The notes below the pieces were generated by a model. That model had not been told where the DNA came from, searched no databases, and saw nothing but the letters and a program-made list of their open reading frames with translations. Source: Solirubrobacterales bacterium (lineage in GTDB: Bacteria; Actinomycetota; Thermoleophilia; Solirubrobacterales; 70-9). From it: a DNA stretch of 64,000 bases. Below, piece after piece: positions 1 through 64,000 of the stretch. A program made the translations under genes and the position numbers. The stretch spans positions 648 to 64,647 of the forward strand of contig JBIQLL010000013.1 of assembly GCA_044464425.1 (NCBI GenBank), written 5' to 3'. Each line of letters opens with the position of its first letter. Within the stretch, counting starts at the first letter, position 1.

Positions 1-897
1 CCCCGGATGGACGGGGCGGTCAAGCAGCGGCTGATTCGGGCGGTCGCCTTCGGGAAGAAGAAGGGGATGCGGGCCTCGGTCTTCGCCAAGGCGGGTGATT
101 CGAACACCGAGATCAGCACGGCCATATACGGGCTCGGTTGCCGGCGGCCCACCTACGGCAACTTCGAGCGACTCGCGGCGGTGGTCAGGCGCTACAGCCG
201 GATCGGGTTGGAGAACCCGATCGGGTATCCGGACTGTCTCAGCGGGAACTCGTTCACCCGTCGTTCGGCCGCGACCAAGTCCGGAACCTGGGCGAGCTGG
301 CCGGCCACGTACGGCCCGGACCTCCCGGTGCATCCGTACTGGCACCCGCCCTCCTTCTGCCGGCCGCAGGAGAGCCCTCTGATCTGCGAGATCAGAGTAA
401 CCAGGCCCCGCTACGTCTTCCTGCTGACCGGGACCAATGACCTCGGGGTCGAGATCTACAAGGGCTTCCTGCCCGGGGTGCGGATCACCCGGAACCTCCT
501 GCCGGCGATCGGCCAGGCCCGCCGAAGAGGTGTGGTTCCGGTGCTGAGTACGATCCCGCCGATCGTCGCCTCGCACGCGGAAAAACAGCCGTCCTTCGAT
601 GAAGGGGTGGCCCGGACCAACCTGAACATCTGGCGTCTGGCCCGCAAGAAGCAACTCCCGCTGGTCAACCTGTGGCGGGCTTTGACAGGGCCGGCGATGA
701 TCAATCAGGGTTTGGCCGACGACGGGATCCACCTGGGGGTGGCCGGTGCCGACGGCGCCACGCCCGGGATGCACCCAGGACCGACCACCTTCGCCGACTC
801 GGTCCGGTTCGATGCGACCGGCCTCCGGTACGGCTCGAACCGCCGCAATCTGGTCCTGCTCCAAACTCTCGATCGCCTCGACCGGGCACTCCGCTGA
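1..897 (+). CDS. SGNH/GDSL-type hydrolase-like protein, paralog 1 (5' end probably outside the window)
   Basis: ORF 7..897 stays open back to base 1. SGNH blocks occur in order: FAKAGDSNTE, TGTND, DGIHL. Colinear with the next two ORFs. Confidence 0.6.
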   Translation, partial: PRMDGAVKQRLIRAVAFGKKKGMRASVFAKAGDSNTEISTAIYGLGCRRPTYGNFERLAAVVRRYSRIGLENPIGYPDCLSGNSFTRRSAATKSGTWASWPATYGPDLPVHPYWHPPSFCRPQESPLICEIRVTRPRYVFLLTGTNDLGVEIYKGFLPGVRITRNLLPAIGQARRRGVVPVLSTIPPIVASHAEKQPSFDEGVARTNLNIWRLARKKQLPLVNLWRALTGPAMINQGLADDGIHLGVAGADGATPGMHPGPTTFADSVRFDATGLRYGSNRRNLVLLQTLDRLDRALR

Positions 898-898
898 G

Positions 899-1915
899 AT
901 GAAGCGCCTCCTCCTCTTCCTGACCGTCGGCCTGCTGCTCGCCGGCTGCGGGTCCGGTGATGACGCGGATTCCGGTTCCTCCTCTTCCGGGGGGCAGGCC
1001 CAGGAGAACCTGATCCAGCGGCCCTCGGACGATGGCGGCCCGGTCCTGCCTCAGCTCACCGCGGTCGATCGGAAGCGCCTTCAGCAGGGAGTCGCCCGGG
1101 CCGATCAGGCGAAGATGAACCCGGACGTGTTCGCCAAGGTCGGTGATTCGAACACGGAGTGGCCGCAGAATCTCTACGGGCTCGGTTGTCGCGAGGTCGG
1201 CTACGGCTCGAACCAGGATCTCGAAGCGGTGGTGAAGAAGTACTCCCAGGTGAGGTTTCCAGACCTGGTCTCGCTGCCCGGCTGTTCGCCGGTGAACTCG
1301 CTGACTCGCCGCTCTGCCGCGGCGGTCTCCGGGGTGTGGACCGAGTGGCTGATGACCCCGACCGCGGATCTGCCGGCGACCGGCATCGCTCCGCCGACCG
1401 ACGAGTGCGAGCCGGAGCAGACCCCGCTGGACTGCGAGATCGGTCTGATCAGCCCCCGCTGGGTGCTGATCATGACCGGGACCAATGACGCCCTGCTCGG
1501 CCGGCCGCTCGGCGAGACGTTCGAGGGGTTGCTGCGGCAGATGATCGACCGGGTGAGTGAGCTCGGCCCGGTACCGGTGCTCTCGACTCTGCCGCCGATG
1601 GCGGTCTCCGCCCACAACGGCCAGCCCGGTGAGGAACGGGTGGAGGAGGCGAACCGGATCATCCGCCGGGTCGCCAGCGAGCGGAAGGTCCCCTTGATCG
1701 ATCTCCACGCGGCCCTGAGCCGCCCCGAGATGGTGGACGGGGGCCTCGCGGCGGACGGCCTCCATCTCGGCGTCTACGGGGGCGAGGGCCAGCCGGACGT
1801 GATGCGGGGCTCGGCGATGCTGACCATCCCCGCCCTCCGCTACGGGGCGAACCGCCGCAACCTGATCTGGCTCCAGGCCCTTCAGCGTCTCGATGCCGTC
1901 GGGGACGGAACTTGA
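899..1915 (+). CDS. Lipoprotein, SGNH/GDSL-type hydrolase-like, paralog 2
   Basis: In-frame ATG at 899 gives MKRLLLFLTVGLLLAGCGSG, a signal peptide with lipobox. Blocks FAKVGDSNTE, TGTND, DGLHL. Start lies 2 nt after the paralog 1 stop. Confidence 0.65.
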   Translation: MKRLLLFLTVGLLLAGCGSGDDADSGSSSSGGQAQENLIQRPSDDGGPVLPQLTAVDRKRLQQGVARADQAKMNPDVFAKVGDSNTEWPQNLYGLGCREVGYGSNQDLEAVVKKYSQVRFPDLVSLPGCSPVNSLTRRSAAAVSGVWTEWLMTPTADLPATGIAPPTDECEPEQTPLDCEIGLISPRWVLIMTGTNDALLGRPLGETFEGLLRQMIDRVSELGPVPVLSTLPPMAVSAHNGQPGEERVEEANRIIRRVASERKVPLIDLHAALSRPEMVDGGLAADGLHLGVYGGEGQPDVMRGSAMLTIPALRYGANRRNLIWLQALQRLDAVGDGT

Positions 1916-2898
1916 GGTCGCCGCTCGCGCGCCGGCGCGGCTCCCGGCTCACCGACCCCTCGCTCTATGGTGAGAGCTGGCTCGCCCGGATGGGCCTGCG
2001 TCAGCGCGCCTTCTTCCGGGCCGAGGTTCGGCGGGCGCTTGGCGCCGGCATGCGCCCGAAGGTCTTCGCCAAGGCCGGTGATTCGAACTTCATCGGATAC
2101 AACGCTTTCTTCGGCCTCGGCTTCGCCGAGCCGGTCTGGGCCGGTCATGAGCACCTCGCCCCGGTCATGCGCCGTTACCGCGAGGTCACGCTGCCGCCGG
2201 GCATGGACATCCCCTTCGCCCACGCTCCGGATGCGGAAGACCGTCGGCCCTGGAACTCGTTCTCGCGGATCTCGGCCGCCAGCAGCATGGGGATCGTCGC
2301 CGACCACCTGCTCTTCGAGCCCGGTGAGCTGGAGAAGCTGCCGCCCCGCTGGAAGACCGATCCGGAGCGGCGGGAGGGCGAGTCGCTGCTCGAGTGCGAG
2401 ATTCGGGTCACGCGGCCGCTTTATGTGCTGATCCAGCTCGGTACCAACGGGGCGAGCTACGGACGCACCCCGGAGGAGACCGCGGAGATCTTCGGACGGG
2501 TGATCGAGCGGGTGCGGGAACTCGGACCGGTCCCGGTCGGCTTCACGATCCTGCCGCAACTCGACCACGAGGTGACGCCGGGCCGCTGGGAGTTCGCCCG
2601 CCGGACCAACGAGCTGATCTGCGAGACCGCCAGCGCCGCCCGGGTCCCGCTCTTCAACCAGTGGCTCGCCCTCACCTCGGGTGATCTGGTCAACCACGGT
2701 CTGATCGAGTTCGACGGCGAGTACTTCGACGGCTTCCACCTCGAGACCGTCGGGGGCTTCGATCGGCCGGGTGCGGCCGAGCGGGCGGTCGATTTCAGCC
2801 CCGAGGCACTCAGGTACGGCGCCAACTACCGCAATCTTCTCGTGCTCAAGCTGCTCCAGGAGCTGGACTTACTGGCCGGCGACGCCATCCGGGAGTAA
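1912..2898 (+). CDS. SGNH/GDSL-type hydrolase-like protein, paralog 3 (no obvious signal peptide)
   Basis: TTG at 1912 overlaps the TGA of paralog 2. Blocks FAKAGDSNF, LGTNG, DGFHL. The real start could be an internal Met. Confidence 0.55.
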   Translation: MRSPLARRRGSRLTDPSLYGESWLARMGLRQRAFFRAEVRRALGAGMRPKVFAKAGDSNFIGYNAFFGLGFAEPVWAGHEHLAPVMRRYREVTLPPGMDIPFAHAPDAEDRRPWNSFSRISAASSMGIVADHLLFEPGELEKLPPRWKTDPERREGESLLECEIRVTRPLYVLIQLGTNGASYGRTPEETAEIFGRVIERVRELGPVPVGFTILPQLDHEVTPGRWEFARRTNELICETASAARVPLFNQWLALTSGDLVNHGLIEFDGEYFDGFHLETVGGFDRPGAAERAVDFSPEALRYGANYRNLLVLKLLQELDLLAGDAIRE

Positions 2899-2946
2899 GC
2901 TTTCGCGCCGCCACCCGGCGCCAGGTCAATCGCAAGGGGGAGTGCC

Positions 2947-4656
2947 GTGAAGGGTTTGTTCAGAGTCACCGTCGGAGCAGCGACGACCGCGCTCGCGTTG
3001 CTGGCCTTCGCCGGCACCGCGACCGCAACCGATTTCTGCGTGCCGGACACCTCTATCCCCGGCTGTCCCGCCGGGGCTGTCGTGCCGCTCGGCAGCGATG
3101 CGGCCGCCAAGATCGAAGGCGGCACGGGCGGCGACCCGGCGGACGGCGTGCCGGACACGGTCCACATCGGGGCGGGCACCTATGCCGATCCGGGCTCGTT
3201 CACCGCGTCTGGGAGCGATCCGCTGACCGTGATCGGGGCTGGGCGTGAGAAGACCTTCCTGACCAGCAGCGCGGCGAGCAACACGTACGTGCTGAACCTG
3301 TTCTCTGGTAATACGCGCGAGATCACGATCCGGGATCTCGCGGTGCTGATCCCGGCCAGCTTCCCGAACAACGCCGGGGCAGGTGTGATCGCCCAGGCCG
3401 ATCGCTTCGAGTCGGTGGATCTGATCAGCCGCAACGAAAAGTCGACCGGCGTCTTCAACCCTGACGGCGGCACCAGCTTCGAGGACTTCCGCGCCTTCGG
3501 CCAGAGCGGCGGCAGCTTCGGGGCGGTCTTCTACCAGTACAACGCCTGCGGCAGCGGGGAGTTCACGATCGACCGGGCCGAGATCAGTGATGCCGGCAGC
3601 GGCCTGATCTGGGCCTGCTCGGAGGTTCCCGCGACCGTCAACCGGATTCACCTTTCGGGGGTCGATGACGCGATCGACGTGAGCAGCGGCGGCCAGGCCA
3701 GCGTCACCAACGCCCTGATCGAGAGTTCGGAAGGCCCACCGATCCGCCTCTACAACGGCTCGAACAAGATCACTTCACTCGCTCTCAACCACCTGACCGT
3801 GGTCGCGACGGGCGATCCGAACCAGCCGGCGATCCGCGCCCGGGTGGATGGCCTCGCGAGCCCGACCAAGAACATCGAGATAAGCCTCGCCAACTCGATC
3901 GTCAGCGGTTTCCAGAACACCTGGAGCCTCGAAGCCCCTTCCGACCCGGTCAAGGGCAACATCAATCTCTCGGCTGCCTACTCGGACCTGATCGGCTCGG
4001 GACTCACCTCGGGCGAGAGCTTCGCCGACCAGTCGACCGGCAACATCGACGCGGCTCCCGGCTTCGCCGGCGCCACCGACTTTCACCTGGTCCCGGGGTC
4101 GCCCGCGATCGACGCCGGCGATCCGCTACCCAACCTGCCCGCCCTGGACCTGGACGGCAAGCTCCGCCCGGTCGACGGGAACGGTGACGGCAACCTGGTC
4201 CGGGATATGGGCGCCTACGAGTTCCAGCCCCCGCCGAGCTGCGAAACCGACCAGTCGCTCTGCCCACCGAGCTGCGAGACAGACCGGTCGTTTTGCGCGC
4301 CGAGCTGCGAAACCGACCAATCGCTCTGCCCGAGTCCACCCGACACGACCGCGCCGGAGGTCACCCGCGTCAAGTTCCGCTTCCGGCGGGGCCGGGGCGG
4401 CGCACTTCGCTTTCGTCTCTCCGAGCAGGCCACGGTCCGGATCCGCTTCGCCCCGATCCCGAGAAAGGCACCGAAAGGCAAGCAGCGCAAGGTCCTGAAG
4501 ATCACCCGCAAGGCCAAGCAGGGCGCGGTGAAGATCAAGCTCGCCAGACGCCGTCTCAAGCCGGGCCGCTATCGCCTCACCATCACCGCAACCGACCAAT
4601 CCGGCAACCGCTCGAAACCTCTCCGCCGAAAGGTCCGGGCCAAGCGCGGCTCCTAG
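2947..4656 (+). CDS. Secreted right-handed beta-helix protein with Cys-loop linker repeats and a basic C-terminal module
   Basis: GTG start. Signal peptide MKGLFRVTVGAATTALALLAFAGTATA. Gly/Asn/Ser-rich beta-helix-like body ending in DLDGKLRPVDGNGDGNLVRDMGAYEF. Then 3 x PSCETDQSLC and a K/R-rich tail. Confidence 0.65.
   Translation: MKGLFRVTVGAATTALALLAFAGTATATDFCVPDTSIPGCPAGAVVPLGSDAAAKIEGGTGGDPADGVPDTVHIGAGTYADPGSFTASGSDPLTVIGAGREKTFLTSSAASNTYVLNLFSGNTREITIRDLAVLIPASFPNNAGAGVIAQADRFESVDLISRNEKSTGVFNPDGGTSFEDFRAFGQSGGSFGAVFYQYNACGSGEFTIDRAEISDAGSGLIWACSEVPATVNRIHLSGVDDAIDVSSGGQASVTNALIESSEGPPIRLYNGSNKITSLALNHLTVVATGDPNQPAIRARVDGLASPTKNIEISLANSIVSGFQNTWSLEAPSDPVKGNINLSAAYSDLIGSGLTSGESFADQSTGNIDAAPGFAGATDFHLVPGSPAIDAGDPLPNLPALDLDGKLRPVDGNGDGNLVRDMGAYEFQPPPSCETDQSLCPPSCETDRSFCAPSCETDQSLCPSPPDTTAPEVTRVKFRFRRGRGGALRFRLSEQATVRIRFAPIPRKAPKGKQRKVLKITRKAKQGAVKIKLARRRLKPGRYRLTITATDQSGNRSKPLRRKVRAKRGS
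4231..4329 (+). repeat. In-frame 33-nt tandem repeat x3 encoding (P/A)PSCETD(Q/R)S(L/F)C
   Basis: Units 4231-4263, 4264-4296 and 4297-4329 read directly. Units 1 and 3 are nearly identical at nucleotide level. Confidence 0.9.
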
Positions 4657-4805
4657 GCGGGCTCCGGCCGGTCCCGTCCGCCTCAAGCGCTGTCTTGAGC
4701 TCCACCGCCAGCGGGTGTTCACCGTCAATCAGAAGGTCGACTGAATTGCGGCGGCATCTCCGGTGTCCTGTCGCGCGTCCCGCGGGGGACGCGGCCCTGA
4801 CTTTT

Positions 4806-5039
4806 TCAGAGATGCCGCCGCCCGCGACGCCCGACTTCAGAGCCGGGCGCCGGCCAGTCGAAGCTCAGGCGGAGTTCGTCCAGATCAGCCAGCGGACCTG
4901 GCTCACGGCTCCGATAGGTGGCCAGCTCGCTGCGCACGGCCGACTGGAACATTTCGTCCCGGTCAACCCCGCGAATCGCGGCCTGCCGCTCCATGCCGGT
5001 GAGCAATTCCTCTGGAATCTGTCCCTCCGTCCTCGCCAT
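4806..5039 (-). CDS. Small ribbon-helix-helix-like protein (orphan, divergent from vapBC)
   Basis: Internal ATG at 5039 gives MARTEGQIPEELLTGMERQAAIRGVDRDEMFQSAVRSELA, a strand-helix-helix pattern. GC3 is moderately high. No partner gene. Confidence 0.4.
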   Translation of the reverse strand: MARTEGQIPEELLTGMERQAAIRGVDRDEMFQSAVRSELATYRSREPGPLADLDELRLSFDWPAPGSEVGRRGRRHL

Positions 5040-5183
5040 GGGCCGAACATAACGCCGGTCGGCACCCCTGTGGGGATATGTCAACCCGAAGCCGAAGAAA
5101 AACCCGGCATTTGCGGGTTCCTCTGGGCCAGACCGGGACCGATCGGAGGGTTCAGACACCAGAAATGCAGGTTCGGGGCATCC

Positions 5184-5201
5184 GGGGGAGAGTTTTGTCC
5201 G
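5184..5201 (+). repeat. Copy A of exact 18-nt direct repeat GGGGGAGAGTTTTGTCCG
   Basis: Identical 18-mer at 6270..6287. Flanking bases differ on both sides. Confidence 0.9.
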
Positions 5202-5269
5202 CTCGCGACTCCCACTCACAGTGGAAGGGAACGTTGAGCAAAGTGAGGGTGATGTGTATGGTCATGTGT

Positions 5270-5479
5270 ATGAGGACGAATATCGTCATCGACCAGGAGC
5301 TGATGGCCGAAGCCCAGAAGCTGGCCGGCACCGAGACCATGAGAGAAACGGTCGATCTCGCTCTGCGCGAAATGGTCGATCGCCGAAATCGACTCGGAAT
5401 CCTCGAGCTCCGCGGCAAGATCAAGTGGGAAGGTGACCTGGACGAGATGCGCCGGGAATCGCATCGCGAGTTCGATTGA
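5270..5479 (+). CDS. vapB: Type II antitoxin, VapB family
   Basis: MRTNIVIDQELMAEAQKLAGTETMRETVDLALREMV is a typical VapB N-terminus. Its stop overlaps the start of the PIN gene. Confidence 0.8.
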   Translation: MRTNIVIDQELMAEAQKLAGTETMRETVDLALREMVDRRNRLGILELRGKIKWEGDLDEMRRESHREFD

Positions 5480-5880
5480 TCGTCATCGACTCGAGCGTCT
5501 GGATCGATCACCTGAACGAGGTGGACACTCCCCAGGTAGAGGAGATGCGATCGCTGATAGTTGAGGACGTGCTGCTCTGTGTCACGGGGGTGATCGTTAC
5601 GGAAGTTCTTCGAGGCATCTCAAATGAAGCCGATGCGGCGATCGTGGGGCACGAACTATCCGCGTTTCCCGTCCTGAGCATGGATACAGCTCGCGATTAC
5701 GCGGAAGCTGCCGGTCTTTACAGGCGAGCCAGAGCGGTCGGTGTGACCATACGGAGCCTCGCCGACCTCCTGATCGCCGTTCCCTGCATACGCGAGGAGG
5801 CCTGGCTACTCCACAACGATCGTGACTTCGATCAGCTGGCTGCCGTCTCCGACCTGAAAATCTGGGAGCCCAGGGACTGA
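5476..5880 (+). CDS. vapC: Type II toxin, PIN-domain ribonuclease VapC
   Basis: MIVIDSSVWIDHL...NDRDFDQL carries the PIN acidic residues. TTG start has a 4-nt overlap with the vapB stop. Confidence 0.85.
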   Translation: MIVIDSSVWIDHLNEVDTPQVEEMRSLIVEDVLLCVTGVIVTEVLRGISNEADAAIVGHELSAFPVLSMDTARDYAEAAGLYRRARAVGVTIRSLADLLIAVPCIREEAWLLHNDRDFDQLAAVSDLKIWEPRD

Positions 5881-5892
5881 TCCCGAGCCGGT

Positions 5893-5917
5893 CTAGAGGT
5901 GTGGCCACACCCTCTAG
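5893..5917. terminator. Near-perfect 12-bp palindrome (CTAGAGGTGTGG/CCACAC(C)CTCTAG) between convergent genes
   Basis: Read directly. One bulged C. It sits in the 33-nt gap between the vapC stop and the stop of the minus-strand ORF. Confidence 0.45.
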
Positions 5918-6138
5918 GGCTTCGGTCCACCGGGTTGTTCCGAGTGGACCTTGACCAGGAGGTCTTCGATCCGCTCGAGCTCGATCGGCCCGAGCCCGTC
6001 TTCCTCGAAGAAGACCTGGTCGTCGAAGAGGCCGTAGAGGGTGCCGAGCACCTCGCCGCCGTCTTTCAGCTTCAGGTTGATCCGGGCGCCCCGGCCGAGC
6101 CGGGGGATCATCGCGGCGATCTCTTCCTTGGAGGACAC
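5914..6138 (-). CDS. Hypothetical 74-aa protein
   Basis: GTG start. Very high GC3 across the ORF argues for real coding. No recognisable motif and no clear SD. Confidence 0.5.
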   Translation of the reverse strand: MSSKEEIAAMIPRLGRGARINLKLKDGGEVLGTLYGLFDDQVFFEEDGLGPIELERIEDLLVKVHSEQPGGPKP

Positions 6139-6210
6139 AGGGAAACTCTAGGGGGGCGATTCGGATCTCGCTTTCCGCGAGCCGGGTCCCGGCATTTGGT
6201 CAAAAATCTC

Positions 6211-6252
6211 GCAATTTGCATGCTTTTTCGAAAAGTCCTGCAATTTGCGGAC
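6211..6252 (+). promoter_or_regulatory. AT-rich region with direct repeat GCAATTTGC (6211-6219, 6240-6248) upstream of the sigma operon
   Basis: Read directly. It lies in the 312-nt AT-richer gap 6139-6450. The second copy extends to ATTTGCGGAC, which recurs at 40310. Confidence 0.35.
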
Positions 6253-6269
6253 ATTTCCTGAGATCCAGA

Positions 6270-6287
6270 GGGGGAGAGTTTTGTCCG
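6270..6287 (+). repeat. Copy B of exact 18-nt direct repeat GGGGGAGAGTTTTGTCCG
   Basis: Identical to 5184..5201. A 10-nt subset GGAGAGTTTT recurs at 6441-6450, abutting the sigma ATG. Confidence 0.9.
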
Positions 6288-6450
6288 GATGCGGCTTAGT
6301 GCTGCAAATGGAGACTTTTCAGACGTCCCGAGGTGGGGCTGAGTATCTCGCCGTTCAGGACCAGGGTGGGTGGCAAATAGCTCATCCGGTGAATAGAAAA
6401 ACTGTCACAGCGATCAGGATGACCCGAACGCTCAGGACCCGGAGAGTTTT

Positions 6451-7785
6451 ATGACGAAGACCGTCGTTCACGGTAAGAAGCCGGAAACCACCCAGAATCG
6501 ACCCGACGAGGCGGCTCGAAAACGGGTTGCCGTGGAGCTGATCAGGAATCACGATGCGCCGCTGCGATGGACCGCCCGGCGTTACTCGATCTGTGCCGAT
6601 GATGCCGAAGACGCGTATCAGCGGGGAATCGAGATCCTCCTGAAGAAGGCGCCGACCGATGACGCGAGGCAGTTGCTTCCCTGGGTTCGCACGGTCATCA
6701 AGCATGAGGCGCTGGCGATCCGCAAGTCCCGCGAGCGCACCCTTGCTCGCCCCGGGCAGTCCCGGGATGAAGAGCACGAGGACGAGGACTGGGTTCAACT
6801 GATTCCGGCGACCGGGGACGGACCGGATGAGATGGCGGTCCGGCGCGAGCGGGTGGCGCGCAGCCGGGAGGCATTGGCTCAGCTCAAACCGGCCGAGCTC
6901 AAGGCACTGACCCAGATCGCCGAGGGGTTCAGCTACCAGGAGATCGGGGCGATGAACCAGTGGTCTCGCACCAAGGTCAACCGTTGCCTGGCGGAAGGGC
7001 GGGCCCGGTTCCGGAATGCGTTTCGCGACAGCGAGGCGGGCGAGCGGTGCGATGCCTACGCGCCGCTCCTGTCTGCTTGCTGCGACGGCGAGCTGAGCCG
7101 AGGCCAGGTCGTCGAGCTGGAACAGCACCTGGCCGCCTGCGGCCACTGCAGGGCGACCCTGCGCTCGTACCGAGCCGCACCGCGGGCCGCCGCCGCACTC
7201 GCCCCGCTGTTGCCGGCGAGTCATGGTCTCTGGCCGAGGGTTCAGGAGATCGCCGTCGATCTGCAGCTCCGGCTCCAGGGAGCCGGGCACGGATCCGGGT
7301 CCGGGGTCCAGTCCGTCCTCGCCTCGGGCGGAACCCGCGGCGCCGGGATGGCAGCGATGGCCAAGCTGGCAGCGATCTGCGCGGGAACCGCCGGGACCGC
7401 GGCGGTCTGCGTCGCCACCGGCGTCCTCCCGGCTCCCGCCGTTCTCGATCACCACGACCGTCGACCCGACACTCAGGTCCAGGTGCGGAAGGCCACCGCG
7501 GAGCCGCCCCGGCAGCCGATGGTCTTCGTCCAGACAGAGCCCGAGCCGGTCGCCAACGAGCAGCCGCAGCCGGCAGATTCGGAGGTCGGGAAACCCAACG
7601 ACGCCGCTGCGGAGCCGGCCGAACCGGTCGCCAGTTCGACCCCGGGGCCGACGGCGATCGAGTCAGAGTTCACGCCTGAAGCGGCGGGTACACCCGCTCC
7701 GACTTCGGCCCCACCACCACAGCAGCAGCAGGCGACCTCGAGCTCGGTTCCCGTTGGAAACGGTGGAGGGGAGTTCGCGCCATGA
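6451..7785 (+). CDS. ECF-type sigma-70 factor fused to a ZAS (zf-HC2) anti-sigma domain, a TM segment and a Pro/Ala-rich tail
   Basis: Region 2-like DAEDAYQRGIEILL and WVRTVIKHEALAIRKSR. Region 4 HTH FSYQEIGAMNQWSRTKVNRCLAEGRARF. Then CDGEL...EQHLAACGHC (HxxxCxxC), a hydrophobic AAMAKLAAICAGTAGTAAVCVATGVL segment and a PQP-rich tail. Confidence 0.75.
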   Translation: MTKTVVHGKKPETTQNRPDEAARKRVAVELIRNHDAPLRWTARRYSICADDAEDAYQRGIEILLKKAPTDDARQLLPWVRTVIKHEALAIRKSRERTLARPGQSRDEEHEDEDWVQLIPATGDGPDEMAVRRERVARSREALAQLKPAELKALTQIAEGFSYQEIGAMNQWSRTKVNRCLAEGRARFRNAFRDSEAGERCDAYAPLLSACCDGELSRGQVVELEQHLAACGHCRATLRSYRAAPRAAAALAPLLPASHGLWPRVQEIAVDLQLRLQGAGHGSGSGVQSVLASGGTRGAGMAAMAKLAAICAGTAGTAAVCVATGVLPAPAVLDHHDRRPDTQVQVRKATAEPPRQPMVFVQTEPEPVANEQPQPADSEVGKPNDAAAEPAEPVASSTPGPTAIESEFTPEAAGTPAPTSAPPPQQQQATSSSVPVGNGGGEFAP

Positions 7786-10655
7786 GAGGAACCACGAAGC
7801 TGGCGCTATACCTCGCATGCCTGTTCGGAATCTGTCTGGCTTTGCCCGGCGTGGCTAACGCGGGTACTTTCGCGATGAAGCAGTGTCTTGGGTCTGGTCA
7901 GCTCGACTTTCAGGGCTCGTACATGTCAGTCAACGGAAGCGATCTGGTCGACGCGGTCAACGGCTGCACGACTACCGGGCCGGGCAAGATCGGCGTTTAC
8001 CAGGACCGAAGCGGCCAAGACCTTTCCTACGGCGAGGGTGGCCAGTTCCTGTGGAGCGCACCTAGTGGGACCAGGGTGATCGGGACCGAGTTCGCCGCGA
8101 GGCTGAAGGACGCGAACGGAATCCGGGCGGAGCTGATCGGCTCCGACGGAACCCGGGTAACGGAGATCGATGGCGGGGTCGCCCACGATGGGAGCCAGCA
8201 GGTGGGCAGCTGGTCCGGGTCAACGAGGCCGCAATCTTTCATCGCTGCTCGGATCGGGTGCCGGCGGACGAACAAGTGCGAGAACCAGTCCTCTTCGGCT
8301 AAAGCGTTCATGGAAGTGACCGACGTCGAGTTCACGGTCCAGGACACCGCCCCGCCGTCGGCGACAGCGTCGGGAGAGCTGTGGAGCTGGTCCGCGGATT
8401 CGTCGTATCACCACGGCAGCGGCTCGATCTCGGTCAGCGCCTCCGACCGGGGTTCAGGCATCTCGGGCGCCTGGGCCGAGGTAAACGGCCTGCGGGTCAA
8501 CTTCAGCGCGGTGAACTGCCCGGGAGACAAGGGTTCCTACGCGACCCGCTTCACCCCCTGTCCCGCGACGTTCGCCGGCTCGAGAACCCTTGATACGTCG
8601 GTCGCCCCGTTTCAAGAAGGGGTCAACTGGATCAGGGTCTGTGTGAGGGATTACGCGAGCTCCGATGTAGCCGCCAACCGGACCTGCTCTGCCCTGCGGA
8701 AGGTGCTGATCGACAACCAGCCATCGAACCCGCCGGTCAATCTGAGGTCGCACCAGGGCGCCGGCTGGCAGCCGGAGAACGGCTTCGAGCTGAGTTGGGG
8801 GATCCCGGACGGGCAGACCTCGCCGATCACCGGCGCGGTCTACCTGCTTTACGAACTGGAATCCGGAGCGAAGGTCGCCGGCGGCTATTTCCCCGGCAAC
8901 GGGGTCACCTCAGGCGGCCCGATCGAGGTTCCCGAGGTCGGCGCCTACAGAGTGGTGCTCTACCTCGGGGACGGCGCGCTGAACCTCGGCATGCCGGCAG
9001 AAACCATCGTTCGCTTCGATGACCGTCCCCCTGGGAACGTCGATCCGGAGCCGGCCGGTGGCTGGGTCTCGCGTGATGAGCTGCCGCTCGAACAGGAGAT
9101 CGAGCGAGCCGAACCAGGCGGGCCGTCCGGGGTTTCCGGCTACGCCCTGACGGTCTCCGACGGGGGTCCGGACCAACCCTGCGGGGGAGGCATCTGCGCC
9201 GGGCCCGAGATCACGCTGACCGGTGGCGCCGACTTTCGAACCGGCTCGATCGGCGGCCTCGGCGAAGGCAGCCACTGGATCTCGGCCGCTGCGGTATCCG
9301 GAGCGCACAGGTCTTCCGTGGAACCCGGCAGCACGCTGGTCCGGGTCGACCGGACGCCGCCCTCCTCGTCGATCTCCGGGGTGCCGAACGAGTGGGTCAA
9401 CCATCCGGTGACGCTGACCGTCGAGGCGAATGACCGGCTCTCCGGCATGCGGCCCGTAGCCGGCGACGAGGGTGAGCCGGAAACCGTGATCGACGCCGAC
9501 AGTTACGCGACCTATCGAGCGCCGGGACCGATCGCCACCTTCGCGGTTGCCACCGAAGGCGTGAACCGGATCAGGTACTGGGCCGAGGACCTCGCCGGCA
9601 ACGCGAACGACGGGCAGCCGGGATCGGGTGATGAGAGCCACGCCGCCCCGGGGCGGGCGCTAGTCAGGATCGACCTCACGCCGCCCGAGGTCAGGTTCGA
9701 TCCGTCTCGGGACCCGGAGGATCCCGAGGCCGTGCTGGCCGAGGTAGATGACGCCGACTCCGGAGTTGCCTCCGCCTCGATCGGGATCCGCCGCGCTGGG
9801 TCCAAGGCCGATTTCAAGCCTTTGCCGACCACCGGGGATGGAGAGATCTACCGGGCGAGGATCCCCTCGGATGACCTCGCGCACGGCGCCTACGAGCTGG
9901 CCGCCACCGTCAGGGACCGGGCCGGGAACGAAAGCACCGGCAACCAGACCACGAGTGGCCAGCCGATGATCCTCAACCTTCCCCTGAAGCAGCCCACGCG
10001 CCTGAGTGGGATCCTCCGGAAAGGCCGGCGGAGCATCACGACCAGGTACGACTCTCGCCGCTACGCGCAAGGCCGGTTGACCAGTCGCGGCGAGGCCTTG
10101 GCCCACCAGACCGTGCAGGTCGTCGAGAGATTCGCCACTGGTTCGAGAAGAGTCGTCCGTACCCGCGAACGGACGACCGACGGCGACGGGCGCTATCGAC
10201 TTCCTCTCGCCGCCGGTCCGTCTCGCACGATCGAGGTCAGGTTCGGCGGCACCCCGAAAATGTCCCGGGCAGACAGCCCCCGGCTGCGCTTGAACGTGAA
10301 GGGGAAAGTCTCCTTCCGGATCAGGCCGGGCAAGGTGTTCAACGGCGGAACGGTCCTGATGAAGGGAAGAGTCGGCTTCAAGGGCGCCCTGCCGCCGGCC
10401 CGGGGCAAGCTGGTCGCGATCCAGTACCTCGATCCCACCCGGAGCAAATGGCGACCGGTGGAGGTGCTCAGGACCGATCGCCGGGGGCGCTTCCGTTACC
10501 GCTACCGGTTCCGGACCATCAGCTCGGCCCAGCGCATCGTCTTCCGGGCGAGCGCCCTTCAGGAGGCCGGCTGGCCGTACCTGCCCTCGACAGCGAAGCC
10601 CCGATCGGTCATTGTGTACCCGAAGGGACGAACCAACCGGAAGGAGGCCGAATGA
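7782..10655 (+). CDS. Large secreted multi-Ig-like-domain surface protein
   Basis: ATGA overlap with the sigma gene. Signal peptide MRGTTKLALYLACLFGICLALPGVANA. Repeated domain boundaries D(T/R)(A/T)PP with DxxSG(V/I) motifs. C-terminal CarboxypepD_reg-like stretch (TTDGDGRYRL). Confidence 0.75.
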   Translation: MRGTTKLALYLACLFGICLALPGVANAGTFAMKQCLGSGQLDFQGSYMSVNGSDLVDAVNGCTTTGPGKIGVYQDRSGQDLSYGEGGQFLWSAPSGTRVIGTEFAARLKDANGIRAELIGSDGTRVTEIDGGVAHDGSQQVGSWSGSTRPQSFIAARIGCRRTNKCENQSSSAKAFMEVTDVEFTVQDTAPPSATASGELWSWSADSSYHHGSGSISVSASDRGSGISGAWAEVNGLRVNFSAVNCPGDKGSYATRFTPCPATFAGSRTLDTSVAPFQEGVNWIRVCVRDYASSDVAANRTCSALRKVLIDNQPSNPPVNLRSHQGAGWQPENGFELSWGIPDGQTSPITGAVYLLYELESGAKVAGGYFPGNGVTSGGPIEVPEVGAYRVVLYLGDGALNLGMPAETIVRFDDRPPGNVDPEPAGGWVSRDELPLEQEIERAEPGGPSGVSGYALTVSDGGPDQPCGGGICAGPEITLTGGADFRTGSIGGLGEGSHWISAAAVSGAHRSSVEPGSTLVRVDRTPPSSSISGVPNEWVNHPVTLTVEANDRLSGMRPVAGDEGEPETVIDADSYATYRAPGPIATFAVATEGVNRIRYWAEDLAGNANDGQPGSGDESHAAPGRALVRIDLTPPEVRFDPSRDPEDPEAVLAEVDDADSGVASASIGIRRAGSKADFKPLPTTGDGEIYRARIPSDDLAHGAYELAATVRDRAGNESTGNQTTSGQPMILNLPLKQPTRLSGILRKGRRSITTRYDSRRYAQGRLTSRGEALAHQTVQVVERFATGSRRVVRTRERTTDGDGRYRLPLAAGPSRTIEVRFGGTPKMSRADSPRLRLNVKGKVSFRIRPGKVFNGGTVLMKGRVGFKGALPPARGKLVAIQYLDPTRSKWRPVEVLRTDRRGRFRYRYRFRTISSAQRIVFRASALQEAGWPYLPSTAKPRSVIVYPKGRTNRKEAE

Positions 10656-11083
10656 GAGGGATACCACGACCGTCACCGGCGATGGTCGTCGCCCTGATCG
10701 CACTCGTCGTCGCGGTCGGCGGCACCGCAGCCGCGTTGCCCGGAAAGTTCACGGTTGGCCGGGATGATCTGAAAACCTCGTCGGTTGGGGCGAGGGCGCT
10801 CGGCAAGATGCTGGTCGGTTACAGCCAAGTGGTCAAGTCACGGGATCCCGTCGCGGGCGATGGTCATTTCACCGAGACTCGGGGCTCTATCCGGTGTCCT
10901 GCCAAATCTCCCACCGCTCTAGATCCATCGATTGCCAATATGAGCCAGTTCGCTTTTGAACTCCGACGTACTGCGGTTTCAAATCGATTTGGGGCTCCTG
11001 TTGGCTACCAATTCATCGTGAGCGGAGACGAAGGGCCGGAGATTGGCTACACAATGACCGTCAACTGCCTCTTCAAGCGCTGA
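10652..11083 (+). CDS. Small N-terminally membrane-anchored protein
   Basis: ATGA overlap with the upstream gene. MRGIPRPSPAMVVALIALVVAVGGTAAALPGK anchor. The 3' half is visibly more AT-rich. Confidence 0.6.
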   Translation: MRGIPRPSPAMVVALIALVVAVGGTAAALPGKFTVGRDDLKTSSVGARALGKMLVGYSQVVKSRDPVAGDGHFTETRGSIRCPAKSPTALDPSIANMSQFAFELRRTAVSNRFGAPVGYQFIVSGDEGPEIGYTMTVNCLFKR

Positions 11084-11108
11084 TTCTCGAGCTGCCACTC
11101 GTTAAGGA

Positions 11109-11135
11109 CCAACGGCCCCGAGGAGGGGCCGTTGG
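11109..11135 (+). terminator. Perfect 11-bp stem / 5-nt loop hairpin
   Basis: CCAACGGCCCC-GAGGA-GGGGCCGTTGG, 26 nt after the stop at 11083, between convergent genes. Confidence 0.7.
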
Positions 11136-11233
11136 CGAGGGAGGAGAGGTACTACATCGACTGACGAGGTTATGAGGTCAGCCGATCTTCTCCGGGTTGC
11201 CGCTCTCCGTCGGCAGCCGGGCTAAGTGTTGGT

Positions 11234-11857
11234 CTAGACCAGAGCCTGAAGCTGCTCCGTGACCTTGTTGACGAAGTCCTGGGCCTTCTTGCCCTGCTCC
11301 TCGGCGACCTTACTGACATCGGCCTGGGCCTGGTTGGCACGCTTGGTCACTTCGGACACGCGGGCCTCGATCTGCTTGTTGACGTCCTTGTTCGTCGTCT
11401 TGATCGTCTTCTCGAAGCTCTTGCGCTGCTTGCGGACGGTCTTCTCGAGCGAGTTGCGGCGCTTCTTGGCGCGAGTGGTCGCCTTGCGGCGGGTGGTGGT
11501 GCCACGGCGCTCGGCGCGCTTGACGGTCTTGGTCAGGTCGGCGCGGTAGCCCTTGACCTTCTTCTCGGCGGAAGTCTGGTCGGTCCAGTCCTCGATCACC
11601 TCGGAAACCCGGTCGGCCAGGTTGAGGGCGGCGCCCACCGGCACGTCTACGGCCTTCTTCGCGTACTCGACGGCGGTCTCTTCGACCTCTTCGAGGCGGC
11701 TCTTGGCGTTCTCGGCGTCCAGCTGGGCGGCGTGGACGGCCTTCTTGTTGGCCTCGGCGCGGAGCTGGGCAGCGGTCCGCGGCTTCGCGGCCTTCTTAGC
11801 GGCCGGCTTCTTCGCGGTGCTCTTCTTGGCGGTGGTTTTCTTCTTGGTCTCGGCCAT
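11234..11857 (-). CDS. Lys/Ala-rich coiled-coil protein (histone-H1/HbhA/phasin-like composition)
   Basis: ATG at 11857 gives MAETKKKTTAKKSTAKKPAAKKAAKPR followed by long heptad-like helices. It has a long AT-rich upstream region. Confidence 0.7.
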   Translation of the reverse strand: MAETKKKTTAKKSTAKKPAAKKAAKPRTAAQLRAEANKKAVHAAQLDAENAKSRLEEVEETAVEYAKKAVDVPVGAALNLADRVSEVIEDWTDQTSAEKKVKGYRADLTKTVKRAERRGTTTRRKATTRAKKRRNSLEKTVRKQRKSFEKTIKTTNKDVNKQIEARVSEVTKRANQAQADVSKVAEEQGKKAQDFVNKVTEQLQALV

Positions 11858-12120
11858 CGGAATCAGTAAGTCCTTTTCTGTGGAAAGTAGATTACTTACT
11901 TCTAAGGATGTTTGAAGTGTAGCAGTGAAATACGAACACATGTTCTTTTTTCATGTGATCTCCGTCACTGATGAGTTTTCCGCTCCATAGAGCCGAAAAG
12001 AGGCCGTGAACTGGCTGCAAACCACGTTGCAAGCCGCGAATCGGCCTCGAGCGGACGTTCGTGTTCGCCTCGCCTCCGGTCATCCAGAGGCCGGCCGGAG
12101 GATCCTTCAGGGAGGGCTGA

Positions 12121-12969
12121 TCAGCCGATCTGGCGGGCCGCGACGAGCGTGTCCAGGCCCTCGCCGGTGGCGGCGACGGTGATCGGGAAGCGGTTCTCCA
12201 GCGCCAGGTCGACCTGGCCGAGCCCGCCGTCGCCGAGATCGACCAGGGCCCCGGCCTCGCGGGCGATCAGCTGGCCGGCCGCCACATCGACCGATCGAGA
12301 GAGCTGGGGAAAGGTGAGACCGTCGAAGCGGCCCGCCGCGACCGAGACGATCGAGATCGCGAGCGAACCGGTGGTGCGGACCCGGTAGACCTTGCCGGCC
12401 AGCCGGTCGAGCATCGGCGCGAGCCGGACCGGGTCGGCTCCCTCGACCCCGACCACCTCGAGGCCGTCATGCGGCTCGAGCGAGAGGCGCTCCTCGTTCA
12501 GGTACGCGCCCTCACCCGACTGGGCGAGGAACTCCTCGTCCGTCCCGAAGTCGAATACATAGCCGAACTCGACCGCGGCCATGTTCGGCGCCGTGGCGAC
12601 GGCGATCGAGAGGCTGTGGGCGGGAATGGTCCGCTTGAAGTTGAGCGAGCCGTCGATCGGGTCGATCACCACCCAGACCTTGCCGCCCTCGTTGAAGGTG
12701 ACCGTGCCTCGCTCTTCGGAGATCGCGGTGAAGGCCGCGCCGCCACCCTCGGCGAGCTTCTCCAGCTCGGCGAAGACGAGGTCCTCGCATTTGCGGTCGA
12801 GAACCAGGGTGTGGTCGCCGCCCTCGCCGACTCCTTCGTACTCGTCACGCTTCTCGAAAGTGTCGAACTCGGCGAAGAGCTTCTTCTGCTGCTCGACGAT
12901 GCGACGGCAGATCCCCGTCCAGTCGGCGTCAAGCGCGGGATCCGGTGGCAATTGATTCACCCGCGACAT
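12121..12969 (-). CDS. Inositol monophosphatase / FBPase family protein
   Basis: WVVIDPIDGSLNF and the surrounding metal-binding motifs of the IMPase family. Confidence 0.85.
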   Translation of the reverse strand: MSRVNQLPPDPALDADWTGICRRIVEQQKKLFAEFDTFEKRDEYEGVGEGGDHTLVLDRKCEDLVFAELEKLAEGGGAAFTAISEERGTVTFNEGGKVWVVIDPIDGSLNFKRTIPAHSLSIAVATAPNMAAVEFGYVFDFGTDEEFLAQSGEGAYLNEERLSLEPHDGLEVVGVEGADPVRLAPMLDRLAGKVYRVRTTGSLAISIVSVAAGRFDGLTFPQLSRSVDVAAGQLIAREAGALVDLGDGGLGQVDLALENRFPITVAATGEGLDTLVAARQIG

Positions 12970-13012
12970 GGTAGAGACAAGCCCTGATCAGTGGCTCGGG
13001 TAACTTGGAGGG

Positions 13013-16000
13013 GTGAGTGATCCCGTCTCCAGATCCGGTGCCGAGAGCGATCCCGGCCCCGGCAGGGACCGGGTCCGCGAGCATGGATCCGGGGCTCTCC
13101 TGATCCGCGGTGGCGCCGGCACCGGCAAGAGCACGGCGCTGCGCGAACGGGTGGCCCGACTGGCCGAGACCGGGCTCGATCCGTCGCGGATCGCGCTGAT
13201 CGCCTCGACCGACCGCTCGGCCGCCGCCCACCGGGTCCAGCTCGAGAACGACCTGCCCGGACCCTACGAGGCACTTTCCGTGTTCACCTGGGAGGGCCTG
13301 GCCGAAGAGATCCTCCGTCACCGTCCGATCGAGGCCGGCCTCGGGCCCTCCTTCGAGGTGGTCGGTGCCGCCGAGCGGTTGGCCATGCTGCTGGCCCGGG
13401 TCGAGGAGCTGCCGCTGCGTCACCACGAGATCCGGGGCAACCCCGCCGGCCTGCTCCGCGAGCTCCTGATCGGCATCGACCAGGCCAAGCGCAACGGGGA
13501 GGACGGCGGTGAGCTGGCCGAGCTGATCGAGATCCACAACCGGATCCTCGCCGCGGCCGACCTGCTCGATCGCAACGACCTGCCTCGCATCGCCGCCGAG
13601 CTGCTCGCCGACCCGGCGATCGCGAAAGAGACCCTCGTCCGCTTCCCCCACCTGGTGATCGACGAGCTCGAGGATCTCCATCCGGCCCGGGCCGGCCTGC
13701 TGGAGAGGCTGGCGACCGCGGGGCCGGAGAGCATCGTCGCCGCGATCGACCCTTCCCGGGCGATCTACGGTCCCGGAGCCGAAGAGCGATTCCTGGCCGC
13801 AGTTCCGGAGCCGGACTCCTTCACGCTCGACGAGGCCTGGCGGATGAGCGAGCTGCGAATCACCGCGGCCAAGGCCGCCCTGGGAACCGGTCCGCTGCCC
13901 GAGGGGGCCTGGGAGGCGCGCGGCACCGAGGGCTCGGTCCGCTACTGGCGGCCCACCTCGGCCCGGGCCGAGGCCCAGGCGGCGGCCCGAGAAGTCGAGC
14001 ACCAGATCGCCGCCGGCACCCCGCCCGAGGAGCTGGCGATCGCGGTGCCGGACGTGAACTCGCAGGGAGGGGCGATCGTCGGTGCCCTGGCGGAACGCGG
14101 GATTCCCGCGAGGGCCGGGGGCGGCGCGGCGCTGTTCCGCCAGCCCGAGGTCCGCGACACGATCGCCTGGCTCAGGGCGCTCTCCGACCCGACCGACACC
14201 CGGGCGGTCACCCGGGCGCTGATGCGGCCGCCGACCGAGCTTCGCTCGCTGGATCTCGCCCGGCTCACCCAGATCTCGAAACGCCGCAAGCTCGACATGG
14301 TCAGCGCCTGCGAGGCGGCCCTCGGGTCACCGCAGATGGCCCCCGAGGCCCGCCAGCGGATCGAGGCCTTCCTGAATCTCTACCGGGCGGCCTCCGGGGC
14401 AATCGACACCCGGCGACCGGACGCGTACGTGAGGCGATTGATCGAGCGGATCGGCTTCCGGCGGCAGCGGCTCTTCGCCGCCCGGCCCGAAACCGCCGAA
14501 CGGCTGCTCGGACTCTCGCGCCTGGCCGCGATCGCGACCGACTTCTCGCGCCGCGACCCGGACGCCTCGGTGCGCGAGTTCACGGCGTTCCTCGAAGCGC
14601 TGGCCGAAGGGGGGCTCGAACCGGCCGGCGGCCCCGACCTGCCCGGCGCCGGGGCGGTGCCGGTGGTGGGGCTCGACCTGCTGAAGGGTGGCGAGTGGAC
14701 GCGGATCTGGGTGCTGGGGCTGGAACGGCCGTTCGGCATCACCCGCACCCCCGGCCCGGGCATCGGCGAAGGCCCGACCCATCCCGGCGGCCCCGAGACC
14801 GCCCGGGTCGCGGTCGCGACCGCGCTCACCTCGGCCTGGGAAGAGGTGGTGCTCTCGCGGGCCGGTGACGTCGAGCCGGACCCGGTCGCGGCGATCCTCG
14901 AGGCGACCGGCGGCCTGGAGGAGATCCACGAGGAGGAGCTGTTCGGCCCGGCCGAGGATGTCGCGGCGATGTACCGGACGATGCGGGACGAGGTGATCGA
15001 GGCGTCCTGGAAGGCGGGCTCCGAGCTGAACGAACCGCGCCTCGACACGGCGATTGACGTGAACCGGGCGGTCGCCCGCTACCTCGAGCTGCTGAAGCTG
15101 GCCGCGCTCGCCCAGCGCGACGACGGGGCCAGCGACGAAGAGGCGATCGACGCGGTCAACGGCCTGCTCGCCCAGATCGCGACGCCGGAACAGCTGGCTG
15201 AGCTGGACGCATCCACGCTCGATCCTTACCTGCTGGCCGGCGAACGGGAGCGGGGCGCACGCCAGGGCCTGATCGACTCCCGCACCGAGCCTTCGCTCGA
15301 CGCTTTCCTGCCGCGTCGCGGCGATGACCTCCGGCTCTCGGCCACCGACCTCGACATGTACCTGACCTGCCCGCTCAAGTACAAGTTCGCTCGCGTCTTC
15401 GGGATCCCGACCCCGCCGACCGTGAACATGCGCTTCGGGATCGTGATCCACAACGTCCTGCAGCGTTTCCACGAAATGGAGCAGGACGTCGGCCGGCCGG
15501 TTCCCGACGGCGAGGCCCGGCTGATGGGACTGCTCGAAGAGGGCTGGCGCCGGGGCGGCTTCGGCGAGTCCCACGATGAGCTGCAGTTCCTCGACCGGGC
15601 CCGCGACGCGATGCGCGCCTACTGGCGAAGCGAAGAGAGCTCCGAATCCGAGCCGGCCTTCCTGGAGCGGCAGTTCGAGTTCAAGGTCGGCCCGCACTAC
15701 CTGCGCGGCCGGGTCGACCGGGTCGACCGTGCCCCCGACGGCGAGTTCGAGGTGATCGATTACAAGACCGGCCAGCGGATCGACTCCTCCCGCCACGGCG
15801 GCGACATCCAGCTCGCGCTCTACCGGCTCGGCGCCCGCGAGGCCTGGGGCATCGAACCGGGGGCCGGCAGCTACTACTACGTGCTCGAGGGCGAGAAGGT
15901 CGCGGTCGAGTCTTCCCCCGATGACCGCGAACGGGTCGAACGGACCGTGCTCGAGGTCGGCGAAGGGGTGCTCGGCCAGGACTTCGAGCCGCGTCCCTCA

Positions 16001-16057
16001 CCCCAGGTCTGCGGCTGGTGCGACTTCAGGCTGGTCTGCCCGGCCGCCGAGGCCTGA
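13013..16057 (+). CDS. UvrD-like ATPase fused to a C-terminal PD-(D/E)XK (RecB/Cas4-like, Cys-containing) nuclease; AdnA/AddB-like
   Basis: Walker A GGAGTGKST. DExx-like VIDELED. C-terminus has YLTCPLKY, GRVDRVDR...EVIDYKTG and CGWCDFRLVCP. Confidence 0.8.
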   Translation: MSDPVSRSGAESDPGPGRDRVREHGSGALLIRGGAGTGKSTALRERVARLAETGLDPSRIALIASTDRSAAAHRVQLENDLPGPYEALSVFTWEGLAEEILRHRPIEAGLGPSFEVVGAAERLAMLLARVEELPLRHHEIRGNPAGLLRELLIGIDQAKRNGEDGGELAELIEIHNRILAAADLLDRNDLPRIAAELLADPAIAKETLVRFPHLVIDELEDLHPARAGLLERLATAGPESIVAAIDPSRAIYGPGAEERFLAAVPEPDSFTLDEAWRMSELRITAAKAALGTGPLPEGAWEARGTEGSVRYWRPTSARAEAQAAAREVEHQIAAGTPPEELAIAVPDVNSQGGAIVGALAERGIPARAGGGAALFRQPEVRDTIAWLRALSDPTDTRAVTRALMRPPTELRSLDLARLTQISKRRKLDMVSACEAALGSPQMAPEARQRIEAFLNLYRAASGAIDTRRPDAYVRRLIERIGFRRQRLFAARPETAERLLGLSRLAAIATDFSRRDPDASVREFTAFLEALAEGGLEPAGGPDLPGAGAVPVVGLDLLKGGEWTRIWVLGLERPFGITRTPGPGIGEGPTHPGGPETARVAVATALTSAWEEVVLSRAGDVEPDPVAAILEATGGLEEIHEEELFGPAEDVAAMYRTMRDEVIEASWKAGSELNEPRLDTAIDVNRAVARYLELLKLAALAQRDDGASDEEAIDAVNGLLAQIATPEQLAELDASTLDPYLLAGERERGARQGLIDSRTEPSLDAFLPRRGDDLRLSATDLDMYLTCPLKYKFARVFGIPTPPTVNMRFGIVIHNVLQRFHEMEQDVGRPVPDGEARLMGLLEEGWRRGGFGESHDELQFLDRARDAMRAYWRSEESSESEPAFLERQFEFKVGPHYLRGRVDRVDRAPDGEFEVIDYKTGQRIDSSRHGGDIQLALYRLGAREAWGIEPGAGSYYYVLEGEKVAVESSPDDRERVERTVLEVGEGVLGQDFEPRPSPQVCGWCDFRLVCPAAEA

Positions 16058-16134
16058 CCTCGGGTGGATGCAAGTTCACGTCCAAGATCAGTAAAAAGCT
16101 GATAATTGGAGTCCTATTAGGGTTAATCTGATTT

Positions 16135-16806
16135 ATGAGACCCTCGACCGTGGCAACCCTCATCGCGGACTTAGTGGAGTCTCGCTCGGCTCCCGATCGA
16201 CAGGCGCTTCACGCCCGATTGCGCCAATCGCTGGAAAGGGTCCGGTCAGACGATACGTTCGAGTGGCAGCAATATCCCGAGCTGACCGTGGGTGACGAGT
16301 TTCAGGCCGTCTTGCCGGATCTTCGGTCTGCCGTCGCCGCGAGCCTCTGGCTGAGGCTGACCATCCTCAGTGAATGTGGCGTCGACACGCGGTATGGCAT
16401 CGGCTGGGGGCCGATCGAAATTCTGGAGGTCTCGGCGAGCCCGATTCGGCAGGATGGGCCTGGCTGGTGGTCGGCGAGGGAGGCGATCGACGAATCCAAG
16501 CTCATTTCGACTCGGAAGCAGTACTCGTTTCTGAGGACCCGGGTCGCCTCCGAATCTGGTGACGACTCTCGGGGGGGCGAAGTAGCGGCCCTGAATGCTT
16601 ATGCAGCTGTGTGCGACGAGGTAATTGACAGCATGAAGAAGCCCGCTCGCCGGTATCTACTGAGATTTCTGGAAGGGGTGTCGCAGGAGGTCATCGCCAA
16701 GGAAGAGAAAGTGACCCAGTCGAATGTCTCGCAGACCCTGGCGAGCAGCGGGGCGCATGCGATCAAACGGGCTCAGCTCGAACTTTTGAATCGAGTCCGC
16801 TCGTGA
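16135..16806 (+). CDS. SatD-family-like protein (cyclase-homology-like N-domain plus C-terminal HTH)
   Basis: ATLIADLVESR and TVGDEFQAV resemble the two metal-Asp motifs of class III cyclase/SatD proteins. C-terminus GVSQEVIAKEEKVTQSNVSQTL is sigma-r4/HTH-like. Codon usage is less GC3-rich than the neighbours. Confidence 0.6.
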   Translation: MRPSTVATLIADLVESRSAPDRQALHARLRQSLERVRSDDTFEWQQYPELTVGDEFQAVLPDLRSAVAASLWLRLTILSECGVDTRYGIGWGPIEILEVSASPIRQDGPGWWSAREAIDESKLISTRKQYSFLRTRVASESGDDSRGGEVAALNAYAAVCDEVIDSMKKPARRYLLRFLEGVSQEVIAKEEKVTQSNVSQTLASSGAHAIKRAQLELLNRVRS

Positions 16807-17567
16807 CCTTGCTGGCCCTGCTCCTTATTTCATTCGGCTTGACTGACATCGCATGGTCGGCCGCCGGCGCAGCCCGTCGACCCGGCATGGGGAATGTGTG
16901 GGAACCGGCGGTCGGGCTGTCGGCCGCAGTCGGAACGGCTGGATCACTTGGAGTGTCGGGCTCCAGTTTGGCCTTGATTGCGGTGGGTCTCACCCTCGCG
17001 ACCGGGTTTTGGTGGTACCTCGGGAAGGCCGACACTCCCGCACGTTCGTGGCTACTGCTTGCCTTCATCGGTACGTGTTCGCTCCTCGCCCTGGTCGCCG
17101 GCGGTTTTGTCGCGATCCCAGGAGGGTGGGCGGGAGATTGGTACGGCGGATGGGACTGGAGCCTCACTGGCTCCGCGTCACTTCAGCAAGCCATACTTCT
17201 TGTGGCAGCGTTGCTGTTCTCCGTCGCGTCTGCCAATCGAGTCGTTTCAGCGACCCTCTGGATTGCCGGCACGCCACCCCAGCGTGGCGAGGTAAGGCTG
17301 AAGGGTGGCCGGGTCTTGGGACCGATGGAAAGGTGGATTGTCATGGCGATGATCCTGGGCGGACAGCCGGCCGGCGTGGCTATCGTGTTCGCCGCGAAAG
17401 GGCTGCTTCGGTTTCCGACGCTGAGTTCGGGAAGTGAATTACCTGCCGAGGGTGGGGCCGACAGCGCCTGGAGCAGCGCCGAGTATTCGGAGTACTTCCT
17501 GGTCGGGACGTTCGCGTCGCTGATCGTTGCCGCAGTCCTTGCAGTGGTGGTATTAGCGGTTAGCTGA
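16803..17567 (+). CDS. Polytopic membrane protein (possible SatE/DUF3307-like partner)
   Basis: GTG start has a 4-nt overlap with the upstream stop. At least 6 hydrophobic segments. Family assignment is tentative. Confidence 0.5.
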   Translation: MTLLALLLISFGLTDIAWSAAGAARRPGMGNVWEPAVGLSAAVGTAGSLGVSGSSLALIAVGLTLATGFWWYLGKADTPARSWLLLAFIGTCSLLALVAGGFVAIPGGWAGDWYGGWDWSLTGSASLQQAILLVAALLFSVASANRVVSATLWIAGTPPQRGEVRLKGGRVLGPMERWIVMAMILGGQPAGVAIVFAAKGLLRFPTLSSGSELPAEGGADSAWSSAEYSEYFLVGTFASLIVAAVLAVVVLAVS

Positions 17568-17593
17568 TAAACCTAGGAAAATAAGCGAATTAC

Positions 17594-18457
17594 TTATGAA
17601 TCGTCGCGCTGCTTGAGGAACTTCTGGAACTCGAGGGCGAGGGCGTCGCCGCTCGGAACGTCTTCCTCGGAGCCGTGGCGACCGCGTTGCTCGTTCTCGA
17701 TTCGCTCGACCAGCTCCTCGACCTCGGGGTCGGCGGCCACCGCCCGGCCGATCTGCTCGTCGTAGGTGATCGTCTCGTCCTCGAGCCCGGAGATGTCGGC
17801 GGCGACGCGGGTGATCGATTCGAGCTTCTCGCTCAGGGCCAGAGCCGCCTTCGGGTTCGGCACTGCGGCGACGTAATGGGGCACGGCCGCCCAGAGGGAA
17901 ACCGAAGGCAGGCCGGCGGCCCGGCAACGGTCGTGGATCACGCCGACGATCCCGGTCGGCCCTTCGTAATCCGAACGTTCGAGATCGAGGCTGCGGACCG
18001 TCGACTCGTCGGTCGAGACGCCGGTGATCGGCACCGGCAGCGTGTGCGCCACCTCGGCGATCAATGATCCGAGCACGACGACCATCTGGACGTCGAGCTG
18101 CTCGGCCACCTGCACCACCATCTCGGAGTAGGTCCGCCACTTGAGGTTCGGTTCGGTTCCGTCGAGCAGGATCAGGTCGCGTTCCGCTCCCTGGGCGCGG
18201 GCGGCGATGAAAGTGTTGGCCGGCCAATCGATCCGGCGATGAGCGCCTTCGACCAGGCGGATGGTCGGCCGGTTGGCCTGGAAGTCATAGAAGTCCTCGG
18301 GGTCGACCTCGGCCAGAACGTCGACCTCGAGCGAGTCGGCGAGGGTCTCCAGGGCGGCGGATGCCGCGCTGGCCGCATCGTTCCATCCCCGGAAGGCGCA
18401 GACCAGCATCGGGTCGCGCAGTTTCGGTGGGTTCATCTCCCAGCGGAGTTGGTCCAT
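17594..18457 (-). CDS. PAC2 (proteasome assembly chaperone 2-like) family protein
   Basis: LRDPMLVCAFRGWNDAASAASAA and overall colinearity with actinobacterial PAC2 proteins. Confidence 0.8.
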   Translation of the reverse strand: MDQLRWEMNPPKLRDPMLVCAFRGWNDAASAASAALETLADSLEVDVLAEVDPEDFYDFQANRPTIRLVEGAHRRIDWPANTFIAARAQGAERDLILLDGTEPNLKWRTYSEMVVQVAEQLDVQMVVVLGSLIAEVAHTLPVPITGVSTDESTVRSLDLERSDYEGPTGIVGVIHDRCRAAGLPSVSLWAAVPHYVAAVPNPKAALALSEKLESITRVAADISGLEDETITYDEQIGRAVAADPEVEELVERIENEQRGRHGSEEDVPSGDALALEFQKFLKQRDDS

Positions 18458-18513
18458 TTGTTCAATGTAGCCGACCCGCCCCGTCGGCCCGCCCGTCTGG
18501 GGCTTTGGTCAGG

Positions 18514-19410
18514 ATGTGGTCGATGGAAGCCACCGCCCGGAACGGAACCCCGCTGGTCGAGCTGACCCCTGGGCAGAGTTTCAGCGGCCGCTACGCCTGC
18601 GCCCGCAAGGACCGGCTCACCGCGAAGAACGGCTCGGCCTACCTGGCGCTCGAGCTGCGCGACCGGACCGGCTCCCTGCCCGCCCGCATCTTCCGTGACC
18701 CCGACCGGATCGGGATCACCTTCGAACGCGGTGACGTGATCGCGGTGAAGGGGCGGGTCGAACAGTTCCGCGGCCAGCTCTCGGCCGAGCTCGAAGAGGT
18801 GGACCGGGTCGATCCGGCCGAGATCGATCCGGCCGACTTCCTGCCTACCGCCTACCGGGACCGCGACGAGCTCGAGGGCTTTCTCGAACACCTCGCCCGT
18901 GAGGTCCACCACTCCGGCTACCGGGCGGTGGTCGAGGATCTGCTCTTCACCGGCGAGACGGCGGAGGCATTCCGACTCGCACCCTGCACCCGGGGCGGCC
19001 ACCACGCCTACATCGGCGGACTCTCGGAACACACGGTCGCGGTCGGCACCCTGGTCACCGAGACCTGCGTACTCCACCCGAAGCTGAACTCGGACCTGCT
19101 GATGGCGGCGGCCTTGATCCATGACATCGGCAAGACCGGCGAGTTCACCTACGGGGCGGAGATCGGCCTGAGCGAACGGGGCCGAAGCCTCGGCCACCTG
19201 CAGATCGGGGCGGAGCTGATCGGGGCCGCCGGCAAGCGGGCCGGCCTCGAGCCCGCCGAGCGAGACACGCTGCTCTCAACCGTGATGTGCCACCACGGCA
19301 CCGACCCGCTCCGGCTGCGCCAGTTCCCCTCGGCCGAGGCGATCGCCCTCTACCGCCTCAACGCGCTCGACGCCCAGGTCAAGACCGCGCTCGAGCACGG
19401 CCTGGGCTGA
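18514..19410 (+). CDS. OB-fold plus HD-domain phosphohydrolase (YhaM-like 3'-5' exoribonuclease family)
   Basis: OB part KNGSAYLALELRDRTGSLPARIF. HD part HHAYIGGLSEHT...AALIHDIGK. The start is either 18514 or 18523. Confidence 0.75.
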   Translation: MWSMEATARNGTPLVELTPGQSFSGRYACARKDRLTAKNGSAYLALELRDRTGSLPARIFRDPDRIGITFERGDVIAVKGRVEQFRGQLSAELEEVDRVDPAEIDPADFLPTAYRDRDELEGFLEHLAREVHHSGYRAVVEDLLFTGETAEAFRLAPCTRGGHHAYIGGLSEHTVAVGTLVTETCVLHPKLNSDLLMAAALIHDIGKTGEFTYGAEIGLSERGRSLGHLQIGAELIGAAGKRAGLEPAERDTLLSTVMCHHGTDPLRLRQFPSAEAIALYRLNALDAQVKTALEHGLG

Positions 19411-19414
19411 GCGT

Positions 19415-20698
19415 TCAGGCCTCGTCGAGCTCCTTGAACTTCTCGGCCATCGTCGGGTTGCTCCGGGTCAGCTTCTTGATCGAGACGTCCTGCGCCTTGT
19501 CGTTGGCAAGACGCAGGTTGTTGGCGGACTTGAGCAGCGAGCTCTTGGTCTTCTCCAGGTTCTTGATCGACTTGTCGATCTCGTTGATCGCGTCCTCGAA
19601 CTGGCGCGAAGCGAGACCGTAGTTGCGCTGGAAGCCGGTCTTGAAGGTCTCCAGCTTCTCCTCGAAGTTGGTGATGTCGATGTTCTGGGCCCTGACCTGG
19701 GCCAGTTCGGATTTGAGCTTCAAGGTCTTGAAGGCCTCGTTGCGGATCAGGGTGATGATCGGGATGAAGAACTGCGGCCGGACCACATACATCCTCGGGT
19801 AGAGATGTGAGACGTCGACGATGCCGGCGTTGTAGAGCTCGTTCTCCGGCTCCAGCAGCGAAACCAGCACGGCGTACTCGCAGCCCTTCTCGGTCCGGTC
19901 GTTGTCGAGCTTCCGGAAGAAGTCCTCGTTCTTCTTCTTGTTGGCGCCCTCGTCGAGCTCGTTCTTCATCTCGAACATGATCGAGACGAACTCGGTGCCC
20001 GATTCGTCGGACTCGCGAAAGATGAAGTCGCCCTTGGTGCCGGCGCTCGCGTCGTTGTCCTTCCCGAAGTCCGCGTTCGGGAACGCGGCGGCCCGAATCT
20101 TGTTGAACTCGATCTCGCAGTGCTGCTCCAGGGTCTCGCCGACCATCTTGGTGGACAGCTTCGCCTTCATGTCCTTCAGGCGGTCGATTGTGTCGTCGCG
20201 ATCCCTGAGCTGGATCTCGAACTTCTCTGTGAGCGACTTTTCACGCAGCTTCTGCTCGGTTTCCCGTGAATCGAGATCCCGCCTGAGGTCGTCGCGCTCC
20301 TTCTCGACACCGCTCAGGGCTTCCTTCAGGGCCAGCTTGCCGGCCACATCCGCCTTCTCGAGCTCCGCCTTGAGGCGTTCGATCTCGGCGTCCTTCCTGG
20401 CGGCTTCGTCTTTCAGCTCTCCGGCGGCCTTGGCCTGGGCCAGCTCACCGCTCGTCTTCAGCTCCTCCTTGAGACGTTCGATTTCCAGGTTTTTCGCGGC
20501 AGCGACGTCCTTGAGCTGGCTCGCGACCTTGGTCTCGGCCAGCTCGATCGCATTCTTCTTTTCCTGCTCGGCGAGTTCCAGCCGCTCATGGAGGGCCTTG
20601 TCGAAGGCTTCGTCGCGTACCTGGTTCAGGATGTCCGCGTAACCGGCCTCGTCAATGTTGAAAGCTTTTCCGCAATGCGGGCACTTGATCTCGTGCAT
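19415..20698 (-). CDS. DUF2130-family protein (N-terminal zinc ribbon, long coiled coil, C-terminal nuclease-like core)
   Basis: MHEIKCPHCGKAFNIDEAGYADILNQVRD is the characteristic DUF2130 N-terminus. C-terminus has GDFIFRE...IMFEMKNE. Confidence 0.8.
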   Translation of the reverse strand: MHEIKCPHCGKAFNIDEAGYADILNQVRDEAFDKALHERLELAEQEKKNAIELAETKVASQLKDVAAAKNLEIERLKEELKTSGELAQAKAAGELKDEAARKDAEIERLKAELEKADVAGKLALKEALSGVEKERDDLRRDLDSRETEQKLREKSLTEKFEIQLRDRDDTIDRLKDMKAKLSTKMVGETLEQHCEIEFNKIRAAAFPNADFGKDNDASAGTKGDFIFRESDESGTEFVSIMFEMKNELDEGANKKKNEDFFRKLDNDRTEKGCEYAVLVSLLEPENELYNAGIVDVSHLYPRMYVVRPQFFIPIITLIRNEAFKTLKLKSELAQVRAQNIDITNFEEKLETFKTGFQRNYGLASRQFEDAINEIDKSIKNLEKTKSSLLKSANNLRLANDKAQDVSIKKLTRSNPTMAEKFKELDEA

Positions 20699-20793
20699 TT
20701 CCGGTCTCCTTTCTCGTTTGGCCGGCAGCCTCCGGAGGTTAGGCGTTGGTCATGATGTTCAGAGGAAGTCGGCTGGGGGAGCCGGTTCTGACA

Positions 20794-21207
20794 TCACTCC
20801 TCGATATTCGGGCGTCTCCGGGAGCGCTTGACCTCGGAGTGGCGGCGCTTCGAATCGAGACGCTTCTGCTTCGAGGCCCGGGTCGGCTTCGTGGCCCGTC
20901 GGCGACGGGGAACGGTCAACGCGCCGGCGAGCTTGGACTCGAGGCGCTCGAGGGCGAGGTCGCGATTGCGGGTCTGGGACCGCGCGTCCTGGCTCACCGC
21001 GGTCACGACCGGGCCCAGCTTGCGGACGATCCTGGCCTTCTGGGCCTCGTTCAGGGCCAGCGAGCGTTCGACCTCGAAGACCGCCTCGATCCGGGAGGCG
21101 GTCACGTTGGCGTGCTGGCCGCCCGGCCCGGACGAGCGCGAGGCCCGCAGGGTGACCTCGCCGACCGGGATGAACGGGCCGCCGCGAGGACGGAGGCCCG
21201 GCTTCAT
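20794..21207 (-). CDS. arfB: Alternative ribosome-rescue factor / peptidyl-tRNA hydrolase ArfB
   Basis: SSGPGGQHANVTASRIE (GGQ motif) and a basic C-terminal tail in a 137-aa protein. Confidence 0.9.
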   Translation of the reverse strand: MKPGLRPRGGPFIPVGEVTLRASRSSGPGGQHANVTASRIEAVFEVERSLALNEAQKARIVRKLGPVVTAVSQDARSQTRNRDLALERLESKLAGALTVPRRRRATKPTRASKQKRLDSKRRHSEVKRSRRRPNIEE

Positions 21208-21611
21208 CGGGAAGCACCGGGATCGGCGGCCGGTGGCTCGGGCCGTTCCTCCTTGAAGACGCGCTTCAGGAGTCGCCAGGCCATGTACAGCGCAAGCATG
21301 GCGAAGCCGATTCTGAGCGCCCGTTCCGGCACCGCGTTCGAGATCACCACCCCGGCCAGCACGCCGAGCGGGGAAAGCAGGCCGATCACCGCGGCGTCCT
21401 TCAGGTTGACGTTGCCGTAGCCGACCTGCCGCCAGGTTCCGACCAGCGAGACGAGGGCGATCATCATCAGCGAGGTCGCCTCCGCTTCAACCTGGCCCTT
21501 GGCCAGCACCAGGGTCATTGCCGGCACGAAGACGATCCCGCCGCCAACTCCGATCACTCCCGCGATCATCCCGCCGATCAGGCAGATCGCGCAGGCGAGG
21601 GCGATGTCCAT
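21204..21611 (-). CDS. TauE/SafE-family anion exporter, C-terminal half-size protein
   Basis: MDIALACAICLIGGMIAGVIGVGGGIVFVPAM. About 4 TM segments. Start overlaps the upstream half-gene stop by 1 nt. Stop overlaps the arfB start. Confidence 0.7.
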   Translation of the reverse strand: MDIALACAICLIGGMIAGVIGVGGGIVFVPAMTLVLAKGQVEAEATSLMMIALVSLVGTWRQVGYGNVNLKDAAVIGLLSPLGVLAGVVISNAVPERALRIGFAMLALYMAWRLLKRVFKEERPEPPAADPGASR

Positions 21612-21976
21612 CAGCCCACCACCATCTCGATCGCGACCGCGATCAGAAGCACGGCGAAGACGACGGAGACGGAACGTTCCGGGATTCTCTGCTGGAGCCA
21701 GGTGCCGCCGATCACGCCGAGGATCGCCGGCACGGCCAGGATCAGGCCGGTCCCGAGATCGACGTTGCCGTAGATCCCGCCCTGCATCACGGCGGCGAGC
21801 AGCGCGATGATGATGATCGCGGCCAGGCTGGTGCCGGTGGCGAGCCGCTCGCCGTAGGCGAAAAGGGCGATCAGCATCGGCACGATCACGGTGCCACCGC
21901 CGACCCCGAACAGCCCGCTGAACGCGCCGGCCAACGTCCCGATCATGCCCAGACCCCAGATGTGGCGCGAATCCAT
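21611..21976 (-). CDS. TauE/SafE-family anion exporter, N-terminal half-size protein
   Basis: GTLAGAFSGLFGVGGGTVIVPML. About 4 TM segments. 121 aa. Confidence 0.7.
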   Translation of the reverse strand: MDSRHIWGLGMIGTLAGAFSGLFGVGGGTVIVPMLIALFAYGERLATGTSLAAIIIIALLAAVMQGGIYGNVDLGTGLILAVPAILGVIGGTWLQQRIPERSVSVVFAVLLIAVAIEMVVG

Positions 21977-22035
21977 GGCGCGATACTAGGACGGATTCCG
22001 AGGGCAAGTTGTGCCGCCGGGATAGTCTCTCGGGC

Positions 22036-22857
22036 ATGGCCGCTCCGGATTCGCCCCTCTCGCTGCTGCTGGAAGACCCTTTGCGGTCCGCACTCATGAG
22101 CGACGTAGACGGCACGCTCTGCCGGATCGTCGATCGGCCCGATCAGGCCCGCGTCCCGGCCCGGGCGCGCGAGAGCCTGGAAGTCCTGGCCGACCACCTC
22201 GCGCTGGTCGCCTGCATCACCGGCCGTCCGTCACCCGTCGCGCGAGAGATGGTCGGCGCCGAGAAGATCACCTACTTCGGCAACCACGGGCTCAGCTACA
22301 TCAAGCCCGGCCAGGAGCGGCCGACCGTGGTGATCGAAGGCGAGGAGGCCGAGCGGGCGAGGAACTTCATCCGCGAGAACGACAACCCGTTCTGGGTTAC
22401 GGCCAAGATCCGGGTCGAGGACAAGGGGCCGATTCAGGCTCTGCACTGGCGGGGTGCCGGCCGTCGCACCGAAGAGCTGGTCCGGGCGATCGCCGACCAT
22501 GCCCATACCGCGGGCCTCGCCACTCACTGGGGTCGCAAGGTCCTCGAGCTGCGGCCGCCGGGCATGGAAGGCAAGGCCGGCGCGGTCGACGAACTGCTCG
22601 ACGGCACCGGGATCGACACCGTCGTCTTCGCCGGTGACGACCGCACCGACCTCGAGGCGGCCCAGCGCCTGCGCCGCCTGGCCGGCGACGGTGAGCTGAA
22701 GAGCCTCTTGATCGTCGCGATCGATTCCGACGAGGGCCCGCCGGAGCTGGTCGAGATGGCCGATCTGGTGGTCGCCGAGCCGGAGGAGTGGATCGACCTG
22801 ATCGAGGATCTCGCCGGACGTTTCTCGGCCCCGCCCGCCGTCTCACAGACGGAGTAG
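22036..22857 (+). CDS. otsB: Trehalose-6-phosphate phosphatase-like HAD hydrolase
   Basis: LMSDVDGTLCRIV (DxDGT), CITGRP, FAGDDRTDLEA. The ATG at 22036 is preferred over 22009. Confidence 0.7.
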   Translation: MAAPDSPLSLLLEDPLRSALMSDVDGTLCRIVDRPDQARVPARARESLEVLADHLALVACITGRPSPVAREMVGAEKITYFGNHGLSYIKPGQERPTVVIEGEEAERARNFIRENDNPFWVTAKIRVEDKGPIQALHWRGAGRRTEELVRAIADHAHTAGLATHWGRKVLELRPPGMEGKAGAVDELLDGTGIDTVVFAGDDRTDLEAAQRLRRLAGDGELKSLLIVAIDSDEGPPELVEMADLVVAEPEEWIDLIEDLAGRFSAPPAVSQTE

Positions 22858-22860
22858 CGC

Positions 22861-23373
22861 TTGTCGTTCGCCGAGCTGCTCAGGGCGACCGTCTTCCTCA
22901 CGGCCGGGGGCGCGACCGCACTCGGCGCGATCGCCGTGATCGGGGTTCGCGACGCCGACAACACGACGATCCTGCTGATCGGCGCGGTCTGGTGGATCGT
23001 CGCCGCCTGGATCGGCCTCAGCCTCGGCGGTGCCGAACGTTCGGCCGAGTCGATGCGGGAAGCGCTGGCCGGTGCCCGCACCGTCACCACCAACTCGCCG
23101 GGCGTCTCGATGCCTTCCCCGGCCCGGGTCGCCTGGGGCCGTCTCTGGCCGATCCTCGCCGCGGTCGGCCTGGCCGGCGCGATCGGGGTGATCTACCCCG
23201 AGGTGGCGGTGGTCGGTTCCGGCTACGCACTCCTGGTCTCGCTCGCCTGGCGCAACCGGGAGTCGGCGGTGCTGGCGATCGAGGGTCGCGACGGGGTCCG
23301 CTTCCTGGTCGAGTCGGCCTCGGCTCTGAAGCCGGTCAAGCTGGTCCGCACCCCCGGCTTCCGCGCCTTCTAG
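22861..23373 (+). CDS. Hypothetical membrane protein
   Basis: TTG start 4 nt after the otsB stop. Several hydrophobic segments. High GC3. Confidence 0.5.
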   Translation: MSFAELLRATVFLTAGGATALGAIAVIGVRDADNTTILLIGAVWWIVAAWIGLSLGGAERSAESMREALAGARTVTTNSPGVSMPSPARVAWGRLWPILAAVGLAGAIGVIYPEVAVVGSGYALLVSLAWRNRESAVLAIEGRDGVRFLVESASALKPVKLVRTPGFRAF

Positions 23374-23386
23374 ACCGCACGGCGAG

Positions 23387-23431
23387 CTGGGTTCGATTCG
23401 CAGGCGTATGGGACCAGTAAGTCGAACCCAG
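23387..23431 (+). other. Stem-loop: 10-bp perfect stem CTGGGTTCGA/TCGAACCCAG with a 25-nt loop
   Basis: Read directly in the 83-nt gap between 23373 and 23457. Confidence 0.5.
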
Positions 23432-23456
23432 GTCCGGGTCGGAGTATGGTCGGGGC

Positions 23457-24377
23457 ATGGCCGATGGATGGAGTTCGATTCCCTACGAGGAGTGGCGTGA
23501 GACCCGTGACACGCTCCACGCCCATACCCAGTTTCTCGGCAAGCTCTGCGTGGAGCTCGCGCCGCCCGAGCCGCAGCTTCAGCACGCGGCCCTGCGTCAG
23601 ACCGCGCGCGGCTGGGAAACCCTGCCGCTGCCGGCGCCGAACGGTTCCGGCGCCTTCGTGGCGGCGCTTGACCTGCGTACCCACCACCTGTTGATCGAAC
23701 ACTCGGACGGGACGGGAGCGGGGATCGCGCTCGCCCCGAACCGCCCGGTCGGCGAGGTGGTTCGTGAGAGCCTGGCCGCGATCGGCGAGCTCGCCGGAAA
23801 GGTGCGGATCGATCCGTCCCCCCAGGAGGTCGCCTGGACGATCCCGCTGGACGAGGATGACGAACACCGGATCTACGACCCGGGCCAGGTCACGTCCTTC
23901 TTCGAGATGGCGACCGTCGCCGGGATGGCCCTGACCCGCTTCCGGGCTCCCTTCCGGGGCCGTTCGACCCCGCTCAACGCGTGGTGGGGCTCGTTCGACC
24001 TCGCGGTCAACCTGTTCTCGGGTCGGCCCGCCGAGCCACCCTCGGATGACTTCATCATGCGCAACGCGATGGACGCCCAGGAAGTCGCGGTCGGCTGGTG
24101 GCCCGGTGACGGCAGGTACGGCAAGCCCGCCTTCTACGCCTACGCCCACCCGCCGGAAGAGGGCTTCTCCGGCCGGGATCTCTCACCCGTGCCGGGCGGC
24201 TGGAACGACGAGCTCGGCGAGTACGTGCTCGATCACGAGCAGGCGGCGGCGAGCGGTGATCCGGAAAGAGCCGTGGTGGACTTCTGCGGCGCGATCTTCG
24301 ATCACGCGTGCAACGTGTGTGACTGGAATCCCGCCCTGGCCGCCTCGGCTGCGGGCGACCCACCGCCGATCCGGTAG
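23457..24377 (+). CDS. Conserved hypothetical protein, DUF5996-like
   Basis: N-terminal pattern W..TRDTLH..TQFLGK...L.P......H...... RG resembles DUF5996 as recalled from memory. Confidence 0.55.
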   Translation: MADGWSSIPYEEWRETRDTLHAHTQFLGKLCVELAPPEPQLQHAALRQTARGWETLPLPAPNGSGAFVAALDLRTHHLLIEHSDGTGAGIALAPNRPVGEVVRESLAAIGELAGKVRIDPSPQEVAWTIPLDEDDEHRIYDPGQVTSFFEMATVAGMALTRFRAPFRGRSTPLNAWWGSFDLAVNLFSGRPAEPPSDDFIMRNAMDAQEVAVGWWPGDGRYGKPAFYAYAHPPEEGFSGRDLSPVPGGWNDELGEYVLDHEQAAASGDPERAVVDFCGAIFDHACNVCDWNPALAASAAGDPPPIR

Positions 24378-24389
24378 GAACCTTCTAGC

Positions 24390-26096
24390 TCAGTCTTTCC
24401 ACCAGGACCGGGTGTTCATCACCTGGTCGGCGGTGATCCAGGCCCGGCGGGCGGTGGCGATCCCGTAGCTGATGAAGTCGAGCGTCTCGGGCCGGTGGGC
24501 GTCGGTGTTGATCACGATCTTCACCCCGGCCTCGGCCGCCATCCGGGCGTGGATCTCGTTCAGGTCCCGGCGCCGGGGGTTCGAGTTGATCTCGATCATC
24601 GTGTCGTGCTCGACCGCGGCGGCGATCACCCGCTCGATGTCGAGCGGGTACGGCTCGCGCTGGTTGATCAGGCGGCCGGTCGGGTGGCCGATGCAGTCGA
24701 CCAGGGGATTCTCGATCGCGGTGATCATGCGGTCCGTGTTCTTCTGCTCATCGTCGCTGAAGGCGGTGTGGATCGAGGCGATCACCCAATCGAGCGCTTC
24801 GAGCAGGTCATCGTCGTAATCGACCGAGCCGTTGGGGTGGATGTTGACCTCGGAACCGGAGAGCAGCCGGAGCGCGCGGTCCTCGTGGTTGAGCTCGCTG
24901 ATCTCCTCGATCCGCTGCCAGAGCCGGCCGGCCTCGACGTGGTTGCCGAAGCCGTGCGACTCGGAGTGGTCGGTGATCGCCAGATACTCGTAGCCGAGTG
25001 CTTCGGCCGCTGCGGCCATCTCCTCCAGGGTCGCGACTCCGTCCGAAAGGGTGGTGTGCGAGTGGAGGTCGCCCTTGATCTGGTCGCGCTCGATCAGCTC
25101 CGGCAACTCGCCCTTCTCCGCGGCGTCCAGCTCACCCCGGTTCTCGCGGAGCTCGGGGACGATGTACTGGTAGCCGAGCCGCTCGTAGACTTCCTGCTCG
25201 CTGGCGAAAAGCTCGGTCTGTCCGGTCGCGTCGTCCTTGATCCCGTTCTCGGATACGTGGAGGCCACGCGCCACGGCCCGCTCGCGCAACTCGGCATTGT
25301 GGGCGCCGGACCCGGAGAAATGCTGGAGCAGGTTGCCGAAGGCGTCCGGCTCCACGATCCGCACGTCGACGCCGATCCCGGAGTTGGTGGTCAGCTTGAC
25401 GCCCTTGTCGCTCGGGCTGCCGTGTTCGGCGACCAGATCATGGCCGGCGATCGCGGTCGCCAGCTGCTTCGGGTCGGGGGAGGTAGCGATCAGGTCGATG
25501 TCCTTGCAGGTCTCGGTCATCCGTCTCACCGATCCCGCGACCTCGGCCTCCTCGCAATTCGGATCGCTCCGAAGAGCTGCCGCGAGCTCTTCCGCGGTCG
25601 GCAGGATCTCGTCGAGTCGCAGGCGCGTGGGACCCTCGGGTTCGGCTTCCAGCCGGTCGAGGCCGGCGAGGATCTTCTCCTCGACCTTCGGTCCCAGCCC
25701 CTTCAGCCCACGAACCTTCTGCGCTTCGGCCGCGGCCCGCAGGTCTTCCGGTCCGGTCACGTCGAGCTCGTCGTGGAGCCGGCGGACCGTCTTCGGCCCG
25801 AGCCCGGGGATGCGGCTGATCTCCAGCAGGCCGATCGGGATCTTCTCCTTCAGCTTCGCCGCGGCGGGAATCTCGCCGGTTTCGACCAGGGCGACGATCT
25901 TCTCCTCCAGCGTCTTCCCGACCCCGGGCAGCTCGGTGATGGTGCCGTTGCGGGCCATCTCCTCGACCGAGCGGCCCTCGCTCTTGATCGTCCGGGCCGA
26001 GTTCGTGTAGGCGAGGACCCGGTACTGGTCGGCCCCGTCGAGCTGGTAGAGGACGGCCAGCTCTTCGAGAGCTTCGGCGATCTGGGCATTGGTCAT
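24390..26096 (-). CDS. polX: Family X DNA polymerase with C-terminal PHP domain (PolX)
   Basis: MTNAQIAEALEELAVLYQLDG..YRVLAY, HhH motifs (GVGKT, GLGPK), PHP motif DLHSHT. 568 aa. Confidence 0.9.
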   Translation of the reverse strand: MTNAQIAEALEELAVLYQLDGADQYRVLAYTNSARTIKSEGRSVEEMARNGTITELPGVGKTLEEKIVALVETGEIPAAAKLKEKIPIGLLEISRIPGLGPKTVRRLHDELDVTGPEDLRAAAEAQKVRGLKGLGPKVEEKILAGLDRLEAEPEGPTRLRLDEILPTAEELAAALRSDPNCEEAEVAGSVRRMTETCKDIDLIATSPDPKQLATAIAGHDLVAEHGSPSDKGVKLTTNSGIGVDVRIVEPDAFGNLLQHFSGSGAHNAELRERAVARGLHVSENGIKDDATGQTELFASEQEVYERLGYQYIVPELRENRGELDAAEKGELPELIERDQIKGDLHSHTTLSDGVATLEEMAAAAEALGYEYLAITDHSESHGFGNHVEAGRLWQRIEEISELNHEDRALRLLSGSEVNIHPNGSVDYDDDLLEALDWVIASIHTAFSDDEQKNTDRMITAIENPLVDCIGHPTGRLINQREPYPLDIERVIAAAVEHDTMIEINSNPRRRDLNEIHARMAAEAGVKIVINTDAHRPETLDFISYGIATARRAWITADQVMNTRSWWKD

Positions 26097-26140
26097 GCCC
26101 AGAAACTATTGAGTCGGGAAGACGGGGTCCAACCGCCGGG

Positions 26141-26764
26141 TCAGCCGCTGAAGCCGACCGGCTTGCTCTCCGCGCCACGCCCTTCGAGGATCCCGTCGAT
26201 CAGCCCGTACTCCTTCGCCTGCGAGGCGGTGAAGAACCGGTCGCGGTCCATGTCGGCGTGGATCGTCTCCTGGCTCTGGCCGGTCCGCTCGGCGTAGATC
26301 TTCTCGGTCCGCTCGCGCGAGTCGAGGATCTCCTTGGCATGGATCTCGATATCGGTCGATTGGCCCTGAAAGCCGGCCGAGGGCTGATGGGTGAGGATCC
26401 GCGAGTTCTCGAGGGCGTAGCGCTTGCCCCGGGCGCCGCCGGCCAGCAGCAGCGATCCCATTGACATCGCGATCCCGAAGCAGATCGTCTGGATGTCCGG
26501 CTTCACGAACTGCATCGTGTCGAAGATCGCCATCCCCGCGGTCAGCGAGCCGCCCGGGGAGTTGATGTAGAGCGAGATGTCCTTGCCCGGGTCCTGCGAC
26601 TCGAGGTGGAGCAGCTGGGCGACGATCAGGTTGGCGATCTGGTCATCGACCTCCTGGCCGAGGAAGATGATCCGCTGGTCGAGGAGGCGGGAGTAGATGT
26701 CGAAGGCGCGCTCGCCGCGCGGGCCCTGCTCGACCACGGTGGGAATCAGGCTGGAATGGATCAT
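26141..26764 (-). CDS. clpP: ATP-dependent Clp protease proteolytic subunit
   Basis: [18 protein letters not shown]...YINSPGGS...MSMGS. No clpX or tig adjacent. Confidence 0.95.
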
Positions 26765-26781
26765 TTGGCTCCTCTCGTATG

Positions 26782-26837
26782 CGCAACCAGACAGTTGCGG
26801 GTGATTGCGGTAGAGTAACGCAACTAATCAGTTGCGT
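26782..26837. promoter_or_regulatory. Two inverted repeats CGCAAC-N6-GTTGCG (26782-26799) and ACGCAAC-N6-GTTGCGT (26818-26837); candidate ArsR-family operators
   Basis: Read directly in the divergent clpP / SRPBCC-arsR intergenic region. Centres are 37 bp apart. The second ends 4 nt before the AGGAGG RBS. Confidence 0.5.
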
Positions 26838-26850
26838 CAGAGGAGGTCTC

Positions 26851-27213
26851 GTGGACGAAGTGGTCAGGGAAGTGGAACTGGACAGCGATCCCGAACGAGC
26901 CTGGCGGGCGATCTCCGAGGAGTCGGAGCTCTCGGAGTGGCTCGGTGGCGAGGTCGAGATCGAGCTCGAACCGGGCGGCGAGATCAGCGTCACCGGTGAC
27001 GAAGGCGACCGCTCCGGCTTCGTCGAGTCGGTCGAGGAAGGGCGGGGCCTCAGCTTCTGGTGGTCCGAGGGCGAGGATGAGAGCACCCGGGTTGAGCTCG
27101 AGGTGATCGGTGAGCCGGAGACGGGCGGATGCCTGGTCCGGGTGACCGAGACGAGGCCGCTGGCCGGGCTCGAACGGGAGCTGGCCGACATCACGGCCCT
27201 GGCGGCGGTTTGA
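26851..27213 (+). CDS. SRPBCC/AHSA1-like small protein
   Basis: GTG at 26851 follows AGGAGG. VREVELDSDPERAWRAISE..ELSEWL pattern. Its stop overlaps the ArsR start. Confidence 0.7.
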   Translation: MDEVVREVELDSDPERAWRAISEESELSEWLGGEVEIELEPGGEISVTGDEGDRSGFVESVEEGRGLSFWWSEGEDESTRVELEVIGEPETGGCLVRVTETRPLAGLERELADITALAAV

Positions 27214-27527
27214 GCCCCGCCCGCACAGACGAGGTCTTCAGCGCCCTGGCCGACCCGAACCGGCGGCTGATCATCGAGCGCCTCGCGACCGAAGGCCCGG
27301 CCACCGCGACGATGCTCGCCGGGAGGCTCGGGGTGAGCCGACAGGGTGCGGCCAAGCATCTCGCCAGCCTTGCCGGGGCCGGGATCGTGTCCTCCTCCCG
27401 GGACGGGCGCGAGGTTCGCTACGAACTCCTCGAGCGGGGCCTGGAGCCTGGCGCGAGCTGGCTCGAAAGCGTCGGCGGCCAGTGGGACGAGCGGCTGGCC
27501 TCGCTCAAGCGGCACCTGGACGACTGA
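27210..27527 (+). CDS. ArsR/SmtB-family transcriptional regulator
   Basis: VFSALADPNRRLIIERLATEGPATATMLAGRLGVSRQGAAKHL (wHTH). TTG start overlaps the upstream TGA. Confidence 0.8.
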   Translation: MSPARTDEVFSALADPNRRLIIERLATEGPATATMLAGRLGVSRQGAAKHLASLAGAGIVSSSRDGREVRYELLERGLEPGASWLESVGGQWDERLASLKRHLDD

Positions 27528-27603
27528 GGCGCCGCCGGCGGCCGTCGCGGAAGCGCTCTGGCGGCCAGTCACCCGGAGCCCGTCCGGTGGATACGATCCG
27601 CTG

Positions 27604-28341
27604 ATGCCTGAAGCGGTCAGCACAGAGCACCGGGGCGCGGCCTGGGTGATTCTCCCGACCTTCAACGAGGCGGGGAACCTCGGGCCGATGGTCGACGCGC
27701 TCGAGCCGAAGCTGACCCGCGACGACGACCGGATCCTGATCGTCGACGACAACTCGCCCGACGGGACCGGCCAGATCGCCGACCGCATCGCGGCGGAACA
27801 CCCCAAGGTTCAGGTCATCCACCGTCCCGCCAAGCAGGGCCTGGGCCCGGCCTACCTGGCCGGCTTCCGGGCCGCGCTCGAGGGCGGCGCCGACCTGATC
27901 GTTCAGATGGACGCCGACTTCTCCCATGACCCCGCCTACTTGCCGCGTTTGCTGGCGGCCTCCGAGCTGGCCGATCTGGTGATCGGCTCGCGCTACGTGC
28001 CGGGCGGCGGGATCACCGAGTGGGGCCAGCTCCGCCGCCTGCTCAGCCGGGGCGGCAGCCTCTACTCGCGCGCGATCCTCCGGATCCCGGTCCGCGACAT
28101 GACCGGGGGCTTCAAGTGCTTCCGGCGTGAGGTGCTGGAGACGATCGACCTGAGCGAGGTCGCGGCCTCCGGCTACTCCTTCCAGGTCGAGATGACCTGG
28201 CGGGTGGTCCGGGCGGGCTTCTCGGTGATGGAGGTCCCGATCACCTTCCGCGAGCGGCAAGAAGGCGATTCCAAGATGACCACGGCCATAATCGCCGAAG
28301 CCGCCTGGCGGGTTCCCGTCTTGCGACTGCGTCGCAAATAA
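27604..28341 (+). CDS. GT2 polyprenol-phosphate mannosyltransferase (Ppm1/DPM1-like)
   Basis: WVILPTFNEAGNL...IVDDNSPDGTG...HRPAKQGLGPAYLAGF. Confidence 0.85.
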   Translation: MPEAVSTEHRGAAWVILPTFNEAGNLGPMVDALEPKLTRDDDRILIVDDNSPDGTGQIADRIAAEHPKVQVIHRPAKQGLGPAYLAGFRAALEGGADLIVQMDADFSHDPAYLPRLLAASELADLVIGSRYVPGGGITEWGQLRRLLSRGGSLYSRAILRIPVRDMTGGFKCFRREVLETIDLSEVAASGYSFQVEMTWRVVRAGFSVMEVPITFRERQEGDSKMTTAIIAEAAWRVPVLRLRRK

Positions 28342-28383
28342 GGAGTCGGCACCGCCTACGGCGGGCCTCCCAGGCGAACCCGT

Positions 28384-28414
28384 CCGTTCAGAACATCAAA
28401 TATTTGATGAACGG
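28384..28414. promoter_or_regulatory. Perfect 16-nt palindrome CATCAAATATTTGATG (28394-28409) with outer CCGTT/AACGG arms, upstream of trxA
   Basis: Read directly in the AT-rich gap. A -10-like TATAGT lies at 28440-28445 and AGGAG precedes the ATG at 28478. Confidence 0.4.
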
Positions 28415-28477
28415 TGGCCACACCAGCCACTTCATTTTGTATAGTACGTGGTCAAGACCTACGATCAGGAGACCGAA

Positions 28478-28801
28478 ATGGCACTTCCCGAAGTAACCGA
28501 CGCGACGTTCAAGGCTGAAGCGCTCGAAGCCGACGGCCCCGTGCTGGTCGACTTCTGGGCTCCCTGGTGCGGTCCCTGCCGGGTCGTCCACCCCGTCCTC
28601 GAGGAGATCAACGAGGAGCGCGACGACCTCAAGATCGTCAGCCTCAACATCGACGACAATCCGCAGACTGCCCAGCAGTACGGGGTTCTCTCGATCCCGA
28701 CCATGATCCTGCTCAAGGATGGCGCTATGGTCAAGCAGCTGGTCGGCGCCCAGCCGAAGCGCAAGATCCTCGCCGAGCTCGAGCCCGCCCTGCAGGCTTA
28801 G
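28478..28801 (+). CDS. trxA: Thioredoxin
   Basis: VDFWAPWCGPCR active site. 107 aa from the ATG at 28478, with an AGGAG RBS. Confidence 0.9.
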   Translation: MALPEVTDATFKAEALEADGPVLVDFWAPWCGPCRVVHPVLEEINEERDDLKIVSLNIDDNPQTAQQYGVLSIPTMILLKDGAMVKQLVGAQPKRKILAELEPALQA

Positions 28802-28805
28802 TCGG

Positions 28806-28985
28806 ATGCCGTTCGTCCACATCCACTGGTACGAGGGCCGTACCGACGAACAGAAGGCGGAGATCGCCAAGCGGATCGAGGAGGCGTTGGTCGATGTGGC
28901 CGGCGCCTCTCCCGAGCATTGCTGGGTGAAGTTCGTCGACTCGAAGAAAGCCGACTTCATCATTCCCGAAGCCCGGCCCGAGTAG
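28806..28985 (+). CDS. 4-oxalocrotonate tautomerase family protein
   Basis: MPFVHIHWYEGRTDEQKAEIAKRIEEAL has the Pro1 and beta-alpha-beta signature. 59 aa. Confidence 0.75.
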   Translation: MPFVHIHWYEGRTDEQKAEIAKRIEEALVDVAGASPEHCWVKFVDSKKADFIIPEARPE

Positions 28986-29011
28986 CCGGGCTTCATCGTT
29001 CAGGGCAGCGA

Positions 29012-29434
29012 ATGGGATACCGGCGTCTTGCGGCGGCGGATCAGTTCTGGCGCCGTTCCAACCAGATGGGCGTTCTCAACACCGATCTCGCCCGTCAGCT
29101 CGAGGCGAAGGAGCTCGGTGCCCGGCTGTGGCGGATCGAGCCCGGACAGGCATCCACCCGCCACCGGCACAGGATGACCGAGGAGCTCTACGTGCTGCTC
29201 GAGGGGGTCGGAAAGCTGCGGGTCGAGGAAGAGCTGCTGGTGCTCGAGCCGATGGACGCGGTCCTGGTCGACCCGGAAACGGTGCGTCAGCCTTTCAACG
29301 ACACCGAAGCAGACCAGCTCTGGCTGGTCGTGGGCGCACCGACCGAGCACGCCGACACGACGACCATCGACGAAGAACTGCTCGCCTGGATGTATCCGGA
29401 CGGCTCGAAGTTTCGGCCACCGGAGCTGGATTGA
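29012..29434 (+). CDS. Cupin-domain protein
   Basis: G.ASTRHRHRMTEELYVLLEG.G is the cupin motif 1 pattern. Confidence 0.65.
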   Translation: MGYRRLAAADQFWRRSNQMGVLNTDLARQLEAKELGARLWRIEPGQASTRHRHRMTEELYVLLEGVGKLRVEEELLVLEPMDAVLVDPETVRQPFNDTEADQLWLVVGAPTEHADTTTIDEELLAWMYPDGSKFRPPELD

Positions 29435-29447
29435 GCCGGCGACATCG

Positions 29448-29474
29448 AGTTACGTGCAAGGCTGCACATAGCTG
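29448..29474 (+). promoter_or_regulatory. Candidate promoter AGTTACGTGC-N11-TAGCTG upstream of the esterase gene
   Basis: 7/10 match and identical spacing to ACTTATCTGC-N11-hexamer at 31041 and 36928(-). Confidence 0.3.
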
Positions 29475-29499
29475 ACGGCCTGCATGTTACGCTTGGGGA

Positions 29500-30981
29500 A
29501 TGGAGAGGAAACACCGCCTTGCGCGGAGGCTGACGCGGGTTCTGCTGTCCCTTGCCGTCGCGGTTCTCTGGTTGGTTGCCGGCCCTTCGGTCGCCGGTGC
29601 CAACCAACTGACCGAGATCACCATTCCGGCGAAGAACGGGGAAATCCCCGCAGGCTGGGTCAACTATGACGGGCCTCCGCGGGCAAAGGTTCTCCTGCCG
29701 GACGGCTACAAGCGGGAGAAGCAGTATCCGTTGCTGATCCTCCTCGCAGGAGCGAACAGCAGCTACAAGACCTGGTCGGACGAGAAGCTGGGCCGGATCA
29801 AGACCACGGCGGCGGGCTTCCCCGGGATCATCGTCATGCCGGAGGGATCGACCGGTTACTACGACGATTGGTGGAGCGGCGGCGAGCGGGGGAACCCCGC
29901 CTGGGAGTCCTACTACCTGGACCAGGTGATCCCTCAGCTGCTCGAGCGCTACAACATCCGCCCCGAACGCCGATGGCACGCTCTGGCCGGGGTTTCCATG
30001 GGAGGTCTCGGTACCGCCTACCTGAGCGGCAGGCTGCCCGGCTTCTTCGGGTCGATCGCGATCTTCTCCGGCGTCGTCGACACACATCTCTTCCCGGGGT
30101 TCGGCGCCGCGGCCACGCTGATCGGTCAGAGCGCGGTCGGCATGCCCCTGGACCAGGAGGCCATGTGGGGCCCCGAAGACGGCTTCTACGCATACGGCCA
30201 TGATCCGGTGCGGCTCGCCCGGAACCAGCAGCACACGCGAGTCTGGATGGGGGCCGGAAACGGGGTGCCGACGAGCGACGGTGAGCCGCTGACCAACAAT
30301 CCCGCTACCGACATCCCGGCCGAGGTCGCGCTTTCCAGGCCGGCGTCAGACAACTACGCCAAGGCCCTCGAGGAGGCCGGGGTGGATGTCACCTACAGCA
30401 CCCGGGACGGGATGCATGACTTCGCAAACTTCCGACCCCAGCTGCGTGACGCGATCGCCTGGGATCTCTTCGCCCCGGTTGACGAGCATCCCCAAGCCTG
30501 GGTGAACGACACCGTCGCCACCAGCGGGCAGCTGTGGGAGTTCGGCTATCGATTCGACTCTGCCCCGGATCGCATCGTGAGATTCACCCGGACCCCCGGG
30601 CACCTCCACGTATCCGGCGCGGACAGCCCGGTCACGATCAGCCTCGGTCACGGATGCGAGTTCCGCTTCGCCACGCCGGGGGCTCTGGGTCTGCCGGCAC
30701 GGTGCGGCTCAGATCAGACCCGGCGTCTTCGATTGAGGGTTCGTCCCAACAAGATCCGCACCGGCAAGAGGACCGTCATCAGGATTCGCGTGAGGCCGGT
30801 CGTGCCGAAGACGGTCGTCCGGGTGGGCGGCGAGCGAGTCCGAGTCCACCGCGGCAAGGCACGCACGAAGGTGTGTCGACGGTCCAGAGGGCGGATCAGG
30901 ATCACGGTCAAGGCACCGGGATATCTCAAAGCCAAGGCTCGGGTCAAGGTCCGGGGCCGACCCGCTCCCTGCCGGAGATAG
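29500..30981 (+). CDS. Secreted esterase (esterase D / 'putative esterase' alpha/beta fold) with basic C-terminal module
   Basis: Signal-like N-terminus. YPLLILLAGANSS. Nucleophile elbow GVSMGG. Tail RRLRLRVRPNKIRTGKRTVIRIRV... Confidence 0.75.
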   Translation: MERKHRLARRLTRVLLSLAVAVLWLVAGPSVAGANQLTEITIPAKNGEIPAGWVNYDGPPRAKVLLPDGYKREKQYPLLILLAGANSSYKTWSDEKLGRIKTTAAGFPGIIVMPEGSTGYYDDWWSGGERGNPAWESYYLDQVIPQLLERYNIRPERRWHALAGVSMGGLGTAYLSGRLPGFFGSIAIFSGVVDTHLFPGFGAAATLIGQSAVGMPLDQEAMWGPEDGFYAYGHDPVRLARNQQHTRVWMGAGNGVPTSDGEPLTNNPATDIPAEVALSRPASDNYAKALEEAGVDVTYSTRDGMHDFANFRPQLRDAIAWDLFAPVDEHPQAWVNDTVATSGQLWEFGYRFDSAPDRIVRFTRTPGHLHVSGADSPVTISLGHGCEFRFATPGALGLPARCGSDQTRRLRLRVRPNKIRTGKRTVIRIRVRPVVPKTVVRVGGERVRVHRGKARTKVCRRSRGRIRITVKAPGYLKAKARVKVRGRPAPCRR

Positions 30982-31027
30982 ATCTCGGGGTTCGGCCTGG
31001 CGCCGCATGACATCGCGCCGGCGGCGA

Positions 31028-31067
31028 CATGCAGGGTCAAACTTATCTGCAGCCCTGCATGTATAAT
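31028..31067 (+). promoter_or_regulatory. 9-bp inverted repeat CATGCAGGG-N16-CCCTGCATG abutting a perfect TATAAT (31062-31067)
   Basis: Read directly. It sits 33 nt upstream of the GTG at 31100, with a GAGAGG RBS at 31087. Confidence 0.5.
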
Positions 31068-31099
31068 TCTCGACGAGTCGAAGATCGAGAGGAATTCGC

Positions 31100-32296
31100 G
31101 TGGCAGACAACAGGGTTTACGTCATCGGCGTCGGGATGACGAAGTTCGAAAAGCCGGGGCGCCGGGAGGACTGGGACTACCCCGCGATGGCCCGGGAGTC
31201 CGGGACGAATGCTTTGAACGACGCCGGCATCGGCTACGAGGAGATCGAGCAGGCCTATGTGGGGTACGTCTACGGCGAATCCACCTCGGGCCAGCGGGCG
31301 GTCTACGAGCTCGGGATCACCGGCATCCCGATCGTCAACGTCAACAACAACTGCTCGACCGGGTCCACGGCGCTCTTCCTCGCCGCCCAGGCGGTCCGCA
31401 GCGGCGTCGTCGATTGCTCGCTCGCGCTCGGCTTCGAGAAGATGCAGCCGGGCTCGCTGGGCGCCACTTTCACCGATCGCGAACAGCCGATGATGCGCCA
31501 CATGGACCTGCTGGCCCAGATCTCCGAAGTGAAGTTCCCGCCGGCGCCCTGGATGTTCGGCGCCGCCGGCCGGGAGCACATGGAGGAGTTCGGATCGAAG
31601 CCGGAGCACTTCGCGAAGATCGGCGAGAAGAACCACCGGCACTCGGTCAACAATCCCTACGCGCAGTTCCAGGACGAGTACACGCTCGACGAGATCCTCG
31701 AAGCGCCGATGATCTACGAGCCGCTGACCAAGCTGCAGTGTTCGCCGACCTCGGATGGCTCCGGAGCCGCCATCCTCGCCAGCGAGGACTTCGTCGAGAA
31801 ACATGACCTGGCAGACCAGGCGATCGAGATCGTCGGCCAGGCCATGACCACGGACTTCGAGAGCTCCTTCGAGACCCGCAAGGCGAAGGACGTGATCGGC
31901 TATGACATGAACGTCAAGGCGGCCCGGGAGGTCTACGAGCAGGCCGGGCTGGGCCCGGAGGATTTCCAGGTGATCGAGCTCCACGACTGCTTCTCGGCCA
32001 ACGAGCTGCTCACCTACGAGGCGCTCGGTCTCTGCGAAGACGGCGGTGCCCCGGACCTGATCGACGCCGGCGACAACACCTATGGCGGCAAGTGGGTGAT
32101 CAACCCGTCGGGCGGGCTGATCTCCAAGGGCCACCCGCTCGGGGCGACCGGGCTCGCCCAATGCGCCGAGCTGAGCTGGCAGCTCCGCGGCGAAGCCGAC
32201 CGGCGGCAGGTCGATGACGTCGACGCCTGCCTCCAGCACAACATCGGCCTGGGCGGGGCGGCGGTGGTCACCGCCTACCGGCGAGCCGTCAACTGA
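31100..32296 (+). CDS. SCPx-type thiolase / lipid-transfer protein (Ltp)
   Basis: [16 protein letters not shown]...[16 protein letters not shown]...[14 protein letters not shown]. Confidence 0.85.
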
Positions 32297-32323
32297 AACC
32301 AACCCCAACCACTGGAGAACGAA

Positions 32324-32758
32324 ATGGCCAAAGTCTCAGCCGAAGTGAGCATCGCCGCGCCGCAGGAGAAGGTCTTCGAGGCGATCACGAACCCCGCCGA
32401 CTACGAGAAGTGGCTGACCATCCACACCAAGTGGAAAGAGGCGACGCCGGAGGCATTCACCCTCGGTGCACAGATTGCCGAGGTCGTAACGATGCTCGGC
32501 ATGGCGAACACGATCACCTGGACCGTCGATGAGCTCGAGTCGCCCACGCGGATGCGGATATCCGGCACCGGGATGGCCGGGGTCAGGACCGCCTTCACGT
32601 TGAACGTCGACAGCGACGGCAACGGCGGCTCCAAGGTCGAGATGGACGCCGAGTTCGAAGGCCAGATGGTCGTCGGCGCGCTCGGAGCGGCGGTTGAGAA
32701 GGACGCCAAGGAGCAGCTCGACAAGTCGCTGGAGAACTTCGCCGGACTGGTGAGCTGA
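32324..32758 (+). CDS. SRPBCC-family (START/polyketide-cyclase-like) ligand-binding protein
   Basis: VSIAAPQEKVFEAITNPADYEKWL. 144 aa. Confidence 0.65.
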   Translation: MAKVSAEVSIAAPQEKVFEAITNPADYEKWLTIHTKWKEATPEAFTLGAQIAEVVTMLGMANTITWTVDELESPTRMRISGTGMAGVRTAFTLNVDSDGNGGSKVEMDAEFEGQMVVGALGAAVEKDAKEQLDKSLENFAGLVS

Positions 32759-32760
32759 CC

Positions 32761-33639
32761 GTGACCGGCACGGCCGAGGCTCTCGCCTTCGACGAAGCGG
32801 GCCTGGACGAGTGGACCGACGAGGTCGAGTTCGAGGTCACGCGCGAGCGGCTGGTTCAGTACGCGGCCGCGACCAACGACCCGATCCCGGCCCACCGTGA
32901 GGGGGATGTCGGCTCCCCGGTCTTCGCGATCGTGCCGGTCTTCCACGCCCTGCTCGCGCCGGCCCTGGAGGTGGTGCCGGTCTCGCTCTTCGGCAGGATC
33001 CTCCACGGCGAGCAGGACTTCCGCTTTCATCGCCCGATCCTCCCCGGTGACAGGCTGACCGCTCGGGGCAGGATGACCGGCTGGGAAGGGCTCGAGAACG
33101 GGACCCGTGCCTGCGTCTATCTCGAGTGCCGGGATGCGGCGGGGGAACTCGTCAACGAGCAGTACGTGACCTTCTTCGTCCGCGGCTTCGACGACGGTCG
33201 CCGCCTGGGCGAGCTCTCACCGCCGCACAAGCTGGATCCGGTTCTGCGCGAGAGCGCGCCGGCGCTCGAGTTCGCCCAGCGGATCGACGCGGACCAGACC
33301 TATCGCTACGCCGAGGCCTCCGGCGACCCGATGCCGATCCACCTCGACGAGGACGCCGCCGCGCAGGCCGGGCTGCCGGGCATCATCGCCCACGGCTTCT
33401 GCGTCCTGGCCTTCACCAGCTGGGGCCTGATCGAGGGGCTCGGCATCGAGGACACCGGCCCCCTCAAGCGGCTGGCGGTCCGCTTCGCGAAGCCGGTGCT
33501 GCCGGGCCAGGAGATCGCGACGAGGGCCTGGGCCGTCGGGTCGTCGGGTGAGGGCAAGGGCGAGTCGGCCTTCGCCTTCGAAACCGCGGTTGGCGACTCG
33601 CTCGTGATCCGCGACGGGCTGGCCGAGTTCGCGGTCTGA
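32761..33639 (+). CDS. Double hot-dog MaoC-like (R)-specific enoyl-CoA hydratase/dehydratase
   Basis: Two hot-dog halves. The second has DQTYRYAEASGDPMPIHLDEDAAAQAGLPGIIAHG. Confidence 0.8.
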   Translation: MTGTAEALAFDEAGLDEWTDEVEFEVTRERLVQYAAATNDPIPAHREGDVGSPVFAIVPVFHALLAPALEVVPVSLFGRILHGEQDFRFHRPILPGDRLTARGRMTGWEGLENGTRACVYLECRDAAGELVNEQYVTFFVRGFDDGRRLGELSPPHKLDPVLRESAPALEFAQRIDADQTYRYAEASGDPMPIHLDEDAAAQAGLPGIIAHGFCVLAFTSWGLIEGLGIEDTGPLKRLAVRFAKPVLPGQEIATRAWAVGSSGEGKGESAFAFETAVGDSLVIRDGLAEFAV

Positions 33640-33664
33640 GCCGAACCGAAGAAGGAGGAAGAAG

Positions 33665-34534
33665 ATGGGAACGCTTGACGGACGCATCGCGGTGATCACC
33701 GGTGCCGGTCGTGGCATCGGTCGTGAGCACGCGCTGCTTTTCTCGCGGGAGGGTGCCAGGGTCGTGATCAACGACCTTGGCGGCGCCAACGACGGCTCCG
33801 GAGCCGACGCCGGCCCGGCCCAGGAAGTGGTGGACGAGATCCTCGCCGCGGGGGGCGAAGCGGTCGCCAACACCGACGACATCTCCACCTGGAGGGGCGC
33901 ATCCGGTCTGATCGATCAAGCCGTCAAGGAGTTCGGCGGGCTCGACGTGGTGGTCAACAACGCCGGCATCCTGCGGGACGCCTTCGTTGCCTCGCTCGAT
34001 GAGGATGACTGGGACGCGGTCGTCGATGTTCACCTGAAGGGCCACGTCGCGGTTCTGAGACACGCCGCGGCCTACTGGAAGGATCGCTCGAAGGCGGGTG
34101 AGCAGCCGAACGCCGCCGTGATCAACACCGCCTCTGCTTCCGGCGTGACCGTGCCGAACGCCGGGCAGGTCAACTATGGCGCGGCCAAGGCCGGCATCGC
34201 GGCGATGACCCAGGTCGCGGCCCAGGAGCTGGAGCGTTACGGCGCCCGGGTCAACGCGATCGCGCCGATCGCCCGGACCCGCCTCACGCTCGCCACTCCG
34301 GGCATGGGAGCCGTCTTCGCGGCCGGCGCGGAGGACGCGACCGGCCATGATCTCTTCGACCCCGCGAATATCTCGCCGCTGGTCGCCTGGCTGGCGAGCG
34401 CCGATTGCCCGGTCACCGGCAAGGTCTACGCGGTTCAAGGCGGTTCGATCCAGGAACTGGCCGGCTGGTCGGTCGAGAGATCGATCGAGTGCGAAGGCCT
34501 CTGGCAGATCGACGACATCGCGGCGAGGCTCTAG
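33665..34534 (+). CDS. SDR-family (3R)-hydroxyacyl-CoA dehydrogenase-like oxidoreductase
   Basis: VITGAGRGIGRE, NNAGI, YGAAKAG. Confidence 0.85.
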   Translation: MGTLDGRIAVITGAGRGIGREHALLFSREGARVVINDLGGANDGSGADAGPAQEVVDEILAAGGEAVANTDDISTWRGASGLIDQAVKEFGGLDVVVNNAGILRDAFVASLDEDDWDAVVDVHLKGHVAVLRHAAAYWKDRSKAGEQPNAAVINTASASGVTVPNAGQVNYGAAKAGIAAMTQVAAQELERYGARVNAIAPIARTRLTLATPGMGAVFAAGAEDATGHDLFDPANISPLVAWLASADCPVTGKVYAVQGGSIQELAGWSVERSIECEGLWQIDDIAARL

Positions 34535-34536
34535 GC

Positions 34537-35715
34537 ATGGAGATTCCAGCCAGCGCCGCGAAGGTCATTGGCGAGCGCACGCTCTTCGAGCACGAGCACG
34601 AGGATTACCGGGAGAGCTTCCGCCGCTTCCTGCAGGCCGAGGTTGTGCCGCAGTATCCGGGATGGGAGCGGAACCAGCTGGTTCCCAGAAGCTTGTTCAG
34701 TCACTGCGCCGAGTACGGCTTCCTGGCGATGGAGGTGCCGGAGGAGTTCGGCGGTCCCGGGGTCGACGACTGGCGCTTCAACGTGGTCCTGGCCGAGGAG
34801 TCGGTCTGGGCCGGGGTCTCCGACGCGATGGCCGGTCCCCTGCTCCACTCCGACGTGGTGCTGCCGTACATCACCGCCTCGGCCGATCAGCAGCAGCGGC
34901 AGCGTTGGCTCCCGGGGATCGCCTCCGGCGAAAAGATCTTGGCGGTCGCGATGACCGAACCCGGCACCGGGTCGGACCTGGCGGCGATCGCCACCCGCGG
35001 CAAGAAGGACGGCGGCGAGTGGGTGATCAACGGGGCCAAGACCTTCATCACCAACGGCATCAACGCCGATCTGGTCGTGGTCGCGGTCCGCACCTCCGAC
35101 GACCCCCACGGTGGTCTCTCGCTCTTCGTGATCGAGGAGGGCATGCCCGGCTTCGACCGCGGCAAGCAGATCGAGAAGCTCGGCCAGCATGCCTCCGACA
35201 CGGCCGAGCTCTTCTTCAATGAGTGCCGGGTCCCGGCCGAGAACATGCTGGGCGAGGAGGGTTCCGGTTTCCTGCAGCTGGTCTCGCGGCTGGTCCCTGA
35301 GCGGCTGGTCCTCGCGGTCAGCTCGATGGCGGGCTGCGAGGCGGCGCTGGCCTGGACGATCGATTACGCGCTCGAGCGGGAGGCCTTCGGGCGGCCGATC
35401 GGCAAGTTCCAGCATTCCCGGTTCACGCTGGCCGAGCTGAGGACCGAGGTCGAGATCGGCCGCTGCTTCATCGACCGCTGCATCGAGCGCTTCATGGCCG
35501 GCACATGCACCGTCGAGGAGGCGGCGATGGCGAAGTGGTGGACCACGGAGCTGCTGGGCAAGGTGACGGACGCCGGGGTCCAGCTCCACGGCGGCTACGG
35601 CTACACGACCGAGTTCCCGATCGGCAAGGCCTGGGTCGACGCCCGGGTCAGCCGGATCTACGCGGGGACCAACGAGATCATGAAGGAGCTGATCGGCAAG
35701 ACGATGGGGCTCTGA
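34537..35715 (+). CDS. Acyl-CoA dehydrogenase
   Basis: MTEPGTGSDLAAI...WVINGAKTFITNG...GGYGYTTEFPIGKAWVDARV. ATG at 34537 lies 3 nt after the SDR stop. Confidence 0.9.
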   Translation: MEIPASAAKVIGERTLFEHEHEDYRESFRRFLQAEVVPQYPGWERNQLVPRSLFSHCAEYGFLAMEVPEEFGGPGVDDWRFNVVLAEESVWAGVSDAMAGPLLHSDVVLPYITASADQQQRQRWLPGIASGEKILAVAMTEPGTGSDLAAIATRGKKDGGEWVINGAKTFITNGINADLVVVAVRTSDDPHGGLSLFVIEEGMPGFDRGKQIEKLGQHASDTAELFFNECRVPAENMLGEEGSGFLQLVSRLVPERLVLAVSSMAGCEAALAWTIDYALEREAFGRPIGKFQHSRFTLAELRTEVEIGRCFIDRCIERFMAGTCTVEEAAMAKWWTTELLGKVTDAGVQLHGGYGYTTEFPIGKAWVDARVSRIYAGTNEIMKELIGKTMGL

Positions 35716-35739
35716 GGTCCCATCGGGACGAGCTCCTCT

Positions 35740-36858
35740 TCACCTCGTCGCGCAGGGCATCGCGGTGCCCTTCTTCGTGAATCGTTTGAAGAAGTCCCAG
35801 GAGAGCTCGGCCCCGTTCGGGCCCTTCGGGTCGGTGAAGTTCGCGTAGGCCGGGTTCGTGGTGCCGCCGGGCCAGAAGTGATTCATCCCGTGCACCAGGA
35901 CGCGTCGGCCGATCAGGCAGCCTTTCGGGTCCCGATAGTTCGTGATCGTCGACGGGTAGCCGTCCGGCTGGCCCGCGGGCAGCTCCCGGCTCCCGGCGGC
36001 GCTCAGGGAGATCGGCGACTCCTGGCTCGTTCCCAGCACCAGGTTGTTGGTCCGCAACCCCTGGTCGAAGGCCTTGTCGGCACAGGCCGGGGGGATGGCC
36101 TGATCGGCGTCGCCGCCCATGACCAGACGAGGCACGATCCGGGCGTGCGGGCCCATCTCGGCGCGGGCCATCGCCGCGCTCTCTTCCGCGGTCATCGGGC
36201 TGTTGGAGCCGACGCAGGCGACATCGCCATAGGCACCCCCGGCGTTGATGCCGACCGCGGTGAACAGATCCGGATAGGTCGCGGCCATGATCGAGGTCAT
36301 GAAGCCACCGGAAGACATTCCCATCAGGTAGACGCGCTGCCGGTCGATCTTCCGCCGCTTGAAGATCTGGCGCACGATTCCGGCTACGTGCGACGGCTCG
36401 AGCGAGTCGCGCTGCAGGTTGCCGGAGTCGAACCAGCGCCAGCATTGCCTGAGCGGGCCGGGTGCGTCGGCACCCTGCTGATCCACGTCGGGGTAGGCGA
36501 CGATGAAGCGCTTCCGGCCGGCCAGCCGGTTGTAGAGGTTCGCGTGCATCTGCTCGGCCGCCGTGGTCTGGCAGCCGTGGATCATGACCAGCAGCGGCGC
36601 CTTGCGGATCCGGTGCCGACGGTCACGCCGGTAGTAGGACCTCGGAGTCCAGAGCAGATACCGGTTGGCTGTCGCTCCCGAGCCGTAGGCGAGCGATCTG
36701 AGGTTGGCCTCCGGCGCCGGCTTCCGCTTGACCGGCTTGGCCGGCGCGGTCGCCGCGAACGCGAATGCCAGCAGGCAGCCGAGCGCGATCGTGGCGATCA
36801 GCCGGCCGCGAATGGACAGGTCAGCCCTCAGTCCCCTGCTGGGGTCCTTCTCCTCCAT
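35740..36858 (-). CDS. Secreted PHB-depolymerase-family esterase
   Basis: PLLVMIHGCQTTAAEQ...CWRWF...YLMGMSSGGFM. N-terminal hydrophobic signal. Confidence 0.8.
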   Translation of the reverse strand: MEEKDPSRGLRADLSIRGRLIATIALGCLLAFAFAATAPAKPVKRKPAPEANLRSLAYGSGATANRYLLWTPRSYYRRDRRHRIRKAPLLVMIHGCQTTAAEQMHANLYNRLAGRKRFIVAYPDVDQQGADAPGPLRQCWRWFDSGNLQRDSLEPSHVAGIVRQIFKRRKIDRQRVYLMGMSSGGFMTSIMAATYPDLFTAVGINAGGAYGDVACVGSNSPMTAEESAAMARAEMGPHARIVPRLVMGGDADQAIPPACADKAFDQGLRTNNLVLGTSQESPISLSAAGSRELPAGQPDGYPSTITNYRDPKGCLIGRRVLVHGMNHFWPGGTTNPAYANFTDPKGPNGAELSWDFFKRFTKKGTAMPCATR

Positions 36859-36901
36859 GTGGCCAAGCTAGCAGGGCTGATCGAGTATATCTACCCTCTT
36901 G

Positions 36902-36928
36902 CTTTTATCTTCGCATTCGCAGATAAGT
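36902..36928 (-). promoter_or_regulatory. Candidate promoter ACTTATCTGC-N11-TAAAAG (minus strand) upstream of the PHB-depolymerase-family esterase
   Basis: The 10-mer is identical to 31041-31050 and has the same 11-nt spacing to a -10-like hexamer. Confidence 0.4.
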
Positions 36929-36945
36929 ACTATGTGCGGCTCGGG

Positions 36946-37560
36946 TCAACCCTTGAGGATCTGGATCAGGTGCTCGCGAGCCTGGCCCCAGCGCTTGGCC
37001 AGCGTCCGGCTGCTGACCCCGTGGCTCACTCGCAGCAGGCCGAGCCCTCGCATCGTGGCCAGGGCAAAGATCAGGTCGTCCGCGAACCCGGGGCGCTTGG
37101 CGGCCTCGCCCAGTGCGGATTCCGCCTCCCGGGCGATCGCGGTGGCCACGTCGCGCTCCATCCGCAGCAGCGTCTCGCGCAGCTCGGGTTCGGTGCGGGA
37201 AGCGACCCACATCTCGAGAGCCGCGTCGAAGACCGGTCCTTGCACCTCGTCCCAGATCGCGTCGAGGCCTTCTTCGATCGAGACCTGCTTGCCGGCGAAA
37301 CGCTCGTGAGCGGCGGCGATCCGCAGCTCGGACAGGTGGGTCACGGCAGCCCCCATCAGCTCGGTCCGGCTGCGGAAGTACGGGGTCTGCGCGCCTCGCG
37401 AGACACCTGCCAGCTCGGCGATTCGGCCGGTCGTGGACTTCGCGTAGCCGTAAGTGATCAGCGACTCGATCGTTGCGTCGAGCAGCGCCGCCCGCGTCTC
37501 CGCGCGACGTTCAGCCTGGGTTTTCGGACGAGGGCGGTCAGAGGACCGTGGCGAGGCCAT
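36946..37560 (-). CDS. TetR-family transcriptional regulator
   Basis: N-terminal HTH ALLDATIESLITYGYAKSTTGRIAELAGVSRGAQTPYF. Confidence 0.85.
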   Translation of the reverse strand: MASPRSSDRPRPKTQAERRAETRAALLDATIESLITYGYAKSTTGRIAELAGVSRGAQTPYFRSRTELMGAAVTHLSELRIAAAHERFAGKQVSIEEGLDAIWDEVQGPVFDAALEMWVASRTEPELRETLLRMERDVATAIAREAESALGEAAKRPGFADDLIFALATMRGLGLLRVSHGVSSRTLAKRWGQAREHLIQILKG

Positions 37561-37618
37561 GTCGGCACGATAGCCGCCGGCCGGGCGCCGGTGTCGCCTT
37601 GCCCACCGGAACAGGCTT

Positions 37619-40267
37619 TCAGCCGGATGGCAGGCGGCGCTTGAAGAAGGCCATCGCGTCCGCCTCGGCCGCGTCGACGATTCCGAGGTGGTCGATGCCC
37701 GGGTAGAGCCGGTAATCGATCCTGTCGCCCTTCGCCTCGAGCTCGCTCCTGAGAAGCTCGGTGTATACGGGGAAGGCCGTCGTGTCGGCGGAGCCCTGGG
37801 CCAGCATGACCGGGCCGTCGATCCTTACGGCTGGGTTCATCGCCCGGAGCGCCTTGTCCAGGGCGGCAGTGTCGGCGCCGGGTCGGATCAGGGTCGAGGG
37901 GGCCAACCCCCCGAAGCTGTCGGGCAGCGAGAGCGACGCCAGGCATTTCCGGTTTATCTGCGGATACAGAGACAGGGCGGGACCGGTCAGGATCTCGGCC
38001 GGCTCGAGGCTCGGCGAGGTGGTCACAGCGCCGGCGAGGATCAGGGCGGCGACGGCCGAAAGCGAGCTTGGCGAGGTGAGCGACGGCAGCAGGTTCTTCT
38101 GCTCGAGGAGATGGGAGCCGGGCGCGTAGGAGATGGCTCCGCGCAGTCTCAGATCCGGGGTCCAGCTGCCAGCAAGGCTGGCCGCGAAGAGGGCCGCCTG
38201 ACCGCCCTGGGAGACGCCGGTGATGATGAATCTGCGGCCGATCGAGGGGTCGAGTTGACGGGCGGCGCGAACGATGTCGAGCACGCTTCGTCCCGCGGCG
38301 GAGCCGACCAGATAGGGGTGGACACCGGGGGTGCCGAGACCCTGGTAATCGGTGCTGGCCACGGCATACCCGGCGGCGACCCAGGTTCGGATGAACGGCT
38401 CCGGGGGGCCATGGCCGAGGCTGCGCGACGGTGCACAGGTGTCGGCGATGCCGGTGGTGCCGTGGGCCCAGGTGATCACCGGCCAGCCGCCTCGCGGCGC
38501 CTTCCCCCGAGGAACCGAGACGTAACCCGATACCGCGGTCTTCTTGCCCTGCGGTGTGGTCGACGTGTACAGCACCCGACGGGTGGACCTGACCCCCGGG
38601 ACGGCCTTGCTCGGGGCGGTTCGGCGTGACCAGATCAGCTTCCCGTGCCCGTTCGGCAGCTTCCTCGGCGGCTTGTAGAAGGCGAGTCCGGCCGGGCCGC
38701 TTGTCGAGATGGGATGCTTCGAGCGGAACCTGGCGCTGACCTTGACCAGGTGACCGTAGGTATCGCGACCCGAGATCACGACCCGTCTCGGGTTGCCCCG
38801 GATCCCCAAGGTCAGGCACCGCACCCGCTGGGTGAGCCGGACCACGACGCGACGCTTGCCGACCCGGACCCTCGCTTTCGGCAGGGTTCCACCGATCGCC
38901 TTCGCGCATACCCGCACGCGACGCTTCTTGCGGGTGAGCTTCGTGATCTTCACGACCGCGTGTGGCTTCAGGCGGACCGTGGCGGACCCGAAGTCCCCGG
39001 AGGCGCCAGGTCGGTACTGCTGGATCGTGTGCGGGGCACCGAGATCGACCTCGAAGGTGACCCGCCCCTCCCGATCCGGCTTCAGCTTCCTGCCGCCCAC
39101 GTCAACCGCCTTCAGTCCCGAGTACCGGGCGGGGCTGGTCACGGTGGTCGTTCCCGAGCCCGCGAGCTTGAAGGCATCCTTGCCCGCCTCGACGGTCATG
39201 AACTCGAGCGCCCGCCGGGGGTCGGCGGTGATCTGCCATCCCCAGATCTCGAACTTCGGCTCGATCGTCCGGTAGTTGAAGCCGGCCGGCGCGGCCTCCG
39301 GGTTCGCGAAGTTGCGCTTGAAGACAGCCAGGGTGTCGAGCACCTCGCGGGTGAAGTTCTCGGGGGTGTGGCAGCCGTTCCCGTAGTCCTTCCAGAGATG
39401 CCCGATCCCCAGCTCGTCCAGCCTGCGGTTGAAGCTGACGCTGCCCTGGTAGACGCCGCCCTCGACCACGCAGGAGACCGCGTCGGCCGGATCGTCTCCC
39501 TCACCGATGGCTGGGTTCAGTACCCCGTTGGCGGTCCGGACCTGGAGGTTCGTTCCCCGCAGGTTCGAGGCGAGGTCGGTCGGGTTTCGTCCGTGCCAGC
39601 GGACCGCCTCGGTCAGGCGGGGGCCGTTGATCGCGTCAACCGCACTGCCGTCAAGGCTCGAGCCGAGCGAGAGGGCCCCGGCGATCAGCGGGTTGTTGGT
39701 GTCAACCGCGCCGGAAAGGGTCGCGGCCGAGCCGAACAGGTCCGGGTGCCGGGCGGCCAGCATCATCGCTCCGTAGCCGCCCATCGAGATGCCGAAGATG
39801 GCGCGGTGGGAACGGTCGGGGATCGTGCGGTAACGGTCGTCGATCAGGTCGGCCAGTTGATCGATGACGAAGGTCTCGTACTCGGGTGGACCGCCTCTTC
39901 CGGCGTTGTACCAGTCACTCCAGAAGCCGCTGTTGCCATCCGGGGAGACGATGATCGACGGGTAGTCCGCCGAGAGCCTCTCACCGTCGAGGAAGTCGGC
40001 GAACGAGTCGTAGTTGTTCTGCATGCCCGCCAGGATGTAGGTGACGGGCCAATTTCGGGAAGAGTCGGCGGCGTAGCCGGACGGCAGGAAAACGTGGAGC
40101 TTCGTCGGCTCGGCGAACGCGTCGGTTTCGACGGTGAGCTCGTGCAGGCGATCGGAAACCTTCGTGTCATCCACGACCGTCGCGCCCGAGGCGTGGCCGG
40201 CGGAGGCCAGCGTCGCCGTGATCAGTGCGACCGCCGCGATGCCGGCCAGGTTCCTGATTCGTCTCAT
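37619..40267 (-). CDS. Secreted two-domain hydrolase: N-terminal esterase-D/Ag85-like domain, internal basic beta-module, C-terminal LIP-type secretory lipase domain
   Basis: Signal peptide MRRIRNLAGIAAVALITATLASA. GISMGG elbow. Internal VRLKPHAVVKITKLTRKKRRVRV. C-terminal WAHGTTGIADTCAPS...TDYQGLG...GVSQGGQAALFAA. Confidence 0.75.
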   Translation of the reverse strand: MRRIRNLAGIAAVALITATLASAGHASGATVVDDTKVSDRLHELTVETDAFAEPTKLHVFLPSGYAADSSRNWPVTYILAGMQNNYDSFADFLDGERLSADYPSIIVSPDGNSGFWSDWYNAGRGGPPEYETFVIDQLADLIDDRYRTIPDRSHRAIFGISMGGYGAMMLAARHPDLFGSAATLSGAVDTNNPLIAGALSLGSSLDGSAVDAINGPRLTEAVRWHGRNPTDLASNLRGTNLQVRTANGVLNPAIGEGDDPADAVSCVVEGGVYQGSVSFNRRLDELGIGHLWKDYGNGCHTPENFTREVLDTLAVFKRNFANPEAAPAGFNYRTIEPKFEIWGWQITADPRRALEFMTVEAGKDAFKLAGSGTTTVTSPARYSGLKAVDVGGRKLKPDREGRVTFEVDLGAPHTIQQYRPGASGDFGSATVRLKPHAVVKITKLTRKKRRVRVCAKAIGGTLPKARVRVGKRRVVVRLTQRVRCLTLGIRGNPRRVVISGRDTYGHLVKVSARFRSKHPISTSGPAGLAFYKPPRKLPNGHGKLIWSRRTAPSKAVPGVRSTRRVLYTSTTPQGKKTAVSGYVSVPRGKAPRGGWPVITWAHGTTGIADTCAPSRSLGHGPPEPFIRTWVAAGYAVASTDYQGLGTPGVHPYLVGSAAGRSVLDIVRAARQLDPSIGRRFIITGVSQGGQAALFAASLAGSWTPDLRLRGAISYAPGSHLLEQKNLLPSLTSPSSLSAVAALILAGAVTTSPSLEPAEILTGPALSLYPQINRKCLASLSLPDSFGGLAPSTLIRPGADTAALDKALRAMNPAVRIDGPVMLAQGSADTTAFPVYTELLRSELEAKGDRIDYRLYPGIDHLGIVDAAEADAMAFFKRRLPSG

Positions 40268-40379
40268 CGTCCCTCCGCTCGACTCAACAGTTCGTGCACA
40301 GTAGCAGTTATTTGCGGACCTGCATATATGTTGGGAAGGGGCGGTCGGTGAGCCGGGAGCTTCAGCCCGCGCTTCTGTT

Positions 40380-43300
40380 TCAGTCGACCCGGGCTACCGA
40401 GATTCGGAGGGGTCGGCCTTCGATCGTGACCTCGGGGGTGCCCGGGGCGGCGGCCTCGGCGGTGTCACCGCCCAGCTCGATCGAGCGGGCCAGGACCTCA
40501 CCCGTCACGTAGCCCTCATGGGCCGCGGCTGCGTCGAGCAGCTCCCCGTCACCGGAGAGTGACAGCGCGATCCGGTCCGTTATCTGCAGACCGGCGTCCT
40601 TGCGGGCGTTCTGGACCGCGTGGACGATCTCGCGGGCGAGGCCCTCGCGGATCAGGTCTTCATCGAGCTCGAGGGCGAGCGCGACCGCGTGGCCGGACTC
40701 GGCCTCCACCTGGTAGCCCTCGAGCGGCTCCATGCTCATCAGGAGGTCGTCGGCGGCCAGGGTGTGATCACGGCCGTCGACCGAGATCCCGATCTCGCCG
40801 CCCGCCTCGACCGTAGTCGCGACATGGGCCGGATCGAGACCCGCCACCGCGGCCGCCACGTGCGGCATCGACTTGCCGAAGCGCGGGCCGAGCGTGCGGT
40901 AGTTCGGCTTGACCGAGTAGCTGACCAGATCGGACTGGTCGGTCACGAACTCCAGCTCCTTGACGTTGAGCTCGCGCTTGATCAGCTCGGCCTGGGTGGA
41001 GATCGCCTCACGCTCGGCATCGGTGGCCACGACCACCGCCCGGGCCAGCGGCTGGCGGACCTTGGCCTTGGCCTGGGCGCGGGAGGCCCGGCCGAGCTCG
41101 ACCGTCTGGCGGGTCGCGGCCATCGCCGCCTCGAGCGCCTCGTCGCGGAGCGCGGGCGCCGCGGCGGGGAAGTCCCGCAGGTGGACCGAGTCCGGCAGCG
41201 GGCCGAACTCCTGGCCGGCGCCACCGACCAGGTTCTGGTGGATCTCCTCGGCGATGAACGGGGTGAACGGGGCGAGCAGCGCCGCGACCTCGACCAGGCA
41301 GTGGCGCAGGGTCGCGAAGGCGGCGGCATCGCCCTCCCAGAACCGACGACGCGAGAGGCGCACGTACCAGTTGGAGAGCTCCTCGACGTACTCGGCGATC
41401 GCCCGTCCGGCGGCGGTGCAGTCGAACTCGTCCAGCTTCGCGGTGACTTCCGCGACCGTCGCCTGCAGCCGTGAGACCGCCCAGCGGTCGAGGCCGGTCG
41501 GTTCGGCGGCCGGGCCCGGTGCGGCAGCGGCGTCGATGCCCTCGGCGTTCGCGTAGAGCACCCAGAACGAGTAGGTGTTCCAGAGGGTGAGCAGGAAGGA
41601 GCGCAGCGCCTCCGAGATCGCCTCGGTCGAGAAACGGTATCCGGCCCAGGGCTGCTGGGAGGTGAACAGGTACCAGCGGAAGGCGTCGGCCCCGAACTCG
41701 TCGAGCACGTCCCAGGGGGAGACCGCGTTGCCCCTCGACTTCGACATCTTCTGGCCTTCGCCGTCGAGGATCAGGCCGAGGCAGACGCAGTTCAGGTAAC
41801 TCGGCTGGTCGAAGAGCAGGGTCGATTCGGCCAGCAGCGTGTAGAACCAGCCACGGGTCTGATCGATCGCCTCGCAGATGTAATCGGCCGGGAATCGTTC
41901 CTCGAACTCGTCGGCGCCCTCGAACGGGTAGTGGAACTGGGCGAAGGGCATCGCGCCCGAGTCGTACCAGGTGTCGATCACGCTGACCACGCGTTTCATC
42001 TCGCCACCGCACTCGCAGGCCCAGGTGACCTCGTCGATGTAGGGGCGATGCAGATCCTCGGGCACGGCGCCGGCCTTCTCCTTCAGGTCCTCGATCGAAC
42101 CGGCGCAGAAGGACTCATCACAGGCCGGGTCCGAACACTCCCAGATCGGCAGCGGCGTGCCCCAGTAACGGTCCCGGGAGAGGGCCCAGTCGACGTTGTT
42201 CTCCAGCCAGCGCCCGAAGCGGCCGTCCCGGATGTGTTCGGGATGCCAGCCGATCTTCTGGTTGCCGGCCAGCATCTCCTGACGGGCCTCGGAAGTCTTG
42301 ATGTACCAGCTCGCCTTGGCGTAATAGAGCAGCGGAGTGCCGCAGCGCCAGCAGTGTGGATAGGCGTGCTCGTAATCGCTGGAACGGAAGAGCCGGCCCT
42401 TTGCGCGAAGGTGCTCGATCAGCCGTTCGGTGACCTCCGGGTCCTTGACGAAGTCACCCGCGAAGCCGGTGACGCGACCGTCGAAGCGGCCGTCGAGCCC
42501 GACCGGGTTGAAGAGCGTGCCTTCGGCGCCGGTGGCGGCCGGGTCATAGAGGCCGCTCGCGATCGCGGCCCGGTAATCGTCCTCGCCGAAGGCCGGCGCG
42601 ACGTGAACCAGGCCGGTGCCGTCATCGGTCGTGACGAAATCCCCGCCGATGACCACGAACCGGCCGGAGTTCTCGGCCATGCCCGGGAAGGGTTCCTCGT
42701 ACTGGCTGCCGATCAGCTCGGTGCCCTCGAAGGTCCGGCTGGCGGTGACCCCTTCGCCGAGCACCTTCTCGATCAGCCCCTCGGCCAGGATCAGCCTCTC
42801 GCCCTCGAACTCGACCTCGGCGTAGGTCACGTCGGGCGCGACCGCGACCGCGTAGTTGCCGGGCAGGGTCCACGGGGTCGTGGTCCAGATCAAGAGCGAG
42901 GCATCGCGATCCTTCAGCGGGAAGCGCACGTAGACCGAAGGGTCGATCACGTCCTTGTAACCCTGGGCGACCTCGTGCGAGGAGAGGGCGGTGCCGCAGC
43001 GCGGACAGTACGGCGAGACCCGGTGGCCCTCGTAGAGCCGGTCGGATTCGTAGAGCTCCTTCAGCGACCACCAGACCGACTCGATGTACTTGGAGTCCAT
43101 GGTCACGTACGGGTCGTCGAGGTCGATCCAGAACCCGATCCGCTCGGTCAGCCGGTTCCACTCCTCGACGTAGGTGAAGACCGATTCGCGGCAGAGCTGG
43201 TTGAACTTCTCGATCCCGTACTCCTCGATCTCCCGCTTGGAGGAGATCCCGAGCTGCTTCTCGACCTCGAGCTCGACCGGCAGCCCGTGGCAGTCCCAGC

Positions 43301-43559
43301 CGGCCTTGCGCGGCACCCGGTACCCGCGCATCGCGCGGTAGCGGGGATAGATGTCCTTGAAGACCCGGCTGAGCACGTGGTGCGAACCGGGCCGACCGTT
43401 GGCGGTGGGAGGCCCCTCGTAGAAGCTCCACACCTCGGCGCCCTCGCGCTGTTCCAACTGACGTTCGAAAACCCGGTCTTCCTTCCAGCCGGCGTTGATC
43501 CTCTCCTCCATCTGGGGAAAGGACTGCTTCGGATCGACCGGCTTGAAAGGGAGCGTCAT
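40380..43559 (-). CDS. ileS: Isoleucine--tRNA ligase
   Basis: PPTANGRPGSHH (HIGH-like), KMSKSRGN, 1059 aa with class I editing-domain colinearity. Confidence 0.95.
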   Translation of the reverse strand: MTLPFKPVDPKQSFPQMEERINAGWKEDRVFERQLEQREGAEVWSFYEGPPTANGRPGSHHVLSRVFKDIYPRYRAMRGYRVPRKAGWDCHGLPVELEVEKQLGISSKREIEEYGIEKFNQLCRESVFTYVEEWNRLTERIGFWIDLDDPYVTMDSKYIESVWWSLKELYESDRLYEGHRVSPYCPRCGTALSSHEVAQGYKDVIDPSVYVRFPLKDRDASLLIWTTTPWTLPGNYAVAVAPDVTYAEVEFEGERLILAEGLIEKVLGEGVTASRTFEGTELIGSQYEEPFPGMAENSGRFVVIGGDFVTTDDGTGLVHVAPAFGEDDYRAAIASGLYDPAATGAEGTLFNPVGLDGRFDGRVTGFAGDFVKDPEVTERLIEHLRAKGRLFRSSDYEHAYPHCWRCGTPLLYYAKASWYIKTSEARQEMLAGNQKIGWHPEHIRDGRFGRWLENNVDWALSRDRYWGTPLPIWECSDPACDESFCAGSIEDLKEKAGAVPEDLHRPYIDEVTWACECGGEMKRVVSVIDTWYDSGAMPFAQFHYPFEGADEFEERFPADYICEAIDQTRGWFYTLLAESTLLFDQPSYLNCVCLGLILDGEGQKMSKSRGNAVSPWDVLDEFGADAFRWYLFTSQQPWAGYRFSTEAISEALRSFLLTLWNTYSFWVLYANAEGIDAAAAPGPAAEPTGLDRWAVSRLQATVAEVTAKLDEFDCTAAGRAIAEYVEELSNWYVRLSRRRFWEGDAAAFATLRHCLVEVAALLAPFTPFIAEEIHQNLVGGAGQEFGPLPDSVHLRDFPAAAPALRDEALEAAMAATRQTVELGRASRAQAKAKVRQPLARAVVVATDAEREAISTQAELIKRELNVKELEFVTDQSDLVSYSVKPNYRTLGPRFGKSMPHVAAAVAGLDPAHVATTVEAGGEIGISVDGRDHTLAADDLLMSMEPLEGYQVEAESGHAVALALELDEDLIREGLAREIVHAVQNARKDAGLQITDRIALSLSGDGELLDAAAAHEGYVTGEVLARSIELGGDTAEAAAPGTPEVTIEGRPLRISVARVD

Positions 43560-43575
43560 GGATGCCTGATGCTAT

Positions 43576-44847
43576 TCAGGAACCGGATTTCCAGAGAGTG
43601 TCGAGCGGCAGAGCCCAGAGCCGGTTGCCGAACGGGCGGGGTTCCTGACCCGTATGAAGCACCACCCCGGCGCGGAATCGGGGGCCAAACTGGTCGCGCA
43701 GCCAGGCGAGGCCAGCAAAGTCTCCGTACGTGACCGTGGCGGCAGCCTTGACCTCGACGCCGACGATGTCGCCGTTTCGGCGTTCGGCGATCACATCGAC
43801 CTCGCGCTCGCGTTCCCTGAGGTGCCAGAAGGTACAAGGCTCCTCCGACCAGGAAGCCTGTCGTTCCAGCTCGTTTGCGACGAAGGTCTCGAACAGGGCT
43901 CCCGCGATCCCGCCGTCGGCCTTGACTCGTCCGGAGTCGATCCCGACTAGCTCGGCGAGTAGACCGGTGTCGGCCACGTAGAGCTTCGGGGCCTTGACGT
44001 GGCGTTTACCCAGATTGCGATGCCACGCCCTTCGGATCCGGATCAGAAACAACCGGTCTAGAACCTGGACGTAGCTCTTGGCGGTCTTGCCATCCATCTT
44101 CAAGTCCCGGCCCAGTCGCTCGTAGCGAGCGATCGAGCCCGACCGGGCGGCGATCAGGCGGAGAAGCTCTCCGACGGCCGACGAGTCGTGGATCCGCGAG
44201 GTCTCCGGCACGTCCCTTTCCGTAATCGATTGGACATAGCTCTCGAAAAATCGCCTGCGATCTTTGGCAGGGCGATGCTGGGCTTCGGGGAAACCACCCT
44301 TGAGCAGCATCTCGGCGTAGGCATCCCGGCCGAGAGGCGACCCCTCCGAGGTGGGTACCTCACCGTCGAAGAGCAGGTCCAGGAACCTGTCCCGCCCGCC
44401 GGTGAGCTCTCCCTGGGTGAATGGCCACAGCGTCAAGTAGTCGATCCGGCCGGGGAGGGCATCCGGGACCGTCGGGATAGCCCGCAGGTTGGCCGATCCG
44501 GTGATCAGGAACTGGCCGCGGGCGTTGTCTTGGTCAACCTGGGACTTGATCGAGAGCAGGAGGTTCGGAGCACGCTGAATCTCATCGATTATCGCCGGCC
44601 GCGCCATCGAGCCCAGGAGGCCGATCGGATCATTGACAGCCAGGGAGAGAGTGTCGGGGTCGTCGAGGCTTATGTACTCGGCCCCCAGCTCTCGTTCGGC
44701 CAGTTCCTTGACCAGGGTGCTCTTGCCTGCTTGACGTGCCCCCAGCACGGCCACGACCCGGGCCTGGCTCATCGATTGGACCACGACGCTCGAGAGGGAG
44801 CGCTCGACGTACTCGCGGTCTTTGGCTTGGCTTGGCTCGGTCACCAT
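43576..44847 (-). CDS. AAA ATPase (AAA_14-like) with C-terminal DUF4143 / PD-(D/E)XK-like domain
   Basis: Walker A GARQAGKST. C-terminus EREVDVIAE...IVGVEVKA is a D...ExK pattern. Composition is less GC-rich than ileS. Confidence 0.85.
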   Translation of the reverse strand: MVTEPSQAKDREYVERSLSSVVVQSMSQARVVAVLGARQAGKSTLVKELAERELGAEYISLDDPDTLSLAVNDPIGLLGSMARPAIIDEIQRAPNLLLSIKSQVDQDNARGQFLITGSANLRAIPTVPDALPGRIDYLTLWPFTQGELTGGRDRFLDLLFDGEVPTSEGSPLGRDAYAEMLLKGGFPEAQHRPAKDRRRFFESYVQSITERDVPETSRIHDSSAVGELLRLIAARSGSIARYERLGRDLKMDGKTAKSYVQVLDRLFLIRIRRAWHRNLGKRHVKAPKLYVADTGLLAELVGIDSGRVKADGGIAGALFETFVANELERQASWSEEPCTFWHLREREREVDVIAERRNGDIVGVEVKAAATVTYGDFAGLAWLRDQFGPRFRAGVVLHTGQEPRPFGNRLWALPLDTLWKSGS

Positions 44848-44848
44848 A

Positions 44849-44980
44849 AGCTCGGTGCATCCTACCGGCTAACTCGGAAATATATGGCGGTCAACTCGGA
44901 AAATCGGTTCGGTTAGGTCGGAAAGTCTTGGCAATCAACTCGAACATGCTTGGCCGCAAGGCCGGATGGCCTATTCACGC
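44849..44980. repeat. Six phased 22-bp degenerate direct repeats (core A[AG][CG][TC]CG[GA])
   Basis: Units start at 44849, 44871, 44893, 44915, 44937 and 44959. AACTCGGAAA is exact in units 2 and 3. The array fills the divergent intergenic region. Confidence 0.7.
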
Positions 44981-45017
44981 CGGGGCCAGGATGGGTGGCT
45001 CTCGTAGAGTTACGAGC

Positions 45018-46748
45018 ATGGAACCACTGGACTTGAGGGGCAAGGTCGTGCTGATCACCGGTGGGTCGAGAGGGATCGGTTTCGAGACCGGCCGGCTAGC
45101 TCGTGAGCGCGGTGCGTCGGTCGTACTGATCGATCTCGATCGTGACGTGGTCGAGGAATCGGCCACCGCTCTGGGCGGGGATTCGCTGGGGATCAAGGCC
45201 GATGTCACCGACCTGCGCCAGATGGAGGACGCGGTCGCTCGGGTGGTCGAGCGGCTCGGCCGGATCGACGTGGTGATCGCGAGTGCCGGGATCACGCCCC
45301 CGAAGACCACGGCCCGGGCGATCGACCCGGCGATCTGGGAGAAGGTGGTCGAGGTCAACGCGGTCGGTGTCTACAACACCGCCCGGGCGACGATCGAGCA
45401 GGTGATCGCCAACCGCGGCCACATGGTCCTGATCGCCTCGGTCTACGCCCACGTGAACGGGGTGCTCAACACCTCCTACGCGGTTTCCAAGGCCGGGGTC
45501 GAGTCGCTCGGCCGGTCGCTCCGGTCGGAACTGGAGCCGCACGGCGCAAGCGCCGGGGTTGCCTACTTCGGCTTCGTGGAGACCGACCTGATCGGCCAGA
45601 TCTTCGAGAACGAGCTGGCCGACCGTTTCCGCGAGAAGTTCGCGCCTTCGTTCCTCACCAAGAAGATGCCGGTCAGCCAGGCCGCGGAGGCCCTGATCGA
45701 CGGCATCGGCCGGCGCGAGCCGCGGATCATCGAACCGGCCGTCTGGCGGCCCCCGCTCTATCTGCGGGGTCAGGTCGGTCCCCTCAACGACCGCCAGCTC
45801 GAGCGGAACCCGGAGGTCGGCGAGTTCATCCGCGAGTTCGAACGGCGCGACATCGGCGAGTCGGCCGCCCCGCTCCACCCGCCGGTGCGCTCCGGGCTGC
45901 CCTACAGCCTGGCCGGCAAGGTGGTGCTGGTGACCGGCGCGGCACGGGGAATCGGGTTCGAGATCGCCCGGCAGGCCCACGGCCGAGGCGCCTCGGTCGC
46001 GCTGCTCGATCTCGATCCGGCGAGCGCCGAGGCCGCGGCGGCCCGGATCGGTCCGCGGGCGGCCGGCTTCGCCGCCGACGTGACCGGCAGCGACGCGCTG
46101 GAACAGGCCTTCGCCGCTACCCGCGAGCGCTTCGGCCGGATTGACGTGGTCGTCGCCAACGCCGGGATCGGACCGGCGCAGGCGACGCCGATCCGCAGCC
46201 AGGATCCGGCCGAGTGGCGCCGGATCTACGAGGTCAACCTGTTCGGCGTCTGGCGGACCGTGCGAGCCGGGCTCGATGACGTGATCGGCAACGGCGGGCA
46301 GTTCGTGCTGGTCTCCTCCTCATACGCGTTCTGGAACGGCCTGATGAACTCTGCCTACGCGACAGCCAAGGCCGGGGTCGAGGCCCTGGGCCGCGGGCTC
46401 CGGGCCGAGCTGACCCCGGTCGGTGCGAGCGCGACCGTCGCCTACTTCGGCTGGATTGACACCGAGCTGGTTTCCGACGCCTTCGCCGACCCGCTGATCG
46501 ACCGGCTGCGCCACGAGGCGATGCCGGCCTGGATGACCCGCCGGATTCCCGTGGCCCGGGCCGGCAAGGTCGTGATCGAGGCGCTCGAGAAGCACGCCCC
46601 GCGGGCGATCGCCCCGACCGAGTGGAAAGCGCTCTTCTACGCGCGGGGACTGGTCGGGCCCTTCGTCGACAAGCGAATCGACGAGGACGCCGCCGTCGCC
46701 CGGATCATCCCCGAAGCGGAAGCCCGCTCCGGGGACGGAACGCGTTAG
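45018..46748 (+). CDS. Tandem SDR-SDR fusion oxidoreductase
   Basis: Two complete SDR modules: GKVVLITGGSRGIG...YAVSKAG and GKVVLVTGAARGIG...YATAKAG. Each is followed by a similar ~90-aa extension. Confidence 0.8.
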   Translation: MEPLDLRGKVVLITGGSRGIGFETGRLARERGASVVLIDLDRDVVEESATALGGDSLGIKADVTDLRQMEDAVARVVERLGRIDVVIASAGITPPKTTARAIDPAIWEKVVEVNAVGVYNTARATIEQVIANRGHMVLIASVYAHVNGVLNTSYAVSKAGVESLGRSLRSELEPHGASAGVAYFGFVETDLIGQIFENELADRFREKFAPSFLTKKMPVSQAAEALIDGIGRREPRIIEPAVWRPPLYLRGQVGPLNDRQLERNPEVGEFIREFERRDIGESAAPLHPPVRSGLPYSLAGKVVLVTGAARGIGFEIARQAHGRGASVALLDLDPASAEAAAARIGPRAAGFAADVTGSDALEQAFAATRERFGRIDVVVANAGIGPAQATPIRSQDPAEWRRIYEVNLFGVWRTVRAGLDDVIGNGGQFVLVSSSYAFWNGLMNSAYATAKAGVEALGRGLRAELTPVGASATVAYFGWIDTELVSDAFADPLIDRLRHEAMPAWMTRRIPVARAGKVVIEALEKHAPRAIAPTEWKALFYARGLVGPFVDKRIDEDAAVARIIPEAEARSGDGTR

Positions 46749-48253
46749 CGGCGCCCCTTCTTCCGCTTTTTCTTCGCCTTCTTGATCTTCAGCACGGACT
46801 TGGCCGAGTGCTTCTTGTAGCTGGCCTTGATCTTGGCCTTGCCCTTCGCCTTCTTCGTGGCCCGGACCTTGATCACCTTGCTGCCGGAGAGCAGTCCGCC
46901 ACTCACCTCGCCGCCAAGTCGAACGACGACCGATTTCGGCAGCTTCACCTGGCGGTTCGAGGATTTGAGCTTGATTCGGAACTGGTGCGGTGAGAGTCCC
47001 GGCTTCGCCCGGATGGCCAGCTTCAGACGGAACTTCTTGCCCGCCTTGATCTTGCCCTTCTTCGGCTTGAGCGTGATCTTGGTCAGGACGGTCATCGGAT
47101 CGGTGATCACGATCGGTCCGCAGTTGGGCGGGGTACCTTCGGTGCCGTCGGGGCACATGATGGGCGCACAGTTGTCCGGGGCGATGCCGGTCTGGCCGTC
47201 CGGGCAGACCTGGGACGGGCAGCGGGGGCTGCCGTCCGGCTTGGCGATGCCCGCGGAGCACAGGTAGGCGGCCAGGGTGGTCGGTGACGGCGTGTTGTAG
47301 GAGTCGGCGCCGTCCGCGATCAGCTTCGCGTAAAAGGCGTCGGTGTCCTGGAGCGGATCGTGGTCGGAGCCCCAGACGTAGATCTTGTACCCGTCGTAAT
47401 CCGTGAACTTCTTGAGCACCGGCACGGTGCGCAGCCAGGTTCCCGAGAGCTCGTAGTAGTCCGGAGGCTCGACCGCGACCGGGGTCGGGGTGATCGGCTT
47501 GCCCTGGATGTAGCCGAGCAGGCCGGCCATGCTGCCGCTGAACGACTTGTGCTGCGGGCGGGCAGCGTGCATCGCATCCAGCATCTCCTGGCCGAAGGAG
47601 TTGATGATCACGTTCTCGTCGTGGCCCGGATGGGTGGCGAGGATGTTCGCCATGGTCTCGGCGGTGTCCTCGATGTCGACTCCGGGAACCTGCTTCAGCT
47701 CGATGTTGATCGGCGTGTCCGGGAAGGCGTCGAGCACTTCCTCGAAGGTCGGGATCTTGAAATCGTCCCGCTTGAAGCCGTCCGGCGGCGGGGCCAAGCC
47801 GGTCGCGATGCCGCGGTACGGGACCGTGGCCGAGCCGTCCCGCGGGCTCCACTTGTAGGCGAAGTCCAGCGTCTTCAGCTCGGAAAGGTCGAGCTCGTTG
47901 ATGTCGTGCCGGCCCTCGAACATGTCATCGGTCAGGTTCGAGTTCTTGCGCGCGTCGAGATCATGGGTGAGGACGATCTTGCCGTCTCTGGTGACGTAGG
48001 CGTCCATGTCGATCATGTCGGCGCCGATCTTCATCGCCGACTTGTACGAGAAGAGGGTGTTCGGCGGGAAGTCCCACTCGCCGCCCTGATGGGCCATCAG
48101 GATGAACCCCTTGTCCTGCCAGTAATCGGTCGGTGGCGGAACCGGATCCCGGTCCGGGGCCGCGGCGGCGGCCGACGAGAAGAATGCGATGGCCAAAATG
48201 GCGGTTATCGCGGCAAGAACGGACTTTCTCAACATCTGCTTCCCCTGTCTCAA
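46745..48253 (-). CDS. Secreted glycerophosphodiester phosphodiesterase-family protein with Cys-loop linker and basic C-terminal module
   Basis: Signal peptide. LMAHQGGEWDFPPNTLFSYKSAMKIGADMIDMDAYVTRDGKIVLTHD. 2 x CPDGxxGxxPxNC. K-rich tail. Confidence 0.8.
   Translation of the reverse strand: MRQGKQMLRKSVLAAITAILAIAFFSSAAAAAPDRDPVPPPTDYWQDKGFILMAHQGGEWDFPPNTLFSYKSAMKIGADMIDMDAYVTRDGKIVLTHDLDARKNSNLTDDMFEGRHDINELDLSELKTLDFAYKWSPRDGSATVPYRGIATGLAPPPDGFKRDDFKIPTFEEVLDAFPDTPINIELKQVPGVDIEDTAETMANILATHPGHDENVIINSFGQEMLDAMHAARPQHKSFSGSMAGLLGYIQGKPITPTPVAVEPPDYYELSGTWLRTVPVLKKFTDYDGYKIYVWGSDHDPLQDTDAFYAKLIADGADSYNTPSPTTLAAYLCSAGIAKPDGSPRCPSQVCPDGQTGIAPDNCAPIMCPDGTEGTPPNCGPIVITDPMTVLTKITLKPKKGKIKAGKKFRLKLAIRAKPGLSPHQFRIKLKSSNRQVKLPKSVVVRLGGEVSGGLLSGSKVIKVRATKKAKGKAKIKASYKKHSAKSVLKIKKAKKKRKKGRR
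47120..47206 (-). repeat. Two in-frame copies of a Cys-loop unit CPDG(Q/T)(T/E)G(IA/T)P(D/P)NC
   Basis: 47168-47206 and 47120-47155, decoded codon by codon. Confidence 0.8.
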
Positions 48254-48372
48254 GCGGTCGGGACTTTGCCGCCGGTCTCGTTGCTCCCTGCCGAGAGATT
48301 GTAGGGGACACGCGTAAACCGGATGTGACCAATCGGCTAAGGTCGAGCAATGGGGATCAGGGAGGTTCCGCG

Positions 48373-49551
48373 ATGAAGCCGTTTCACGTCCTGGGATTGT
48401 TCGTCATCGTGCTCCTGCTCTTCGGGAGCTCACCCAACGCCGAGGCAACCCTGCCGGGCAAGAACGGCCCGCTGCTGGTCGATGCCCAGGAGGGGCCGCT
48501 TCCGGTCCCGCCGGGCCCGATGTATGTCTCGCACCTCTACCACCTGGCACTGGACGGCAGTCACTCCGAGATCACAGCGCCTGAGAGCAACTACGATCCC
48601 GCGATTTCTCCGGATGGAACCAAACTGGCCTTCATCAGGAATCCGGGCGATCAACTCTGGTTGGGCGATGTGAGCAAAGTTGGTTCGGCCACGGCGGTCA
48701 CTACCGGGGACGACTACTCGGGTGACTATAGATCGACTCCGGTGTTCACCCCCGATGGCAAGTCGGTGATTCTTGACGCCGGCTGGAGTTACAAAGGCTG
48801 GTACGACTCAGAGATCCAGAGCTATTCCTTGAAGTCCGGTGTGGTGACCCCCAGGGCCCATGAAGGTGACGTCCAGATGAGCCCGGATGTTTCACCGGAC
48901 GGCAAGATGATTGCCTTCGTCTCGGCGCAGTTCGTCGACTACTCGTTTCAATCCCTGAAGATCAGGCTGGCGAACGGATTCAACGCCGCGAGTCGCCCTT
49001 TTCCCGCGAGTGGTCCTGCCTGGGGTCCGAGTTTCTCACCAGACGGCAGGAAGCTCGCGTATCTGGGAGAGGTCAACGGGGTCGCGCAGGTCTTCGTGGG
49101 TCGAATCGACGGAACCCACCAGCGGCAACTGACGTTTGGGAGCGACCCGAGCTTGAAGGTGGTCTTCTCGCCCGACGGGAAGAAGATCGCCTATGCGAGT
49201 GGCGATCCTCACGCACCGAGGATCACCGTGAGGAACCTCCGGTCCGGAACGACGACATCGGTTGATTTTCCAGGGGTCGCTGGGACGCTCTCCCAATGGC
49301 CGCGGTCGGAGCTCTTCAAGGCGATCCGCTTCAAACCGAACCGGAGACAGTTGGTGGTCAGGGTTTTCAATCCCGGCACGGTGGTCGTTCTGGCCCGCGG
49401 CAAGAGACTCGGCCGGCGTACCGTCTCGGCTGGCGGCACCTACCGGGTGGGTATCCGGTGGAAGGGCCGGTCGCGAAAGCGTCGGGTCCGAATCGAGTTC
49501 AGGCCGGTCGGGGCCCTGCCGGGATCGATCCGGTACGTCCTCAGGCGTTAG
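48373..49551 (+). CDS. Secreted TolB-like beta-propeller (PD40 repeats) protein with basic C-terminal module
   Basis: GGGAGG RBS. Signal peptide MKPFHVLGLFVIVLLLFGSSPNAEA. Repeats ISPDGTKLAF, FTPDGKSVIL, VSPDGKMIAF, FSPDGRKLAY, FSPDGKKIAY. Confidence 0.75.
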   Translation: MKPFHVLGLFVIVLLLFGSSPNAEATLPGKNGPLLVDAQEGPLPVPPGPMYVSHLYHLALDGSHSEITAPESNYDPAISPDGTKLAFIRNPGDQLWLGDVSKVGSATAVTTGDDYSGDYRSTPVFTPDGKSVILDAGWSYKGWYDSEIQSYSLKSGVVTPRAHEGDVQMSPDVSPDGKMIAFVSAQFVDYSFQSLKIRLANGFNAASRPFPASGPAWGPSFSPDGRKLAYLGEVNGVAQVFVGRIDGTHQRQLTFGSDPSLKVVFSPDGKKIAYASGDPHAPRITVRNLRSGTTTSVDFPGVAGTLSQWPRSELFKAIRFKPNRRQLVVRVFNPGTVVVLARGKRLGRRTVSAGGTYRVGIRWKGRSRKRRVRIEFRPVGALPGSIRYVLRR

Positions 49552-49560
49552 GTGACGAAT

Positions 49561-52482
49561 TCACGGCCGGGTGGTTTCTTCGAGCAGGTAGATGAAGGAG
49601 CCGTACGGTTCACCCGTGGCGCGCTCGAGGCCGACCTCGCAGGTGCGGTTGGAGGAGATGTGGCGTTCAGTCGGGGCGGCCTTCACCTCCGTGGCCTCGA
49701 TCGCGGTGGCGCTCTCGGTGAGCTCGGGGTGGAGCATGCCGCGGTCGCCGGCGAAGCCGCAGCAGGTAGCCGTGTTCGGGACTTCGACCCGTTCGGCCAG
49801 GGCCTCGGCGATCCGGGTGAGCGCTCGCTCCAGGCCCATGTGGCGGCCCGAGCAGGTCGGGTGGACCGTGACCGACTCCGCCTTCCGGGTTACCTCCAGC
49901 TCCGGCAGCAGGTGCTGCTCGGCCCACTGGACCGAGTCGAGGATGGTCAGCTCGGCGTGGCGGGACGCATTTTCCTCGGTCAGGACGCCCTCGCCGAAAT
50001 CCATCAGGCCGTGCCCACAGGAGGAGGCGTCGATCACCAGCGGCAGCGTTCCGCCACCGGTCCAGCGCCAGATCCTCTCGACCGTCTGGTTCGCCTTGAA
50101 GGAATGGGCGTCCCGGTATCCCTTCGAGCTCCACGGCACCGAGCAGCAGGTTCCCGTGATGTCAGGCGGGATCCAGACCGGCTTGCCGGCCCGGGCGGAA
50201 ACCTCGACCATGGCCTCCGGCAGGCTCAGGCCCGGGTCGTCCTTGGACCGGCCGAAAATCCGGTTGATGCAGGCCGGCATGTAGACCGCAGCAGCATCCT
50301 GGGACGTCGTCCGCGGGAGTTCCGGCGAGGCGGCCGGCGGCATCTTCTCTCCCCACTCCGGAACCAGGTCGGCGCTGAGCGCCTTGCGGGCGGCGCGGGT
50401 CAGGCCGCGCATCGCGCCGTCCGAGGTGACGGTCGTGACCGCGCTGCCGAACTTGAGTCCGGTCCGGGCCAGCTTCTCGATGCGGTCCCAGCGCCGGGCC
50501 GCCCGCAGCGCCATCCGCTCGGCGGCCGGGGTGTGCTGCTCGGCCCGGAACTCCTTGATGAACTTGCCCGTGTCGATGCCGACCGGGCAGACCAGGAGGC
50601 AGGAGCCGTCGTTGGCGCAGGTCTCGATCGCCTCGTACTCGAACTCCTTCAGCAGGGCCCGGCGGACCGGCGTGTCCTCACCCTGGCGGACCATCTCCCG
50701 TCTGAGCACGATCCGCTGCCGCGGGGTGGTGGTGAGGTTGCGGCTCGGGCAGACCGGCTCGCAGAACCCGCACTCGACACAGGCGTTCGCTTCCTCCTCG
50801 ATCGGAGGGGTCGTCTTCAGATTCTTCAGATGGGCCGTCTGGTCGCGGTTCAGGATCGAGCCGGGGTTCAGCGCATTGTCCGGGTCGGCCAGAGCCTTCA
50901 GCCGCCACATCAGCCCGGTCGCCTTCTCACCCCACTCGATCTCCACGTAGGGGGCCATGTTGATGCCGGTCCCGTGCTCGGCCTTGAGCGAGCCGTCGTA
51001 CTTGGTGCAGATCAGCTCGACCAGGGCGGTCATGAAGTTCTCGTAGCGCTCGAGATCCTCCGGCTTGGCGAAGTCCGGGGTGAGCATGAAGTGGAGGTTG
51101 CCGGCCGAGGCGTGACCGGCGACGCCGGCGAGAAAGCCGTGCTCGGCCAGCAGCTCACGCAGCTCCACGGCGCCGTCGGCGATCCGCGAGGGCGGCACGC
51201 AGACGTCTTCGATGATCAGGGCGGTGCCGGGCAGGCGCATCTTGCCGATCAGCCCGTGCAGGCCCTCACGCACCTTCCAGTTGATCTCGACCGTCTCCTC
51301 GTCACGGGCGAAGTTGGCCGGCAGGATGAGTTGCTCGGGGTCGACGATCTCGAACGCCTTCGCTTCCAAGGCGTCGAGGGCGGCATCGTCCGGACCGCCG
51401 AACTCGACCAACAGCGCGGCCGACTCCGGGTCAAGCTCCTTGAAGTACTCGGGGGCGCCGGGCATGTTCCAGCCCGCGGTGATCAGGGCCGGCGCGACCA
51501 TCAGCTCGACCGCGGTCGCTCCGGCAGCGACAAGCTCCGGGACGGGGTCGACGGCGGTCCGGATGTCAGGGAAGTGGAGCCAGGCGGTTGTGGTGACCCG
51601 GGGCAGCTCGACCGTCTCGAAGGTGACGCTGGCGACGAAGGCGAGCGTGCCCTCGGAGCCGATGATCAGCCGGCGAAAGATCTCGAGCGGCGTTTCACCG
51701 TCGAGGAAGGCGCAGAGCCGGTAGCCGGTCGTGTTCTTGATCTCGAACTTGCCCCGGATCCGCTCGGTCAGGGCCTGGTCGGCGAGGATCTCCTCGCGGA
51801 TCTTCAGCAGGCCCTCGGCCAGCTCCGGCTCCTTGTTCGCGAACTCCTGCTCGGCTCCCGCGGCCTCGGTATCGATCACGGTGCCCGACGGGGTGATGAA
51901 AGTCATCCCGGTGACCGTCTGGTAGGAGTCGTAGGTGACGCCGCAGCGCATGCCGCCCGAGTTGTTGTTGACCACGCCGCCGACCGTGGCGATGTCGGTC
52001 GAGGCGGGGTCGGGGCCGAGCTTTCTGCCGAACGGCGCCAGGACCTTGTTGGCGTGGCCGAGAATGGTGCCCGGCTTGATCCGCGCCTTCAGCCCGTCCT
52101 CCAGCACCTCGACTCCGGTGAAGTGCTTGCGGACGTCGACCAGGATGCCTTCGGTCTGCCCCTGCCCGTTGAGGCTGGTGCCGCCGGAGCGGAAGGTGAC
52201 CGGGATCCCCTCCTGACGGCCGAACTTCATGACCTTCGCCACGTCCTCGGGTTCGCGGGCCATGACCACGGCCCGTGGCAGCATCCGGTACGGGCTCGCG
52301 TCGGAGGCGTAACGGATCAGGTCGGTGGCCCGGGCGAGGATCTTCTCCTCACCGAGCAAGGCAATGAGCTGTGAGCGAAGCGGCTCCGGGGTGCCGCCCG
52401 CGACCCAGTCCGGCGCCCGGTCCGAGGCCGGCTCGCTCGGCGCCGGGGTGATCTTGAGGACATCCGGTTCGAGCAGTGCCAT
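49561..52482 (-). CDS. FAD-linked oxidase fused to 4Fe-4S dicluster and CCG domains (GlcD/GlcF- or YdiJ-like 2-hydroxyacid dehydrogenase)
   Basis: FAD-binding PCMH-type N-terminus (RSGGTSLNGQ). CVECGFCEPVCPS and CANDGSCLLVCPVG. C-terminal Cys-rich CCG repeats. Confidence 0.85.
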   Translation of the reverse strand: MALLEPDVLKITPAPSEPASDRAPDWVAGGTPEPLRSQLIALLGEEKILARATDLIRYASDASPYRMLPRAVVMAREPEDVAKVMKFGRQEGIPVTFRSGGTSLNGQGQTEGILVDVRKHFTGVEVLEDGLKARIKPGTILGHANKVLAPFGRKLGPDPASTDIATVGGVVNNNSGGMRCGVTYDSYQTVTGMTFITPSGTVIDTEAAGAEQEFANKEPELAEGLLKIREEILADQALTERIRGKFEIKNTTGYRLCAFLDGETPLEIFRRLIIGSEGTLAFVASVTFETVELPRVTTTAWLHFPDIRTAVDPVPELVAAGATAVELMVAPALITAGWNMPGAPEYFKELDPESAALLVEFGGPDDAALDALEAKAFEIVDPEQLILPANFARDEETVEINWKVREGLHGLIGKMRLPGTALIIEDVCVPPSRIADGAVELRELLAEHGFLAGVAGHASAGNLHFMLTPDFAKPEDLERYENFMTALVELICTKYDGSLKAEHGTGINMAPYVEIEWGEKATGLMWRLKALADPDNALNPGSILNRDQTAHLKNLKTTPPIEEEANACVECGFCEPVCPSRNLTTTPRQRIVLRREMVRQGEDTPVRRALLKEFEYEAIETCANDGSCLLVCPVGIDTGKFIKEFRAEQHTPAAERMALRAARRWDRIEKLARTGLKFGSAVTTVTSDGAMRGLTRAARKALSADLVPEWGEKMPPAASPELPRTTSQDAAAVYMPACINRIFGRSKDDPGLSLPEAMVEVSARAGKPVWIPPDITGTCCSVPWSSKGYRDAHSFKANQTVERIWRWTGGGTLPLVIDASSCGHGLMDFGEGVLTEENASRHAELTILDSVQWAEQHLLPELEVTRKAESVTVHPTCSGRHMGLERALTRIAEALAERVEVPNTATCCGFAGDRGMLHPELTESATAIEATEVKAAPTERHISSNRTCEVGLERATGEPYGSFIYLLEETTRP

Positions 52483-52492
52483 CGCGGTTCCC

Positions 52493-54088
52493 CTAGAAGA
52501 GGGCCATTCCCGGCTGGACCGGAACTTCGACCAGTCGAGGCTTCGAATCGGCGATCGCTTCCTTCAGCGCCGCCTCTACCTCCTCGGGCGCGCGGGCGGT
52601 CGTAGCCTCGATCCCGTAGCCGGCAGCGATCTTGGTTGTCTCCAAGGCAGGCAGGTCGAGCCCGGGGGCGCCGCTCACCTGCTCGATCTCGGCGAACCAC
52701 TTGAGGATCCCGTACTCCTCGTTGCGGAGGATCAGGAAGGTCACCGGGAGGTTGTATGCGGTGGCGGTCCAGAAGGCGGTCACCGCGTACTGGACCGAAC
52801 CTTCACCGAGCACGCAGATCACCGGCCGGTCCTCGGCGTACTGGATCCCGACCGCGGCCGAGAGCCCGAAGCCGAGGCCGCCGCCAGCCCCGAAGAAGTA
52901 GCTGTTCGGCTTCGAGATCCGCAGCTGGTTGCGGAGCGCCATGGTGCTGGTCGGAGCCTCGAGCACGATCACCGCGTCCTCCGGCATCACGCTCTTCAGG
53001 GTGTTCATCACGACCGAGGCGTTCAGCGGATCGGTCTCCTCCATCCGGGTCGGTCCCGGCCACGGCTCGACCGCCGGGCGGTCGGTGCCGTCGAGCTCCC
53101 CGTTCAGGGCGGCCATCGCGAGCTTCACGTCCGAGACGATCGCCTCGCCCATCGGGGCGCGGGCGGCCTCGTCCGGGTCGGAGGTGATCTGGACCAGGCT
53201 CGAATTCTCGCCCAGGAAGGCGCCTGGCATGTAGGGGTAGTAGGGGAAGACCGAGGAGCCGACCACCAGGATCAGGTCATGTTCCTTCAGCACCTCGCTG
53301 ACCGCGGCGATGCCCGGGGGCAGCACGCCGCGCCAGTGCGGGTGGCCTTCGGGGAAGCCGAGTCGGCCACCGCCGGTCGCGGGCGAGGCCCAGACCGGAA
53401 GGTTCTGGCCCTCGGCCAGCGCGATCGCCTCGTCCCAGCCACCGGCCGCATCGATGTCGGGGCCGGCGACCAGAACCGGGTTCTTCGCCGCCTTCACGCG
53501 GGCCGCCAGGCCGGTGATCGCAGCCGGATCGGCGCCGGTGCGGCCACTGACCGCACGGTCGATCACGTGCTGTGCCTCGGCGGCGTCCATCTCCACGTCC
53601 CAATCGTCCATCGGGATCGAGACCATGACCGGGCCCATCGGGGGCGTCGCGGCGAGGTGGATCGCATGGGCGAGGGCCAGCGGCACGTCCTCGGCCCGGG
53701 CCGGCTCGTAGGAGTACTTGACGAACGGATCTGGGACCCGGATCGCGTCGCGGTTGGTCAGGTTCGCCTGCATCGTGACCTGGGCGCGCACCTGCTGGCC
53801 GACCGTGACCACGACCGGCGAGTGGTTCGCCTGGGCGTTGAAGAGCGCGCCGACCCCGTTGCCGAGTCCCGGCGCGGTGTGAAGATTGACCAGGGTCGGC
53901 TTGCCGGTCACCTGTGCGTGGCCGTCGGCCATGCCCACCACCGCGGCTTCCTGCAGCCCGAGCACGTACTTGAAGTCTTCCGGGTAATCGGCGAGCATCG
54001 GCAGCTCGGTCGAGCCCGGGTTACCGAAGATCGTGGTCATCCCCAGCTTGCGGAACAGGTCGAAGGTGGCTTCACGTACGGTAGGCAT
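52493..54088 (-). CDS. Thiamine-diphosphate-dependent decarboxylase, benzoylformate decarboxylase-like
   Basis: The N-terminus TIFGNPGSTELPMLADYPEDFKYVLGLQEAAVVGMADGHAQ closely parallels the MdlC N-terminus as recalled. Confidence 0.8.
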   Translation of the reverse strand: MPTVREATFDLFRKLGMTTIFGNPGSTELPMLADYPEDFKYVLGLQEAAVVGMADGHAQVTGKPTLVNLHTAPGLGNGVGALFNAQANHSPVVVTVGQQVRAQVTMQANLTNRDAIRVPDPFVKYSYEPARAEDVPLALAHAIHLAATPPMGPVMVSIPMDDWDVEMDAAEAQHVIDRAVSGRTGADPAAITGLAARVKAAKNPVLVAGPDIDAAGGWDEAIALAEGQNLPVWASPATGGGRLGFPEGHPHWRGVLPPGIAAVSEVLKEHDLILVVGSSVFPYYPYMPGAFLGENSSLVQITSDPDEAARAPMGEAIVSDVKLAMAALNGELDGTDRPAVEPWPGPTRMEETDPLNASVVMNTLKSVMPEDAVIVLEAPTSTMALRNQLRISKPNSYFFGAGGGLGFGLSAAVGIQYAEDRPVICVLGEGSVQYAVTAFWTATAYNLPVTFLILRNEEYGILKWFAEIEQVSGAPGLDLPALETTKIAAGYGIEATTARAPEEVEAALKEAIADSKPRLVEVPVQPGMALF

Positions 54089-54147
54089 GGCCGCAGCCTA
54101 TAGAGATTCCCTCGCCCCAATCATGATGAACGGGCGGGTACGGCAAT

Positions 54148-54663
54148 GTGGCTCGGTGCCCGGCCTGTCAGGATTGGTCCGTGCGCAGAACTCTCGCATT
54201 CGCCCTGGTCGTTCCCGCCCTGCTGTTGCCGCTGGCCGGCTGCGGCAGTGAGGGAAAGGTCCCCACTCCGCCGCCCTGCCTCGCGGCACCCGCCGCCTGG
54301 ACCGGCGCCCTGAAGTCAGCCCCCGACCAGGTTCTGCTCCACCGGGTCACCCCGATCAGCCTCTGCCTGCCGAAGGACCAGTCGCCCGCCCAGCAGGAAG
54401 AAGTCGGTCGGGTCGCGGTCGAGGTGGCGACCCGGCTCTCGGCGAAGTCGAAGTCCGGATCCGCGTCCGCGGGCGCCTCCTCGGCCTTGATGGCCGGTTA
54501 CCTCGTCGGCGCCCTGGAGAAGGGGGCCGACGAGACCGAGGGGATCCACTCGACTCTGGTCGATCGGGTCGAGGCGGCGGCGACCAACGGCCTCGACGGC
54601 CGCGACCAGGAGATCCAGGCGGCCTACCAGCGGGGTTACGAAGCCGGTCTGAAGTCAGGCTGA
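54148..54663 (+). CDS. Hypothetical lipoprotein
   Basis: LAFALVVPALLLPLAGCGSEG lipobox. An alternative GTG start lies at 54181. Confidence 0.5.
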   Translation: MARCPACQDWSVRRTLAFALVVPALLLPLAGCGSEGKVPTPPPCLAAPAAWTGALKSAPDQVLLHRVTPISLCLPKDQSPAQQEEVGRVAVEVATRLSAKSKSGSASAGASSALMAGYLVGALEKGADETEGIHSTLVDRVEAAATNGLDGRDQEIQAAYQRGYEAGLKSG

Positions 54664-54706
54664 AAGACTGTTCGCGTAACCCGTCGGCTTTTGAAAGGCG
54701 CCAACA

Positions 54707-56020
54707 GTGAGCGAGCAACTATGGGGTGGGGAGACCACCAAGGCCATTGAAAACTTCCCGGTTTCCGGTGAGCGGATCCCGCCCTCGCTGGTCAAGTGGC
54801 TGGGGCTGATCAAGGCGAACGCCGCGCGGGCCAACGCGGAGCTCGGTCTGCTCGATTCCGACCTCGCGAACCGCATCGCCGAGGCCGGTGACGCGGTCGG
54901 TGCCGGCCGGTATGACGACCAGTTCCCGATCGACATCTTCCAGACCGGTTCCGGAACCTCATCGAACATGAACACCAACGAGGTGATCGCAGAGCTGGCC
55001 GGCGAAGGGGTTCACCCGAACGACCACGTCAACATGGGTCAGTCCTCGAATGACGTCTTTCCCTCGGCGGTCCATCTCGCCGCGCTCGACCAAGTCACCC
55101 ATGACCTGTTGCCGGCCATGGAGCAGCTCGCGACCGCGCTGGACACCAAAGCCGAGGAGTTCAAGGACGTGGTCAAGGCGGGGCGCACCCACCTGATGGA
55201 CGCGGTTCCGGTCACTCTCGGTCAGGAGTTCGGCGGTTACGCCTCGCAGGTCCGCCACGGCATCGACCGGGTCCGCGGCACGCTCGACCGGGTCGGCCAG
55301 ATCCCGCTCGGCGGCACCGCGACCGGGACCGGCCTCAACACTCATCCGGAGTTCTCGGCCAAGGTGCGCGGCCTGCTCGAGGCCGAGAGCGGTCTCGCGA
55401 TCTCACCTCCGCACGACCGCTTCGAGGCGCAGGCCAACCGGGACTCGCTGGTCGAGCTCTCGGGCGCGCTCAAGGTGTACGCGGTCTCGCTGAACAAGAT
55501 CGCCAACGACCTCGCGCTGATGGGCTCCGGTCCCCGGACCGGTCTCGCCGAGCTCAATCTGCCGGAGCTCCAGAAGGGCTCCTCGATCATGCCCGGCAAG
55601 GTCAACCCGGTGATCCCCGAGGTGGTGATCCAGGTCGCCGCACAGGTGTTCGGCAATGACACCGCGATCACCTTTGCCGGCTCCCAGGGCCAGTTCGAGC
55701 TGAACGTCCGGGTCCCGCTGATCGCCCGCAACCTGCTCGGATCGATCCGCATCCTCTCCAGCGCCACCCGCCTGCTCGACGAGAAGTGCGTGGCCGGGAT
55801 CGAGGCCAATCGCCCCCAGCACGAGAAGCACGCCGAGGCGACCCTGGCCACCGCGACCGCGCTCAACCCCTACATCGGCTACGACAAGGCGAGCGAGATA
55901 GTCAAAGAAGCCGCCGCTTCAGGCCGGTCGCTGCGTGAGGTGGCAATCGAAAAGGGAGTCGAGGAAAAGGTCCTCGACGAAGCCTTGGATCACCGCAAGA
56001 TGGCGAACCCGCATACATAA
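54707..56020 (+). CDS. Aspartate ammonia-lyase / class II fumarase superfamily enzyme (signature favours aspartase)
   Basis: GSSIMPGKVNPVIPEVV. The VIPE variant is typical of aspartases, whereas fumarases have TQCE. Confidence 0.8.
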   Translation: MSEQLWGGETTKAIENFPVSGERIPPSLVKWLGLIKANAARANAELGLLDSDLANRIAEAGDAVGAGRYDDQFPIDIFQTGSGTSSNMNTNEVIAELAGEGVHPNDHVNMGQSSNDVFPSAVHLAALDQVTHDLLPAMEQLATALDTKAEEFKDVVKAGRTHLMDAVPVTLGQEFGGYASQVRHGIDRVRGTLDRVGQIPLGGTATGTGLNTHPEFSAKVRGLLEAESGLAISPPHDRFEAQANRDSLVELSGALKVYAVSLNKIANDLALMGSGPRTGLAELNLPELQKGSSIMPGKVNPVIPEVVIQVAAQVFGNDTAITFAGSQGQFELNVRVPLIARNLLGSIRILSSATRLLDEKCVAGIEANRPQHEKHAEATLATATALNPYIGYDKASEIVKEAAASGRSLREVAIEKGVEEKVLDEALDHRKMANPHT

Positions 56021-56027
56021 GTAAGTC

Positions 56028-56047
56028 GGGCCGGGTCCAACCCGCCC
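56028..56047 (+). terminator. GC-rich hairpin GGGC(C)GGGT-CCA-ACCCGCCC
   Basis: Lies 8 nt after the stop at 56020. One bulged base. Confidence 0.4.
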
Positions 56048-56194
56048 TCCAAGTCAAACCCGCCGGCCGACAGAAACAAATGATGGATAGGCCGGCTCCA
56101 TCAGGCGGTCATCGGGAGAAAGTGACGTAGGTTTGATCGCGTAATTCGTCCAAACCTGCGTCACCACCGGAGCGAAACTTTTCGGCGGTGCGTA

Positions 56195-56527
56195 TTGTTT
56201 GTTGGCCAGATGGGCGTGATTTCGCAAGTATCGAGGGAAAACAAGGCGATCGCCGTCGCTCTTGTCCTTGCCTGGCTGGCGTTGGGCGCGCTCTCGGTGA
56301 TGATTGCGCTGATCACGGCGCCGGCGTTCGTTCTCTTCTTCGTTCTGAGCCTCGGTTTCTTCCCCGGTGAAGAACTCATCGTCAAGGCGCGGAAGCTTGC
56401 GACCAGGCCGCGAGAGTGGTGTCGTCCGGTTCTTCTGGCGGTTCCGGTTCTTCCGCTTGCTTCCCGGCCTGTTGGCCTGAGGCTGGCCTTTGCGCTGGCG
56501 GTCAGGCCGCCTCCAGCTCTTCGGTAA
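56195..56527 (+). CDS. Possible small two-TM membrane protein
   Basis: Two hydrophobic helices (AIAVALVLAWLALGALSVMIALI, APAFVLFFVLSLGFF). GC3 is only moderate. A competing antisense ORF exists. Confidence 0.25.
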   Translation: MFVGQMGVISQVSRENKAIAVALVLAWLALGALSVMIALITAPAFVLFFVLSLGFFPGEELIVKARKLATRPREWCRPVLLAVPVLPLASRPVGLRLAFALAVRPPPALR

Positions 56528-56694
56528 TCCCGACTCGCTTCCCTCGCCGTACGGCGAAGGAAGCATCGAATAGCCGGACAACCGAAAGGCGCGCGACCGC
56601 GTGTCCCTGCGCATGCGCGTCCTTCCGGTTTCCCGGCCGCTGGTCGGCAGGAAGTTCGATTCCGATCGCCAGCACCGAACGACTGGAGAAATAG

Positions 56695-57648
56695 ATGGAA
56701 AGCAGTAAGAAGATCGGCGCGATCGTTGCGAGCCTGGTCCTTGGCCTGGTCACGATCCTCGCCCTACCCATTGCCGCTGATGCCCAGGTGGGCCACAGCA
56801 AGAAGAACAAGACCCAGAAGGTCGCGATTGGATTCAAGGCGCTGAATGGTTCGATGCCAGTCAGCTGCAGCAGGCCGATCACCAATCTGGGAACCACTGC
56901 CCGCACCGCCAAGCTGGCTGACCTCCGCTTCTACGTCACCGGAGTGAAACTCCTGCGCAAGGGTGGCGGTGCGGTGAACGTGAAGGTGCCGAAGCGCTCA
57001 AAGTGGACCTATAGAAAGGGCAACGCGGCGGTCACTCTGATCGACCTCGAGAATGGAACCGGGGCCTGTGCGGCCGAAGGAACGAAAGCGACCAACGCAT
57101 TCGTGCGGGGCAAGGTCCCCAGGGGCAAGTACGTGGGTGTCCGCTACAGCGTCAGTGTTCCCGATGCGCTGAGCCACACGGATCTGACCGCGATGCCGGC
57201 GCCGCTCAATCTGACGGCTATGGGCTGGTCGTGGCAGTTCGGCCGCAAGTTCATGAAGATCGAGCTCAGCGAGGGTGATACCCCCGCCTGGACTTCGAAG
57301 ATCTACTACCTGCACCTGGGCAGCACCAACTGCTCTGGTGATCCGGCGGCCGGCGAGAAGGCCAGATGCGCATTGCCGAACCGGGATCGGGTGACACTCA
57401 AGAAGTTCAACCCGGCCAAGAAACGGATCGCGATCGACTTCAAGAAGCTGTTCGGCGGAGTCAACGTCGCGGGTGAGTCCATGGGCACGGACATGGGTGA
57501 CGACATGAGCGGCATGGCGATGGACATGGGGGGCTGCATGTCGGCCACCGATTCTCCTGACTGCGCTCCGCTCTTCGGCGCTCTCGGGCTGAAGCTCGGC
57601 ACCACAAAGAAGACCCGCCAGACGGCGTTCCGCGTCGTCCGGAAGTAG
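56695..57648 (+). CDS. mbnP: MbnP-family periplasmic/extracytoplasmic copper-binding protein with Met-rich tail
   Basis: Signal peptide. LADLRFYVTGVKLL, GWSWQFGRKFMKIEL and HLGSTNCSGD with four spaced Cys. Tail ESMGTDMGDDMSGMAMDMGGCM. Confidence 0.7.
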   Translation: MESSKKIGAIVASLVLGLVTILALPIAADAQVGHSKKNKTQKVAIGFKALNGSMPVSCSRPITNLGTTARTAKLADLRFYVTGVKLLRKGGGAVNVKVPKRSKWTYRKGNAAVTLIDLENGTGACAAEGTKATNAFVRGKVPRGKYVGVRYSVSVPDALSHTDLTAMPAPLNLTAMGWSWQFGRKFMKIELSEGDTPAWTSKIYYLHLGSTNCSGDPAAGEKARCALPNRDRVTLKKFNPAKKRIAIDFKKLFGGVNVAGESMGTDMGDDMSGMAMDMGGCMSATDSPDCAPLFGALGLKLGTTKKTRQTAFRVVRK

Positions 57649-57650
57649 TC

Positions 57651-58877
57651 GTGGCGCGGGTTCGTGGAAGAAAGGACTCGAACAGGCTCGCGGTCCCGCG
57701 TCGGTTCATGTCAAGGGCCATGGTGCTGGTGGCGATTTTCCTCGCCGCCAGCACTTTGGCCTTCGGCCTCCAGGCGGCCGGGGCCCTGAAGGCGCCCAAC
57801 AAAGACTGGAGCTGGGCGTTGCCCCAGGGATTCCCGAAGCCCAAGGTGCCGGCCAAGAACGCGATGAGCCGGGGCAAGGTCGCGATCGGTCACCGCTTGT
57901 TCTACGACACGAGACTTTCTGGCAACGGAACCCAATCGTGCTCGTCGTGCCACCTGCCGGAGTTGGCATTCACCGATGGCAAGACGACTCCGGTGGGATC
58001 GACTGGTGACTTGCTTCCCCGCAATGCGCCCTCGGTCGCGAATTCGGCCTACCACAGGACATTCACCTGGGCCAATTCGGCCCTGACCTCCCTCGAGAGC
58101 CAGATGAACGTGCCGTTGTTCGGTACGAACCCGGTCGAGATGGGGGTCAACGACAAGAACAAGGGGAAGATCCTGCGCCGGATCAAGCGCAATCGGTGGT
58201 ACAAGAAGCGCTTCCCGAAGGTCTTCCACTGGTCGAAGAAACCGGTCAACTGGTTCAACATCGTCCGTTCGATCAGCGCCTTCCAGCGCAGCATCGTGAC
58301 CGGCACCTCGAAGTACAACCGGTTCCTACGGGGCAAGGCTGTCCTCACGTCCAGCGAGCGGCAGGGCCTTAGCCTGTTCATGGGTGAGGAGGGTGAGTGC
58401 CACCACTGTCACGGCAGCTTCATCTTCGATGACCAGTCGACCTACGCCGGTGCCCCGGTCGAGCGGCTGAAGTTCCACAACACCGGCCTTTACAACGTCG
58501 GCGGTACCGGCGCATATCCGGCGGGGAACCAGGGCTTGTTTGAGATCACCGGCAAGAAGAAAGACATGGGCGCTTTCCGGGCGCCGTCGCTTCTGAACGT
58601 TGCCCGGACTGCCCCTTACATGCATGACGGTTCGGTCAAGACCTTGATGGATGTCGTCGAGATCTATGCCCGTGGCGGCCGAAACATCATCGATGGCCCT
58701 TACGCCGGTGACGGGGCCAAAAACCCCCACAAGGATCCGCTGATCTCGGGGATCAACCTCAGCGAGCAGGACCGCAAGGACATCGTCGCCTTTCTGACGA
58801 CGCTGACCGAGAAGGACTACTCGAAGGACCCCCGCTTCTCGGATCCCTTCAAGAAAAAGAAGAACAAGAGGAAGTGA
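57651..58877 (+). CDS. mbnH: MbnH/MauG-like di-heme cytochrome c peroxidase-family enzyme
   Basis: Two CxxCH motifs (CSSCH, CHHCH). FRAPSLLNVARTAPYMHDGS. An alternative ATG lies at 57708. Confidence 0.8.
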   Translation: MARVRGRKDSNRLAVPRRFMSRAMVLVAIFLAASTLAFGLQAAGALKAPNKDWSWALPQGFPKPKVPAKNAMSRGKVAIGHRLFYDTRLSGNGTQSCSSCHLPELAFTDGKTTPVGSTGDLLPRNAPSVANSAYHRTFTWANSALTSLESQMNVPLFGTNPVEMGVNDKNKGKILRRIKRNRWYKKRFPKVFHWSKKPVNWFNIVRSISAFQRSIVTGTSKYNRFLRGKAVLTSSERQGLSLFMGEEGECHHCHGSFIFDDQSTYAGAPVERLKFHNTGLYNVGGTGAYPAGNQGLFEITGKKKDMGAFRAPSLLNVARTAPYMHDGSVKTLMDVVEIYARGGRNIIDGPYAGDGAKNPHKDPLISGINLSEQDRKDIVAFLTTLTEKDYSKDPRFSDPFKKKKNKRK

Positions 58878-58878
58878 A

Positions 58879-59244
58879 ATGAACGAAAGCATGAGTATGA
58901 AGACAATCTGGGCACTGTTCGGCGGGGCACTGGTCGTCGCGCTCCTGATGCTCGGTGGGCCGGCAAGTAAGGCGGAAGCCCACACCAAGCCCACTTCTAC
59001 GTCCGCGAACAGCAGGGTGCTGCGAATCTTCTTCGCCGCTCCGATAAGACGCGGGACCGTGCGGGCCAGAAACGCCCGCGGGAAGGTCGTCTCGAAGGGT
59101 CGCGGAGGCAGGGATCCGCGCAACATCAGCGCTCTCAAGGTAGGTCTCAGAAACGTGCGCAGGGGCACGTACAAGGCGACCTGGAGCATCGTCAGCCTTG
59201 ACGGTCACCATCTGCGCGGGACCTTGCGCTTCCGGGTCAGGTAG
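58879..59244 (+). CDS. copC: CopC-domain copper-binding protein
   Basis: Signal peptide, then a predicted mature N-terminal His (AEA-HTKP). C-terminal ...WSIVSLDGHHLRGTLRFRV. Confidence 0.75.
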   Translation: MNESMSMKTIWALFGGALVVALLMLGGPASKAEAHTKPTSTSANSRVLRIFFAAPIRRGTVRARNARGKVVSKGRGGRDPRNISALKVGLRNVRRGTYKATWSIVSLDGHHLRGTLRFRVR

Positions 59245-59246
59245 GC

Positions 59247-59900
59247 ATGCCCGTCCGGCTCACCCGTTCCCTGGTTGTTGCGTTTGCCTTTGCCGCGGTT
59301 CTTTTGACCGCGGCGAAGGCCAGCGCGCACATACAGATTCAGCCGACCGAAATAGCCCCCAAGGATGCGGCGTTGTTCACGCTGCTCGTGCCGGGGGAGG
59401 CTGGCACGGGAACCTCGAAGGTCGAACTCAAGGTTCCCCCGGGGGTCTATCCGTTCTCCTACGAGAAGACACCGGGGTGGAGGCAGAAACTGGTCAAGCA
59501 GCCGAACGGCATCGTGGACCGGGTCATCTGGACGGGCCACGCCGCCCCCGATGGCCTGGTCCGGTTCACCTTCCTGGCAGGCACCCCCGAGAAACCGGGA
59601 ACGATCAAGTGGGACGCAATCCAGACCTACGCCGGTGGTCAGGAGGCCCGCTGGATCGGTGAACCCGGTTCGGAGAACCCGGCTCCGGTCACCGAGGTTT
59701 CGGAAGCAGTCGTCCCGCAAAACGCGGGCGGAGAGGGCGGCTCGGGCGGCTCATCTGCGGCGACCGATGCCTCTGAGGCAGCGGCACCTGATCAGGAGCC
59801 CGACTGGCCCCTGACCGTCGCCGCTCTGCTCGGCTTCTTCTTCGGGTTGTCCTCACTCGTGATTCTCCTGGTGAATCGCAAGAACTCCGCGCGAAGCTGA
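59247..59900 (+). CDS. ycnI: YcnI/DUF1775-family copper-binding protein with C-terminal TM anchor
   Basis: Predicted mature N-terminus HIQIQPTE. FTLLVPGE...KVELKVPPGV...EKTPGWRQ. C-terminal WPLTVAALLGFFFGLSSLVILLV. Confidence 0.8.
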   Translation: MPVRLTRSLVVAFAFAAVLLTAAKASAHIQIQPTEIAPKDAALFTLLVPGEAGTGTSKVELKVPPGVYPFSYEKTPGWRQKLVKQPNGIVDRVIWTGHAAPDGLVRFTFLAGTPEKPGTIKWDAIQTYAGGQEARWIGEPGSENPAPVTEVSEAVVPQNAGGEGGSGGSSAATDASEAAAPDQEPDWPLTVAALLGFFFGLSSLVILLVNRKNSARS

Positions 59901-59925
59901 AGCTCTTCGCTTCTGGGCGGTGCAC

Positions 59926-62187
59926 CTAGCGGCGCCGGTGCTTCTTCTTGACCACCTTCACGTGGGCGACGGCCTTCTTGCCGGCTACCTTGATCGTGAT
60001 CTTCGCCTTGCCGCGGGCCTTGCCGAAGGTTCTTCCTCCGACCACGACCCTGGCGGTCTTGCCTGGCTTGATCTTCTTGATCACGATCTTCTTCCGAATC
60101 TTGACCTTCCGGTTCGAGGACTTCGCCCGGACCTTGATCTTCTTGGCATCAGCGGTCGCGGTGATGAAGTTGCTCACCCGCACGATCACTCTGAACTTGT
60201 GGCCTGCCCTCACGCGCTGCTTCTTCGGTTTGACCGTGACCTTGTTGACGTTCGCCCGCGGCTTGCGCGGGTCCTTGATCAGCAGCTCGACGTTGCGGTC
60301 CTCGGGCTTGCCCTCGCCGCACTTGACCGAACCGCAGGCGTCGGCTCCGGTCTGGTTCTCGTTGTAGCCGATCGCGCGGGAGAGCGAGGCCAGATCGTCG
60401 GTGCTCATGTTGGCCGCGCTGGTGCCGCTGGCGGGAGCCTTGACGCCGGCCGCCTGGTCGATGACGGTGCCGAAGATCGAGAGGTTGCCGTCCCGGTCGT
60501 CGAAGATCTCGACCAGGCGGTTCTGCTTCGGCCAGTCGGCCAGGGCCGCGGTCCGGATGCTCCAGAAGCCGCTCTTGCCGTCCGGGGCCGGGTAAGGGGT
60601 GATCTCGTTCTCGTGGCTGTGGCCGGCCACCCAGGCGACCACGTTCGGGTAGTTGTGGAGCATCGCCACGACGTCGTCGCCGAGCTGGATCGGGGTCGAG
60701 TCGCGCGGATCGCCGTCACAGCCCGGGACCTGGCCGACGTCGACCGCGGTGCAGTTCGGACGCGGAGCCGCCTCGTCGGGCACGTCGGCGGTCATGCTGA
60801 CCGGCGCGTGGTGGGAGAAGAGAACGACCAGCTCGTTGTTCTTCGTCGCCTTCTTCAGCTGTGCTTCCAGCCACTGGAACTGCGGGTAATCGAGGTTGCC
60901 CTTGTCGGAGACGAGTACCTTGCCGCCCTCAGAAGCGGTGTCAAGTGAGACGTAGCGGATTCCCGGACGGGGGCTGAACGAGTAGTAGGAGGCGAAGCCG
61001 TTCGAGGCCTTGCGCACGGCCGGGTCGATGAAGCCGTAGCCGTGACCGTTCGATTGGCCGCTCTTCCGGTAGAGGTCGATCGTGTCCTTCTTCGAGATCA
61101 GGCGACGGTCCGGGTCCGGCGGCACCTCCATGAAGTACTTCGGCTCGGTGCCCCGCATCTCGAGGAAGTCCTGGGTCGTGAAGTTCGGGCTCAGGACGAA
61201 GTTGAGCAGGGGACTGGTGGGACGGCCGCTGTTGGTCTCGTCGTCATTGATCGGCTTCAGGCAGCCGGTCGCGATCTGGTTGAAGACGCCACTGGCCCAG
61301 ACGTTGCCCTGCACGAGGGTGTCGTGGTTGCCGAAGACCATGTAGGACGGGACCTTCAGGCCGGTCGCCTTGAAGGGCCGCTGGGCGCGGTCCATCAGCC
61401 CCGGGTAGGAGGGCCAGTTCGCGAACGGGTTCACCGGCACGGCGCCCGGGTTCGGCTGGTCGGGATCCCAGAAGTAGCCCATCGTCGGGGCCGGCCAGTC
61501 GTCGCGGTCCTGGACCCCGGTGTAACGGGACGGATCGCTCGCGTCGAGCACGTTCATGCCGGACGGGCAGAGCGGATGCTTGCCGACCGAGCCGGACGGG
61601 TCCACTCCCGTGCCCGGGTTGACCGTCTTGCCCTCGACCAGCTGCAGGTTCCACAGGTTCTCGTTGTACTGGTTGTTGTCGGAGATGTCACCGGTGTTGA
61701 CGACGAAGTCCATCTTCGCCTTGCTCTTGCCACGGCCCAGATTCGGGGGCTTGGTCGAGAAGGCGTTGAACTGGCGGATCATCGCGTCCTCTTCCTGCGG
61801 GTTCAGGGCTTCGCCAGGACGCCAGGACGAGGTGAACGCTCCACCCTCGGGATCGAGGAACTCGACCCGGAGCGGACTTTCCTCGTCGGCGAGCTGGAAG
61901 TCGGTGAGCTGGCCGAAGTAGGAGATCGGGGTGCGTCGCTTTGCCCGTCCCGAGACCGCGGTACCGAGCGGGACGCCGCCCTCTTCCGAGCCGTCACGGA
62001 CCGTGTAGCTCTCGCCCGGGGCGGTGGTCAGGAAATGGAAGCCCGACGAGGAGTCCGGCACGATGCGCTGGTTTACGGTGCTGACGCCGGCGTTGTCGCC
62101 GGTCGCCGCCTGGGCGATGGCGGCAGTGGTCAGCGCGCCGATCGCCACGAGCGCGGCAGCAAGCTTGGTCCTGAACCGGTTCATCAA
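59926..62187 (-). CDS. Secreted calcineurin-like metallophosphoesterase with basic C-terminal module
   Basis: Signal peptide. NTGDISDN, FGNHD, FSHHAP, AGHSHEN. K-rich tail. Confidence 0.8.
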   Translation of the reverse strand: MMNRFRTKLAAALVAIGALTTAAIAQAATGDNAGVSTVNQRIVPDSSSGFHFLTTAPGESYTVRDGSEEGGVPLGTAVSGRAKRRTPISYFGQLTDFQLADEESPLRVEFLDPEGGAFTSSWRPGEALNPQEEDAMIRQFNAFSTKPPNLGRGKSKAKMDFVVNTGDISDNNQYNENLWNLQLVEGKTVNPGTGVDPSGSVGKHPLCPSGMNVLDASDPSRYTGVQDRDDWPAPTMGYFWDPDQPNPGAVPVNPFANWPSYPGLMDRAQRPFKATGLKVPSYMVFGNHDTLVQGNVWASGVFNQIATGCLKPINDDETNSGRPTSPLLNFVLSPNFTTQDFLEMRGTEPKYFMEVPPDPDRRLISKKDTIDLYRKSGQSNGHGYGFIDPAVRKASNGFASYYSFSPRPGIRYVSLDTASEGGKVLVSDKGNLDYPQFQWLEAQLKKATKNNELVVLFSHHAPVSMTADVPDEAAPRPNCTAVDVGQVPGCDGDPRDSTPIQLGDDVVAMLHNYPNVVAWVAGHSHENEITPYPAPDGKSGFWSIRTAALADWPKQNRLVEIFDDRDGNLSIFGTVIDQAAGVKAPASGTSAANMSTDDLASLSRAIGYNENQTGADACGSVKCGEGKPEDRNVELLIKDPRKPRANVNKVTVKPKKQRVRAGHKFRVIVRVSNFITATADAKKIKVRAKSSNRKVKIRKKIVIKKIKPGKTARVVVGGRTFGKARGKAKITIKVAGKKAVAHVKVVKKKHRRR

Positions 62188-62355
62188 TTCTCCTTGTGGC
62201 CGGGATTCCTTACCAGCCCGTTGGGGGCAGCTACTCGCCCGGGCGAACAGCCCCGGGCGAGCGACGACGGCGCAACGTTATCGCCATGTAAAGAAACCAG
62301 CCAGGACCGCCGATGTTGCGGCCGGGTGAGCAGGCAGAATGTGACTGTGGACGAG

Positions 62356-63192
62356 ATGCGAACTGATTCGGAAGGTTTGTCTCCAAGCTGGGGCTCCGCC
62401 GCCGGGAACGCCTGGGTTCAGGTTCAGGACCTGACCGACAGCATCTACGAGCCGGTGGAGCGCCGGCTCACCGACGAGGTTGCGCGGGGAGGCGGCAACC
62501 GGGTGCTTGACATCGGCTGTGGCACGGGCGCGACCACCGTCGCGATAGCCCGCCGGCTCGGCCCTGGCGCCGAGTGCACCGGGATCGACGTCTCCGAGCC
62601 GATGGTGGAAGCGTCTCGCCGCCGGGCGGAGCGGACCGGTGTGGATGCCCGCTTCGAGCTCGCCGACGCTCAGACCCGCCAGTTCACGGAGGGCGAGTTC
62701 GATCTCGTCGTCTCCCGCTGGGGCGTGATGTTCTTCGCTGATCCGGTCGCCGCTTTCGCCAACCTGAGACGGGCGGCCGCGGGTGGCCGGCTCCGGGCGA
62801 TCACCTGGCGAAGCCACACCGAGAATCCGTTCATGACCGTCGCCGAGGAAGCGGCGGCTCCGCTGCTCGCCGGCTTCCAGCCCCGCCGCGCCGACGAGGC
62901 CCCGGGCCAGTTCGGGCTGGCCGACGAAAAGGCCACGACGGGCATCCTCGAGGCGGCCGGATGGGAGAGCGTCGAGCTGCTCCCGATCGACGTGACCTGT
63001 TCCTTTCCCGAGTCCGAACTGGTCCGGTACTTCACCGGACTCGGACCGCTGGCCCGCCACCTCGACGAACTGCCGCCGACCGAGATCCCGGATGACCTCG
63101 TCGAGGTCGTCCGCGCCGCCTTCGACCCCTACGTGGAAGGCGGAGAGGTCAGCTTCAACGCCGCCTGCTGGATGATTCGGGCGGGCTCGTAG
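62356..63192 (+). CDS. Class I SAM-dependent methyltransferase
   Basis: VLDIGCGTGATTVAIARRLG (motif I). The long upstream part of ORF 61042.. is antisense shadow. Confidence 0.8.
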   Translation: MRTDSEGLSPSWGSAAGNAWVQVQDLTDSIYEPVERRLTDEVARGGGNRVLDIGCGTGATTVAIARRLGPGAECTGIDVSEPMVEASRRRAERTGVDARFELADAQTRQFTEGEFDLVVSRWGVMFFADPVAAFANLRRAAAGGRLRAITWRSHTENPFMTVAEEAAAPLLAGFQPRRADEAPGQFGLADEKATTGILEAAGWESVELLPIDVTCSFPESELVRYFTGLGPLARHLDELPPTEIPDDLVEVVRAAFDPYVEGGEVSFNAACWMIRAGS

Positions 63193-63203
63193 CCTGTCTT
63201 CGA

Positions 63204-63242
63204 GATCCGGGAAGTGAGCGCTATATGCCCACTTCCCGGATC
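63204..63242. terminator. Perfect 13-bp stem / 13-nt loop hairpin between convergent genes
   Basis: GATCCGGGAAGTG-N13-CACTTCCCGGATC, read directly. Confidence 0.7.
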
Positions 63243-63253
63243 CCGGTGATCTT

Positions 63254-64000
63254 TCAGCCGGCCTGGAAGGTGACGAAGCGCTCCTCAGTCATCTCGATGA
63301 TCGAGTAGGCCGGGCCTTCGCGGGTGTTGCCGGAATCCTTGACCCCGCCGTAGGGCTGCTGATCGGCACGGAAGGTCGGCACCTCGTTGATCAGCACGCC
63401 GCCGAAGTCCAGCGTCTCGGCCGCCTTGAGGCCGTTGCCGACATCACGGGTGAAGACCCCGGCCTGGAGGCCGAACTTCGAGTCGTTGGCCGAGGCGAGG
63501 GCGTCTTCGAAATCGCTGAAACGGTCGATCGTCGCGACCGGGCCGAAGATCTCCTCGCACCAGACCTTGGCCTCGTGGGAGGGATTCTCGAGCAGGGTCG
63601 GGGCCAGGCAGCGATCCTCGTCGACCAGTTCGCCGCCGGTCAGGAGCTTCGCGCCACTGGCCACCGCCTCGTCGACCCACTCCTTCACCCGATCGCGGTC
63701 ACCACGGCTGATCAGCGGGCCGACGTCGGTCTCGTCGCTGGCCGGGTCCCCGACCTTGAGCTGCTCGACGTTGCCGACCAGGCGCTCGATGAACTGGTCC
63801 GCGATCGCCTCGTGAACCAGGATCCGCTGGGTCGAGATGCAGCTCTGCCCGGCGTGGGAGAAAGCGTGGAGCTGGGCCTTGTCGGCGGCGGTCTCCCAGT
63901 CTCCGTCGTCGTTGATGATCAGCGGAGCGTTCGAGCCGAGCTCGAGCCCGACCCGCTTGTGCGGGACCTTGGAGCGGATGCCCCAGCCGACCGGGGCCGA
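63254..64000 (-). CDS. Aldehyde dehydrogenase family protein (C-terminal part; N-terminus beyond the window)
   Basis: EEIFGPV...FGLQAGVFT...PYGGVKDSGNTREG. The frame stays open to base 64000. Confidence 0.85.
   Translation of the reverse strand, partial: SAPVGWGIRSKVPHKRVGLELGSNAPLIINDDGDWETAADKAQLHAFSHAGQSCISTQRILVHEAIADQFIERLVGNVEQLKVGDPASDETDVGPLISRGDRDRVKEWVDEAVASGAKLLTGGELVDEDRCLAPTLLENPSHEAKVWCEEIFGPVATIDRFSDFEDALASANDSKFGLQAGVFTRDVGNGLKAAETLDFGGVLINEVPTFRADQQPYGGVKDSGNTREGPAYSIIEMTEERFVTFQAG

Follow-up and report, generated by a model that had tools for sequence, protein, structure and literature searches.

The ECF48, ECF52 and ECF53 groups of Actinobacteria have been described as fusions of a sigma factor, a zinc finger and a transmembrane segment, for which proteolytic activation is predicted. 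In ECF48 and ECF53, by their description, the sigma is extended C-terminally by up to 400 residues, which include one or two transmembrane helices besides a ZAS-like zinc finger, and neither group has an experimentally studied member; none of the three groups is mentioned in the NAR 2021 main text. Experimental work on sigma/anti-sigma fusions is confined to two proteins: SCO4117 (ECF52, Streptomyces coelicolor), of which a truncated form is active and autoregulated, and IutY (Pseudomonas putida), which is processed by Prc and RseP and whose truncated sigma is constitutively active. An earlier note on the DNA studied here, made from the letters alone, had called such fusions essentially unstudied, which is too strong for a class that is catalogued and has two experimentally worked members. 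How a sigma factor escapes an inhibitor within its own chain is a question that the family described below could address, and envelope signalling in Solirubrobacterales, a little-studied soil order, is almost a blank.

The window, a 64,000-nt (64-kb) stretch of DNA, comes from a Solirubrobacterales bacterium. The order belongs to the class Thermoleophilia, phylum Actinomycetota, which places the locus within the Actinobacteria, to which ECF52 is also restricted. The fusion gene and its parts are as follows:

6451..7785, plus strand: 444-aa fusion of an ECF sigma factor, a ZAS anti-sigma domain, a transmembrane segment and an acidic tail (ORF, Pfam and NCBIfam matches, homologues)
6538..6738, plus strand: sigma region 2 (aa 30-96; PF04542)
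6865..7008, plus strand: sigma region 4 (aa 139-186; PF08281 below cut-off, inside the TIGR02937 match)
7042..7290, plus strand: ZAS-type anti-sigma domain (aa 198-280; C200, C211, H226-x3-C230-x2-C233; PF13490)
7351..7440, plus strand: single transmembrane segment (aa ~301-330; hydropathy peak), rich in Gly, Ala, Thr and Cys and preceded by AKLAA
7441..7782, plus strand: acidic Pro-rich tail (aa 331-444; composition, alignment) with the motifs ESEFTPEAAGTP (7660-7695) and C-terminal GGGEFAP (7762-7782)

The earlier note had read three successive genes here; all three ORFs are present at the coordinates given, and ATGA overlaps join them at both junctions (7782-7785 and 10652-10655).

Profile searches, which the note had proposed as a check, bore out two of its three Pfam domains: Sigma70_r2 (PF04542) matches aa 30-96 with 27.8 bits (cut-off 24) and zf-HC2 (PF13490) matches aa 200-234 with 27.5 bits (cut-off 22.2). 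The other, Sigma70_r4_2 (PF08281), reaches 15.5 bits on aa 139-186, under its cut-off of 25.7; the NCBIfam sigma70-ECF model TIGR02937 covers aa 29-190 with 48.7 bits (cut-off 42.9), and relatives score 26-34 bits with Sigma70_r4_2, above the cut-off. Typical motifs of regions 2.1-2.4 and 4.2 are invariant in the alignment, and region 2 carries an invariant DAEDAYQRG..EILL motif (alignment A1). As expected of an ECF factor, regions 1.1 and 3 are absent, the linker between sigma2 and sigma4 is short (~25 acidic residues of low pLDDT, aa 100-124), and there are no further domain matches. AlphaFold2 models aa 20-100 and 140-190 with pLDDT >90 (94-98 at 140-190). The best Foldseek matches of the model are ECF sigmas in holoenzyme and anti-sigma complexes, SigW/RsiW and SigH among them, over ~170-190 aligned columns, with global rmsd values (10-21 Å) that do not separate closed from open sigma. 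By its domains the 444-aa protein is an ECF (group IV) sigma-70 factor, with sigma activity predicted. We judge it extremely improbable that the core instead serves for docking or as a decoy, like that of PhyR. Such a role would fit the low domain scores (region 2 just over its cut-off, region 4 under it) and a PDB sequence search that returned no match at E<=0.01, but the TIGR02937 score, the region 4 scores of relatives, the invariant motifs and the structural matches to bona fide ECF sigmas all speak against it, and a receiver or partner-switch module is absent.

The ZAS ligands C200, H226, C230 and C233 are invariant across 58 sequences, as is the extra C211, with a C-x25-H spacing, and zinc binding by C200/H226/C230/C233 is predicted. 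In the AlphaFold2 model, this domain forms four helices (200-211, 217-229, 231-250 and 261-277, with pLDDT 77-94 for the first three), and a four-helix class I anti-sigma fold is thus predicted for aa 198-280; only about three residues separate sigma4 from the first of these helices. A mean-field direct-coupling analysis of 322 sequences, which was underpowered (Meff 177), enriched intradomain pairs 2-2.6-fold but not pairs between sigma and anti-sigma domain. One hydrophobic segment only lies between the anti-sigma domain and the tail, the single-pass layout of RseA/RsiW-type anti-sigma factors, and its residues K305, C310, G315, C320, A322, G324 and P327 are invariant. A second ORF with an HxxxCxxC motif (19415-20698, minus strand) proved to be an unrelated DUF2130 protein.

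The invariant ligand set raises the alternative of a cytoplasmic input, in which the ZAS domain is the sensor, for thiol oxidation or loss of zinc, and a conformational switch frees the core, the protein staying whole and its anchor serving only for localisation. Soluble ZAS proteins such as RsrA and RshA release their sigma factors by such a switch. The extra Cys211, the invariant Cys48 and Cys179 of the sigma core, and a weak NCBIfam similarity of the 444-aa protein to RsrA-type and anti-sigma-E models all agree with this reading. Nevertheless, we consider it unlikely: a tethered sigma would need to bring RNA polymerase and DNA to the membrane, many ZAS domains are not redox sensors, and the invariant transmembrane residues, together with conserved extracytoplasmic motifs (below), favour an input from outside.

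The continuity of the reading frame is independently supported. A Logan contig of 17.6 kb (depth 11.8) agrees with 6100-11200 throughout, with zero differences or gaps, and in a different soil sample short contigs across 6996-7287 show zero indels, which at the level of contigs, as distinct from raw reads, excludes a frameshift or stop artefact between the sigma and anti-sigma parts. An apparent joint, 7455>11125, in two runs was traced to two stretches of 22-25 nt that match an unrelated 16.8-kb contig by chance.

The fusion is also conserved throughout its family. Full-length homologues form more than 120 clusters when grouped at 90% identity; at 50% identity there are 326 clusters (E<=1e-30), whose matches extend across the sigma as well as the ZAS part. 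The architecture is kept in 79/79 informative related genome loci and the transmembrane segment in 73 of the 74 complete sigma ORFs of relatives, so that the single polypeptide read in the earlier note is genuine. Of the 80 related loci, most carry the label Solirubrobacterales and a few Actinomycetes/Actinomycetota, Conexibacteraceae or, once, uncultured bacterium; two short contigs are binned as Gemmataceae and Acidobacteriota. The window contains no paralogues of the three proteins. Because spurious ORFs are numerous in high-GC DNA, all-against-all clustering of ORFs gave a noisy result and served for coarse synteny only.

The two genes that follow the fusion are:

7782..10655, plus strand: 957-aa secreted multi-beta-sandwich protein, its start overlapping the sigma stop (ATGA; AlphaFold2, Foldseek)
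9987..10652, plus strand: C-terminal part of the same protein (aa 736-957), a basic module of two beta-sandwich domains (charge)
10652..11083, plus strand: 143-aa small protein with an N-terminal hydrophobic segment, its start overlapping the 957-aa stop (ATGA)

The 957-aa protein begins with a signal-like helix and is modelled as all-beta, with ~8-9 sandwich domains (mean pLDDT 88.9) that match tandem Ig/FN3/macroglobulin (MG) arrays in Foldseek. The repeated Ig-like units described previously are therefore borne out, although 'giant' overstates the protein. No ligand-binding or enzymatic domain was recognisable in it with Pfam or Foldseek, and Pfam's CarboxypepD_reg matches aa 765-823 weakly. 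Its charge is strongly divided, with +40 on aa 736-957 vs -36 on aa 26-735, and the last 220 residues of its homologues have a median net charge of +21 (40 loci); in the most divergent clade, the best match to the 957-aa protein falls in the C-terminal part. In 61/70 loci the gene immediately after the sigma gene encodes a homologue, with an NTGA overlap in 40, and a detectable partner is missing at the remaining 9/70. The 957-aa gene is thus a conserved and often translationally coupled partner.

The small gene has a narrower range. Its product has 90 homologue clusters, mostly of exactly 143 aa, and ~70 homologues of this identical size support the start codon. It has no Pfam family, and its N-terminal hydrophobic stretch may act as an anchor or be cleaved off as a signal peptide (AAA|LPG). 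The gene is found only beside the ~950-aa partner type, in the window's own subclade, and is therefore not a core part of the system. Of the three-gene arrangement whose synteny the earlier note had proposed to test, the sigma and 957-aa pair is conserved and the 143-aa gene is not, outside one subclade.

The tail of the fusion (114 aa, 18% Pro, net charge -10) is disordered in the AlphaFold2 model, and Pfam finds no domain after the transmembrane segment in the 444-aa protein or in 10 relatives of 508-620 aa. Short aromatic motifs in it are nonetheless conserved clade by clade, the exact C-terminus included. Tails ending in EF[GA]P-COOH pair with a long downstream partner in 34/35 loci and those ending in FG[IF]E-COOH with a divergent short partner or none in 29/29, a co-variation that is confounded by phylogeny. 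Some of the conservation of GGGEFxP may stem from the Shine-Dalgarno sequence that its codons supply for the next gene (GGAGGGGAGTTC).

Upstream of the operon, a motif scan revealed two further elements:

6210..6249, no strand assigned: two copies of an 11-bp palindrome, CGCAA-W-TTGCG (6210-6220 and 6239-6249)
6270..6300, plus strand: promoter-like two-block element, a G-box GGGGGAGAG ~20 nt past the proximal palindrome with CTTAGT 16 nt later

These copies are the sole matches to the palindrome in 64 kb, and the G-box/CTTAGT motif has a single strict match in the window, so that a regulon search found both at no other site within the 64 kb. Across the family, 74/80 loci have the palindrome in the 400 nt before the sigma gene, where it occurs 104 times, against 12 occurrences elsewhere in 1.16 Mb; in 69/83 loci a G-box follows it at one of the fixed distances 20/21 or 29 nt. 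The hexamers ~17 nt downstream of the G-box differ by clade. Reading the blocks as GGAAC-N17-CGT or TTGACA-N17-TANNNT fits some clades only (e.g. GCAAAT-N17-CGTTCG, four loci), and for this reason no promoter was assigned. A scan of 5850-11300 for consensus sigma-70 promoters and T-tract terminators found none, a uORF behind the G-box is not conserved, and nothing in 5800-11400 came near any Rfam gathering score.

Two further features flank the operon:

5914..6138, minus strand: divergent 74-aa conserved gene, a subclade-specific neighbour (called in L081-L083)
11084..11233, minus strand: conserved structured non-coding element containing the 11109-11135 hairpin (DNA identity, consensus fold)

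The 74-aa gene has no Pfam family and recurs with 61-69% identity in loci L001-5 and L008, where its position relative to the sigma start is -284 to -625. The strong hairpin at 11109, which the earlier note had placed after the three genes, is real (11-bp GC stem, z = -3.8, no T-run) but belongs to an element of the convergent gene rather than to the three-gene operon. This 150-nt element is 73-97% identical at the DNA level in 9 loci, is conserved more strongly than the proteins of the operon, and is linked to the convergent gene; its consensus fold contains compensatory pairs and an invariant CU-rich run. It has no Rfam family (11060-11260 was also scanned) and is probably a 3' UTR, an sRNA or the terminator of that gene.

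It is possible, though we doubt it, that the 957-aa and 143-aa proteins are mere output of an autoregulated surface-remodelling operon, with the tail acting as a spacer or protease substrate and the sensor encoded elsewhere. ECF sigmas commonly autoregulate their own operon according to the literature, neither a ligand-binding nor an enzymatic domain is recognisable in the partner, which is missing from nine loci, the 143-aa gene is subclade-specific, and anionic wall polymers are an equally possible ligand of the basic C-terminal module. On the other hand, the overlap of 4 nt, seen in 40 loci, implies that the two proteins are made stoichiometrically, which would be unusual for pure output, and neither the conserved tail motifs nor their co-variation with partner class is explained in this way.

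From the architecture, conservation, gene pairing and motifs observed here, we infer cis-inhibition, proteolysis and binding between tail and partner. On balance we favour a reading in which the 444-aa protein is an inactive, membrane-tethered ECF pro-form that is freed by proteolysis and gated by the secreted 957-aa protein through its binding to the tail. The sigma2/sigma4 core (aa ~20-196) would be held in cis by the class I zinc-binding anti-sigma domain, and the Gly/Ala/Cys-rich transmembrane segment would tether the pro-form with its 114-aa tail outside the cell. Activation would consist of tether removal, beginning with an extracytoplasmic cut in the tail, followed by intramembrane cleavage of the helix-poor transmembrane segment near the conserved AKLAA and then by loss or displacement of the anti-sigma domain. 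That such a cis-inhibited, tethered sigma needs proteolysis, as the earlier note had supposed, matches the published prediction for the architecturally identical ECF48/52/53 and has been shown for the hybrid IutY.

The sigma and 957-aa genes would be co-transcribed, with translational coupling in most relatives, and the 957-aa protein is most likely an extracytoplasmic partner that binds the aromatic/acidic motifs of the tail and gates its cleavage, standing in for the carbohydrate-binding domain built into the chain of ECF52 proteins. We propose this partner because the charges are complementary (-10 for the tail, +40 for the C-terminal module of the partner, with the family median of +21) and because tail-motif class co-varies with partner class. 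Several points weigh against the pro-form model: a processive protease starting from the new C-terminus would need to halt before the sigma core, some loci have no partner, and there is no linked site-2 or PDZ protease in the window or in the conserved neighbourhood, nor an M50-like motif in any ORF of the window. Proteases of the site-1/S2P type are usually unlinked to the genes of their substrates.

More speculatively, and with low confidence, the pair may form a split envelope sensor, in which the partner, made in a fixed ratio, docks on the tail motifs, namely EFTPEA... and, at the free C-terminus, ...GGGEFxP-COOH, and keeps a tail-recognising protease away from them, loss of contact leading to intramembrane proteolysis and sigma release. 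The secreted partner would possibly be wall-associated via its basic C-terminal module. This logic is analogous to the protection of RseA by RseB and, if true, would be a previously undescribed way to gate a sigma/anti-sigma fusion. The family offers an invariant zinc site, an invariant helix-poor transmembrane segment with AKLAA, two or three tail motifs, a nearly obligatory coupled secreted partner and a conserved upstream operator/promoter, and these handles reduce the question of release to a small set of mutagenesis and binding experiments.

Of the known systems, ECF52 (SCO4117) likewise combines an actinobacterial ECF core, zf-HC2, a transmembrane segment and a Pro-rich extracytoplasmic stretch in one polypeptide, with proteolytic release proposed. 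ECF52 ends in a carbohydrate-binding module, whereas the 444-aa protein and the 10 long relatives have no globular C-terminal domain, and the Solirubrobacterales family instead encodes a separate secreted beta-sandwich protein directly downstream. ECF48 and ECF53, compared by their descriptions rather than by group HMMs, share the same design of sigma, ZAS-like zinc finger and transmembrane segment. IutY (ECF243) also holds sigma, anti-sigma and transmembrane parts in one chain activated by regulated proteolysis, but its anti-sigma part is of the FecI/FecR type rather than ZAS, it has a globular periplasmic domain, and it serves proteobacterial cell-surface signalling via a TonB-dependent receptor. 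The SigW/RsiW, SigR/RsrA, SigH/RshA and SigE/ChrR pairs share the HxxxCxxC motif with its upstream Cys and the four-helix anti-sigma domain, and RsiW, which crosses the membrane once, is eliminated through site-1 and site-2 proteolysis; in these systems, however, sigma and anti-sigma are two genes, which are fused in the 444-aa protein. Three aspects of the family appear new: the almost constant pairing of the fusion gene with a secreted beta-sandwich gene directly downstream that has a basic C-terminal module, the clade-specific tail motifs that co-vary with the type of downstream protein, and the upstream 11-bp palindrome and G-rich box in 69-74 of ~80 loci.

The sigma module comprises three open reading frames (ORFs), which lie where the earlier note had placed them, and the ATGA overlaps it claimed are present at both gene junctions:

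6451–7785, plus strand: sigma fusion protein of 444 aa (ORF call)
7782–10655, plus strand: protein of 957 aa (ORF call)
10652–11083, plus strand: protein of 143 aa (ORF call)

In the 444-aa product, Sigma70_r2 (aa 30–96) and zf-HC2 (aa 200–234) matched above their Pfam cut-offs. The Sigma70_r4_2 match (aa 139–186) fell below its cut-off, although the full-length ECF model TIGR02937 exceeded its own across aa 29–190, and relatives of the protein pass the r4_2 cut-off. The ZAS signature reads H226-LAA-C230-GH-C233, and upstream of it lies C200, with 25 residues between C200 and H226, a gap equal to that of the fourth zinc ligand of RsrA (C11 to H37). One hydrophobic segment (aa ~301–330) precedes a 114-aa tail that is 18% proline with a net charge of −10. 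Residues invariant across 58 sequences include the region 2 motif DAEDAYQRG..EILL, residues T174, V176, N177, R178 and C179 of the region 4 helix-turn-helix, the zinc-site cysteines and histidine with one further cysteine (C200, C211, H226, C230 and C233), and K305, C310, G315, C320, A322, G324 and P327 in or beside the transmembrane segment. A cytoplasmic input, either redox or zinc, is an unlikely alternative to sensing through the tail.

AlphaFold2 modelled the sigma2 and sigma4 helices with pLDDT >90 and the transmembrane segment and tail with low confidence; four helices within aa 200–277 are taken to be the anti-sigma domain. The top PDB matches of the model in Foldseek are ECF sigma factors, including SigH and SigL from M. 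tuberculosis initiation complexes, SigE/RseA, AlgU/MucA, SigK/RskA and SigW/RsiW. A reading of the sigma core as a decoy is very unlikely. Direct-coupling analysis (322 sequences, underpowered at Meff 177) recovered intradomain contacts, with no enrichment of pairs between sigma and the anti-sigma domain.

The sigma/anti-sigma fusion is not an artefact. A landfill metagenome contig from Logan, a database of contigs assembled from sequencing runs, covers 6100–11200 with zero differences from the window, and short contigs from a second soil sample span the sigma4/ZAS junction with no indels; this support comes from assembled contigs, not raw reads. The uninterrupted frame described in the earlier note holds, with no frameshift in independent contigs and with the fusion kept in its relatives: among 80 loci from GTDB species genomes, HxxxCxxC and the sigma core share one ORF in all 79 whose sequence reaches the motif, and 73 of the 74 complete sigma ORFs have one transmembrane segment. 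A word-indexed search returned >120 homologue clusters at 50–72% identity, nearly all of 410–480 aa with r2 and zf-HC2 matches, and the named ones are Solirubrobacterales or Thermoleophilia metagenome-assembled genomes. An exhaustive HMMER search with aa 20–280 found 326 clusters (50% identity) at E≤1e-30, the matches listed covering the sigma and ZAS parts alike.

The proposed coupling to the 957-aa gene is borne out in relatives. Of 70 loci with enough sequence, 61 have a homologue directly 3' of the sigma gene in the same orientation, and in 40 of these 61 its first codon overlaps the stop codon of the sigma gene (NTGA). Forms of ~950 aa characterise the window's subclade, those of ~660 aa have aa 318–940 in common with the 957-aa protein, and those of ~540 aa, in the most divergent clade, mostly match the C-terminal part only. 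The protein is strongly polarised in charge (net +40 for aa 736–957, against −36 for aa 26–735), and in 40 loci the median net charge of the partner's last 220 residues is +21. Its model is confidently all-beta (pLDDT 88.9), with ~8–9 sandwich domains, and its structural matches are generic tandem Ig/FN3/macroglobulin arrays only. Together with weak Pfam matches to Big_13, CarboxypepD_reg and an OmpL47-type barrel, these make 'Ig-like surface protein' a fair label, though not a 'giant' one. Beyond one subclade, the three-gene arrangement is conserved only as the sigma–partner pair. The 143-aa gene, whose homologues form 90 clusters, most of them of precisely 143 aa, and match no known family, adjoins only the ~950-aa form, which makes it a subclade-specific accessory.

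In nearly every relative the sigma tail is acidic (net ~−3 to −17), and it carries short, conserved aromatic motifs that depend on the clade and always include the exact C-terminus:

Window clade: internal E(S/Q)EFTPEAAG; C-terminus GGGEF(A/G)P-COOH
Second clade: internal GAVEY(A/T)PP; C-terminus SAAGEFGP-COOH
Third clade: internal RQF(G/S)(V/F)E and GEFGGP; C-terminus GGFGIE(K/G)-COOH
Conexibacter-like loci: internal QFSFES; C-terminus PQFGFEQ-COOH

In the window, the last sigma codons (GGA GGG GAG TTC GCG CCA TGA, within 7762–7785) also supply the 957-aa gene with its Shine-Dalgarno sequence and its start (ATGA), so peptide and translation-coupling constraints overlap here, and part of the C-terminal conservation in this clade may be at the DNA level. 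Such overlap cannot account for the conservation of the internal copies, and the tail is not just a spacer. EF[GA]P tails accompany a long partner in 34 of 35 loci; FG[IF]E tails accompany a divergent short partner or none (29 of 29). This pairing fits co-evolution, with phylogeny as a confounder. That the partner is only an output of the sigma factor is a less likely alternative to its acting on the tail.

The region 5' of the sigma gene holds two copies of an 11-bp palindrome, CGCAA-W-TTGCG (6210–6220 and 6239–6249), the only ones in the 64 kb. The motif lies within 400 nt upstream in 74 of 80 loci and is specific to this region, with 104 copies there versus 12 in the other 1.16 Mb. Across the related loci (L001–L083) its position relative to the sigma start ranges from −60 to −330, and pairs of copies 32–34 nt apart, about three helical turns, are frequent. 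A G-rich box, GGGG[GC]GAG, follows the proximal copy by 20/21 or 29 nt in 69 of 83 loci (6270–6278 in the window), and ~17 nt past it comes a hexamer that differs between clades: CTTAGT in the window (6295–6300) and TCACCT or GCTCTA elsewhere. Together these look like a putative operator and an unusual two-block promoter; neither a canonical sigma-70 nor a GGAAC/CGT pattern fits the blocks across all clades, so we assign no promoter class. In the window's subclade a divergent gene shares this region:

5914–6138, minus strand: conserved 74-aa protein (MSSKEEIAAMIPRLGRGARINLKLKDGGEVLGTLYGLFDDQVFFEE...)

Confined to the subclade with the ~950-aa and 143-aa genes, it has no Pfam family; its sequence pattern gives the impression of small Sm-like/SH3-like beta proteins. 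Directly upstream of this gene lies a VapB antitoxin/PIN-domain VapC toxin pair (~5270–5880, plus strand), in the same position in locus L082 and further upstream in L081. A further secreted protein, of 569 aa, is encoded at 2947–4656 (plus strand). It has a choice-of-anchor Q domain (NF041518, 38 bits) and three copies of a Cys repeat resembling PPSCETDQSLC; its C-terminal domain is Ig-like and very basic, reminiscent of the basic C-terminal part of the 957-aa protein. Many relatives (L009, L012, L015, L019, L021, L049, L082 and L083) have a gene of the UDP-sugar epimerase/dehydratase type (MSTCVITGGAGFLGSHL...) as the divergent neighbour upstream of the sigma gene, a hint that the module may be connected with the synthesis of envelope polysaccharides.

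Downstream, the module is followed by:

11084–11233, minus strand: 150-nt conserved intergenic element (DNA identity in 9 loci, compensatory base pairs)
11234–11941, minus strand: Lys-rich 235-aa protein, no family
12121–12969, minus strand: inositol monophosphatase-like protein
13013–16057, plus strand: UvrD/PD-(D/E)XK helicase-nuclease

The last three genes are kept downstream of the module in 31–35 related loci, which places it in a stable chromosomal neighbourhood rather than a mobile element. The strong hairpin noted at 11109 exists, but belongs to the 150-nt element on the side of the convergent gene. The element is 92–97% identical in the three closest loci, where the sigma protein is only 68–70% identical, and 73–86% in six more. 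On the minus strand it begins at the stop codon of the Lys-rich gene; a hairpin supported by compensatory changes and a CU-rich run that never varies (ACCUCUCCUCCCUCGCC) lie within it, and the GC hairpin forms its end. No Rfam family matches it. In L001–L003 it follows the Lys-rich gene, not the 143-aa gene. It looks like a conserved 3'UTR-derived or independent sRNA-like element of the Lys-rich gene, and may also terminate the sigma operon. The CU-rich run is anti-Shine-Dalgarno-like and, speculatively, the element's CUCUCCUCC could pair with the G-box GGGGGAGAG at 6270–6278.

Beyond the architecture, conservation, partner-gene pairing and motifs observed in this family, the families involved suggest a mechanism. 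The ZAS domain would hold sigma in cis, and the protein would be membrane-tethered and inactive. The tail would be cut first, intramembrane cleavage of the Gly/Ala/Thr/Cys-rich transmembrane segment near AKLAA would follow, and sigma would then be freed. RseA, by analogy, is cleaved after ...VAA. We further infer that the secreted partner may bind the tail motifs and gate the first cut.

The fusion itself will not surprise an ECF specialist; a family this large and clean makes removal of the fused anti-sigma a testable question. By architecture, the 444-aa protein is built like the ECF48, ECF52 and ECF53 fusions and predicted to work alike, proteolytic release of a tethered, cis-inhibited sigma being a published prediction for these groups. 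Truncated SCO4117 is active, and proteolytic activation by Prc and RseP has been demonstrated for IutY, a FecI/FecR hybrid of a different type from ours. The conserved partner gene, C-terminal tail motifs and upstream operator, of which the accessible literature on such fusions makes no mention, appear new. ECF52 proteins contain a carbohydrate-binding module, reported as a separate ORF for the S. clavuligerus SCO4117 orthologue, whereas the 444-aa protein has none; here the secreted partner would replace this in-cis module.
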